Positions 1 through 64,000 of a DNA stretch of 64,000 bases are shown piece by piece. Source of the DNA: Octopus vulgaris (lineage: Eukaryota); assembly GCA_951406725.2 (NCBI GenBank), contig OX597840.1:2046001-2110000 (forward strand), written 5' to 3'. The notes beneath the pieces were generated by a model. It did no database searches. It saw only the letters and a list, made by a program, of their open reading frames with translations, and was not told the origin of the DNA. Positions within the stretch are counted from its first letter, which is position 1. The number at the start of each line of letters is the position of its first letter. The position numbers and the translations under genes are program-made.

Positions 1-368
1 CGACTTTACATCATTGCTTTACACACATCATACAGAGCAGACAGCCGTTAAGACATCATAAAGGAGAATGCAGAATTTATACATCGTTAAAATTTGTTTA
101 ATATATTATTATTCTCATTAAATTCACATTAGATTCCAATCCGGTGTATACTTCTGTTGGTTAAGTGCCCGAATGTTCTTTGATGTTGCATTTATGCGTA
201 TTTAGTTGTTTCAGGTAATTCGGTGCATTTAGCAGATTCGTCTAAGCTAAACTTTCCTATGCTGCTTTCTGCAAAGTTTTGCTCATGCGGGTTGTTGTAT
301 CGAACTGAGGATTCGTGCATTGGAAAGTCGTTCTTAAAATATATTCTAGCTGAGGGATTATGAAAAGC

Positions 369-751
369 TTAGGCTAGAACTGGGTGCTGCTGCATAGTGC
401 CAATGTCTCCAAATTTGCCATCAAGATGTAGGACAAGATACTGTGATAGCCTGGGCTTCAGAGGCCCACAGCTCTTCAATATCCTCCCGAAGAACCTGAG
501 AGACCTGCATGGGGTGGATGCAGATGTCTTTAAAATAAAACTGGGTCTCTTCCTGTTAGGTGTCCCAGATGAACCAACTTCTCGGCAGGAGGTGCAGATG
601 AGGGCAGCTGCATCGAACTCTCTCATGCACCAAATGGCAATTGCTAAAAAGCATTCGTGAAGTAAAATCATATAGCAACACCAAATGGCGGTGCCCCAGC
701 ATGGCCACAGCTCGTGAGCTGAAACTAGATAAAATTAAAAAAAAAAAAAAA
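369..751 (+). mobile_element. 5'-truncated non-LTR retrotransposon 3' end (CR1/L2-group-like)
   Basis: ORF 397-660 (SLGFRGPQLFNILPKNLRDL..VFKIKL..VPDEP) resembles a CR1/L2-group ORF2 C-terminus. It is followed by the tail GGCGGTGCCCCAGCATGGCCACAGCTCGTGAGCTGAAAC and a poly(A). A related copy lies at 57830. Confidence 0.75.
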
Positions 752-814
752 TGGCAATAAAGACTAATTTTAAATACTATATGGCTTTAGTTCAGTTCTG
801 ATTTAAACTTGCGA

Positions 815-1130
815 AGGCGCGTGGCTTAGTGCTTAGGGAAAGCGGCGCACGATCGAAAGGTCGTGAGATTCTGGCAGCTCATTGTGTCCTTGAGCAAGAC
901 TCTTTATTTCAGGTTGGTTCAATCCACTCAGCTGGCAAAAATGTGTTGTACGTCTAATTCAAACGGCCAGCCTCGTCACATTCTGTATGACGCTGAATTT
1001 CCTCGAGAACTACGGTAAGGGTAGGCCTGTCTGTGGAGTATTCAACCACTTACACGTTAAATTCCCGAGCAGGTTTTTCCGTTGATCGGATCAGCTGGAC
1101 AACTCGTCGTCGTAACCGACGGATTGCCAT
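815..1130 (+). mobile_element. diverged tRNA-derived SINE (head related to the 153-bp satellite unit)
   Basis: A-box-like GGCGCGTGGCTTAGTGCTTAGG, then TTGTGTCCTTGAGCAAGAC. Its 3' part is homologous to the tail of the SINE at 2533-2910. Confidence 0.75.
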
Positions 1131-1724
1131 TCGTTTACACTTAGAATGACTTTTGTAGAGTTTAAGGAAATATATTGTTTTATATACTTAGTAGCAGAGA
1201 AACGTTTATTAGGTCAAAATGCATTCACATCAGTGACCAGCCATAATGGGTGGGTGGGTGTAATGGTTCAATATAAGTGGGTAGATTTTAAAGTAGCCGA
1301 AAGAAAGAGGAAATAGATGAAAATAAGGTGTAAATATATATATATCGTTTTAATTTCGGGTATTAAGACCACTGCATAGCATTAATGTTTTATACTTTTT
1401 TAAATATTATTGAATATTAGAAGTGTAATATTGAGCGAATGGAGTAAAGGAAGGTGAAATTCTTGTCATATTTCGTTACAATCAAGGAAAATAATTTTAA
1501 AATTTACAACAAAAATTGCACTTCTTCGAAATTACTTACCGTCCATGACTCACTGGGCAGTGGAAACCACAGTTCTTTATTTTGCAGAGAGTATTCGGAA
1601 TGATTTGAGGTTTAGAACAAGTTGCTTTGATATTACATACTCGGATTGTGATGGTTTAGCTAGCAGTAGAAGGTCTTTAGGTTTTTTTTTTCAATCAAGG
1701 TATCTTTCAGTCAGGTTGATTACC

Positions 1725-1955
1725 CGGGCCAACCTGACTACCTCTCTATCCCTCCCAATCGTCCATTAGTGTTTTTAGGTCGTCAACTTCGCATCCAACA
1801 TATTCTGCAAGCTGTTGTATATACGTCTTCCGTGGTCTTCCAGTAGCTGTTGTACCACGATTTGGTGTCTCCAGTAACACATTACCGACAAATTCTTCCT
1901 TACTTCTCCAGCAGCGGCCAGCAAACCTCAGTCTCCGCTCATGAATGTTGACAGT
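1725..1955 (-). mobile_element. RTE-clade LINE ORF C-terminal fragment
   Basis: Minus strand reads ERRLRFAGRCWRSKEEFVGNVLLETPNRGTTATGRPRKTYIQQLAEYVG, matching the RTE C-terminal pattern RRLRFAGH..GRP..TY.DQL. Confidence 0.75.
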
Positions 1956-2002
1956 CCTTGTTTGTCCCCTCTATGTTTAGCCGCTTGTGGGCAATAAAGA
2001 AA

Positions 2003-2374
2003 TCTCTCTATATATAAACGGCAGTTTGTCTGCGCGTTTTCTGTGTGTCTGTTTTCTCGTACCCTCACTCTGACCACGGCTTACAACCGATTCTGATGAA
2101 ACTTGACACACACATAGCCCAATGTCATAATTCAAAACTAACGCAGCGAAAATTTTGAAAAGTTCCCCCAGTTCTGAAAAAAATCGATAAATTCGACATG
2201 GGGTCGAGAATCAGAAACACAAACCACAGACTGTCTAGGGGACGCAACTCCACCTTTTTTAACTCTCAAAAAAATTTACCATCATTTTTTAGCTATTTTT
2301 TGGCTATAACTCTCTAAAAATGCTTTATTGTTATTTCCCTTACAAACCTGAGCAACGCCGGGCGATACTGCTAG
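2003..2374 (+). mobile_element. non-autonomous Helitron
   Basis: 5' TC, 3' GC-rich subterminal segment ending in CTAG, inserted between A and T. A homologous copy is inverted at 3715-4122. Confidence 0.75.
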
Positions 2375-2532
2375 TTTGAAATAAGAAATGCGAATTTATT
2401 TAATGTACCACAGTAATCATACTGAATAACCAGTTATCGAAACCGTTTCGTTTCATTCCCTCTTCTCTCTTTCTATCTTGACATTTCTCATTCTTTTATA
2501 TGCAATGATTTTCGAAAATATGGGGGGGGGGA

Positions 2533-2910
2533 GCACTCCGTCGGTTACGACGACGAGGGTTCCGGTTGATCCGAATCAACGGAACAGCCTGCTCGTGAAA
2601 TTAACGTGTAAGTGGCTGAGCACTCCACAGACACGTGCACCCTTAACGTAGTTCTCGGGGATATTCGGCGTGACACAGAGAGTGACAAGGCCGGCCCTTT
2701 GAAATACAGGCACAACAGAAACAGGAAGTAAGAGTGAGAGAAAGTTGTGGTGAAAGAGTACAGCAGGGATCACCACCATCCCTGCCGGAGCCTCGTGGAA
2801 CTTTTAGGTGTTTTCGCTCAATAAACACTCACAACGCCCGGTCTGGGAATCGAAACCGCGATCCTATGACCGCGTGTTCGCTGTCCTAACCACTGGGCCA
2901 TTGCGCCTCC
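2533..2910 (-). mobile_element. full-length tRNA-derived SINE (family 1, ~380 bp)
   Basis: A box TGGCCCAGTGG and B box GGTTTCGATTCC on minus strand. Near-identical copies at 15874 and 51262. Flanked by TTTCGAARATAT, a putative TSD. Confidence 0.9.
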
Positions 2911-3714
2911 ACTTTCGAAGATATAATACAGTAACTAACGGTGTTTACATCCATCTCGTTCGAAATGAAACAACAGTGTACCGTTATGGCATTTGAGAAC
3001 GGGAAAAATATGTTGATTTTTGCTGCTGTTTGTCTTCTTTGTAAAGTATTTTGGGACGTCTGCGTATCACAATACTGTCGTACCCTTATCCATTTTTCAC
3101 AAACCACCGAAGAAGATTGGTCGCTCGCATACCTGGTCTGTGTTTAACTTCTTCAAGATTATCAGTGTCATAGTATATTAACCAATTACCTATTTTTCAA
3201 ACGAACGGAAAGTTCCACTGTTGGACAGTATGAAGAAATCAAATCAAAGGATGGATGGATTTTGATACATCGATTCTTGCATCAAAACCCATCTTAAACA
3301 CAAATACGTCTGGATTTCATTTATTCCTCCTTTAGTGATTGAATACGCTTGGTCATTGAACTGTCATAGGTTAAGAAATCTGTATCAGAAATTCAATGTA
3401 GCCCACGCCATAACGCTTTCGAAATAGCAGATATATTGATCTCAAACTACCTTCAAATCTACTCCGAACGCATATATACCTATATAAAGAGCAAGGAAGA
3501 ATTAATGTGGCTAGAAATATTTTCCGATAAACAAGTATTAAAGATGTATTTCCAAACGCAGAACTTTCATGTACACTGTTGTACAATAACCAAGAAATCT
3601 AGTATGACCTTATTGTACGTTAAAATTATTATTATATCTAATGTTGTGAGAAGGTCAGTAATTTTAAGTGGTGTAATTCGAATACATCGACCCTTACCTC
3701 TCGATTAGTAATTA

Positions 3715-4122
3715 CTAGCAGCATAGCCTGGCGTTGCCCGAGTATGTAAGAGCCCCTAGTAGGCAACGACTAATCCTAATCTAGTTCTTTCCCTCCAAGG
3801 AACGAAGGCGCATGTGTAGGTGGCAATGTCTTCTCTTCACTCGAATACTTCTATGTATACGATGTTCCTAGCTGTCTCCCGACAGAAAATGTGTTGCATA
3901 TAAAAAGCTTAGATTCTCGACCCCATGTCGAATTTATCGATTATTTTCAGAACTGGGGGAACTTTTCAAAATTTTCGCTGCGTTAGTTTTGAATTATCAC
4001 ATTGGGCTATGAGTGTGTCAAGTTTCATCAGAATCGGTTGAAAGCCGTGGTCAGAGTGAGGATACAACCTGACAAACACACAGACACACAGACAGACAAA
4101 CTGCCGTTTATATATATAGAGA
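3715..4122 (-). mobile_element. non-autonomous Helitron (second copy, inside an old SINE)
   Basis: Reverse-complement homology to 2003-2374, with TC...CTAG termini. Confidence 0.7.
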
Positions 4123-4436
4123 TATAACCGACCCGAAAAGATGAAAGGCAAAGTCGTCTTCGGTGGAAATTTGAACTCAGATTATAACAAACGAATATAT
4201 ATGCTGCTATGCATTTTATCCGACGAACTAAGGTCTAGACGAATTCAGCACAAAACAAAGTTTATCTTCCAATGTTTTCTTACTGCAAGAGAGCAGTGCG
4301 TATCCTCATAAGGAAACATGTAAATTCCTCTTAAGAGGCAGTAAAAGAGGACTGTGGTTCGTTGCCAAACCAACAGCTTAAACGAAGTTACACACAAGAA
4401 ATACCCGACAAGTTTTGGTCTTGGCCAGTAATTTTA

Positions 4437-4672
4437 AGGAGCGGGTAAGTCGATTACATCGACTGCCAGTGGTCAACTGGTACTTAATTATTTTGGAACA
4501 GGGTCCACAATTTCATTGATCCCAGTATTCAACTGGTACTTATTTTATTGACCCCCGAAAGGATAAACGGTAAGGTCAACCTCGGAAGAACTGAAAATCA
4601 GAAGTTGAAGACGGACGAAATAATTTCTAAGTGTTTATGCAGGCGTGTTACGATTCGGCCAGACCACTGCCT
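4437..4672 (-). mobile_element. diverged SINE family 3
   Basis: Homologous to 36645-36873 (GTCGATTACATCGAC...CAACTGGTACTT...CCCGAAAGGAT). Confidence 0.65.
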
Positions 4673-4851
4673 TAGAAATTATCATATATATTGCCATTAA
4701 GTACCGTGCTAGAATCGGGTTTAATATCTATTTGCGAACACACAGAAATAAAATGCCTCCCAGTATAGTACGGGAATTACCAAAGCGCCTAATGATTTGG
4801 GCTTCATAGAACGAACCTGTCTCAGACAGAGATAAAAACATAGACATATGT

Positions 4852-4998
4852 GCAAGAGTGGCTGTCTGGAAAGAAGCTTGCGACCTAACGACGTGGTTCC
4901 GGGTTCAGTCCCACAACATGATACCTTGTGCAAGTAGCCTTGGGCTGACCAAAGACTTGTGAATGGATTTGGTAGAGGGAAACTGAAAGACGCCCGTC

Positions 4999-5044
<46 letters not shown>

Positions 5045-5398
5045 ATATATATATTTGTATATATATATATATTTGTAAAAAATGAAGTTCGAAAATGCTG
5101 CTGTATTATACAATTTTTAATTTTTATATATACATTATAACATGTTTCAGTTCCTGAAATGAACCTTACCAAAAAAAGTTATATATAAAAAAAGACAGCT
5201 CATGCCGTCAAACACAAGAAATTCATATATAATACACAACGGAGTCAGACATCTTAGAGTTCATGTATAGTTGATATATAGTTTGAAGTATATGTTTGAA
5301 GTATATTTCAAAGTGTTCGATGCAGTGGCCCACGGTGGCGATACGTATTCAATACAAAAAACAGATCAAAGTGGTGGAAAGCGGTCAATACAGAAGAT

Positions 5399-5448
<50 letters not shown>

Positions 5449-5650
5449 TCTCCCCACCACCAACGTCGCTTCACAACCGATGCTGGTGCGTTTACGTCCC
5501 CGTAACTTAGCAGTTCGGCAAAAGAGACCGCTAGAATACATACTAGGCTTACAAAGGATAAGTCCTGGGGTAGATTTGCTCGACTAAAAAGGCGGTGCTC
5601 CAGCATAGCGACAGTCAAATGACTGAAACAAGAAAAAGAGTGAAAGAGTA
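4852..5650 (+). mobile_element. SINE family 2, split by microsatellite and inserts
   Basis: 5' half at 4852-5001 and 3' half at 5445-5650, both homologous to 24350-24762. Confidence 0.75.
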
Positions 5651-5802
5651 ACCCTTAAAAAAAAAAACGGAGACTAAATTAACCTGTTCAGGACTTGAAC
5701 TCAGAGCATAAGGAAAAAAATAAATAAAAACTCTGCTACGCACATTGACCAATGCGCTGACGATTGCTGCAACTTCAACCCCTAGATAATATTTTCAATG
5801 GA

Positions 5803-5843
5803 CACGTGATCTTAGACAGTTTATTATGATGACGTCATAATAA
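5803..5843. promoter_or_regulatory. E-box (CACGTG) and CRE (TGACGTCA) upstream of the orphan gene
   Basis: CACGTG at 5803-5808. TGACGTCA at 5830-5837 within the near-palindrome TTATTATGATGACGTCATAATAA, about 140 bp upstream of the ATG. Confidence 0.35.
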
Positions 5844-5975
5844 CAAATTGAGATAAACAAAAAAAATCCATTGCGATTTTGCAGCTTCTTTGACGATAGC
5901 TTCTTGTGGGTAACTCTTGCAATTTATCCCTTTGCGTTAATAAATTTACTAATTATTAATTTTGTTTCTTCAAAA

Positions 5976-6174
5976 ATGACAGCTAACGTTACCAACCATG
6001 GTTTCCTCGCACGTCTGCATGCAAGAGCCAAGCGAATTCTTGAAGCTATAGGCCCTTGTTTCAAGAAACCTGAAACAGATGAAGATGCACCTGAAAATGA
6101 CATAGAGGTTTCCTCGATGACATCAACATCAGAGGGATCCAATCTGAATCAATCCGCTGCCAAAGATAGAGAAG
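5976..6174 (+). CDS. orphan gene coding exon 1 (MTANVTNHGFLARLHARAKRILEAIGPCFKKPETDEDAPEND...AKDRE)
   Basis: AAAAATG start context, non-repetitive ORF, strong donor AAG|GTGAGT, phase 1. A paralogous copy starts at 30059. Confidence 0.7.
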
Positions 6175-6209
6175 GTGAGTTTAGATGCATGTGTTTCCGT
6201 GTGTGCATG

Positions 6210-6299
<90 letters not shown>

Positions 6300-6304
<5 letters not shown>

Positions 6305-6640
6305 GTTGTATACTGTCAATCTAACACGAACGTGACAGTCGGTGGGTGTACACCACCGCTGTATAGCCCTAGGAAGCATCGACGCCTCCTGATGGCTTTG
6401 ACACATTTTTCCCTGTGTCCTTATATACATTTACGAAGAGGAGACAAACACCCCCGGCCGCCGGAGCTGCATCTAGGGACACGTGTTTCAGGATCAGTGT
6501 CCCCTTCGTAAATGTATATAAGGACACAGGGAAAATGTGTCAAAGCCATCAGGACGCGTCGATGCTTCCTAGGGCTATACAGCGGTGGTGTACCCCCGCT
6601 ACTGTCACGTTCGTGTTAGATTGACAGTATACAAACATTC
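6300..6640. repeat. long inverted repeat (arms 6300-6438 / 6504-6640)
   Basis: Arms of ~138 bp are near-perfect reverse complements around a 65-nt loop. Confidence 0.9.
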
Positions 6641-6692
6641 TATATCCCCACCACCGTACATGTCTCTACGAGAGATTTAGAAACTTAGTATT

Positions 6693-6756
<64 letters not shown>

Positions 6757-6758
<2 letters not shown>

Positions 6759-7073
6759 AAATAAAAAAATGGAGAATACATCCAAATCAAATATCAACTA
6801 CTAGATAATACCCAATCACATACTTTATTAAACCACCACATAAGAAACTTTAAGGTCAAACATAATAATATATGACTATATTTATTTATATTTATATTCT
6901 CTTATACATATTGTACTTATTGTATCATATTACTCCTTTTTGTACACTGTTTTGTTCTATATTATTATGTTTGACCTTAAAGTTTCTTATGTGGTGGTTT
7001 AATAAAGTATGTGATTGGGTATTATCTAGAAATTGATATTTGATTTGGATGTATTTCTCCATTTTCTTATTTT
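6757..7073. repeat. inverted repeat (arms ~6757-6870 / ~6958-7073)
   Basis: AT-rich arms of ~113 bp are reverse-complementary, adjacent to (TA)n. Confidence 0.85.
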
Positions 7074-7261
7074 GTATTATGAATTTGTGGTAAAACATTT
7101 TACCTTTGCCCATATAATACAGTAAATGAATTAATTGCATCGCATTTCTTAACATTTATGTATTAACTCTGTTGGGTACTTCACTAGCAGTATATTGGAT
7201 ATATGTTATCCCATGGAGGGTTACATTTACAACCCCTATCTCAATTTGTATATATATATAA

Positions 7262-7307
<46 letters not shown>

Positions 7308-7617
7308 TTATAAATATATATTTGCACATATATATACATATATAAATATAAAAATATTCTATTATTACTATTGATATACACACATATATATATAGTATAT
7401 ATATTCTCGAATGCATCTATGCATGAATGCTTATATATTTATAATTATATATACTCTATATGTGTTTGTGTGTATAAATTGTTAGACATATACATGTGCT
7501 TGTATGTATGTTTATGTGTATGTATCTATGTATGTATGTACGTATGTAAGTATTTATGTATGTACATATGTACGTATGTATGTATACCTATTATATTTGT
7601 TATTTTCTCTTCAACAG

Positions 7618-7665
7618 ATACAAATTCCGAGCATTCAGAATTATCTGATGAAACACATATAAGAT
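7618..7665 (+). CDS. orphan gene exon 2 (48 nt, DTNSEHSELSDETHIR)
   Basis: TTTTCTCTTCAACAG acceptor, GTAAGA donor, phase 1-1. Paralogous copy near 25245. Confidence 0.7.
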
Positions 7666-7849
7666 GTAAGATATATCGACTAGCCTTTATAAATTTTCTT
7701 TATCAGTGTCATTTATTGGGGTCTGATATCTGCAGTATACCCGTATTACACACACACACACACACACATACAGACACATACACACAAACGCTCACAAACA
7801 TACAAATACGCACATACACACACGAACACTGACACTCATATATATATAT

Positions 7850-8070
7850 GTGATCTCTTGAGGAACAACCAGCAAAAATATTTTTTCCTCTGTCTTCCCT
7901 TCTTGGGATCTTTCCTTCTCCTTGTTTCCGACGAAGAGCTCCGCTCGAAACGTTAAACTCTCCTTCCCTTCTTTCCTGAGCGTCAATAATACTTTAATTG
8001 TTCCACGTCCTCGCGTTGCTGTGTTTTTCTCTTTTTTCCTCTTTTTTTCTGTGTTTTCTTGTTTGGATTA

Positions 8071-8073
<3 letters not shown>
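7850..8073 (+). mobile_element. short microsatellite-inserted element, family A, with hammerhead-like motif at 7924-7958
   Basis: GTTT-CCGACGA-A-GAGC(TCC)GCTC-GAAA-CGTT-AAAC. Other copies at 28066, 37484 and 49965(-). Confidence 0.75.
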
Positions 8074-8137
<64 letters not shown>

Positions 8138-8409
8138 ATACTTAGCAGCAGTAAGGAAGTGCCTGAAGATCCGAGACATGCACTACCACACATAAATGGC
8201 ACTCGTGTTCCTACGAATCTTGCTACAATAACTTTTCTATCTCTGTGCGAGAAAGAGAGCTGATGTTCGTAGAACTGTATGTGCGTGTGCATGTATATGT
8301 GTGCGTGTCTGTGTATGTGAGTGTGTGTGATTGACGAGTATGTACAACTGTACACCTGAGTGTGTAAGGCATTGTGATAATTTATTTGTTCTTTTATTTC
8401 TCTTATCAG

Positions 8410-8457
8410 ACCGTTCGGACGATTCCTCAGACGGACGTGGCCAAGCATATCTTGATG
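8410..8457 (+). CDS. orphan gene exon 3 (48 nt, YRSDDSSDGRGQAYLD)
   Basis: TTTTATTTCTCTTATCAG acceptor, G|GTGAGT donor, phase 1-1, in frame. Confidence 0.7.
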
Positions 8458-8648
8458 GTGAGTTCTGTTGTAACGTATGTATTTGCTAGTGTCTCAATTG
8501 CATCCGTCAGTTTTTACAGCTTTGCGACTTCTCATCACCCCACGAACATATATGTATACATACACACACAGGACACACTTCTGTTATACACGTACACATG
8601 TATAACTGTGTATATATATATGTATATATATGTATATATATATATATT

Positions 8649-8852
8649 TGTTGATTCGCTAGCCTCTGCATGGATTTTGTTCTTCCTTGTTTCTCTCCGT
8701 GTTTCTTTTCTGTGTATCTTTCTGTTGAAGAGCGTAGGCTCGAAACGTAAAAGACTTGTTTTATTTATATTCCTGAGCGCCATACTAATACAATTGTTTG
8801 TTTGTATTCCACCTGCCTTCGTCTTTTGTTTATTTTCATAAAACTTCCTGTT
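8649..8852 (+). mobile_element. family B element with hammerhead-like motif at 8717-8754
   Basis: TCTTT-CTGTTGA-A-GAGC(GTAG)GCTC-GAAA-CGTA-AAAGA. Other copies at 9890(-), 31779, 45977 and 47370, plus a 3' part at 59881. Confidence 0.75.
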
Positions 8853-8863
8853 ATATATATATA

Positions 8864-8896
<33 letters not shown>

Positions 8897-8959
8897 CTGT
8901 GTGTATATATATTTTTTTAATTCGGCGGTACTGACGTTGAATATGATCTGTCTGATACT

Positions 8960-9298
8960 GTTAGTTGGAGAGATATGTTCAATTCTTCCAGTGCCTTTGA
9001 ATTTAATATTTTTAATATTTAATATTGTGAAGTCCCATGCTGATGTAGAAAATGTTCGGGTAAAGTATAAATTACACATTCTTTATACCGATCTAATTCC
9101 GAAACGCGTACATTGGTAATCAAATATCGATTGATTTTCGTTATTTTTCCTCTCTGTCTTCGTGGATTGTTTTCGAGTAATTTGTTTTTCCGGGAGTCGC
9201 ATTTTAAAGTAGAGGAAATAGCGAAGGTTCTTTGGCTGCTATTTCTAAACTTCGGTATGTGGTTAAGCAAATCTTTAGCTGAACCCTATTATAAAGTA
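8960..9298 (+). mobile_element. family D element with long-stem-II hammerhead-like motif at 9034-9116
   Basis: Homologous to 36878-37205. CTGATG...TTCC-GAAA-CGCG-TA. Confidence 0.6.
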
Positions 9299-9366
9299 TG
9301 TATATATATATATATATATATATATACACAAAACAAGCACATACTTATATATGTGCGTGTGCGTGT

Positions 9367-9540
9367 GAAGGCGCAATGGTCCAGTGGTTAAGGAAGCAGA
9401 GTCGCGGTTGTAGAATCGCGGTTTCGATTCCCAGACCGGGCGTTGTGTGGGGTTATTGAGCGTTAACCCTTCAAGCCTCACGAGGCTCCGGCAGGGAGTG
9501 GTTCCGAACCCTGCAGTACTCTTTCACCACAACTTCTCAC
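9367..9540 (+). mobile_element. SINE family 1, 5' fragment
   Basis: A and B boxes, homologous to 2533-2910. Confidence 0.8.
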
Positions 9541-9889
9541 ATGTTTGGCCTCTTTATCCTCAGCCGTGTAGTCCCCTTCTCTGTAGATCTATGATGGCAG
9601 ATAATGCCTTCCTCTTTAGTACCCTCTTCAATCCAGACCCATTCAGAAAAACGTGAAGCGAACGCTTCACAAATTGCCAGTATGTATGTGTGCACGTATG
9701 AATGTATGTACGTATGTATGTATGTATGTATGTATGTATGTATATCATTATTCAGCTTATGTCAAGATTTCTTGCCAATAGTGTATGAACCGGTTTCTAA
9801 CCGAGATCCAAGGGTCCTTCATTGGAATTTCAACATCATAATTTTTGTATGTAAGTATGTATGTATGTATGTATGTATGTACGTACGTA

Positions 9890-10040
9890 GGAGAGTTTAC
9901 GAAAAAAAAAAGACGAAGACAGTTGGTCTACAAAACAAACAGATGTATTAGTATAACGCTCAGAAATAGAAAAAGTATTTTATGTTTCGAGCCTACGCTC
10001 TTCTACAGAAAGGGACAGAAAACAAGGAGAGAAAAAAATG
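9890..10040 (-). mobile_element. family B element (hammerhead-like motif ~9977-10012, core CTGTAGA)
   Basis: Reverse-complement homology to 8649-8852. Confidence 0.7.
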
Positions 10041-10379
10041 TGTGGTGTGGCTAACGATCTATCATGGCGACTATGTATGTATGTATGTATGTATGTATGT
10101 ATATATGTATGCATGTATGTATGTATGTATGTAAGTATGTATGTATGTATGTATGTATGCATGCATGTATGTATGTATGTATGTATGTATGTAGGTATGT
10201 ATGTATGTATGTATGTGCAGGTTTGTAAGTTTTATGTATGTATCCTCATGAATATAGTTGCATATTAGGACATGTATGTATCTGTGTGTAGGTGTGTAGG
10301 TATGTATGTATGTATATATAGTTGTATATTTGTTTGTTTGTATTGGTGGACTAATAATTATTATATTGTATCTTTTCAG

Positions 10380-10442
10380 ACATTTTCCCGGCAATAGCTA
10401 CTGTGCATTCCTCAGCGATGTTTATACCAAGAAATACTCAGA
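10380..10442 (+). CDS. orphan gene exon 4 (63 nt, DIFPAIATVHSSAMFIPRNTQ)
   Basis: TGTATCTTTTCAG acceptor, A|GTTAGT donor, phase 1-1. Confidence 0.6.
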
Positions 10443-10757
10443 GTTAGTTATGATAAACATCATTGTTTCTTCATTCATACAGTATATACTCTCTCTCTCT
10501 TTCCCTCTTCCTCTCTCTCTCCCTCTCCTTCATTCTTCTTTTCTCTCTCCCTCTCTTTCACTCTTCCTCCCTCAATCACTCTCTTTCTCTCCCTCTCTCT
10601 ATCTCTATCTCTCTCTCTCACACACACAAGTACACGCGAGCACACACAGAATTGTTGTATACACAAATATTCAAAATATATTTCCTTACACATATATATA
10701 TGCATACCATTAAACTTCAGTTGCATTGCTCTTAATTCCGTGTTTCTCTCTTATCAG

Positions 10758-10820
10758 ACTCATCCTTTGTAGAGTCAACTGCTGATGACTCCCACCTTGC
10801 CGTACAACCTTTTAACGGAA
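10758..10820 (+). CDS. orphan gene exon 5 (63 nt, NSSFVESTADDSHLAVQPFNG)
   Basis: TTTCTCTCTTATCAG acceptor, A|GTAAGT donor, phase 1-1. Confidence 0.7.
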
Positions 10821-10925
10821 GTAAGTGACTCCTTGCATGTCCTCTCCTCTTTTTCCTTTTAAAACATATCTGTTTTTATTTTTTTTAAATGGTAGTCAAT
10901 GATAGGAATATAAAATACACACACG

Positions 10926-10983
<58 letters not shown>

Positions 10984-11011
10984 GTATATATATATATCCA
11001 TATATATATAT

Positions 11012-11049
<38 letters not shown>

Positions 11050-11079
11050 ATATATATATATATACACATATACATATAC

Positions 11080-11175
<96 letters not shown>

Positions 11176-11178
<3 letters not shown>

Positions 11179-11586
11179 TTATATTATATTAAATTAGAGA
11201 CAAAACAACTATTAGGCAAATCAAACAATGAAAAACTTAATACATAATAAAACTTTAAACATAATACATAATATTGTTTAAACCTCGCCAAGTTAAATAT
11301 TTAAACTACCTGATGAATGACTGCGACTCAAAAATTTGAAGATGTTAGCAGGCATGAAACGATCGTAGTGTGATATTAATTATATTTTTTTAATAATTTT
11401 GTTATATATTTAAATAATATAAATTAAATAATCTTTTGTATTGGATTAAGTTTTTCATTGTTTGATTTGCCTAATAGTGGTTTTGTCTCTAATTTAATAT
11501 AATATAATATTTTACTATAAAATTGTATTCAATCCTAAATCTGATTTTTCCCTGTAAGTTTGGATTTATTCCCTAATATTTATTAT
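11176..11586 (+). mobile_element. Penelope-like non-autonomous element with inverted repeats, inserted in (TA)n
   Basis: Inverted arms at 11176-11241 / 11445-11510 enclose a canonical-core hammerhead motif. Confidence 0.6.
11305..11369 (+). ncRNA. type I hammerhead ribozyme motif, canonical core
   Basis: ACTAC-CTGATGA-ATGaCTGC..GCAGgCAT-GAAA-CGA-TC-GTAGT. Stem I has 5 bp, stem II has 7 bp, triplet AUC. Confidence 0.75.
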
Positions 11587-11587
11587 G

Positions 11588-11630
<43 letters not shown>

Positions 11631-12288
11631 CAAAAGAAAAACAGGATGCAAAGGATTTAGCGGTACATATGTTTCTGGCTTTATTGGACAATTTATATCA
11701 ATGCATAATTGATGTAACATTTATGTCAATAGCCTTCTTCAGCCGCGCACAATTACCACACCAAAGACATGTATTACATTATAGCCGGTTTGAGAAGAAG
11801 TTTGGGAAAAAGACGAGTTTCGTTGGGGATGCAAATCCTCACAGTCGTATACAGCAGAGCGAGACACCAAAACAAAACGTCCATATCGTTGTTTCACTCG
11901 ATATAGAATGAGGATGTTGGATGTTGAGATGAAGAGGGAAGGGGTGGAAGGGTGTGAATCTTTAATTAGTTTGGGTTCACGAAGAGGAAAAATAGTAAGT
12001 GCAAAATGTAATAAAGGAGTAAAAACGTAAAGAAAGAGTAAAATTGTAAAAAAGTAAAAAAATAAGTATATAAGTATATAAAGATACAAAGGATGTCGTA
12101 TGTCTGGTCTATATATATATATGCTCCCGAAACATTTGTCGAGTGTCCCAACCAAGAGAAATCGATTCTAGATTAGTTCAAACAATTGTAAGTAATAATA
12201 AATTCACGTACATTCCATCGTCTGTCTTTCATTTCTCGCACTCTCTCTCACTGTATATATATATATATATGTATGTATGTATGTATAC

Positions 12289-12460
12289 AGCGGGCTTCGT
12301 TCAGTTTCCGTCTACCAAATCCACTAACAATATATATATATATACACAATACGGCACAATTATTTCACCCCAGGCGATATTAGAAGACACTTCCCAGAGG
12401 AAGTGGGACTGAGTCCAGAACCATGTAGTTGGGAAGCAAGCTTCTTACCACACAGCCAAA
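12289..12460 (-). mobile_element. SINE family 2, 5' half (degraded)
   Basis: Reverse-complement homology to 24350-24505. Confidence 0.65.
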
Positions 12461-12791
12461 CCTCGCTTGACTGCGGCAATGCTGCAGCATTGCCGTATTT
12501 TAAGTAGAAGGAATTGCCCATGTTACTTATTCATTGAACCCGGATATATAATCTATTGGTACGACTAGCCATTATAATATTATAGAAGACGACTGAATAA
12601 GGATAGCCTACGTAAATAATGAATTATAAATGATTAATTCTCTGTGTTGATAATTAAGCAATTTATATATTATTGTTTGTCTTTTTGGTGTATACAACGC
12701 AGTGTGCGATAAATATATACATCGTTTTTGATTAAAATAAGATGTGAAATTTTCAATTCCTCGAGATTTGAAACATGTCAAATACAATCAG

Positions 12792-12878
12792 ATTTTACCA
12801 AAGAACCAAGGACTGCTTCAGCTACGGTGATAAAGAAATACCAAAAACTAACTTCATACAACATGGTGTCCATCACTC
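12792..12878 (+). CDS. possible optional exon of the orphan gene (87 nt, NFTKEPRTASATVIKKYQKLTSYNMVSIT)
   Basis: Open and frame-preserving (phase 1-1), but the acceptor (AATACAATCAG) and donor (C|GTAAAT) are weak. Confidence 0.3.
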
Positions 12879-13868
12879 GTAAATCTAATAATATTTGTCA
12901 TTTATTATCAGCAGATTATGATATCAGCAATAGATATCAGACGCCATTTAAGAGTATATTTTTGCCTGAACATGATGTATAATATACTGATGACTTATCG
13001 TAATTTTCATAAAATTAGTAATTTAATAAACTATAATGTAATAATAAATCTCTGAACGAGGTATAAACAGTAACTGCACGATAGTGTGAGGTATATTTGC
13101 CATCTCAATATGGGTAACCACTAAGGGTGGGTGTTAGTGTCAATAGCCAGCTGAAGACGATGTTCTCCTGGGGTTACAAGCTACAGTAACACCCACCCTT
13201 AGTGGTTAGCTATATTGAGATGGCAAATATACCTCACATTGTCGTGCAGTTACTGTTTATACCTCGTTCAGAGATTTATTATTGCTTGCATAGAGTTTTT
13301 CGAGATCAGTGACGAAAAGTTACTGGAAAAATGAGATAAGTATTTGCATTGGGACCCCTTTCATCGAAAACATGCGATGTTTTCACTGCACGGTTGCAGT
13401 AGTAAAAACATGCATGTGGCGTACAAGAAAGGAAGGAGTCGCAATAGGATCCTTTGTCTCAGGCCCCGGCTTGCTCACTTACTTCAGATATCATCTGAAG
13501 AGCAAAATGGGGCTGGAAAAGAAGACCTTACCACGAGGTGTGTATGAAAAAAGATGGAAGGAAGTGGCGAAAAAGGTGGGTGTCAGAAACCCAGCTTAAC
13601 TATGGATGGAGAAGAGGAAAGGAAAGCTGCGGGTCCTTATAGGTTGCCGGGGTTTAAAATATATCGGTAAGATTTCAATCTAATATAATGTTATATTAGT
13701 CAATACAAAGGACAATTTGAATACAGTTTTTTGTATAATGAAAAATCCATATATTGTGGAATTTTTTAAACGAACCACTTAACTGTTTTTGTATGCATGT
13801 CCTGTATTGTTCTTCTATGTAATGATTTTATAATCGTAATAAAGAATTAATCGAAAACCTGCGATTGT

Positions 13869-13913
13869 CGTACGCTGGTGACAAGTCAATACCTAGAAAC
13901 TGCAGTCCGTGCG
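13869..13913 (+). ncRNA. minimal hammerhead-like motif (tandem copy 1)
   Basis: CGTACG-CTGGTGA-C-AAGT(CAAT)ACCT-A-GAAA-CTGCAG-TC-CGTGCG. Stem I has 6 bp, stem III is the palindrome ACTGCAGT, triplet GUC. Confidence 0.65.
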
Positions 13914-14222
13914 TATCACTTAGGTTGACGAGGGAAGGATGACCTCCATTTGCAAATACCGATAGGGCACAGAAAGTGTGTCAATAGCCATCTGGAGACG
14001 ATGTTCTCCTGGGGTTACAAGCTACAGTAACACCTACCCTTAGTGGTTAGCCATATTGAGATGGCAAATATACCTCACACTGTTGTGCAGTTACTGTTTA
14101 TACTTCGTACAGAGATTTATTATTGCTTACATACAGTTTTTCGAGATCAGTGACGAAAAGTTACTGGAAAAATGAGATAAGTATTTGCATTGGGACCCCT
14201 TTCATCTAAAACCTGCGATTGT

Positions 14223-14267
14223 CGTACGCTGTGGACAGGTCAATAACTAGAAACTGCAGTCCGTGCG
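14223..14267 (+). ncRNA. minimal hammerhead-like motif (tandem copy 2)
   Basis: Same motif 354 nt downstream, with core CTGTGGA. Confidence 0.6.
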
Positions 14268-14545
14268 TATCACTTAGGTTGACGGTGGAAGGATGACCTC
14301 CATTTGCAAATACCGATAGGGCACAGAAATTGTGTCAATAGCCATCTGGAGACGATGTTCTCCTGGGGCTACAAGCTACAGTAACACCCACCGTATTGGT
14401 TAGCCATATTGAGATGGCAAATATACCTCAAACTGTAATGTATAAATGCTTGTCCGTACTTAATTTTTCCATGTTTGATTTCTGCCTGTTTCTCTTGTTT
14501 ACGTCAAATTATATTCATTGAGTTTTGTTTTCCGTCCATTTCCAG

Positions 14546-14724
14546 CTGACTTTTCCGATACTGAAGAAATAAGCCGTGGTCCGTTTTACGAACCTCTTGT
14601 ACTGACTGATATTTTCTTTGAAAACGACTTGGTATACGTTCATCTCGCTGAATTCTTCGTGTTTGCTTTGAATGGTAACATAACCATGAATGTTGCCATA
14701 TATTTGAATGCATGTGAACAATAA
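14546..14724 (+). CDS. orphan gene last coding exon (TDFSDTEEISRGPFYEPLVLTDIFFENDLVYVHLAEFFVFALNGNITMNVAIYLNACEQ*)
   Basis: TTTTCCGTCCATTTCCAG acceptor, phase 1 in frame. TAA is followed directly by a G|GTAAGA donor. Confidence 0.7.
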
Positions 14725-14852
14725 GGTAAGACATAATTACAGGTGTTTGTTGTTCGCACCTGCCTTGCTCATCCATTAGTTATATGTGTGTCTATATTCA
14801 TCAATCTCTCTCTCTCTCTCTCTCTCTCGCTGTATATATAGAATAGCAAAAA

Positions 14853-14890
14853 CTGTCCGACGAACGGGAAAGTGAAACTCAGAGTAACAG
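14853..14890 (+). ncRNA. minimal hammerhead-like motif (family E)
   Basis: CTGT-CCGACGA-AC(GGGAAA)GT-GAAA-CTC(A)GAG-TA-ACAG. Confidence 0.65.
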
Positions 14891-14922
14891 GTTTTGTTGA
14901 ATTTTCTGCCGCTTTAAATAAA

Positions 14923-14963
<41 letters not shown>

Positions 14964-15431
14964 CAAGGAAAAATTGTAAAAAGGCAGAATGCTAAATTGA
15001 AAGAAAATTTTAATGAAAATGGGTGTATGGAAAAGTGTTTGAAAAATTGACAAAATATACATATATATATATATTTTAATTCAAACCGATTTTCGTCATA
15101 ATGTGACTTTTCAAGAATTGAAAAGAAAAGAAATTTTTTTAAATGTGAGGAGGGGAAAAAAAGAAAATTACATTGTTTTTGCAAAAAAATAAAAATAAAT
15201 ATACACAAAAATTAAAAAATAGGTACTCCGATACATTGTAAAGTCTTTGTGTATCTTGAGTTTAATGATTGTTAACGAAAAAATTACCTTGAAGTATTGA
15301 GATCCAATGGGATTAAATCCACGTGTTGTTTAATTTAATTAAGGGTGTCTCTTAAGTGCATGGCAAAACAGGAAGTCTATATATATTTATATATATATAT
15401 ATATATCATTTGTCTATCGTTTGTTTTTCAG

Positions 15432-15490
15432 ACATTGAAGGCACTGCTCAAATTGAGATTTGAATAAAGGAAGATATATGCCATAACTCA
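15432..15490 (+). other. probable non-coding terminal (3'UTR) exon with AATAAA
   Basis: TTTGTTTTTCAG acceptor, AATAAA at 15463-15468. Confidence 0.5.
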
Positions 15491-15873
15491 ATGTAAAAGA
15501 CCCAGATATCTATACAACATCCGAAAGATTCCTAGAATGCACCGGCTCTACATCATATCGAGCCCTCGCCGTGTTACTCCGCGTTGTGTGACATATAAAT
15601 AGAACTCAACACCTATTTTTTGAGCTTAAAATGACATTTTTCGTAAATGCAAATTATGGTGCCTTAAACTAACTTTGAGAATAAATATCTGCTGTTTCAA
15701 TATTTGCAATAACTTGTATTATGAATAAAGAATTAAATCTATTTTTGCTTGAACTTCATTAATCTAGCTATAATATAAACTTTGGTAAAGGTACATGAGG
15801 GAAAATATAAAGAGTGTCTTCATCGTTTTAAGTGTAATGACGAAATAACCTCGGGGATTAGTATGTGTATAAA

Positions 15874-16250
15874 GCACTCCGTCGGTTACGACGACGAGGG
15901 TTCCGGTTGATCCGATCAACGGAACAGCCTGCTCGTGAAATTAACGTGTAAGTGGCTGAGCACTCCACAGACACGTGTACCCTTAACGTAGTTCTCGGGG
16001 ATATTCAGTGTGACACAGAGAGTGACATGGCCGGGCTTTTGAAATACAGGTACAACAGAAACAGGAAGTAAGAGTGAGAGAAAGTTGTGGTGAAAGAGTA
16101 CAGCAGGGATCACCACCATCCCCTGCCGGAGCCTCGTGGAGCTTTAGGTTTTTTCGCTCAATAAACACTCACAACGCCCGGTCTGGGAATCGAAACCGCG
16201 ATCCTACGACCGCGAGTCCGCTGTCTTAACCACTGGGTCATTGCGCCTCC
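15874..16250 (-). mobile_element. full-length SINE family 1
   Basis: Near-identical to 2533-2910. TTAGTATGT occurs on both flanks. Confidence 0.9.
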
Positions 16251-16367
16251 GGTTTAGTATGTATGGTGTACTTACGAAGCACATTAAAGTAAAGTTTCGC
16301 CAATGTGATTAAAGTTAAATAAATATTTATATATTAAATTTGTTACTGTTTGAAGAACAATGGTCGA

Positions 16368-19300
16368 GGCGCGTGTCTTAGTGGTTAGGGTGTCAGCATC
16401 ATGATCGTAAGATTGTGGTTTCAATTCCTGGACCGGGCTACGCGTTGTGTTCTGGAACAAAACACTTCATTTACCGTTGCTCCTGGCTAGGCTTTAAAAA
16501 GGGTTAGGTTTATTTCTGGAGGTGCGTGGTTTAGTGGTTAAGGTGTCAGTACCATGATCGGAAGATTGTGGTTTCGATTCCTGGACCAGGCTACGCGTCG
16601 TGTTCTTGAGCAAAACACATCATTTACCGTTGCTCCTGGCTAGGCTTTAAAAAGGGTTAGGTCTATTTCTGAAGGTGCGTGGCTTAGTGGTTAAGGTGTC
16701 AGCATCATGATCGGAAGATTGTGGTTTCGATTCCTGGACCGGGCTACGCGTTGTGTTCTTGCGCAAAACACTTCATTTACCGATGCTCCTGGCTAGGCTT
16801 TAAAAAGGGTTAGGTTTATTTCTGGAGGTGTGTGGTTTAGTGGTTAGGGTGTCAGTACCATGATCGGAAGATCGTGGTTTCGATTCCTGGAACGGACTAC
16901 GCGTTGTGTTCTTGAGCAAAACACTTCATTTACCGATGCTCCTGGCTAGGCTTTAAAAAGGGTTAGGTTTATTTCTGGAGGTGCGTGGTTTAGTGGTTAG
17001 GGTGTCAGTACCATGATCGTAAGATTGTGGTTTCGATTCCTGGAGCGGGCTACGCGTTGTGTTCTGGAGCAAAACACTTCATTTACCGTTGCTCCTGGCT
17101 AGGCTTTAAAAAGGGTTAGGTTTATTTCTGGATGTGCGTGGTTTAGTAGTTAGGGTGTCAGTACCATGATCGTAAGATTGTGGTTTCGAATCCTGGACCG
17201 GGCTACGCGTTGTGTTCTGGAGCAAAACACTTCATTTACCGTTGCTCATGGCTAGGCTTTAAAAAGGGTTAGGTTTATTTCTGGATGTGCGTGGTTTAGT
17301 GGTTAGGGTGTCAGTACCATGATCGGAAGATTGTGGCTTCGATTCCTGGACCGGGCTACGCGTTGTGTTCTTGAGCAAAACACTGCATTTAACGTTGCTC
17401 CTGGCTAGGCTTTAAAAAGGGTTAGGTTTATTTCTGGAGGTGCGTGGTTTAGTGGTTAAGGTGTCAGTACCATGATCGGAAGATTGTGGTTTCGATTCCT
17501 GGACCGGGCTACGCGTTGTGTTCTTGAGCAAAACACTGCATTTAACGTTGCTCCTGGCTAGGCTTTAAAAAGGGTTAGGTTTATTTCTGGAGGTGTGTGG
17601 TTTAGTGGTTAAGGTGTCAGTACCATGATCGGAAGATCGTGGTTTCGATTCCTGGAACAGACTACGCGTTGTGTTCTTGAGCAAAACACTTCATTTAACT
17701 ATGCTCCTGGCTAGGCTTTAAAAAGGGTTAGGTTTATTTCTGGAGGTGCGTGGTTTAGTGGTTAGGGTGTCAGTACCATGATCGTAAGATTGTGGTTTCG
17801 ATTCCTGGACCGGGCTACGCGTTGTGTTCTGGAGCAAAACACTTCATTTACCGTTGCTCCTGGCTAGGCTTTAAAAAGGGTTAGGTTTACATCTGGAGGT
17901 GCGTGGTTTAGTGGTTAGGGTGTCAGTACCATGATCGTAAGATTGTGGTTTCGATTCCAGGACCGGGCTACGCGTTGTGTTCTGGAGCAAAACACTTCAT
18001 TTACCGTTGCTCCTGGCTAGGCTTTAAAAAGGGTTAGGTTTATTTCTGGATGTGCGTGGTTTAGTGGTTAGGGTGTCAGTACCATGATCGGAAGATTGTG
18101 GCTTCGATTCCTGGACCGGGCTACGCGTTGTGTTTTGGAGCAAAACACTTCATTTACCGTTGCTCCTGGCTAGGCTTTAAAAAGGGTTAGGTTTATTTCT
18201 GGATGTGCGTGGTTTAGTGGTTAAGGTGTCAGTACCATGATCGGAAGATTGTGGCTTCGATTCCTGGACCGGGCTACGCGTTGTGTTTTGGAGCAAAACA
18301 CTTCATTTACCGTTGCTACTGGCTATGCTTTAAAAAGGGTTAGGTTTATTTCTGGAGGTTCGTGGTTTAGTGGTTAGGGTGTCAGTACCATGATCGTAAG
18401 ATTGTGGTTTCGATTCCTGGAGCGGGCTACGCGTTGTGTTTTGGAGCAAAACACTTCATTTACCGTTGCTCCTGGCTAGGCTTTAAAAAGGGTTAGGTTT
18501 ATTTCTGGAGGTGCGTGGTTTAGTGGTTAGGGTGTCAGTACCATGATCGTAAGATTGTGGTTTCGATTCCTGGACCGGGCTACGCGTTGTGTTCTGGAGC
18601 AAAACACTTCATTTACCGTTGCTCCTGGCTAGGCTTTAAAAAGGGTTAGGTTTATTTCTGGATGTGCGTGGTTTAGTGGTTAGGGTGTCAGTACCATGAT
18701 CGGAAGATTGTGGCTTCGATTCCTGGACCGGGCTACGCGTTGTGTTCTTGAGCAAAACACTGCATTTACCGTTGCTCCTGGCTAGGCTTTAAAAAGGGTT
18801 AGGTTTATTTCTGGAGGTGCGTGGTTTAGTGGTTAAGGTGTCAGCATCATGATCGGAAGATTGTGGTTTCGATTCCTGGACCGGGCTACGCGTTGTGTTC
18901 TTGCGCAAAACACTTCATTTAACGATGCTCCTGGCTAGGCTTTAAAAAGGGTTAGGTTTATTTCTGGAGGTGTGTGGTTTAGTGGTTAAGGTGTCAGTAC
19001 CATGATCGGAAGATCGTGGTTTCGATTCCTGGAACAGACTACGCGTTGTGTTCTTGAGCAAAACACTTCATTTAACTATGCTCCTGGCTAGGCTTTAAAA
19101 AGGGTTAGGTTTATTTCTGGAGGTGCGTGGTTTAGTGGTTAGGGTGTCAGTACCATGATCGTAAGATTGTGGTTTCGATTCCTGGACCGGGCTACGCGTT
19201 ATGTTCTGGAGCAAAACACTTCATTTACCGTTGCTCCTGGCTAGGCTTTAAAAAGGGTTAGGTTTATTTCTGGAGGTGCGTGGTTTAGTGGTTAGGGTTT

Positions 19301-21392
19301 CAGTACCATGATCGTAAGATTGTGGTTTCGATTCCTGGACCGGGCTACGCGTTGTGTTCTGGAGCAAAACACTTCATTTACCGTTGCTCCTGGCTAGGCT
19401 TTAAAAAGGGTTAGGTTTATTTCTGGATGTGCGTGGTTTAGTGGTTAGGGTGTCAGTACCATGATCGGAAGATTGTGGTTTCGATTCCTGGACCGGGCTA
19501 CGCGTTGTGTTTTTGAGCAAAACACTGCATTTACCGTTGCTCCTGGCTAGGCTTTAAAAAGGGTTAGGTTTATTTCTGGAGGTGCGTGGTTTAGTGGTTA
19601 AGGTGTCAGTACCATGATCGGAAGATTGTGGTTTCGATTCCTGGACCGGGCTACGCGTTGTGTTCTTGAGCAAAACACTTCATTTACCGTTGCTCCTGGC
19701 TAGGCTTTAAAAAGGGTTAGGTTTATTTCCGGAGGTGCGTGGTTTAGTGGTTAAGGTCTCAGTACCATGATCGGAGGATTGTGGTTTCGATTCCTGGACC
19801 GGGCTACGCGTTGTGTTTTGGAGCAAAACACTTCATTTACCGTTGCTCCTGGCTAGGCTTTAAAAAGGGTTAGGTTTATTTCTGGAGGTGCGTGGTTTAG
19901 TGGTTAAGGTGTCAGTACCATGATCGGAAGATTGTGGTTTCGATTCCTGGACCGGGCTACGCGTTGTGTTCTTGAGCAAAACACTTCCTTTTCCGTTGCT
20001 CCTGGCTAGGCTTTAAAAAGGGTTAGGTTTATTTCTGGAGGTGCGTGGTTTAGTGGTTAAGGTGTCAGTACCATGATCGGAAGATTGTGGTTTCGATTCC
20101 TGGACCGGGCTACGCGTTGTGTTCTTGAGCAAAACACTTCATTTACCGTTGCTCCTGGCTAGGCTTTAAAAAGGGTTAGGTTTATTTCCGGAGGTGCGTG
20201 GTTTAGGGGTTAAGGTCTCAGTACCATGATCGGAGGATTGTGGTTTCGATTCCTGGACCGGGCTACGCGTTGTGTTCTTGAGCAAAACACTGCATTTACC
20301 GTTGCTCCTGGCTAGGCTTTAAAAAGGGTTAGGTTTATTTCTGGAGGTGCGTGGTTTAGTGGTTAAGGTGTCAGTACCATGATCGGAAGATTGTGGTTTC
20401 GATTCCTGGACCGGGCTACGCGTTGTGTTCTTGAGCAAAACACTTCATTTACCGTTGCTCCTGGCTAGGCTTTAAAAGGGTTAGGTTTATTTCCGGAGGC
20501 GCGTGGTTTAGTGGTTAAGGTGTCAGTACCATGATCGGAAGATTGTGGTTTCGATTCCTGGACCGGGCTACGCGTTGTGTTCTTGAGCAAAACACTTCAT
20601 TTACCGTTGCTCCTGGCTAGGCTTTAAAAAGGGTTAGGTTTATTTCCGGAGGTGCGTGGTTTAGTGGTTAAGGTCTCAGTACCATGATCGGAGGATTGTG
20701 GTTTCGATTCCTGGACCGGGCTACGCGTTGTGTTTTGGAGCAAAACACTTCATTTACCGTTGCTCCTGGCTAGGCTTTAAAAAGGGTTAGGTTTATTTCT
20801 GGAGGTGCGTGGTTTAGTGGTTAAGGTGTCAGTACCATGATCGGAAGATTGTGGTTTCGATTCCTGGACCGGGCTACGCGTTGTGTTCTGGAGCAAAACA
20901 CTTCATTTACCGTTGCTCCTGGCTAGGCTTTAAAAAGGGTTAGGTTTATTTCTGGATGTGCGTGGTTTAGTGGTTAGGGTGTCAGTACCATGATCGGAAG
21001 ATTGTGGCTTCGATTCCTGGACCGGGCTACGCGTCGTGTTCTTGAGCAAAACACTTCATTTGCCGTTGCTCCTGGCTAGGCTTTAAAAAGGGTTAGGTTT
21101 ATTTCTGGATGTGCGTGGTTTAGTGGTTAAGGTGTCAGTACCATGATCGGAAGATTGTGGTTTCGATTCCTGGACCGGGCTACGCGTTGTGTTCTTGAGC
21201 AAAACACTTCATTTACCGTTGCTCCTGGCTAGGCTTTAAAAAGGGTTAGGTTTATTTCTGGAAGTGCGTGGTTTAGTGGTTAAGGTGTCAGTACCATGAT
21301 CGGAAGATTGTGGTTTCGATTCCAGGACCGGGCTACGCGTTGTGTTCTTGAGCAAAACACTTCATTTCACGTTGCTACAGTCCACTTAGCTG
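16368..21392 (+). repeat. tandem satellite, 33 x 153 bp, derived from a tRNA-type SINE 5' head
   Basis: Units start at 16368, 16521, 16674 ... 21263 (one 1-bp deletion). Each carries A box TGGTTTAGTGG and B box GGTTTCGATTCC. The last unit runs into SINE body sequence (ATTTCACGTTGCTACAGTCCACTTAGCTG). Confidence 0.95.
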
Positions 21393-21896
21393 AATTAATA
21401 CCCTAAAAAGTTGTATGGGTGAGGGTCTTCCTCCTTCAAGACATCACAGCTCATCACTGGAATTTCCTTCTACTCACTGGGGCTATGTTCACCGTGAGCA
21501 TCCATCTTTCCATATACACAAACTGTTGATTGACGCATATTAGTTACCATCCCAGTTTTAGATTACTTTACTCTTTGGCACCATAGGTTAACTAAGAAAT
21601 ATCTGGATGAGTGTATTTATAGGGATGTGTATATCTTCGATTTTATCTCTCATTCCTGGGGTTAAAAACGGTAGTATGCACGGTTCTTACGGAACAGCCA
21701 TGTTGAAGTGACGAAAAACTTTAATTTTCAGTTTACTTTTCAACTCTTATAGCAATTTTCTAACGATATATGTGTGAGAGTGTGTATGTGCGTGTGCGTT
21801 TGCGTGTGTGAATGTGTGAGTCTGTGTGTGTATGAGTGAGACCATTGCATTTTTGCTTTATGGTATCACAGTGCCTTGCTGTTTATATCAATTGTT

Positions 21897-21962
<66 letters not shown>

Positions 21963-22143
21963 TCAATATAAGGGTACCCTTATATTGATTAATTAATGAT
22001 TTTCTGACTAATTCTGAAATTGAATCAGCAGTTTATATTTGCTGCTGATAAATTGGCGCGATTACGGTGGTTTTGAAAATTTAGGGTATATATTCCCGAA
22101 GCACAAATGCTACTGCCTCGTGTATATCTGTTCTTCCTGGCTG

Positions 22144-22249
22144 CTTTACCGATGAGACGGGCCTTTGGTAGATTAACTTAATTAAATTTAATTTAATTTA
22201 ATTAGGCTGGATTGCCGTAAAGAACGTCGAAACAATGCATTGTCTAAAG
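22144..22249 (+). ncRNA. type I hammerhead-like motif with 12-nt palindromic stem III
   Basis: CTTTA-CCGATGA-GACG..CGTC-GAAA-CAATGCATTG-TC-TAAAG, inside a ~420-bp island (21959-22380) between microsatellites. Confidence 0.75.
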
Positions 22250-22380
22250 ATAAATGGGGTAAATGTTTTTTTAAATTTTCCTTTAATTTCTGAATTACTA
22301 CTATTTAGCGGTTTGAGTCTTGGCTGCTCTTTCTAGTGGGTCGAATGGCCTATCGGGGCCGTTCCTCAATGTTGTTGAAA

Positions 22381-22430
<50 letters not shown>

Positions 22431-22632
22431 ATATATATACCTGTCAGTCAGAGAGGTAGATAGAGAGACAGACACACAAACAGAAAAGAGAGGTAGATAG
22501 GCAGACAGACAGACAGAATAGATAGCTAGCTAGATAGATAGATAGAAAGAAAGATGGATAGATTGACATATAGAGATAGATTGATAGACACATAGTTATA
22601 TAAGTATATATATGTTTGTAAGTATGAATATA

Positions 22633-22810
22633 TTTCGAAACACGCTGGACTTGAACTAGGGACGGCTGATGAAGGGGATTTTTCCTTGTGTAGTTGTCTT
22701 GTACTCTGTTTTTTCGTTGTTAGAAAAATGGTCCGTTCCATGCTGTTTTTCCTTTTTCGCTTCTCGTTGAGTTCTACGTCTATGTGTGGTGTCCTGTACT
22801 CACGTATATA
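22633..22810 (+). mobile_element. family C element (TTCGAAAC...CTGATGAAGG)
   Basis: Homologous to the 3' part of 42800-43225 and to 33535-33707(-). Ends GTCCTGTAC followed by microsatellite. Confidence 0.65.
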
Positions 22811-22974
22811 TATTTATATATGCATGTATATATACATGTAGATGTAGGTACGTACATATATGTTTGTATGTATGCATATATTCTATTTTTTACACTATTG
22901 TATAACTGAGCGCCCTCGCGTCGATTCGATTCGATTCGTTTCGTTTCGTTTCGTTTCTTCTTCTTCTCTAAGCT

Positions 22975-23026
<52 letters not shown>

Positions 23027-23032
23027 ACATAC

Positions 23033-23076
<44 letters not shown>

Positions 23077-23099
23077 ATATATATATATATATATATGTA

Positions 23100-23192
<93 letters not shown>

Positions 23193-23203
23193 ATGTATAT
23201 ATA

Positions 23204-23298
<95 letters not shown>

Positions 23299-23327
23299 GC
23301 ATATAATACTATAATAAGTATGACAAG

Positions 23328-23545
23328 TCTTGTTAATTACAGTCATCCAGTATTTCCTGGTCGAACCATTAATCTCTTTCGCCGTTTTTCAAGCTGAGAA
23401 CAAAACCGTTTGACAGATGCTTTTTTTAGGCAGATGATTTTTATCAGCTTAAAAAGCAACTGACAAACGGGCTTGTTCTCAGCTTGAAAAATGGCGAACT
23501 AGATTAATGTCTCAATCAGGAAACCCTGGGTAGCTGTAACAAGAA
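23328..23545. mobile_element. palindromic MITE-like element
   Basis: Imperfect inverted arms of ~100 bp (TTCAAGCTGAGAACAA / TTGTTCTCAGCTTGAA). Confidence 0.65.
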
Positions 23546-23590
23546 TTGTGGTCTTTATTATTACTCTATTTGATTCTGTGGAAGTGTGTG

Positions 23591-23667
<77 letters not shown>

Positions 23668-23814
23668 ATATCTATCTATCTATCTATCTATCTCTATATA
23701 CATACTTATATATATATATATATATATACACTCACACACACACGCGTACATACACACACAAATGTATGAAAGATAGAGAGAGATCAATAGATAGATAGAT
23801 AGATTGACAGACAA

Positions 23815-23896
<82 letters not shown>

Positions 23897-24349
23897 TAAT
23901 AGATAGATTAATAGATAGATAGATAGATAGATGCCCATGCTTGGGGGTAGTCTAATGGCTGAAACTAATAAAAGAAAAAATACAAGTAAAAGAATATCAA
24001 AAATATTGAGTTCGTATGGTAATTACTCTGCTAACTACGACGGAGATCTTATCAACTTGGAACTATAAAATGGACTATATTCTATCTAAATTAATTAGAC
24101 ATTTTTCGCATGGACAGATGAGGACGGTAAGCAGCATGAACTTATATCTTCTCGGTGCCATATTCCAGCCCGCCAAATTCCCAGGTTTACTTGTGGATTT
24201 TGTCATCATATCGTCATAATTTAGAATGTGTAGAACATTGTATCGCCTGTCATGTTTTGCACACTGTTACACGGATGTCGTCAACAAATGTCATGGCAGA
24301 TTAGTAGACGCCTCGGATCAAACAATGTTAGTTCTAGCATTATATGATT

Positions 24350-24762
24350 GAGTGGCTGTGTGGTAAGTAGCTTGCTTACCAACCACATGGTTCCGGGTTC
24401 AGTCCCACTGCGTGGCACCTTGGGCAAGTGTCTTCTACTATAGCCGCGGGCTGACCAAAACCTTGTGAGTGGATTGGTAGACGGAAACTGAAAGAAACCC
24501 GTCGTATATATGTATATATATATATGTGTGTGTGTGTGCGTGTATGTCTGTGTATTTGTGTTTGTCCCTCTAGTATTGCTTGACAACCGATGCTGATGTG
24601 TCTATGTCCCCGTAAATTAGCGGTTCGGCAAAAGAGATCGATACAATAAGTACTGGGCTTACAAAAGAATAAGTCCCGGGTTCGAGTTGCTCGACTAAAG
24701 GCGGTGCTCCAGCATGGCCACAGTCAAATGTCTGAAACAAGTAAAAGAGCAAAGAGCAAAGA
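24350..24762 (+). mobile_element. SINE family 2 (tRNA head, CORE-like CACCTTGGGCAAGT, internal microsatellite, LINE-like tail)
   Basis: A box TGGCTGTGTGG, B box GGTTCAGTCCC, tail GGCGGTGCTCCAGCATGGCCACAGTCAAATG.CTGAAAC. Many copies in the window. Confidence 0.9.
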
Positions 24763-25086
24763 GATTCACTACATATACAATAAATGGAAGAGGGGATTCA
24801 TGGTGAAATGTAGGAGTGAGACGAAACCCTTCCTGTAGTTGGTTACCGACTCAGACTAGCAAACTGAAAACGCTGTATATCAAAACGAACAAATTACTAA
24901 AAATGGAGACCGAAACCGGATACTCTGAGTACAGTCGGCGAACAGAGATAGTCGGTCAGATCGAAAGAGTTCATTTGTTTCATACTGATTATCAGATTAA
25001 ATCAATTACCAACTCTCTCTCTCTGCTTCTATTTCTCTGTCACTATCTCTCTGTCCCTCTCTCTCCCTCTATGTGTATATAATCCT

Positions 25087-25145
<59 letters not shown>

Positions 25146-25224
25146 AGGAGGAAGGAATTATGCATACATGTGGTTACTTGTATACTTTTTTAAATCTCTA
25201 TTTATGTACGTTTACTTTAGTTGT

Positions 25225-25365
25225 GATATTTTTTCTTCCACTGATGCAGTTTCCGAGCATTCAGAATTATCTGATGAAACGTATATAAGATGTAAGATAT
25301 AAATGAATGACTTTTTCTTACTTCGAATTATTACACTTAGCTGGTTCCTTGTTCTCTGGTATCTG
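25225..25365 (+). pseudogene. degraded paralog of orphan-gene exon 2 with flanking intron
   Basis: TTCCGAGCATTCAGAATTATCTGATGAAACGTATATAAGATGTAAGAT is nearly identical to 7626-7672. The acceptor CAG has become CTG. Confidence 0.65.
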
Positions 25366-25431
25366 CAGTGTTCACACACATACACGCACACACACACGTA
25401 CGTACATAGACATATGCACACACGTAAATGC

Positions 25432-25489
<58 letters not shown>

Positions 25490-25618
25490 TGTGTGGGGGA
25501 AGTGAGAGTGTGGTAAAATCAAGCAATATACGATTCCATAAGTTGAGACAGTAAAGGTATATTAAAAACAAAAATTCCTGTGCTTTTATCATATATCAGC
25601 ACACTCGCAGACACACAC

Positions 25619-25690
<72 letters not shown>

Positions 25691-25788
25691 GCATATATGT
25701 ACGTACGTATGTATGTACGTATCCGTGTATCTATATATGTATATGTGTGTATGTATATATATATATATGTATGCATGATTATATATTG

Positions 25789-25831
<43 letters not shown>

Positions 25832-27011
25832 TATGTAAATGTACCTGTATACTTGTAGATTTATATATATAGACATGGCACTAATAGATTCCTCTTTTGT
25901 ACACTCTTTGGATGGTTGCATCAAATTTGCCAACGTGTCCGGCAGCGTGGGCGTGCATGTGAATGTGTGCATGTATATAAGTATTGAAATTACATTTTTT
26001 TACCCTTTTCGTGGCAGACGGCCGTGGACAAGCATATTTTGATGGTTAGTTAATATCGAATGCCCTTTCTGAAGATGTAATTCGAGCCTTGATCTTTTGT
26101 ATTTCAATGCAACGTATCTGTTCATCTAACAAGTATCGCATACACTGGCACTCGCCAGAGTCACAATATGCAAATAATATAAATATATATTTACACAAAT
26201 ATCTCTCACGTCTATATTTATATATATATGGATGTGTATGCAAGCACACAGAGGCACACACACACATATATACACACGCGCACATGCATACGTTAAGAGA
26301 CACATATAAATACACACATTTACGCACACTCATACACCCACACGTACACAAGCGCAGATATACACGCGCCCATTTAACATTAGTGATATTTCTGAAGCAA
26401 TAAATGGTTTCGCACCTTTTCTTCATTAGATACGATACCCCGATAGCCACCTAGTTATCCAACACCTCCTATTGGCCCTCACTGTAAATCAGTGATGGCG
26501 AAATATGATCCTATGATCCACTACTCTGCTGCGCCCTTAACACGAAGTCTAGTTAGAATTTTGCTGTGTGAACCCAAACAAAATGAAAGTGTGTATGTAC
26601 TTTGCTTTTTCTTTGTAATTCAGAATAAATGTTGACGTCCACCTCCTCTGTACCAATGCTGGGAAGGATAGTTTCTTACTTTGTTCATCATCCTTTAATC
26701 CCTTAGAAATCCTGCAGAATCTAATATTGTGATCATTTGTAGTGTATGACTTAAGGATTGGCATTCTCTCCCGTCCAGCCAATAAAGAAGGGGCTGTTAT
26801 CTAACCTGGATCCAAGGCTCCTTCATTGGAATTTCAACATCATCAAGATATTTTTGTATGTACGTATGTATGTATGTATGTATGTACGTATGTATGTATG
26901 TATGTATGTATGTATGTATGTATGTATGTATGTATGTATGTATGTATGTATGCATGTATGTATGTATGTATGTATGTATGTATGTATGTATGTATGTATG
27001 TATGTATGTAT

Positions 27012-27365
27012 GTCTTACGGGTGTATCATGCGCGGGGACAGAAATAATCGGACTGAATACCCGATCGCGCGGTTAAACCATTGGGAGTGAAGGACTCCTA
27101 GCCTTTGTTAGGGCATCCTTCAAGGAGAAGGTAACTGAGGTAACTGGGATAACTCTGACATAAAACCTGCGGCTCAGTGGTTACCGATGATGTTGACTTG
27201 TTCTTCTATTCGGATTATGGCTGCTGTTGCTTAGTGAGTGGGATTGACTCAGTGCACAGCCTTTCCTCACTTTAAAAAAAATCTTCTTGCACAGGCATTG
27301 CACGATAACAAAATTGATTAAGCTTCGTGCAATGGCCATACTCGATAACGAGGGGGCAGCCACCA
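27012..27365 (+). mobile_element. probable non-LTR retrotransposon 5'-UTR-like fragment inserted in (TATG)n
   Basis: Unique GC-richer island between (TATG)n tracts. AGGGCATCCTTCAAGGAGAAGGTAACT resembles LINE 5' UTR motifs. Confidence 0.35.
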
Positions 27366-27423
27366 TGTATGTATGTATGTATGTATGTATTTATGTATGT
27401 ATGTATGTATGTATGTATGCATG

Positions 27424-27454
<31 letters not shown>

Positions 27455-27529
27455 GTATGTATGTATGTATGTATGTATGTATGTATGTATGTATGTATGT
27501 ATGTATTTATGTATGTCTGTACGTATGTA

Positions 27530-27818
27530 TGTATACTTGCAGATCTGCATGTTTCGTTTTATGTATGTCTTCTCATGCATATACTTGCATGCTCATATAT
27601 GCATAAATGATAAAATTCTCGAAAGTTTACAGATTTTTTTACAGTTACAGTGATGGCTTGGATCTGTAGTCATCCAATCAGCTTTCTCCTTTCTGGTTTT
27701 GAGAAGCCTAATTTCTCAAAATTTGGTATTTAGACAGTGTGTTACATATCCCAGGGCCACAATAGGTACGGGTATAAACCTGAACTTGTTGTCTGGATAG
27801 AATAACCGCAGATTTCTC
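27530..27818 (-). mobile_element. R4/Dong-like (RLE) retrotransposon 3' end
   Basis: Minus strand, with frameshifts and a stop, reads LFYPDNKFRFIPVPIVALGYVTHCLN..EKLGFSKPERRKLI.LQIQAITVTVK. This resembles the RLE C-terminus. It runs into (CATA)n. Confidence 0.55.
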
Positions 27819-27896
27819 AATAGTTCAATAGATAAATAGAGAGGCAAACGGAGTGACAGACAGACAGATTGATAGATAGTTAGTTAGTTAGTTAGT

Positions 27897-28014
<118 letters not shown>

Positions 28015-28015
28015 T

Positions 28016-28063
<48 letters not shown>

Positions 28064-28065
28064 AA

Positions 28066-28270
28066 TGTGACCGCGTGTGTACCGTTGGCGATATTTTCCC
28101 TCTGTCTTCCCTTCTCTGGATCTTTCCTTCTCCTATGTTTCCGACGAAGAGCTCCGCTCGAAACGTTAAACCCTGCTTCTTTCCTTCTTTCCTGAGCGTC
28201 CAATAACACTATATTTGCTCCACGTCCTCACGTTGTATTTTCTCTTTGTGTTTTTATGTTTGGATTAACT
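28066..28270 (+). mobile_element. family A element (hammerhead-like motif 28137-28171)
   Basis: Homologous to 7850-8073. Confidence 0.75.
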
Positions 28271-28887
28271 ATATATAACAGACACTTTCTCATGATGATG
28301 TGCAATGAAACTGAGAACGTGTTTGCAGAGAGAGCTTGTAAAACACCCACCACACTCCAACCTACTCTGATGAATAATAATGTTTTTTTTCTCAAATACT
28401 ATTTGTGTTATGGTTGATATCATTTGTGAATATGAATTCGTAATGAAAGTATAGCTTAAAGCACGTTCTTAAGGGAAATGATTAGAATGGAATTCATCTA
28501 AAGCGAGAACTAAAGGTTGTTCATCATTGCTTTCAATCTATGGAGAAACAGTTAAATTGACTCTGTTTATATATATGTTCTGCCTTGTTTCCGTATATTA
28601 ATATCATACCTTGACACTGAGTGGATAGAAAACCCCGTTGGCAGGACGCTGATATTAAAAGGAAATGTTAAATACTTATCGTATGCAAATTAGTAGCTGT
28701 AGTTCTCTGTAGCTACGGGTCCTGATTATATAAACAGAGTGGTCTCATTTATTTCACTGGGATTTGTTGCAATGGTGTAGACATCGCTAATCAGATGTGA
28801 ATAAGGTTTGAAAATCGATTGAGGCTGTTCATTTTCTTCGTTTTTTTCCCTTAAGTCTATGGAGGAAGAGTTTAATTTGCCTTGTTA

Positions 28888-29075
28888 GTTCCGCCTTAGC
28901 AAAGGCGGAGGTATTCTTTTCAGTCGTGTTTATTTGACCGTGAACACGTATCTGAAGAACAGCGGGATGGATTCGGATGAAACTTTCATGGATGTTTGGC
29001 CTTGTAACTGGCACAAATTGATTAGATTTTGGGATCGATCCGGTACCGGACAAGGATTCTGGATTATTTTTTCTA
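28888..29075 (+). mobile_element. HINE/DINE-like (Helentron-associated) non-autonomous element fragment
   Basis: 5' hairpin TCCGCCTTAGCAAAGGCGGA, then GGATGAAACTTTCATGG and GATTAGATTTTGGGATCGATCCGG. Confidence 0.5.
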
Positions 29076-29373
29076 CTATTTTGTTAATAAACTTTTGAGG
29101 ACTTTCGAATGGATGGATGGATTCATGTGTATGTATTTATAAATATACACATCTGCATTTTCAGAGTAGAACTTTATTTAAGAATTATCATGTTTATAAA
29201 CGTGTGAAGGCATATCCATTGCCTGCATAAACACGCCAAAATAGTCATGCGTCTTTGACAAGAGAAAAGAAAAGAAGAGACAGATAAGAATGTATCTGGT
29301 CTGTAAGAAAGGCTGAAGGAAAGAAAGATGTCCACGCGAGGACAAGAAAGATAGACGATGGTCACGTGTGCGC

Positions 29374-29627
29374 AACGAGAGAGAGAGTAAAGAAGAAAGA
29401 GGGAGAGAGAGAGTGAGAGAGAGAGAGACAAGCAGGGTGTGTCTATTAAGGATACATTTATGAGTGAATGTCTTCGAATAAATATTATCGTTTTTTGTTG
29501 TGAGGAACGAGAGAGAGAGTAAAGAAGAAATAGGGAGAGAGAGTGAGAGAGAGGGAGAGGTAGTGTGTGTCTGTTAAGGATACATTTATGTGTGAATGCC
29601 TTCGAGTAAATATTATCGTTTTTTGTA
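29374..29627 (+). repeat. ~132-bp direct tandem duplication
   Basis: Two copies of GAGAGAGTAAAGAAGAAA...GGATACATTTATG...AAATATTATCGTTTTTTGT. Confidence 0.85.
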
Positions 29628-29869
29628 GTATGGGATTAAGCAGTTAAAGTGGTAATCTCAGTTTTTTCTAATCTTGTCATAAGGAAGACAATTTTAAAAG
29701 TAGAGAAAGATCATCAGTATACGACTTGCATTATTCTATCAAACACAAAAATACAAAATGCCAAGTTGGTCTCGGCGGGATTAGAACTCAGAAGGTTACC
29801 ATTCAGGAGATATACCGATGCCGTGGAAAATCAGCAATTTCGACGCCTTAATAATATTCTGAATAAGCA

Positions 29870-30175
29870 CATGATCGTCAACCATTTAATACGACGATGC
29901 CTACATAATAAAAAATTGAGAGAAACCAGAAAATCTTATTACAATATTCCTTTGCGATTAAGGCAGCCTATTTGACGATAACTTCTCGTAGGTTGCTCTT
30001 AGAGTTAATTCATTTGCGATCATAAATTTACTAATTATTATTTTAATTTATTGAAAAAATGACAGCTAATATAAAACAGCAGACATTCCTCGCATGTCTG
30101 CGTGCAGGAGCCAGGCAAATAACTGAAGCTATATGCCCGTGTTTAAAGAAACCAAAACCAGATGAAATGCACTTA
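29870..30175 (+). pseudogene. paralog of orphan-gene upstream region and exon 1 (ATG 30059, MTANIKQQTFLACLRAGARQITEAICPCLKKPKPDE), truncated by microsatellite
   Basis: Colinear homology to ~5800-6090, including upstream non-coding sequence. Confidence 0.7.
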
Positions 30176-30626
30176 CACAAACACACACACAAACACACAC
30201 ACAGAGATAGATAGATATATAGATAGATAGATACATACATACATACATACATATATACACTGATACAAAAATAGATAGATAGATAGATAGATAGATGACG
30301 GTGTTCCTATGCACACTAACATAAATTGTAAATGCATTTGGGAGACGGAAACCGAAATAAACCCGTCGTATACATATATATACATAATCATATATATTTT
30401 TTATGTATATACTTGTGTATATGCGTTAGTGGACCACAACAATCACTTGACAACCGATGTTGATGTGTTTTGAGTTGATGTGTTTTTAGCGGTTCGCCAA
30501 AAGAAACCGATAGAATAAGTACTAGGTTTACAAAGAATAACTCCAGGTGACGATGTGTTCGACTCACAAGGCGGTGGTCTAGCATGGCCGCAGTCAAATG
30601 ACTGAAATAAATAAAAGTGAAAAAGC

Positions 30627-30666
<40 letters not shown>

Positions 30667-30712
30667 CTATAAATAAGGGTATCTGAGAGTTACCACCATG
30701 CAGAAATAGCAG

Positions 30713-30847
30713 TCAAATCCCTGACTCTAAAAACCACCTTAAATATTCATGTCGCACTGTGTCTTATCTCAATATATTCAGTGTCTACATACAATTGACT
30801 TCTGTCCATATGAACATTTATGGTGGTTTTTAGAGTCAGGGATTTGA
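30713..30847. repeat. short inverted repeat
   Basis: TCAAATCCCTGACTCTAAAAACCACC / GGTGGTTTTTAGAGTCAGGGATTTGA. The loop segment recurs inverted at ~31239-31275. Confidence 0.75.
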
Positions 30848-30858
30848 TATGTGTGTGT

Positions 30859-30921
<63 letters not shown>

Positions 30922-31443
30922 TGTGTTAATTTATACATGTGTATATATAAACAAACGTATATATTTCTGAGCATGGCTGCAGTCTCATGACTGAAACAAG
31001 TAAAAGAATAGTAAATGAAAGTGCGTGTGCGTGCGTATCTTTCTCTCTGTGTGTGTGTATACAATCAATGGCACAAAATAGACGTATTCCGAAGGAGTTC
31101 AACTGTGTAATATAATCCACGTGCAATGGTGATCCCTAATTATAATACGCCATATTATAGTCGGAAAGCGGTCAAAAGTTCGGTGGGAGCGCGCAATAAG
31201 CAAATTCACGAACAAAATAAAGAAAAAGGGGAAAAAAAGGACAGAAGTCAATTGCACGTAGACACTGAATATATTACACTGACGCTAGGTATGTATGCCC
31301 GCATATATCCATATATTCAAATATGGTTATACTATACACTCGGAGACAGATTTATTTTCAAATTAAATCAGGAATATGTAAATATATCTCTTCTGTGTTT
31401 GTCCCTACGTGTGATTACGTGGAATTATATATATATGTGTATT

Positions 31444-31477
<34 letters not shown>

Positions 31478-31778
31478 ATATTAGGGTAATAAGAATGATA
31501 GAAATTTTTACTACCAGTGGTCTAGCGCAAAATAATTTAGTCAATAGACTATATATTATTCATATAAAACATCTTGTACATTAAAATACATTAAGAGACT
31601 TCTATCATAGGAAAACCTTGCGCTAGAAAGAACAGTTAAAGTCCAAACCACTAATTAGGGATAAATTCTCGAAGGGAATGAAAAATAAATACATTTACCA
31701 TCTAATTTAGTTCCCGGACCATGGTTTCTGGCTTATTTTACTGAAAAAAAGTGACCTCTGGCCGAAATCAGATCGCCA

Positions 31779-31981
31779 TGTTGATTCGTTAGTTACTGCA
31801 CGCATTTTTTTTCTCTCCTTCTTTCTGTTTTTTTTCTCTCTGTGTATCTTTCTGTTGAAGAGCGTAGGCTCGAAACGTTAAAGACTTGTTTTATTTATAT
31901 TTCCTGAGCGCCATACTAATACAATTGTTTGTTTGTTTCCCACCTGCCTTCGTCTTTTGTCTATTTTCATAAAGCTTCCCG

Positions 31982-31983
<2 letters not shown>
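31779..31983 (+). mobile_element. family B element (hammerhead-like motif 31847-31884)
   Basis: Near-identical to 8649-8852, with GAAACGTT. Confidence 0.75.
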
Positions 31984-32064
<81 letters not shown>

Positions 32065-33248
32065 ACTCCGTGTGTTAGTGTGTGGTGTGTGTGTATGTTA
32101 GTTTGTGTGTGTGCAGGGGTCTCATGTTTAATAGGAAAGATTAAAATGATGTTCTGAATCAACAAACGCACTCTCGCACAAAAAAAACAGATAAATATCC
32201 ATAGCAGAGTGTAACGTACGCAGACACAAACTGTCACACCTTCACATATACCGTAAATTCGCGGCTCGGCAAAAGTGGCAAATAGAAAAGTTACTAGATG
32301 CAGGCGTGGCTGTGTGGTAAGAAGTTGGCTTCCCAAGCATATAGCTCCAAGTTCCGTCCCATTACTTGGCAGCTTGGACAAGTGTCGTCTACTGTAGGCT
32401 CGAGCCGACCAAATCTCCTCACATTCCAAAAGCATTATTTAGCTTTAAGAAAGGTGGCATTTGTTATCATGGAGTTCTTAACTTCATGGTATAGATCACG
32501 ATGTAGACGATGGCTGTCTACTTACTTTCAATCTTCTTAAATGCATTTACCCAATTTTCTAAGCCGGCTGCACCGCCATCTTGCTTTCGAGAATAATTTT
32601 ATTTTTTGTAAAATGTAATAAATATTTTTTCGATTTCCTCGACTGAAAATTCTTCAAGCTAGCGGGCCAGCATCGCCGCAGTCCGGCGATTTAGAGACAA
32701 AAAAATGATAGGTATAGACTCTAACAAAATTCTCTAATATTGTCTTAAACGAAGCGACAAGTTCGCAAAACAATTAGCACACCGGAGAAATTTCTTAGCG
32801 ACATTTCGTCCATCATTACGCTCTGAGCTCAAATTCTGCTAAGGTTGTCATTGCTTTTCAACCATTCGGGGTCGATAAAATAGGCACCAGTAGAACACAG
32901 GGATCGATATTGGTATAACCGACTTGCAGCCTTGTACGAACTTGCTGGCCTTGCGCCAAAATTGGAAACCGATATTTCCTTGCAGAAAGGAATATCATCT
33001 TTTAATGACAATGAAGAGGATGTATCGGAAATCTGCAAGGAATTGGCAGAAAATGTGATGAAAGAAAGCGAAGTGGGGAAAGAAAGAAGGAGAGGAAAAC
33101 GAGATAAGTCAAGTTGATAGATACCTCATTTATATATCGAGACGCCTATAACAAGGTTTGAATGTATATATATATATATATAATGTCATTTTTCGGCATA
33201 TTTGGCATTAGAAATTTTTCGTTTGCCCTTATTTATGAATTGTTATAT

Positions 33249-33302
<54 letters not shown>

Positions 33303-33345
33303 ATATGTGTGTTTGTGTGTTTGTGTGTGTGCATGTATGTATGTA

Positions 33346-33444
<99 letters not shown>

Positions 33445-33534
33445 TAATAAATAACACATATATAAACATATATATAAACACATATATAAACATATATGTA
33501 CCTACCTACCTCTACATGTACATATACACGCATA

Positions 33535-33707
33535 TATGGGGTACAGGCCACCAAAAAGACGTCGAACACAATGAGAAACGAAAACATAGACACAAACCAA
33601 AGGAACTGGACATTTTTTAAACAACAAAAAAAGGTGTAGGACAATTAACACAAAGAAAAAAAACCCTTCTTCAGTCGCTATGGTTTCATCTACTCTACGT
33701 TTCGAAG
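33535..33707 (-). mobile_element. family C-related element
   Basis: Minus strand reads CTTCGAAACGTA...CTGAAGAAGGG...GGCCTGTAC. Confidence 0.55.
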
Positions 33708-34237
33708 ATGACTTGTGTGTGTATGAGTGTGTGTCATATGATATTGGTGGTCGACACATTACTGGTGAATAAATAATGTTTATGTCTGTGTTAACAAGGC
33801 TTCCAGGAGCTTCCAACGCAAATGGAGACGTGTATCAACGTTTCGTAAGGTTCGCTAGATAATTGCTGAATATTCTCAGCATGAAATAAACGGTAGCCTA
33901 GTTAACTCACTAATAAAGATTACAAATGCATGCATACAGACAAATATATATATGTATGTATATATATGCATGTGTATAAAACTACGTGTGTGTGTGTGTA
34001 TGGTACAAATCTTTTACCTTTTACTTGTTCCTGTCTCTGGATTGCAAACATGGGGCAGTGAATTGAAGCTTATAGTTACAAGATCCCAATGCTTACATTA
34101 AATTATGCTATATATTTGATCGGCTCCCTTTCTGTCATCCGCTAAGTTACGGAGACACACTGGCTACCAAACGTCGAGAGTGAACAAAAGCAAATAAATA
34201 CACCCACTCACACATCAGAGTTGTTGTATATGTATAA

Positions 34238-34273
<36 letters not shown>

Positions 34274-34354
34274 GTATAATATACATACATATATATATAT
34301 ATACACATACACACACACACACGCACGCACACAAAAACACACACGGACACACAG

Positions 34355-34386
<32 letters not shown>

Positions 34387-35017
34387 CCACAGAATGATCA
34401 TAGAAAGTGTGACCCCAAATGACATTTGCCAGGCCAACCTACGCACAACACACACTCAGTGACATCGAAATGGACGGCCAAAGTTCTTATAAAACCACAG
34501 GCGGTCCAGTAGACCAACGGAAATAACACTTCTTCACTCTCAGATATAAACGCGCACACACACACACGAACACACACATACACACACACACACACACACA
34601 TACACATACACACATTTTTTCTCTGTCTCACTTCCTCCTCACCCACTACTACAAAACTATAAAATGTTCAAACTTCCCACAACTGATTTGATTTGAAAAG
34701 CCCAATAGAATGGGAGCAAGCGCTAATCCGAAATCCGAATGATATGATATGATATATATGTAAAAAATGTAATATATAAATAAATATCTACAAATATGAA
34801 CCATCTGATCTGATTACCTCAATTTTTCTAATATATATATATATATATATATACTAAATAAATAGGGTTCAGCAAAGATTTGCTTTACCACATACCGAAG
34901 TTTAGAAATAACAGCCAAAAACCGTTAACTATTTCTTCTACTTTAAAAAGGGACTCCTAGAAAAATCAAAATACTTCAAAACAATCCACACAGGCAATAT
35001 ACATACATACATGTATG

Positions 35018-35060
<43 letters not shown>

Positions 35061-35140
35061 TATACATATATTATTTATATACATAGATATCATGATATGA
35101 TATATACAATATATTATATACATGATATATATATATTTAT

Positions 35141-35206
<66 letters not shown>

Positions 35207-35292
35207 ATATTATACATATATTATTTATATACATAGATATCATGATATGATATATACAATATATTATATACATGATATATATATATATATAT

Positions 35293-35334
<42 letters not shown>

Positions 35335-35738
35335 TCATACATACACAACAGGTTTATTTCTGTTCACAACTAGATCATATGCTTAGAAACCTTTTGTCGA
35401 CCCCGGAGGCTATAGTACACGACACTTGTGTAATTTGCCATCCGGTAAATCTGAATCCGATCCCATATGATCGGCAAACCCCCCTTTTACCACATAGCAA
35501 TGCCCAAGTATATACACACTGCCACGTGTAATTATATACTGGTTTGTGCCTTTCTTTATACACTAGCTTTTAGAGAAGCACATGCACATATGTTAGTTAA
35601 GGTATATCGCAATATTTGTAAAAGTGTACATACATGTGTAATGCCTTTCATATATACATTCGTATATATGTAGATATATGTGTCTAAGTTTGGGTGTGGA
35701 ACCCTATATATATCTATCTCAACATTACTAGAAGTATT

Positions 35739-35784
<46 letters not shown>

Positions 35785-36045
35785 TCTACATATATATATA
35801 CATATATATGTATATGTACATATATGTATATATATATATATTTGTTTATATGTATATTTCTTTGTAAATATCTACCTATCAATGATCTAGTCAATCTCTC
35901 TCCCACGCTCTTCCCCTCTCTCTATCTCTCTCTCCCTCTACACACACACACACGTATATATATATATATATATATATATAACTATATGTATATATATGCG
36001 TGTATATATTTATATAAATGTATACATTTATATAAATATATACAC

Positions 36046-36105
<60 letters not shown>

Positions 36106-36644
36106 GTACATATATTTGTATATGTGTATATAAGTATGAAAGTGTATGTATGTTCAACTTATGTAAACCGTCGTTGAAGATTCTGGCAAAAGAACGCAAT
36201 TATGAAATCCAGGGAAAGGACACAGGCATTTGATATCGCTCAGAACAATTTTTAATGACTGTACTTCAAAATGCACAATGTTTAATGGTTTGTTTCATAT
36301 GAAAAAGGCTTTGAACAAAACGTTGTTATCAACGTACTTGTTATTGTCATTATTATCTTTACCTCGAGGTTGTGATTTGACCGAACCATTAAATCACTGG
36401 ATATCCTTGTGTTATCTCAGGTACGATGTACTGAGTTCGAACTCTGCCAACGCCGTCTTTGAATTTTATACTTTTTTCGAAGTCATTATTAGAAATGTCG
36501 GATCTTTTTGGTTTGGAAATTTTTTTATAGCGGTGTCATATGAAATTGTCACCCATAATTATGACCCTAGTGGGATTCCTCGGGCAGGTGAAGGTGATGA
36601 ACTCACATTCGTATTTTGAATTTGGCGGCACTAGCACTGATACC

Positions 36645-36873
36645 TATTTCTTTATTACCCACAAGGGGCTAAACATAGAGGAGACAAACATGGACAGACA
36701 AATGGATTAAGTCGATTACATCAACTCCAGTGCGTAACTGGTACTTAATTTATCGACTCCGAAAGGATGAAAGGCAAAGTCTACCTCGGCGGAATTTAAA
36801 CTCACAACGTAACGGCAGCCGAAATACCGCTAAGCATTTCGCCCGACGTGCTAACGATTCTGCTAGGTCGCCG
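36645..36873 (-). mobile_element. SINE family 3 (tRNA head with Meta-domain-like GCCTTTCATCCTTTCGG.GTCGATAAA..AGTACCAG)
   Basis: Other copies at 63806-64000(-), 4437(-) and ~32790(+). Confidence 0.8.
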
Positions 36874-36937
36874 TTAGGTGGAGAGATAGTTTCCAGTACC
36901 TTCGAATGTAATATTTCATAATTAATATTGGAGGAAT

Positions 36938-37023
36938 CCAACGCTGATGAACCGAATATGATCGGGTAAGATATAATTATTTATTCTTTATACCGATGTA
37001 ATTCCGAAACGCGCGTACGTCGG
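36938..37023 (+). ncRNA. hammerhead-like motif with long stem II (family D; element ~36878-37205)
   Basis: CCAACG-CTGATGA-[~55-nt hairpin]-GAAA-CGCGCG-TA-CGTCGG, with palindrome ACGCGCGT. Confidence 0.65.
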
Positions 37024-37424
37024 TAACCTAATATCGATTGATTTTCGTTATTTTTCCCTTTTGCCTGCGTGGATTGTGTTCAAGTACTTTGGTTTTTCTG
37101 GGAGTCCCTTTTAAAGTAGAAGGAATAGCTAAGATTTTTTGACTGCTATTTCTAAACTTCGGTATGTGGTGAAGCAAATCTTTGCTGAACCCTGATCATC
37201 AAGTATATAAATATATATATGAGTGTGTAAGTCTTTGTGTGTTCGCCAATACTCTTTGACAACCGGTATGTATACGCATCCCCTAAGTTAGCAATTCGGC
37301 AAGAGGTACCGATAGGATAAGAACTTGGCTAAGCAAAATATCCGAGGGTCGATTTGTTGAATTAAAATACCTTAAATGCAGGACTACAGCATGTCTAATG
37401 AGAGTGTAATGAATAGAGACAGAA

Positions 37425-37483
<59 letters not shown>

Positions 37484-37487
<4 letters not shown>

Positions 37488-37679
37488 ACCACGTATGTAC
37501 CGTTGGCGATTTTTTTCCTGTCTTCTCTTCTCTGGATCTTTCCTTCTATGTTTCCGACGAAGAGCTCCGCTCGAAACGTTGAACCCTCCTTCTTTCCTTC
37601 TTTCCTGAGCGTCCAATAATACTATATTTGTTCCACGTCCTCGCGTTGTGTTTTTTTTTGTGCTTTCTTGTTTGGATTA

Positions 37680-37683
<4 letters not shown>
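37484..37683 (+). mobile_element. family A element (hammerhead-like motif 37550-37584)
   Basis: Homologous to 7850-8073, with (TA)n on both sides. Confidence 0.8.
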
Positions 37684-37738
<55 letters not shown>

Positions 37739-38393
37739 AGAGAGAGAGTGAGAGAGAGAGAGAGAGAAAGATACACTGACCGATGAATAGATAGATAGAA
37801 ACGTTTGTGTATCTTTAAGTGCTGGTACCAAAAGTTCATCGTCTTTTCTATTTAACTGTTTTTGTCGCGATATCGTTTATACTCTCTGCACTATTTTGCC
37901 TTCATTAGCAATCATTCTGTAATGATTCTGTACCTGTAATGACCACGTCGGCAACAATACATTTGACAGTGAACTTGTTGATTCCTCTAATTTTGAACTT
38001 CCAGATGTATTAAGTGTAAGATGTATTAAGTGTAAGATGTATGCTCTTTTCCCTCTTTTGCAGCACGGGCAGCCCCGTATCTTATGTATTTGGAATTTAA
38101 AAGCGTTCTCAATAAATAGTTTTATAGGCCATTTTCGTACCGTATGTTGCTCTTACTGTAGCGTTCTACAAATGTATTTTTAATAGATAGATTTCATAAA
38201 TCGGACATGTAGTTGCATTTCTGAAATAGCTTTCAAGCTGTTAAGATGTAGCAAATTTATGAGGTTCGTTTATGATAACCGATATTGGAACGCATATTAA
38301 ATAGCTGTTACATGCCTTGGCGGAATATTACACACAGTTCATATTTACCTACAGGCATATATATATATAAATACGCACACACAATATATATAT

Positions 38394-38459
<66 letters not shown>

Positions 38460-38493
38460 GTATATATGTATGCATATATCTATGTATATTCGC

Positions 38494-38541
<48 letters not shown>

Positions 38542-39125
38542 ATAGAAATATATGTATATAGATGTGTGTATGTGTGTGAGATTTTCGTGGAAAATTTAGA
38601 ATAACCCCATTTAAAACATACAACGTACTTTTATAGATGTAACAATATGTGTGCATGAATATGATTGTACGCATGCGACGATGTACGAGTGTATATTTAT
38701 ATGAATGTGTGCGAGCATTTGTGTGTATTATATATAGAAATACCTATAGATAGGGAGATGTATATAGAGATACATGTGCTTATATATTTATACACAAAAC
38801 ACAGACACACACACACAAACACGCACGCACACACATATATATGTCAACAAATATATTTGCATCAGTAATGATTGTATATATATATATATATCTATGTGTA
38901 GGTGCCTCTGCGTTTATAGTATGCACTAATAATATATATATATATATTTATATTTATATGTATATATATATATTTATATATATACATATGTGTATATATA
39001 TATAAATATATATATGGCGGTGTCCCAGCATGGCCACAGCTCGTGAGCTGAAACTAGATAAGGATGAAGATATGTATGTGCATATATATTTATATACATG
39101 TGATATATATATATGTGTATATATA

Positions 39126-39294
<169 letters not shown>

Positions 39295-39756
39295 TATGCA
39301 CGCGTTTAAAATTATAAATTACTCATACATATAGTTGTGCTGAAATAAAATCACCACCTTTTACAATATATACACCTGCACATACAGAAACGTGCTAATT
39401 GTTGATGTGATTACGTGTAAGCCTATGCTTGTATACGTATGATCGCGCATACACCTGTGCGCGTGTGGAGCTGTAACATATATTTTATGTTACTATGAAG
39501 CTTTTTCTATAGGTGTGTGTGCGTTTTCATAAAAAAATTCTTTATTTTTATTGTGTTCTCTTTTGTGAGTGTATACGAGTGTGTATATAAATGTGTTTTT
39601 GTGTCAAACAGAAGGAACAAATAAACCAACCAGCAGCGAGAGTATCAGTAAATCCGGAACAAGACAACAAAATGGCGGAATTATGTGCGGATGTGTGCCT
39701 CCCTCTCTCTCTCTCTCTATCTCTGTCTCCCTCTGTCTCTCTTTATATATATATAC

Positions 39757-39787
<31 letters not shown>

Positions 39788-39815
39788 AGTGTGTGTGTTT
39801 TATATAAATACGTAC

Positions 39816-39849
<34 letters not shown>

Positions 39850-39909
39850 GTATATATATCTCTATCTATATATACATGTATGTATATATACGTACATACA
39901 TATATATAT

Positions 39910-40067
<158 letters not shown>

Positions 40068-40399
40068 GTATGGATATATAGATCATGCTATGTAAGAATT
40101 GTTAGCAGCAAGGATACAGAAATTCAAAGAACACATAAAAAAATAAAAATAGAAACAACAACAAAAGCAAACAGAACTCTAAAAAAAAAACAGAAACAAA
40201 ACTACAATCACCACAGAAGCAAGAAATATCAATAATAATATAAGAAAAAAATTGTGAAGAATTAAATTAAAGAAAATATATTTAAAATAAGACAAAAAAA
40301 ATATTGATCTTAAATGTATCTTCCTTCATTGACGACTTTAGACTTAATGAATGTGGTTAAAGACGTAGCAAATATGTGTGTGCATACATACATATACAT

Positions 40400-40454
<55 letters not shown>

Positions 40455-40481
40455 GTGTGTATGTGTGTATAAGTGCGTCTG

Positions 40482-40514
<33 letters not shown>

Positions 40515-40769
40515 CTTGTGTGTATGGATGTACACTTTATATTTTACTGAACACAGTACACGCTGTGCTAAAACTATCTTATCTTGCCAAACGGTTACAA
40601 ATCCATTAAAAAAGATGCAATTTGCTTTGTATTTTACATAGTGTGCATCTTTGATTATTAGTATTTTCATTCGTAAATTTGTGCTTTCTGTTGTTCCTCA
40701 TACATTAATACACCAAGCCTATATCCCACTATCTATCTATCTATCTATCTATCTCTTTCTCTCTATCTA

Positions 40770-40820
<51 letters not shown>

Positions 40821-40979
40821 GTACATATATATATAGGCATGTGTGTATGTATATATCTATTTAGGCAGATGTACGTGTAAATACCGAGATATATAAGCGT
40901 ATATACTCGCACAAAGACATACGTACGCCCACATATGCAGACTTACTCAAGAACGTGCATGGCATACTGTTTTGTGTGA

Positions 40980-41012
<33 letters not shown>

Positions 41013-41205
41013 CTTATATACACCTATGTATCTATATAGCATGTATACCTTTACACACACAGACACACATATATGTATATATACATATATCCATGCTTGT
41101 ATACTTGTATATATATATGTGTGTATATAATCTATATACATACATATGCACATATATATACATATATATACACACACATATATATATTTATGGATTATAT
41201 GTATG

Positions 41206-41255
<50 letters not shown>

Positions 41256-41811
41256 TACATATACTTGTATATGAATGTGTGTATATATGTGTATGTAGGC
41301 ATGTATGCATCTTCTTTCTTCTGTTTGCAATTACTTTCCTAAGTTTTTGCAGAGATTTCTTTCCGTTTCTATTTTTTCCCGATACCTTTTAGTACTTTCT
41401 TGTCTCTAACTAATATTGGTATTGTTGTTTTCTTAATGACGTAAGGTAGACATCTAAGAACGGAAGGTGAGAGTATGGGAAAATGTTGAACAAGATTACA
41501 GGAAGAATATAAAAACATATGTAACTATGTATTTATGTATATATCTATATTTTTATATATATATGTATGTATCAATAGTTGTATATACATATTCATATAT
41601 ATATAGGTATATATATATATAGGTATATATATATATATGTATATGTATATATGAATAGATGTATATATATATATATATTTACATATAGGTATATATATAT
41701 ATATATATATATATAAATTGTATATTATATATACACCTACATAGACATATTTCTACAATCTATATGTGTATATATTCTATATAAGATATACATATTTATA
41801 TTTACACACAC

Positions 41812-41853
<42 letters not shown>

Positions 41854-42298
41854 CTGTGTATTCATAAATATATTTATATTTGTTTAGATATGTATATTTA
41901 TACATATATATGTATATATATATTTGTGAGTGTGTGTGTGTTTGTTTGTTTGTGTGTGTGTGAGTGTGTGTGTGTGTATACTCACCTGCTTGTTTCAGTG
42001 ATTTGATTGCTGGTACGTTGTTGCAAAACCTTGAAATGTTTGCTCTGTAGAATCTCCTGAACAATCGCTTACTTAATTAGGGAGAAAAATACAGGAATAC
42101 GCTGCAATGAGAAGACAGTATCAGAATAAAGCCAATATACACACAAATCACACCGACACATATTCAGACGAACATATAGAAGTGGATGACAAAAAATTCC
42201 TGGATTTATGGGCACCACGTAACGCCATATGCATACATAGTGCGTATATATATTTATATATATATATATAAATATATATTTATTTATATATATATATA

Positions 42299-42608
42299 TC
42301 ACCGTGATCACCGTGACCGACCAGGCTATCAGATGTTGTTACACATCGCTGGACACAATGCGTTTCGCATTGTTTTAGCCTTCAAATGACACCACCCTGC
42401 TGGCTAAGCGAGCAGGCGAACAGAATAAAGAGTGAGAGAAAGTTGTGGCGAAAGAGTACACCAGGGATCGCCACCATCCCCTGCCGGAGCCTCGTGGAGC
42501 TTTAGGTGTTTTCGCTAAATAAACACTCACAACGCCCGGTCTGGGATTCGAAACCGCGATCCTACGACCGCGAGTCCTCTGCCCTAACCACTGGGCCATT
42601 GCGCCTCC
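42299..42608 (-). mobile_element. SINE family 1 head with alternative 3' tail
   Basis: 5' ~190 bp matches family 1. The tail GAAGGCTAAAACAATGCG..GGTCACGGTGA is shared with 52280-52586. Confidence 0.85.
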
Positions 42609-42609
42609 A

Positions 42610-42753
<144 letters not shown>

Positions 42754-42799
42754 ATATATATATACATACACACACACACACACACACACAAACAAGCAT

Positions 42800-43222
42800 A
42801 CATCGACCTCCCTGTCTTTCGCAAGCCGATATTTCACATAACTAATTTTTCCACCGTCTAGGCCAAAAAGAGCCCTCATTGTTGGTTCCCTGTCCTGTTA
42901 TCCTTTATTGTACTGTTTTTTTACTGTTTTTTCTTCATTTGTCTTGGTTTTACGCCCTGTTCTTATCACTTGTTTTACCCTCCTGCAAAAGGATTTTATC
43001 TAATTCCTTTTGCAGGAAGGATTGCTTCGTCCTGGCCGAGTTCTGCCCTTACCTTCGAAGCACGAATTGAGTCGAACCAGGGGCAGTTGATGAAGGGGAA
43101 TTTTCCTTGTATTGTTTGTCTTGTACTCTGTTTTTTCGATGTTAAAAAAAGTCCGTTTCCTTGTTTGATTTTATGTTTTCGTTTCTCGTTGTGTTCTACG
43201 TTTATTTGTATTGTCCTGTACT

Positions 43223-43225
<3 letters not shown>
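42800..43225 (+). mobile_element. family C element, longest copy
   Basis: Internal hairpin CCTGCAAAAGGA/TCCTTTTGCAGG. 3' part homologous to 22633-22810. Confidence 0.6.
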
Positions 43226-43298
<73 letters not shown>

Positions 43299-43375
43299 TG
43301 TATATATACATATAGATGTCGTATGTACATATATGTATGTATATATGCATATATTTTATTTATTTATTATATTGT

Positions 43376-43413
<38 letters not shown>

Positions 43414-43477
43414 CATTATACATTATTATATATACATACATATACATACACATGCACAGCAGAAATATCACAAAATG

Positions 43478-43515
43478 TGTAACTCAGAGAATTTCACGTT
43501 CTAGTTCATCGGACA
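43478..43515 (-). ncRNA. minimal hammerhead-like motif (family E)
   Basis: Minus strand reads TGT-CCGATGA-AC(TAGAAC)GT-GAAA-TTC(TCT)GAG-TT-ACA. Confidence 0.55.
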
Positions 43516-44351
43516 TTTTTGTTATATATATATAGCATAGTTTGCTTATATCTGAATAATCTATATTTTCATTTATGCACGTACACATGTGCGCGTGTCT
43601 TTCTATAGTATTTGTCATAATATTTTTGAAAGTACACCCTCTGTTTCATCGTGTAGTTTTTCTTCTAAAACAACCCATAAACAAATTAAGAAATGGGGGT
43701 ACCAATTTAGTCACCATAGCCCTACGCACTATTTGTCGACATATTTTAGTACCAAGCATGCAGCCTTGGCAATGAAATCCGTTTATTTTCGATGATTCCA
43801 CAGCATTTTCTCAACTGTAAAGATGCGAATGACATTTGTACTACATGTATGTGTACTTGTGGCGACATTCACCCTGGGCGGGTTGAATCGGCTTCTTCTA
43901 TCATGGAAGAAGTTTTGTGGGAATATGTGGATTTCACGAGCGGTCCCCAGCAATCCCGCATGTGGAGACATCCTCTTTATCGCAGATTGTTTCGCAGACG
44001 CAGGGACAGAACGACCGAGGGGCCACCGGTTGCCGAAGCAGACACTCCGAGGATTTTCACCAGAGCCCCGTCTGCCGGGTTGCCGCCCTAATACCACTCG
44101 GTGTCAGACCAATCCGCCATGGGTGGCCCTACCAGGAACCGATGTTCCCGACGGCATAGCTCTGACATTTGTGCACTATGAATTCTCATTAATGATACTC
44201 AACCAAAAGGATACGACGAAACAGATTGTACTGATGAAACCCGCTCCTATTTCAAAGAGAAATTTACTACAAGCAGAGTGGATATCCAATGGAAATCGAC
44301 ATCTCTAGAGTATACTTATAAATCAATATAACATGTTCTTATGCATATATA

Positions 44352-44397
<46 letters not shown>

Positions 44398-44491
44398 TTA
44401 TGTATATATATATATATATTTTATACATATACATATATATACATATATAAATGTATATGTTCATATGTATATATGTATACATATATGTGCC

Positions 44492-44551
<60 letters not shown>

Positions 44552-44808
44552 AAATGTATATATTCGTATGTATATATATATATATGTGCCTATATATATG
44601 TATATATATATATACACATATTTATATATAAATTATACCTATATATTTAATTATAAACTATACATATATGCATATATTTTATATATATGTGTATGTGTTT
44701 ATATATATGTGTGTATATATTTATATATATGTATATATATATATATATGTATGTATACATATATATATATTTGTATGTATATATATATATATATAGGTAT
44801 ATATATAC

Positions 44809-44840
<32 letters not shown>

Positions 44841-45263
44841 TTCTTATACATGTGTTTGTGCGCAAGCGCGTTTCTATGCGTTACTTTAGGGAAGTATCTC
44901 AGCTTTTGGTAATCCAACGAACACTCTGCAGTTATTGAAGAGCAATTTGCATTCATGAAACCGGAGACGATTGAATAAATATTTAATATATTACTACTTT
45001 CTGCACACTTATCTATATAATTTGTACTGTATAATCTCTGGTTTTCTAGCTACGTTCTGCAAGTGATTTCACACATATACATACATGTGTGTGCGAGTTA
45101 GTGTTCGTGGTGGAAGTGTTTATGCATGTCTGTGTTTATATGTGTATATAGAAATATATGCACACACATGCGCAAAGATATACTCACACACATACACACG
45201 CTCAAACACAGACGTATATTATCGTGTTTTAGCTTCCATAAAACATACCTAGAGAAACATATA

Positions 45264-45815
45264 TGTATGTACGTATGTATGTATGTATGTATGTATGTAT
45301 GTATGTATGTATGTATGAATGTATGTATGTATGTATGTATGTATGTACGTACGTATGCATGTATGTATGTATGTATGTATGTATGTATGTATGTATGTAT
45401 GTATGTATGTATGTATGTATGTATGTATGTATGTATGTATGTATGTATGTACGTACGTATGTATGTATGTATGTATGTATGTATGTATGTATGTATGTAT
45501 GTACGTATGTATGTATGTATGAATGTATGTATGTATGTATGTATGTATGTATGTACGTACGTACGTATGCATGTATGTATGTATGTATGTATGTATGTAT
45601 GTATGTATGTATGTATGTATGTATGTATGTATGTATGTATGTATGTATGTATGTATGTATGTATGTACGTACGTACGTATGCATGTATGTATGTATGTAT
45701 GTATGTATGTTTGTATGTATGTATGTGTGTGTGTTTGTATGTGTGTGTATGCATGTACGTATGTATGTATGTATGTACGTATGTATGTGTGTGTGTGTGT
45801 ATGTATGTATGTACT
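45264..45815. repeat. long (TATG)n microsatellite
   Basis: ~550-bp tetranucleotide repeat, the source of the MYVC/HTYI ORFs. Confidence 0.95.
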
Positions 45816-45976
45816 TATATACATCTGCGGTCGTATGTGTTTGTGCGAGAATATTTATAGAAATACTTGTTTTTCTATCGTTTCTTATCTGTTCTGGAAT
45901 CACTGTGTAACTCCTCCAGATTAAAAGTAAATTATATATTACTCATGTTCCGAGCAGTTATCTATATATATATATA

Positions 45977-46168
45977 TGACTCCTTTTTTTTTCTCTCCTT
46001 TTTTTCTCTCCTTTTTTCTCTCCTTGTTTTTATCTGTGTCCCTTTCTGTAGAAGAGCGTAGACTCGAAACGTAAAAGACTTTTTCTATTCCTGAGCGTTA
46101 TACTAATACATCTGTCTGTTTTGTACACCACCTATTTTAGTCTTTTGTTTTTTTCGTAAACTCTCTCT
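45977..46168 (+). mobile_element. family B element (motif 46042-46077, core CTGTAGA)
   Basis: Homologous to 8649-8852. Confidence 0.7.
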
Positions 46169-46183
46169 ATATATGTGTGTGTG

Positions 46184-46227
<44 letters not shown>

Positions 46228-46308
46228 TAGAAATATATATATATATATATTAGTTATAGAAATATATATATATATATTAGTTATAGAAATATATATATAT
46301 ATATTAGT

Positions 46309-46339
<31 letters not shown>

Positions 46340-46486
46340 TTGTGTGTTTGAGTGTGTGTGTATTTACTATTTTACTTCTTTCAGTCACCTGACTGCGCCC
46401 AAACTGGAGCGCCGTATATAACTTAACAAAATGAGATTTAAAAAAAATTCAAGGCTGTAAATTGATTTCAGAATATTTATAAAGAG

Positions 46487-46927
46487 GTCTAACAGCTGTT
46501 TCCCACATATTTTATAACTCCCTTCATCAGAGACGGTGCGAGAAAATGTTTAAGTAATAGTTATTATAGAAAAGATATGAAATACAGAGTGAAATGGAGC
46601 AATGAAAATATAATTGAGATACGTACGGATATTGTATCTGCCGTTCCATTTAAACAGAATGGTTTATACATATGTTTCCTGTAGTGTAATAACGAAAGCA
46701 GAACAACAGAAAATCCAAATAGGCCCGTTCTCGAGTTGGAGATAATCCCGTCATTGACCAATATTGGATAAAGGAAAGGAACAGTTAATTATGGTATTAT
46801 CAACATATTTCCCTCCCAAATCGCGGCGGAGCTTCAGTTTTTCTACATCCTGTAAAAGAACGCAGATGTGTTGGGCCTCCAACAAGGCCTTTCGAACACC
46901 CTTAAAGCCAAGAAGCCCTTCGTGTAT
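46487..46927 (-). mobile_element. possible Penelope-like element 3' remnant with hammerhead motif (46487-46534)
   Basis: Minus strand reads RKALLEAQHICV..KLRRDLGGKYVDN (GIY-YIG C-terminus-like), then GTCT-CTGATGA..GAAA-CAGCTG-TT-AGAC. Confidence 0.5.
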
Positions 46928-46934
46928 CTTTCTG

Positions 46935-46999
<65 letters not shown>

Positions 47000-47083
47000 T
47001 CATATATATATATATATATATATATATAAAGAAAAGTATACATACACATATCTATATATATATATATATATATACATACCACG

Positions 47084-47146
<63 letters not shown>

Positions 47147-47369
47147 AGGTACTGTAAATTTTGGGTGAATACTTGATAAGTGTAAGCACCCGTATACGCC
47201 AGCTAGTGGCAGAGGTGAGAAGGTATATATATAAAATAAAATTAAAAACAGAACACAAAGCATGTCGCGGTACGCGTGTTTCAAGCTTTATAAACCACCT
47301 ATTCTTACATCAGTGTATGATAGACATAAAGGATGGTTTAAAGCTATCTTCAGCTGCATGCAATTGTTA

Positions 47370-47543
47370 TAACAATTGTTTCTCTCCTTGTTTTTTTTTC
47401 TGTGTATCTTTCTGTCGAAGAGCGTAGATTCGAAACGTAAAATACTTTTTCTATTTCTATTCTTAAGCGCTATACTAATACATTTGTTTGTTTCTACTCC
47501 ACCTGCCTTCATCTTTTGCTTATTTTCGTAAACTTTCCCTTTA
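47370..47543 (+). mobile_element. family B element (motif ~47407-47445, core CTGTCGA)
   Basis: Homologous to 8649-8852. Confidence 0.7.
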
Positions 47544-47571
47544 TGTATATATATATATATATATATATCAA

Positions 47572-47901
47572 ATTGACCCACGTCTTATTCTTTGTAAGCC
47601 TAGTACTTATCCTATTGGTTTCATTTGCCGAACCGTTAATTTACGGGGACGTAAATACACCAACATCGGTTGTCACGCGATGGTTGGGTCAAACAGAAGC
47701 ACACATACATACATTCATATAAATATAGATACATATGCGACGGGAATCTTCCAGTTTTCGTCTACCATATCAACTCACAAGGCTTTGGTCGGTCCTAGAC
47801 TATAGTAGAACACACCCGACAAAGGTGCCACGCAGTGGGACTGAACCCGGAGCGATGTGGTAGGTAAGCAAGTTACATACCACACAGCCACTCCTACGCC
47901 C
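47572..47901 (-). mobile_element. SINE family 2
   Basis: Reverse-complement homology to 24350-24762. Confidence 0.8.
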
Positions 47902-47944
47902 ATATTGCTTCTCAGTCTTATGGCTAAGATGAAAGTTTTACCAG

Positions 47945-48024
<80 letters not shown>

Positions 48025-48786
48025 TATGTATGTATATATATACTGGAGATATATGACGTTTGCACAGACAATTGGGAAATTAATAATTAATGCACTCCTA
48101 TCTAATGAGGAATTTATGTATATCTTTGAAACGCTGCCAAAAGACAAGGCATTCTTCTACCATTTAGTCCCCTCCACCTATTCTACAATGAAAACAATGT
48201 TTGCCAAACACACCACGGACACACGTTTACAGACCCACGTGCACAGACCCTTTATTCCATTGTTTTCTTATCCAAACAGTTGCTTCATACGAAAATACCG
48301 AAAATTCTGTTAAATCTCTGTCCAGTGAGGTTATCTCTATCGTTTAGCAAACGGCATTTTGTTTATCTAAAAGGTCTTTATTACTGTAGATGAATTATTC
48401 AGCGATGTATTTTAAATGAAAGATTTACTTGATGTAGCTTATGAAGTAGAATCAAACATTAATACCGGACAAAGTGAAACATAACATTGGTGCCAATCCT
48501 TCAGTTGAAGAGGTCATAGAAACCTATGATGATGTGGGTGTTTCAGGAATTAACGTTGGTATATTTCGCACACTGGTTGATTTTTCTATAGACAAAACCT
48601 TCTTTAATTCTTTAGTATTTAAACATTTGATATCAGGTTCAAATGTTCTACCTGTTTTATGATTAAACCAGTGAGATCCGGTCTCTCACACCTATCCCAC
48701 AATGTACTTCTAAAAATAAACAAGCAAATCAATGAAATATCACAGGTACGAGTTAATGTCTGATTAATTGAAACGAATACTCTTAA

Positions 48787-49012
48787 CTTTTACTCTTTTA
48801 CTTGTTTCAATCATTTGACTGTGGCCATGCTGGAGCACCGCCTTTAGTCGCGTAAATCGACCCCAGGACTTATTCCTTTTAAGACTAGTACTTATTCTAT
48901 CGGTTTCTTTTGCCGAACCGCTAAGTTACGGGGATGTAAACACATTAGCATCGGTTGTCAAGCGATGTTAGGGGAACAAATACAGACTCACAAATATATA
49001 CACAAACATACA

Positions 49013-49078
<66 letters not shown>

Positions 49079-49248
49079 CACATATATATATATACACATA
49101 TATATATACGACGGGCCTCTTTCAGTTTCCGTCTGCCAAATCCACTCACAAGGCCCGAAGCTATAGTAGAAGACACTTGCCTAAGGTACCACGCAATGGG
49201 ACTGAATCCGGAACCATGAAGTTCGTAAGCAAGCTACTTACCACACAG
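48787..49248 (-). mobile_element. SINE family 2
   Basis: Reverse-complement homology to 24350-24762. Confidence 0.85.
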
Positions 49249-49707
49249 TGAATACATAAGCACGAAATGTGACAGAGTGAACTCAATGCTAAAGGCTTAA
49301 ACATCATATGAAAGCCTACTCCAAACAAATTTAAGATATACTTACTGAACAGAAATCTGATAGAATCGATATATATATATATTTTTTTAATTTTACGAGT
49401 TCTTGTCAAAGAGATTTAAAGACATACGCTGCTGTGTGTGTGATTCTAATGAGGTGACCGATATATTTCTGATGCTTGATTTTCGAGATGATGAAACTCA
49501 ATTCTTCATAGTTTTAGAAGATAGTCTGGGACTAATGAAATCTTGAGGTGTCGATTGGTCACATGAAAATATATTATCAGTGTGAAAAGGAAAATTGAAC
49601 CAACTTGTCATATACTAATTAGAACAGCGTCATTAGCGTTCTAGCAAAAGAATCTACTGAAATGACAGACATGCACAGATACGTGTGTCTGCTACAACTT
49701 ATATATG

Positions 49708-49758
<51 letters not shown>

Positions 49759-49786
49759 GCATGCATCTGTGTATATATGTATACAA

Positions 49787-50103
<317 letters not shown>

Positions 50104-50313
50104 TATATATATACTGTTAAATATATGTACATATACACATATTCATACACGCACGTACATGCATACATATACATATATGTGTGTGTGAGTGTGTGTATGC
50201 ATGAATGTACATACATATATTTACTGATAAATATATGTATATATATATATATATATATATAAATACAGATAGGCATACAGGCACATACATACATGTGTGT
50301 GTGTGTATACAGG

Positions 50314-51240
50314 CAGGGGTTGGATAAAATAATGGAAACACCTTAAACTTTCAAAGGTATTTTAATATGAGATAGGACCGCTTCTGGCAGTAATTATAGA
50401 TTGAATTCTCCGAGGTATGGACTCGTACAATGTTTTTAATTGTTTCCTCAGCTAATACAGTCTCCAGTTCTTGTAGTGAGGACGGTGGGGTATATCGAAT
50501 CCTTACTTTTTTTTTTTTTGTTTTTTAATGCACCATAAATTTTCAGTAATATTGAGATCTGAGGACTGTGGTGACCAGATAAGGTGTTCAACTTCACTAG
50601 AATGTTTCTCGTAAAATTCAATGCCATTTAGTTGTGTGAAATGGTGCATTATCAACCCCAAAGATTGCGTTTCTCCACGGAAACATGATGAATTTGATCA
50701 AAAATAATGCTTAAATAGTCTTCACTATTAATTCTGCCATGAAGGGAAACCATTGGGACGGCAGATTTCAAAGGCCCCTCCCCCGCCTAGATCATCACAG
50801 ATCCTCCTTCATGTTTAACGGTTGGAAAAAGGCAATCTGGGTCAAATGCTTCTTTTGCAAATCTCCACTCGTATACTCGGCCAGTGGTCAGAAACAAGTA
50901 GCAGATGACTTGTCTGCGAAAATAATATACTTCCACTGCTCTAGGGACCAATAGTGTAGCTTTTTACTCCAATTTGAACGTTCTGGAACGTTTGTTTTCG
51001 AAAGTAGTGGCCATCTGATTGCAGTCCTCCTGTGAAATCCGGCCTTGTGCAACTCCCTCCGGGCAGTTTTTTGTGGAAACGGTTCTCGATGTGGTCATTA
51101 AGCTCGTGATCAATAGTAACCACGAGTGTAATGGGTAGAACTGTTTATAAGTCTGACTTTGTGCGGACGTCCTAGTATGCAGTCCTGCAAATTATATTCA
51201 TCTGGACGGTCGCACCGATGATCTACGGACATTTATGTAA
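50314..51240 (-). mobile_element. degenerate Tc1-family DNA transposon
   Basis: TIR-like CAGGGGTTGGATAAAATAATGGAAACACC. Minus strand reads WSPQSSDLNITENLW (the SPDLNPIE motif) and WSLEQWKYIIFADKS. Confidence 0.8.
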
Positions 51241-51261
51241 GTAAAATTACGTAATTTGGAA

Positions 51262-51622
51262 GCACTCCGTCGCTTACGACGATGAGGGTTCCGTTTGATC
51301 CGATCAACGGAACAGCCTGCTCGTGAAATTAACGTGTAAGTGGCTGAGCACTCCACAGACACGTGTACCCTTATCGTAGTTCTCGGGGATATTCAGCGTG
51401 ACACAGAGAGTGACAAGGCCGGCCCTTTGAAATACAGGTACAACAGAAACAGGAAGTAAGAGTGAGAGAAAGTTGTGGTGAAAGAGTACAGCAGGGATCG
51501 CCACCATCCCCTGCCGGAGCCTTGTGGAACTTTAGGTGTTTTCGCTCAATAAACACTCACAACGAAACCGCAATCCTACGACCGCGAGTCCGCTGCCCTA
51601 ACCACTGGGCCATTGCGCCTCC
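51262..51622 (-). mobile_element. SINE family 1 with 13-bp TSD
   Basis: AAAATTACGTAAT at 51243-51255 and 51627-51639. Confidence 0.9.
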
Positions 51623-51814
51623 ACACAAAATTACGTAATATGTTAATAGTGAAACATGTATGCGAATAATCCATATTGTTATTGCTTTTTCTTTTGTCTT
51701 GCTCGATTACGTATTGGTTGTTTTGCTCAATTTTTCTTGAGAACATTTCTTAGTGGTAATACCATAGCGGATCTGTTTCTAGCATAAGGGTGTCCACATA
51801 GTGGTTTCCCACTA

Positions 51815-51950
<136 letters not shown>

Positions 51951-52155
51951 TGAATTGAAGAAATGGAGCTGAACGCAGATTGAACAGAAATCGTTTTATT
52001 TCATTCTACACGTGTTTCGAAAGGCACAAATTACCAAAATCCGATGGAATAATGGGACCATATTGTGTCTTTCTCACTGCTGTGATTTTTGCTACTAAGG
52101 TATCGGTTAAACTTTTGATTAATCTACTACAAGATTATTCATCTTTCTATTTCAC

Positions 52156-52274
<119 letters not shown>

Positions 52275-52279
52275 CACGC

Positions 52280-52586
52280 GGAGGTTCAATGGCCTAGTGG
52301 TTAGGGCAGCGGACTCGCGGTCGCAGGATCGTGGTGTCGATTCCCAGACCGGGCGTTGTGAGTGTTTATTGAGCGAAAACACCTAAAAGCTCCACGAGGC
52401 TCCGGCAGGGGGTGGTGGCGACCCCTGCTGTACTCTTTCACCACTCTTTCTCCCACTCTTTCTTCTGTTGGCCTGCTCACTTAGCCAGCGGGGTGGCGTC
52501 ATTCGAAGGCTAAAACAATGCGAACGCATTGTGACCAGCGATGTGTAACAACATATGATGGTCTGGTCGGTCCCGTGATCCCGTGA
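52280..52586 (+). mobile_element. SINE family 1 head with alternative tail
   Basis: Homologous to 42299-42608. Confidence 0.85.
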
Positions 52587-53132
52587 TATATATATATGCT
52601 ATTGTGTGTGTTAGTGTGTGTTGTTGTGTGTATATGTATGTATGTACCTGTGTGTTTCCTTGTGTGTGTGCGACTATGTATGTACCTGTATGTTTGTACC
52701 TGCACGTGTAAGTTTATTCTCTACATTGGTTGATATTGGTGATAAAATTGCAATTTCAGCCGATCCACAGAGCAAACTTTCACAAAAATTGCCATTCTAA
52801 GTATTGTAGTGGCCCTTCTATTCTAAGGGTTATAAATATATCCCGCCTTACTTTTCCTCCATCTGTGTTCCAGTGTTTTTAGGAGCAATTCTCTGATAAG
52901 CTCCCTGGATGTTATATTTTCACGCCAATAGGAAAAGCATACGTTATACATTTCCGAAACGCCATGTCTGATGAGTATTTTAAATATTTGTCGATTGTGG
53001 GGAGGTCCATTTTGTACGAAACCAGCTGGCAATATTGGATGGTATGCAACTTAATTTATTAGTGAGCAGAAGTAAAACGCCTAATCATTTATAAAATATT
53101 CTTTTCCAAACACACACACAAACACACACACG

Positions 53133-53163
<31 letters not shown>

Positions 53164-53179
53164 TTATATATATACATAT

Positions 53180-53248
<69 letters not shown>

Positions 53249-53249
53249 C

Positions 53250-53280
<31 letters not shown>

Positions 53281-53344
53281 CATACATACATATATATATA
53301 CATATATATATGCATATGTCCCCGTATGCCAATGCGTATATGTA

Positions 53345-53418
<74 letters not shown>

Positions 53419-53492
53419 TATATACACACACATATATACATATGCGCATTGTCATACGGGGACATATGCATACATATACATACATGTATATA

Positions 53493-53545
<53 letters not shown>

Positions 53546-53891
53546 ATGTATGTATGTATATGTAATAGGCAGACACATGTACCACTAAATGAACGCGACA
53601 ACAACACAAGAACAGAAAGCTGGAGATAATTCAATATACACGAGAGAAAGGAAGGCAAATTGTAACTGTGCACATAATTATAAGTGTGGGTAAGAACCTG
53701 TACGTGTGTGAAAGTGCGGTCTATGATCATGTATGTATCATGTATATCGATGTCCCTAACGATCACTCCCTCTCGCACTCTTTACCCTCTCCTTCTGTCT
53801 GTCTATCTAGCTGTATATCTTTCGATCGATCGATCTATCTATTTATCTGTCTACCTACGTATATACGTACCTATGAATTTATATAAGCAAT

Positions 53892-53923
<32 letters not shown>

Positions 53924-53984
53924 TATTCACAAAGATACACACAGATACACACACATACAAATAGATAGATAAATAGATAGAAAT

Positions 53985-54032
<48 letters not shown>

Positions 54033-54077
54033 ATAGATAGATAGATAGATAGATAGATAGATTGATAGGTAGGTAGG

Positions 54078-54135
<58 letters not shown>

Positions 54136-54406
54136 TAGATAGATATATAGAATGAGAGGTAGATAAATAGATAGATAGATAGATAGATAGATAGATGGAT
54201 AGATAGATAGATGCATAAATAGACAGACAGACAAACAAATATGTGTATATATATCTGGAGACTGACGACGATAAAGGAAGATAGTGATGTAGAGAAAGAA
54301 CCTAAGAGGAGACAGCTGAGAGACGGTGAACATTTTTTATTTATCTCTCACAGGAATATGTGTCTATCTGTCTCACTTTTCGGCTCACTCTCTATATGTC
54401 TCTCTC

Positions 54407-54462
<56 letters not shown>

Positions 54463-54687
54463 CGTATCTATCTATCTATCTATTTTTTTCCTTTCCCTTT
54501 TTTCCCTCTCCCCACTTTTTTTTTAATTTTTTAAAAATTTTATTCCCCCCTTTTTTTGTCCTCTTTCTTTCCCTTTACGATCCCTTTTGATCGAAAACCA
54601 AACCCCCTTTTTTACCCACGAAAGAAAAGCTCCACCTTGTAATTCTGTCCTGTCTGTGTGCAGCCCTGTGTGGTTAATAAAGAAACA

Positions 54688-54808
<121 letters not shown>

Positions 54809-55201
54809 GTATCTATCTATCTCTCTTTCTCTCTACCTATCTCTGTCTCACACTCTCACTCCGCCCTTCTAACTGTATATCTTTTACGTAACCCAGTCTT
54901 TTTTGCACTTATTCGTATATCCATCGCTATAATTATTTGTGTGTATGTATATACGCATGTCCGTGAATAGGTACATGCATACATGTATATGTGCAAATAC
55001 ACACACACATACGTATGTATGCATATATATATATATAAACACACACGCACACACACATACATATATATATATGTATATATAGACAAAAACATGTGTAAGG
55101 CTTTACGTACAAACATATATACAAGTATGAGTATATCTAAGTATATATATATACACAACTATAAACAGAAATACGCATATGCACGTTCTCGCTCTCTTTC
55201 T

Positions 55202-55266
<65 letters not shown>

Positions 55267-55314
55267 AGTATATATATATATATGAATACATATATGTATT
55301 TATATGTATGTATG

Positions 55315-55359
<45 letters not shown>

Positions 55360-55751
55360 GTATGTATGTATGTATATATGTATGTATGTATGTGTGCATG
55401 TATGTATGTATATATATGTATGTATGTATGTATGTATTTATATATATATATATATATATGTGAATAGACATATATATGAGCACGTGTCTGCGTTCCTGTG
55501 CGTTGCTTTATATTCAAAACATACAAACACACATATGCATACAGTAAATACATACAGTACAGACACACACACACAAACACACACACACACACACATAAAG
55601 CACATAAGTAGTAGAAGAGTATACACACACTCATACACATATGTATGCATATAAATATCTACACACATACATGCACACGAACACACACACATATACATAA
55701 ATATACACATACATAAATGTAAATATGCATATATATCTCTTTATATGTATG

Positions 55752-55798
<47 letters not shown>

Positions 55799-57260
55799 GT
55801 ACGTATAAATATATATATAAATATAAATATATATATATAACAATATATATATGTATATATATATATATATGTATATATATTTATGTATATATGCATATAC
55901 ATACATATACTTGTGCTTACATTCACTCATATGTATGTATATATATATTTATATGAATATATATATATATATATACACACACATATATATAAATATATAT
56001 CCTCATATGTATGCGTGTATGTGAGTGTATATATATATATATATATATGTATATATAGATACACACACACACACACACACACACCTATATATAATACGCT
56101 GCCTTTTGTCTCACCAATCACGAAATAAATTATAGAGAAATCTGTACTGCATAATATTGAAACCTAATTTAGTCACCTCACCTTGTAACTAACTCCAGCA
56201 ATCCAACAAAAACGGTGTGTTTTAAGCACCCGTTCTGCTATGTTGAGACTATTAACGACAACTACGATTTGATGACGTAAGAAGATAAGATGCAGAAGGC
56301 TGAACTAATCGATACTACAGTGAAATACATAGAACTTAGAACATATGTAATGCTAAATCTGTCTTGGTTTATTAACACGCTATCTATTCTGTTAAACGTA
56401 TTCCAGTATTCGCTCTCCTTATGTGTTCGTTCTATTCCTCCTGTGGTTTCGACGTTTCCTCTCCGTGACTTTATTTCGCTCTATTTCACAGTCGTTCTTT
56501 CTCGATATATCTTTCTCCTTCTCTTTCTGCCTCTCTCTCTCTTTCCTTCATTCTCTCTGTCTATATGTCTATCTGTCCCTCTGTCTCTCTGTCTTTCTTA
56601 CTATCTGCATGTGTTGATGTGTATAAAGGAATTTACATGTTGCATATATCCTGCTATTTTTTGATATATCTATCCGCCTAAGCAGTACGCTATCTCCTAT
56701 CTCTTTACCTGTTTATCATTCTCTATCTCCCTCTCCCTCACTATATATCAGTGTTTGTGTGCGTGTGTGTATATGTGTATACATATATATATATACATAC
56801 GTACACATATATTCATACAGACACAGACATATGTATATATGTATGTATGTATATATATATATTTTCATACATAATTTTTGCTCTTTGTCTTTATATGTTT
56901 AGGTGTATGTGTGTATCTATTTAGCTGTCTGTCCGTCAGTCGCTCTCCATGTCTCCCTCTTACTTTCCCTCTCTGTCTGTGCGTTTATCTGTTTGTCTTC
57001 CCTTTCAATCTCTCTCTGCCTATCCATCTATTTATCTATCTACCTGTCTACCTATTCTTCTATATGTTTGTACTGTATATGTGAGTGAATGTAAGCACAA
57101 GTATCTATATGTATATGCACATATACATACAAATATATATATATGCCCCAGCATGGCCACAGCTCGTGAGCTGAAACTAGAATCAATCATACATATATAG
57201 ATAGATAGATCGAAAGATATATAGGTATATAGATAGATAGATAGATATATATATAGATAT

Positions 57261-57321
<61 letters not shown>

Positions 57322-57694
57322 AAGATAGATTGATATGCTTGCAGACATACATAAATATACTAATATATAGGCACGTCTCTCCTACTATCAAACTATATCA
57401 CTTTCTATGTTTTTATCTCGTCTCTATCTGCCTATATAACTATCTTTTTGCTTTCATCTTAGCCAAACATCTCTCTGTATATAATGTATATGCCACTGTA
57501 ACAAAGCTCTTTGATTCAATGTATTATATGAGTGAGTGAAACCATGACTCTTTATGTATATATATATATTCTTTCAGAATATTTTTTTTTTATAATAACA
57601 TGTACTGTCTGTACCTTTGACGTGAGTGTAGGTATTAAATGCATATTGCAGTTTTTTTTAGATTTGCTCCTTTTATACATACATTGCTATATAC

Positions 57695-57736
<42 letters not shown>

Positions 57737-57751
57737 GTATTTCTATGCATA

Positions 57752-57829
<78 letters not shown>

Positions 57830-57832
<3 letters not shown>

Positions 57833-57990
57833 TCCCAGATGAACCTACCTTACGACAGGAGACTCAGATGCGGGCAGCGACATCGAACTCCCTTGTTGAC
57901 CAAGTGCCACGTATCAGAGGTGGATTTACATATTAGTGTAGCTTATTCAGCGGTGGTGCCCCAGCATGGCAGCAGCCTTCGGGCTGAAAC
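57830..57990 (+). mobile_element. 5'-truncated LINE 3' end inserted in (TA)n
   Basis: [21 protein letters not shown] matches VPDEPTSRQEVQMRAAASNSL in the 369-751 copy, with the same type of 3' tail. Confidence 0.8.
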
Positions 57991-58126
57991 ATGTATATAA
58001 TATATACAGAGAGAATATATGCATATATCTATACACACATGCTTATATATATACATATATATGTGCCTATATATATATTTACTTGTATATATACATATTT
58101 ATTTGTTTTCATGTAGTTATATATAT

Positions 58127-58540
58127 CTTTACTCCTTTACTCTTTTACTTGTTTCAGTCATTTGACTGCGGCCACGCTGGAGCACCGCCTTTAGTCGAAC
58201 AAATCGATCCCGGGACTTATTCTTTGTAAGCCCAGTACTTATTCTATCGGTCTATTTTGCCGAACCGCTAAGTGACGGGGACGTAAACACACCAGCATCG
58301 GTTTTCAAGCAACGCTAGGGGGACAAACACAGACACACAAATATATACACACACATACATATATATATACATATATACGACAGGCTTCTATCAGTTTCCA
58401 TCTACCAAATCTACTAACAAGACATTGGTCGGCCCGGGGCTATAGCAGAAGACACTTGCCCAAGATGCCACGCAGTGGGACTGAACCCGGAACCATGAGT
58501 TTGGTTAGCAAGCTACTTACCACACAGCCACTCCTGCACC
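58127..58540 (-). mobile_element. full-length SINE family 2
   Basis: Reverse-complement homology to 24350-24762. Confidence 0.9.
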
Positions 58541-58929
58541 TATATATATCTATATATATGTATGTATGTATGTATGTATATAGGCACCTGTTTTAATGGT
58601 TAAAGTGTTGCACTCACGAATGCATGTTCCTAGTTTTCATTCCTAGACTTGGCGACGTATAGTGTTCTTCAGAATAAAACACTTCTTCACGTGGCTCTGC
58701 GATCATTTCGACATCTCACATGCGGCACCCGTTGCCCCTCTACAGGTAATGTCGACCTGGTGGAGGACGTGAGCTTATGTCTACACAAACATTTGATCAC
58801 TGTCAACAAATGGCCTGCGTGGGTCTTCGCTAAGAAATTGTCGAATCCTTATACGTCGTCCAACGACGGGTGAGTCCATCATGTATATATAAAGAGGGAG
58901 AATGAGAGAGGGAGAGACAGAGTGAGACT

Positions 58930-59012
<83 letters not shown>

Positions 59013-59204
59013 CGATAGGTAGGTAGGTAGATATTTATAACAGCACACTGAATATCTTTTAGCATATGTATTTCATTTCTGTCTGCTTGCACGAACTGAG
59101 ACAAAATCTTTGCAAAGAAAATTTAAACGCGATTTCTTTGATCGTGGACATGAAATCTACATTTGCAATGAAGGCAGTTACATTATAATTATCTGAATGT
59201 GTTG

Positions 59205-59266
<62 letters not shown>

Positions 59267-59771
59267 AGAGAGAGAGACAGACAGACAGATAGAGAGAGAC
59301 AGAGGGAGAGAGAGTATCTAATAACAGCTTGATTTTTCTCCATGCGACTTAAAGTTTTGTAGATCCACGACATAAAGTATTGTAGATTTGTCAAACGGAC
59401 CAACGTCGTCAGGCGCGCGGAATCGAATGAATGGTAGTGCAAGATGACTTCTGCCCATTGAGCTACTGTTGGTTAACGCAAGCTCTAGGATTTTACAAAC
59501 TTGGTAGCCGTTAGAAAAATCTTCTGAACATAGGCTAGATCAGGTTATTTTTCGTGAATCTGTCGCGAATCGGATTGCTAACGCTAAAAGTTTTCACATG
59601 TGCGTGCGTTTGCGTGCATGTGTGTGTGTGTATGTGTGTGTGTGCATTTATAGCTAGTATATGGATGTCTTTATCTGATATGCGAATGCATGTGTTACTT
59701 ATTCGACTGTTTGTGCGTGTGTGTGTGCTTGTGTATATGAGCCTTTGTGCAGTGATGACATCAGCTCGTTG

Positions 59772-59840
<69 letters not shown>

Positions 59841-59956
59841 TATATATATATATATATATATATACATACATATATATATATTCCACCTGCCTTCGTCTTT
59901 TGTTTATTTCCGTAAACCTGCCTTCGTCTTTTGTCTATTTTCATAAAGCTTCCCGT

Positions 59957-60134
<178 letters not shown>

Positions 60135-60326
60135 TGCGTTTGTTGTTGAGTGTGTACGTAGTTCTTGAGGATATGTATTTTTGTGGCGTATGGGCATTCA
60201 TCGGGGTACGCTTGTGCCTACTGTGCGATCGTGTATGTGTGTTCGTGTCTGTGTTTGTATTCGTTCATTTTACTTTCCAGTGTGGTTGCTCTACTGAAAG
60301 AGTATTTCTCTCTCTCTCCCTTTCTT

Positions 60327-60361
<35 letters not shown>

Positions 60362-61955
60362 GTATATATATCTAACGTTGTATGTGCGTGTGTGTATATA
60401 TGTTTTATGCGTGTATGTGTGTGCAACTATATCTGTTGTGAGCGAGTGGAACATACGTGCATGAATGCACTTATGTGACTGGTGTGTGTATGTGGTGCTT
60501 ACTATGTTAGTGTGCGAGTGTTTCTTGCCACTATACGATAACAGATCGGGGGATTAACCAGATTTGTTGATGGATTAAGATTTAGCGAATTTAGGTTAAG
60601 GAAATATATATATATATATGTGTGTGTGCATGTGTATGAATGTGTGTACGTGCGTGCCTGTGTGTGTATGTGTGTGTGTTGAAAATATTTGAAGCAGGAT
60701 GAACTGCATAGAGAAGTCTGAGGTGTGTATAGACGCCAGGGGGTTAAGCACCCTGATCTTCTGTATTGGTATCCATGCGTATGTGGCATATGTGCATTAT
60801 TGGCGGCCGGTTATTTGAAGTTCACTAGTATACCCGTGGTGTCAACAATAAGTTCATTCTGTCTGTAGATGGATAATACAAGTTTGGAGAGAATAAGTTG
60901 TGTTTCGCAGATACATATTTACAAGTGCGAAATCTGTCTGAGGATGAGCTCCGTCAATGGTACTGTATTCGATGTTTGGGGAGTCGTTGCGATGATCACG
61001 AATCCTCCGGTGTTCTTTTGTTTATGTACCGCGTAGCCTAGCGGTTCGGCAAAATAACCCGATAGTATAAGTAACAGCCTTTGAAAAAGATGAGTACTTA
61101 GGTCATTTCCTTTCACTAAATCCTTCATGGTGGTGCCCCAGCATGGCTGCCGTTAAACAACCTAAATACGTAGAGTAGAAACGGTATAAGATTATGTATG
61201 TAACATATCACTGCACTTCACACACCTCACGCATATTCATTAATTATATTCTTATCTCACGTCACCCCACCCCTACTCCTCTCACATACCCCTCATAATA
61301 TCATGTCCACCAACTAACATTCCTTTTCCCAATTTTTTCACTTTCTTACACTTCTTTATTTACTCTTTTCGTTTTCATTTTCTTTTCCTATGCTTTCCTT
61401 CTTCTTTTCTCACCCTTTCCTTTGACCTCCGTCTTCATTTTAACGTACACATCTCTTCTTCCTTATATATTCACTTAACACTACCACTACATTCTCAAAT
61501 TTTCATTCACACCGCAAGATCCCTTTGTATGAACAGCACATGAAATCTAGGTCTCCACATTTTCCATTTGCGATGAAAAAATATGAACTCCTTTTAGCAT
61601 TTACATACCACAGACAAGAAGCATTTCTACCACTTCTACACACCACTTTCCTTGGATAATGAACAGAAACGATAACATCTTTATACATTTTTATTTTTAT
61701 TTCTACATTCATTCTCTTATTTCCTTCTATACTCCTTATTTGCTTCTTTTCCCCTAAAAACTCCTTGTATTGAGCTCTAATATTTGCCTCTATCTAGCGA
61801 TCTTACATCGTCTCACTTGAAGGGGTATCAGTAATATCCCAGAAACAGCTGTAAAACTAACTTTCTCTTCATAAATGTCCTGAAGATCCTAGCCTTGGCG
61901 TTCTTTTTCTCATTTTATGTAACACACACACATACACACATATACATACATATAT

Positions 61956-62020
<65 letters not shown>

Positions 62021-62225
62021 CAGACATACACACACACATATATATGTATATATATATTAGAAAGTTTGGAGATGATGTACAGGTATTTTACATTAGAAGA
62101 AATGAAGTACTCAGGAATTCGGATGGTTTTATATTTACAGATATTTATTTGTATATCACATGTTTTTATACATCGTATAACTTATATCATATATCATATA
62201 TTAGCGCTTTCGTCCATTCTGGAGG

Positions 62226-62324
<99 letters not shown>

Positions 62325-63553
62325 TGTATGTATGTATGTGTGTATATATGCATGTATATATGCACAAACACAAGGCATGTATGTGTTTATGTATCTGTAA
62401 AAGTGTTTGACTGAGTTGACTGACTGTGGAGAGAAAAATATTTTAAGGTCATGAATTCGACTCCTTGTGTAGATGGGCAGACACTTATTCTAGGATCTTC
62501 GTAATGTGACACGCCAATGTGGCCACTGGATGTTGAGCACTATGAAAATAATGATGTGATTTACATGCATGTGAATATACATACATATAAGTGTAATAAA
62601 CATATATATATATACATGCATATTTATTTATACAAATATATATATGCGTGTGTCTGTGTTTATATGTATATATATATATATATATATATCCATATTCATT
62701 CACACATGCACACATATATATTTGCATGTATGTATAACGCCATGAGCAATATGTTTAATAAGAATGCATTTAATCTCGATGTTTATTAAACATATCGTAT
62801 AATGAATGATTTCAGTCATACATTTATTCATAGCAGCATCGAATTAGCGCCTCTTTGCTCTCTATATGCCTATATATGCATGTATATAACATGCAGATTA
62901 CTTACGTAGGAGCCGTATATTATGACTATATTAAGCGGAGAACAATCCCTCTTATCGATATTGCTGGATTCTTCGTGTATACACATTATGGACTCACCAG
63001 ACAGAAACATTCATACAAATAATGGTAATTATTTGGATGAATCTGTAAAGAGATTATCTAAATTCTTGAATGGCAATGCAGCGGAATATATTAATGTACA
63101 TAAATGAATATATTGTGCTGTATAAACACAAGAGCTTGCTTTCATAGCGAAATTAAATCTCTGTTTATTAAACATATCAATATGGCTCCCCATGTTATAT
63201 AAATGTATTCCTATCTCATCGCTGATTGATATCGTGCTTATTAATGCCTGATCGTTAACCTTGTTCCATTACGCTAATTTTGTTACGCCTGGCAAAAAAT
63301 GTTGTTTATATTTTTATAAATGCGTCGCATCGACTGATTTTGCGTAGCTGTGTAGTTTTTTTTTTCGACGCAGTGTTTGCAGATTCCTGACGAGAATTTA
63401 ATGCGTGACGAAACTAAAGCTAGTCGGCTTGCCCTTCATTATATTCCCTTATAGATAATATTGCTTAACACTCTGTGTTCTGGCTACACAACGAGACAAT
63501 TTGTAAGATATTTCTGTGTACGTGGCCTTTTAGTTTTATAAGTAAGTGACAAT

Positions 63554-63805
63554 CGCGCAGGAGTGACTGTGTGGTAAGTAGCTCGCTTACCAACCACATG
63601 GTTCCGGGTTCAGTCCCACTATGTTGCACCTTGGGCAAGTGTCTTCAACTATAGCTTCGTGTCGACCAAAGCCTTGTGAGTGGATTTGGTAGAAGGAAAC
63701 TGAAAGAAGCCCGTCGTATATATGTATATGTATAATATATATATATATATATGCGTGTGTGTGTTTGGGTGTCTGTGTTTGTCCCCCTAGCATTGCTTGA
63801 CAACC
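63554..63805 (+). mobile_element. SINE family 2, 5' part
   Basis: GCGCAGGAGTGACTGTGTGGTAAGTAGC head, interrupted by a family 3 SINE. Confidence 0.85.
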
Positions 63806-64000
63806 TATTTCTTTACTACCCACAAGGGGCTAAACACAGAGGGGATAAACAAGGACAGACAAACGGATTAAGTCGATTACACTGACCCCAGTGTGTAACT
63901 GGTACTTAATTTATCGACCCCGAAAGGATGAAAGGCAAAGTCGACTTCGGCGGAATTTGAACTCACAACGTTGCGCCAGACGAAATACTGCTAAGAATTT
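63806..64000 (-). mobile_element. SINE family 3 (runs off the window)
   Basis: Homologous to 36645-36873. Confidence 0.85.

What the first reader, a model, noticed from the sequence alone, without database searches (positions are those of the whole stretch)
16368..21392. 5-kb satellite of 33 amplified SINE heads, each keeping a Pol III internal promoter
Seen: the 153-bp unit is ~113 bp of tRNA-SINE head (A box TGGTTTAGTGG, B box GGTTTCGATTCC, related to the SINE at 815) plus a ~40-bp linker (CCTGGCTAGGCTTTAAAAAGGGTTAGGTTTATTTCTGGA). The last unit reverts to normal SINE body, so the array grew in situ from one SINE. Most units have no T4 run on +. T4/T5 variants occur in only a few (e.g. ~18132, 18286, 19510, 19815, 20733). 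The array starts ~0.9 kb past the orphan gene's poly(A) signal. Inference: it could be a dense TFIIIC/Pol III platform (insulator or boundary) giving multimeric RNAs whose lengths depend on sporadic terminators. The unit length is near nucleosomal.
Basis: partly seen in the sequence, partly recalled or inferred. Interest (0 to 1): 0.7.

Follow-up and report, generated by a model that had tools for sequence, protein, structure and literature searches.

The report
Satellite grown from a deleted SINE
This 5-kb run of 33 repeats is made entirely of a common short jumping element that lost its middle; it likely grew by ordinary DNA duplication from two copies lying head to tail, and a twin array elsewhere in the genome grew just as long with broken promoters, so it is likely ordinary repeat DNA.

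Summary
The array is real: 33 heads, 153-bp period, 16363-21392. The 'linker' is not foreign. It is the 3' end and tail of the same ~250-bp tRNA-derived SINE (at least 4,046 copies), so each unit is a whole SINE with a 104-bp internal deletion.

This family readily forms head-to-tail multimers: 76 further junctions at 69 loci; 30 of 65 examined sit inside one target-site duplication. The array likely grew from such a dimer by unequal crossover. Both end units keep ancestral letters, and blocks of units are duplicated. The deleted form occurs nowhere else in the genome. Contigs from two other organisms carry the array's tail-to-head joint, so it is no assembly artefact.

Boxes vary as often as the rest of the unit (6 alleles vs 6.3 expected); box-breaking changes are slightly few (1 vs 3.7, P=0.10). 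A second array (C15, 33.7 x 153 bp) has 0 of 33 intact A boxes, so intact promoters are not needed for such growth. Transcription and TFIIIC binding are untested.

This is a SINE-derived satellite, a kind described in reptiles; the scan noted similar arrays on other DNA before.

The parts
16363..21392 (+). Whole array: 32 internally deleted SINE units plus one 3'-truncated, undeleted terminal copy
16363..16515 (+). Unit 1; its first ~56 columns keep six parent-SINE letters that the rest of the array has lost
16374..16384 (+). A box of unit 1 (broken here; matches the published consensus in 31 of 33 units)
   Evidence: consensus from PMC7279448
16418..16428 (+). B box of unit 1; all 33 units miss the consensus G at position 2, as the parent SINE consensus does
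16482..16483 (+). Deletion joint (2-bp CC microhomology) that removes 104 bp of the parent SINE; repeated in units 1-32
16482..16515 (+). The 'linker': SINE 3' end plus a diverged T-rich tail; its TTTAAAA begins 34 nt before the next A box
17592..19580 (+). Region with block duplication at a 9-unit lag (units 9 and 18 identical)
18133..20736 (+). Seven T4/T5 runs, six from one C>T change at unit column 85
19581..21262 (+). Units 22-32, the more uniform and likely younger part (4.3 vs 8.0 differences per pair)
21258..21392 (+). Terminal copy: array-type head, parent-type body, no deletion, no tail, no target-site duplication found

Best explanation
The array is a single-locus satellite whose 153-bp unit is a ~250-bp tRNA-derived SINE with a 104-bp internal deletion; it likely grew from a head-to-tail SINE pair by unequal crossover and is likely neutral. 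Shown: unit anatomy, parent family, the family's habit of forming head-to-tail multimers, ancestral letters at both ends, block duplications, absence of the deleted form elsewhere. Inferred steps: (1) two SINE copies came to lie head to tail, likely in one retrotransposition event; (2) the upstream copy lost 104 bp at a CC microhomology; (3) mispairing of the two heads repeatedly duplicated head + 3' end + tail; (4) crossover and conversion homogenised the inner units; (5) the last copy lost its 3' half. The boxes likely persist because the parent family is young, not because they are selected.
For: Parent consensus from 38 of 40 sampled copies; copies are 4.7% from it. The unit aligns to its head (9 differences in 116) and to its 3' end. 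94 tail-to-head junctions, 76 outside the array, against under 2.1 expected even with 100,000 heads. 65 of the 69 other loci examined: 53 dimers, 9 trimers, 2 tetramers, 1 heptamer; one enclosing duplication in 30 of 65 vs 0 of 400 swapped controls. Deletion joint 25 of 25 hits and linker 29 of 29 hits at this locus only. Lag-9 similarity P=0.001 uncorrected over 15 lags; 3 identical unit pairs. Other SINE-derived arrays of similar size lack intact boxes: C15, 33.7 x 153 bp, A box intact in 0 of 33; a 117-bp unit at several C26 loci starts after most of the A box.
Against: Box-breaking alleles are fewer than expected (1 vs 3.7; P=0.097). 31 of 32 full units pass a loose box test vs 25 of 38 dispersed copies, though the units share ancestry. 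The array's tail-to-head joint is kept almost unchanged in two other organisms. No enclosing target-site duplication was found here, so the founder dimer is inferred from relatives, not seen. The array consensus is further from the parent (9 of 116) than an average dispersed copy, which I did not explain.
Confidence: 0.8

Rival explanations
1. The array is a selected multi-promoter platform: TFIIIC binds many units, acts as a boundary, and Pol III makes read-through RNAs that end at the sporadic T-runs (predicted 84-1,767 nt).
For: A box matches the published consensus in 31 of 33 units; B box matches 10 of 11 positions in all 33. Few + strand terminators. Each unit has a TATA-like TTTAAAA 34 nt before the A box; upstream AT-rich boxes raise SINE transcription in mammalian cells (PMC7279448, passages). 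Slight deficit of box-breaking alleles.
Against: Allele counts in box columns match chance (6 vs 6.3). No unit has the G found before TTC in the B box of the genome's tRNA genes. The scarcity of T-runs is inherited: the parent consensus has none either. An equally long array grew with dead A boxes.
Confidence: 0.09
2. The whole array was written in one retrotransposition event, by rolling-circle or repeated template-jump copying of a deleted SINE RNA.
For: The family does yield multimers inside one target-site duplication. Some trimers have different junctions within one locus, which fits RNA-level joining.
Against: End units keep ancestral letters and the last copy lacks the deletion. Multi-unit blocks are duplicated and divergence is uneven along the array. 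The deleted form has no dispersed copies. No Rfam ribozyme match. The longest whole-SINE multimer among 65 loci has 7 copies.
Confidence: 0.06
3. Amplification is neutral but biased by length: ~150-bp units expand more easily because they fit a nucleosome.
For: The two longest whole-head arrays found both have a 153-bp period and about 33 units, from different founders. Periods of 152-153 recur at C10, C26, C28. PMC10702118 (Discussion) cites 150-180 bp as a common satellite range.
Against: Long SINE-derived arrays also have periods of 117, 123, 134, 144, 240 and 249 bp. My pattern searches covered only chosen period windows. 153 follows from the deletion length.
Confidence: 0.12
4. The array is an assembly artefact.
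For: None found.
Against: Units differ by 7.1 letters per pair with structured shared variants. Short-read contigs from two other organisms hold the array's tail-to-head joint.
Confidence: 0.02

Closest known systems
SINE-derived satellites (sSat1-3) of squamate reptiles, PMC10702118 (part 1 of 5, passages and Discussion read)
   Same: Head-to-tail units shorter than the parent SINE, an extended terminal unit, homogenised inner units, few to hundreds of copies; unequal recombination proposed as the start.
   Different: Here the unit joins both ends of the SINE around an internal deletion, keeps both boxes, and traces to a tail-to-head junction; the host is an invertebrate (likely an octopus; inferred, not from a named record).
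TSD-(SINE)n-TSD multimers of bivalves, PMC11481361 (passages and section 15 read)
   Same: Direct SINE multimers inside one target-site duplication, up to 4-15 units, about 3% of copies in one clam.
   Different: Those have truncated heads in the inner copies; here the junctions fall at the first base of a full head, and the array reaches 33 units.
Head-to-tail multimers of B2, Dip and Ves SINEs, PMC8466645 (passages read)
   Same: Frequent dimers, up to 8 units; origin left open between insertion into a tail and copying of a dimeric RNA.
   Different: Mammalian poly(A)-tailed SINEs; no long homogenised array described in the passages read.
PcH-sat of the limpet, PMC11121367 (abstract read)
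   Same: Mollusc satellite derived from part of a SINE; 179-bp unit.
   Different: Abundant pericentromeric satellite from a Nin domain, not a single-locus array of promoter heads.
tRNA-like Pol III tandem repeats of amphibians (PolIII/TAN, OAX, Rana/polIII), as summarised in PMC10702118
   Same: Tandem units with a tRNA-like promoter; PolIII/TAN is transcribed in vitro.
   Different: No parent SINE is established for those; here the parent is identified and transcription is untested.

Membership tests
SINE-derived satellite (sSat) | Tandem unit derived from a dispersed SINE family of the same genome | tested here: met
SINE-derived satellite (sSat) | Unit shorter than the parent SINE; at least four middle monomers | tested here: met
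   153 bp vs 247 bp plus tail; 31 middle units
SINE-derived satellite (sSat) | Extended terminal unit that continues into the SINE | tested here: met
   Last unit runs into undeleted body to 21392
SINE-derived satellite (sSat) | Homogenised inner units | tested here: met
   Units 4.6% apart vs 8.6% between dispersed copies; shared array-wide changes
SINE-derived satellite (sSat) | Subtelomeric preference | tested here: inconclusive
   2.06 Mb from the start of a 40.2-Mb contig; the C15 twin lies at 59.2 of 78.3 Mb
tRNA-derived SINE (parent) | tRNA-related head with A and B boxes | tested here: met
   45 of 70 identical, ungapped, to a tRNA-Lys gene of this genome, z 7.8 vs shuffles; tRNA-Arg scores nearly as well; only 30 tRNA loci of a few types were compared
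tRNA-derived SINE (parent) | Dispersed copies with simple-repeat tail and target-site duplications | tested here: met
   4,046 exact 3' ends; duplications in 20 of 40 sampled; T-rich tails
CORE-SINE superfamily / octopus OR1, OR2, OK | Shared CORE domain; identity with a named family | not tested
   PMC4758252 (passages) lists OR2 of Octopus as a CORE SINE; resemblance is recalled, no reference sequence was compared
TSD-(SINE)n-TSD multimer | One target-site duplication enclosing all copies | tested here: not met
   None within 2 kb downstream of this array, whose 3' end is lost; met for 30 of 65 sister loci
TFIIIC/Pol III platform (tDNA or SINE insulator, extra-TFIIIC site) | Consensus A and B boxes | tested here: inconclusive
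   A 31 of 33; B 0 of 33 strict, 33 of 33 if position 2 is ignored
TFIIIC/Pol III platform (tDNA or SINE insulator, extra-TFIIIC site) | Selective constraint on the boxes | tested here: inconclusive
   6 alleles vs 6.3 expected; 1 breaking vs 3.7 expected, P=0.097
TFIIIC/Pol III platform (tDNA or SINE insulator, extra-TFIIIC site) | Factor occupancy, transcripts or boundary activity | not testable with these tools
   No chromatin data; only assembled contigs of guessed-RNA runs were on offer
Non-LTR retrozyme | Hammerhead ribozyme in each unit | tested here: not met
   No Rfam match at gathering threshold in the window; none for a ribozyme at E up to 10 in 15800-17000

The most novel reading that the evidence does not exclude
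Head-to-tail joining puts the SINE's own TTTAAAA in a TATA-like position ahead of the next head. That turns this array into 31 stacked, terminator-poor Pol III promoters, kept in at least three organisms as a TFIIIC-dense boundary or a source of laddered RNAs. The C15 array, the same size but promoter-dead, is a natural negative control.
Probability: 0.09. Interest if true: 0.6.

Novelty: new member of a known kind. Interest (0 to 1): 0.2.

Why it matters
As a single locus it is ordinary. Its modest value is that the path from dispersed SINE to dimer to short multimer to satellite can be read in one genome, and that two 33 x 153-bp arrays, one with intact and one with dead promoter boxes, form a ready pair for testing whether Pol III promoters matter in SINE satellites. 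My six literature searches (held library only, supplements not read) listed no description of such arrays in cephalopods.

Tried and rejected
Expression: no RNA holder listed. The unique right flank had no cover in any of four DNA runs; a filter can cause this.
Foreign origin of the linker: rejected.
Array as a source of new SINE copies: no dispersed copy of the deletion joint by exact 16-mer.
Displaced 3' half or target-site duplication of the last copy: not found.
ARAGORN and Rfam: no tRNA or other family. A weak MIR7723 hit (28.7 bits vs cut-off 200) comes from two oppositely oriented SINE heads.
How the dimers form: first and last copies are equally far from consensus (4.8 vs 4.6%, p=0.32, n=53). 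Apparent 5' truncations were often internal deletions. Template jumping, dimeric masters and insertion at a head's 5' end could not be told apart.
Contig depths over the linker (598 in organism B, 207 in C) exceed the other listed pieces but are not copy numbers.
Look-ups of earlier findings near this place and by sequence returned nothing.

Full report
Observation. The array is real. TRF reports 32.8 copies of 153 bp with 95% matches. Anchoring on the A box gives 33 heads, with 31 spacings of 153 and one of 152. Units differ by 7.1 letters per pair. Seven T-runs of four or more lie on the + strand, six from one C>T change; the - strand has 65 such runs. ARAGORN and Rfam find nothing. The window lies at C27:2,046,001-2,110,000 of a 2.8-Gb genome. 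That the host is an octopus is my inference and the wording of earlier scan notes; no call named it.

What the unit is. A genome search with two units hit the linker upstream of SINE heads at other loci (40 of 2,358 candidates scored). Reading eight of those loci showed that the linker begins with the 3' end of a ~250-bp SINE with the same head. That 3' end occurs 4,046 times as an exact 21-mer, and the head start 3,622 times as a 20-mer with two degenerate positions. I fetched 40 of the first 100 listed 3' ends; 38 were full length and gave a 247-bp consensus, with copies 4.7% from it. The array unit matches its head at 107 of 116 letters, skips 104 bp at a CC microhomology, then gives the 3' end, a diverged T-rich tail and the next head. 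The head aligns without gaps to a tRNA-Lys gene of this genome (45 of 70 identical, z 7.8), with tRNA-Arg close behind; only 30 tRNA loci were compared, so the source tRNA is open. The SINE at 815 shares only a short central block.

Why it lies head to tail. A tail-to-head pattern matched 94 times: 18 in the array and 76 at 69 other loci. Chance gives 0.07 to 2 for 3,622 to 100,000 heads. I examined 65 of the 69 loci (four not fetched): 53 dimers, 9 trimers, 2 tetramers and one heptamer by an automatic count, in which a few 'copies' are deleted copies or heads of another family. One target-site duplication encloses the whole multimer in 30 of 65, against 0 of 400 swapped controls and 20 of 40 in the sampled panel. 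Junctions are 1-18 letters, mostly tail. In 53 loci with enough overlap, first and last copies are 7.5% apart (unrelated copies 8.7%), and 17 of 53 share two or more rare variants (control 2%). So most pairs are two different copies, and about a third were homogenised or copied from one template. How the pairs form is not settled here.

How this array grew. Unit 1 keeps six parent letters in its first 56 columns. The last copy has an array-type head but parent-type body with no deletion, and ends at 21392. Units 9/18, 22/25 and 23/29 are identical; similarity peaks at a lag of 9 (P=0.001, uncorrected over 15 lags); units 22-32 are more uniform than 1-21. This is the pattern expected, from established knowledge of satellite turnover, when unequal crossover expands the interval between two homologous heads. 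The deletion joint (25 of 25 hits) and the linker (29 of 29) occur only here. No enclosing duplication or displaced 3' half was found, so the founder pair is inferred.

Reality and age. Of four DNA runs laid, contigs from organisms B and C match 89 and 82 letters with one difference across the array-specific tail and into the next head. Only 26 letters lie left of the deletion joint, under the tool's 31-letter rule, so that joint is not formally bridged. Summed depth over the linker was also present in the run of organism A. The array therefore likely predates the split of these organisms and is not an assembly artefact. Exact copy number is unverified.

Promoter claim. Against the consensus in PMC7279448, the A box fits in 31 of 33 units. 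The B box misses position 2 in all 33, as the parent consensus does, while the genome's tRNA genes have G there. Box columns carry 6 variant alleles against 6.3 expected; per-site variation is 0.016 in boxes and 0.0096 in the linker. This is inconclusive, not supportive.

Controls in the same genome. Triple-box patterns found 18 other loci at periods of 137-167 and 18 at 237-267 (these require intact B boxes). Patterns anchored outside the boxes found more. The best control is C15:59.18 Mb: 33.7 x 153 bp, 97% matches, A box intact in 0 of 33 scored units, B in 13, both in none. C2:31.92 Mb has 17 x 123 bp with both boxes in 10 of 17. Several C26 loci carry a 117-bp unit that starts after most of the A box, with dozens of units at 21.08 Mb. 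Long SINE arrays therefore arise repeatedly here, with or without promoters.

The neighbouring gene. AATAAA at 15463 is one of 13 in the preceding 4.4 kb. A candidate exon at 5976-6173 has one 60% match on C8 and a 73% DNA look-alike at 29834-30172. No gene model was tested, so the distance from a poly(A) signal carries no weight.

Comparison. It meets the tested features of the SINE-derived satellites of PMC10702118; the subtelomeric preference is inconclusive. Multimers inside one duplication are described in bivalves (PMC11481361), and frequent head-to-tail multimers in mammals (PMC8466645). CORE-SINE or OR1/OR2/OK membership was not tested. Earlier scan notes report like arrays on other DNA and two other routes to SINE chains in this genome; they are leads only.

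Verdict. New member of a known kind; best explanation 0.8; interest 0.2. The functional-platform reading stays possible at about 0.09.

Noticed in passing
G000:C15:59,177,659-59,182,805 (L166:460-5606, - strand): Independent 33.7 x 153-bp SINE-head array with the A box broken in all 33 scored units; same period and size as the focal array.
   Followed up: yes
G000:C26, at least nine loci between 3.5 and 21.1 Mb: Multi-locus 117-bp satellite from a SINE head lacking most of the A box; dozens of units at 21.08 Mb.
   Followed up: no
G000:C29 at 3.56, 5.35, 5.59 and 13.71 Mb; C3:63.47 Mb; C10:18.43 Mb: Further SINE-derived arrays: a 144-bp unit shared by four C29 loci, a 134-bp unit on C3, a 153-bp unit on C10.
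   Followed up: no
L109, L116, L118, L122, L126: 5 of 40 sampled copies are followed directly by the head of a second SINE family, so mixed head-to-tail pairs look very common.
   Followed up: partly
window 15872-16252 (-): A copy of the second SINE family lies head to head with the array, about 110 bp upstream; near copies at 2532-2910 and 51260-51622.
   Followed up: partly
window 5769-6090 / 29834-30172 and 7575-7675 / 25203-25301: Exon-like stretches have 73% and 83% look-alikes on the far side of the array, in the opposite order; possibly a diverged gene copy.
   Followed up: partly
window 13040-14436: A ~240-bp palindrome (13040-13283) and 91-95% direct duplicates of its arm at 13978-14436; looks like a decayed DNA-transposon-type repeat.
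   Followed up: no
L037, L055: Other dimers whose upstream copy has its own internal deletion, a parallel to the focal unit.
   Followed up: partly
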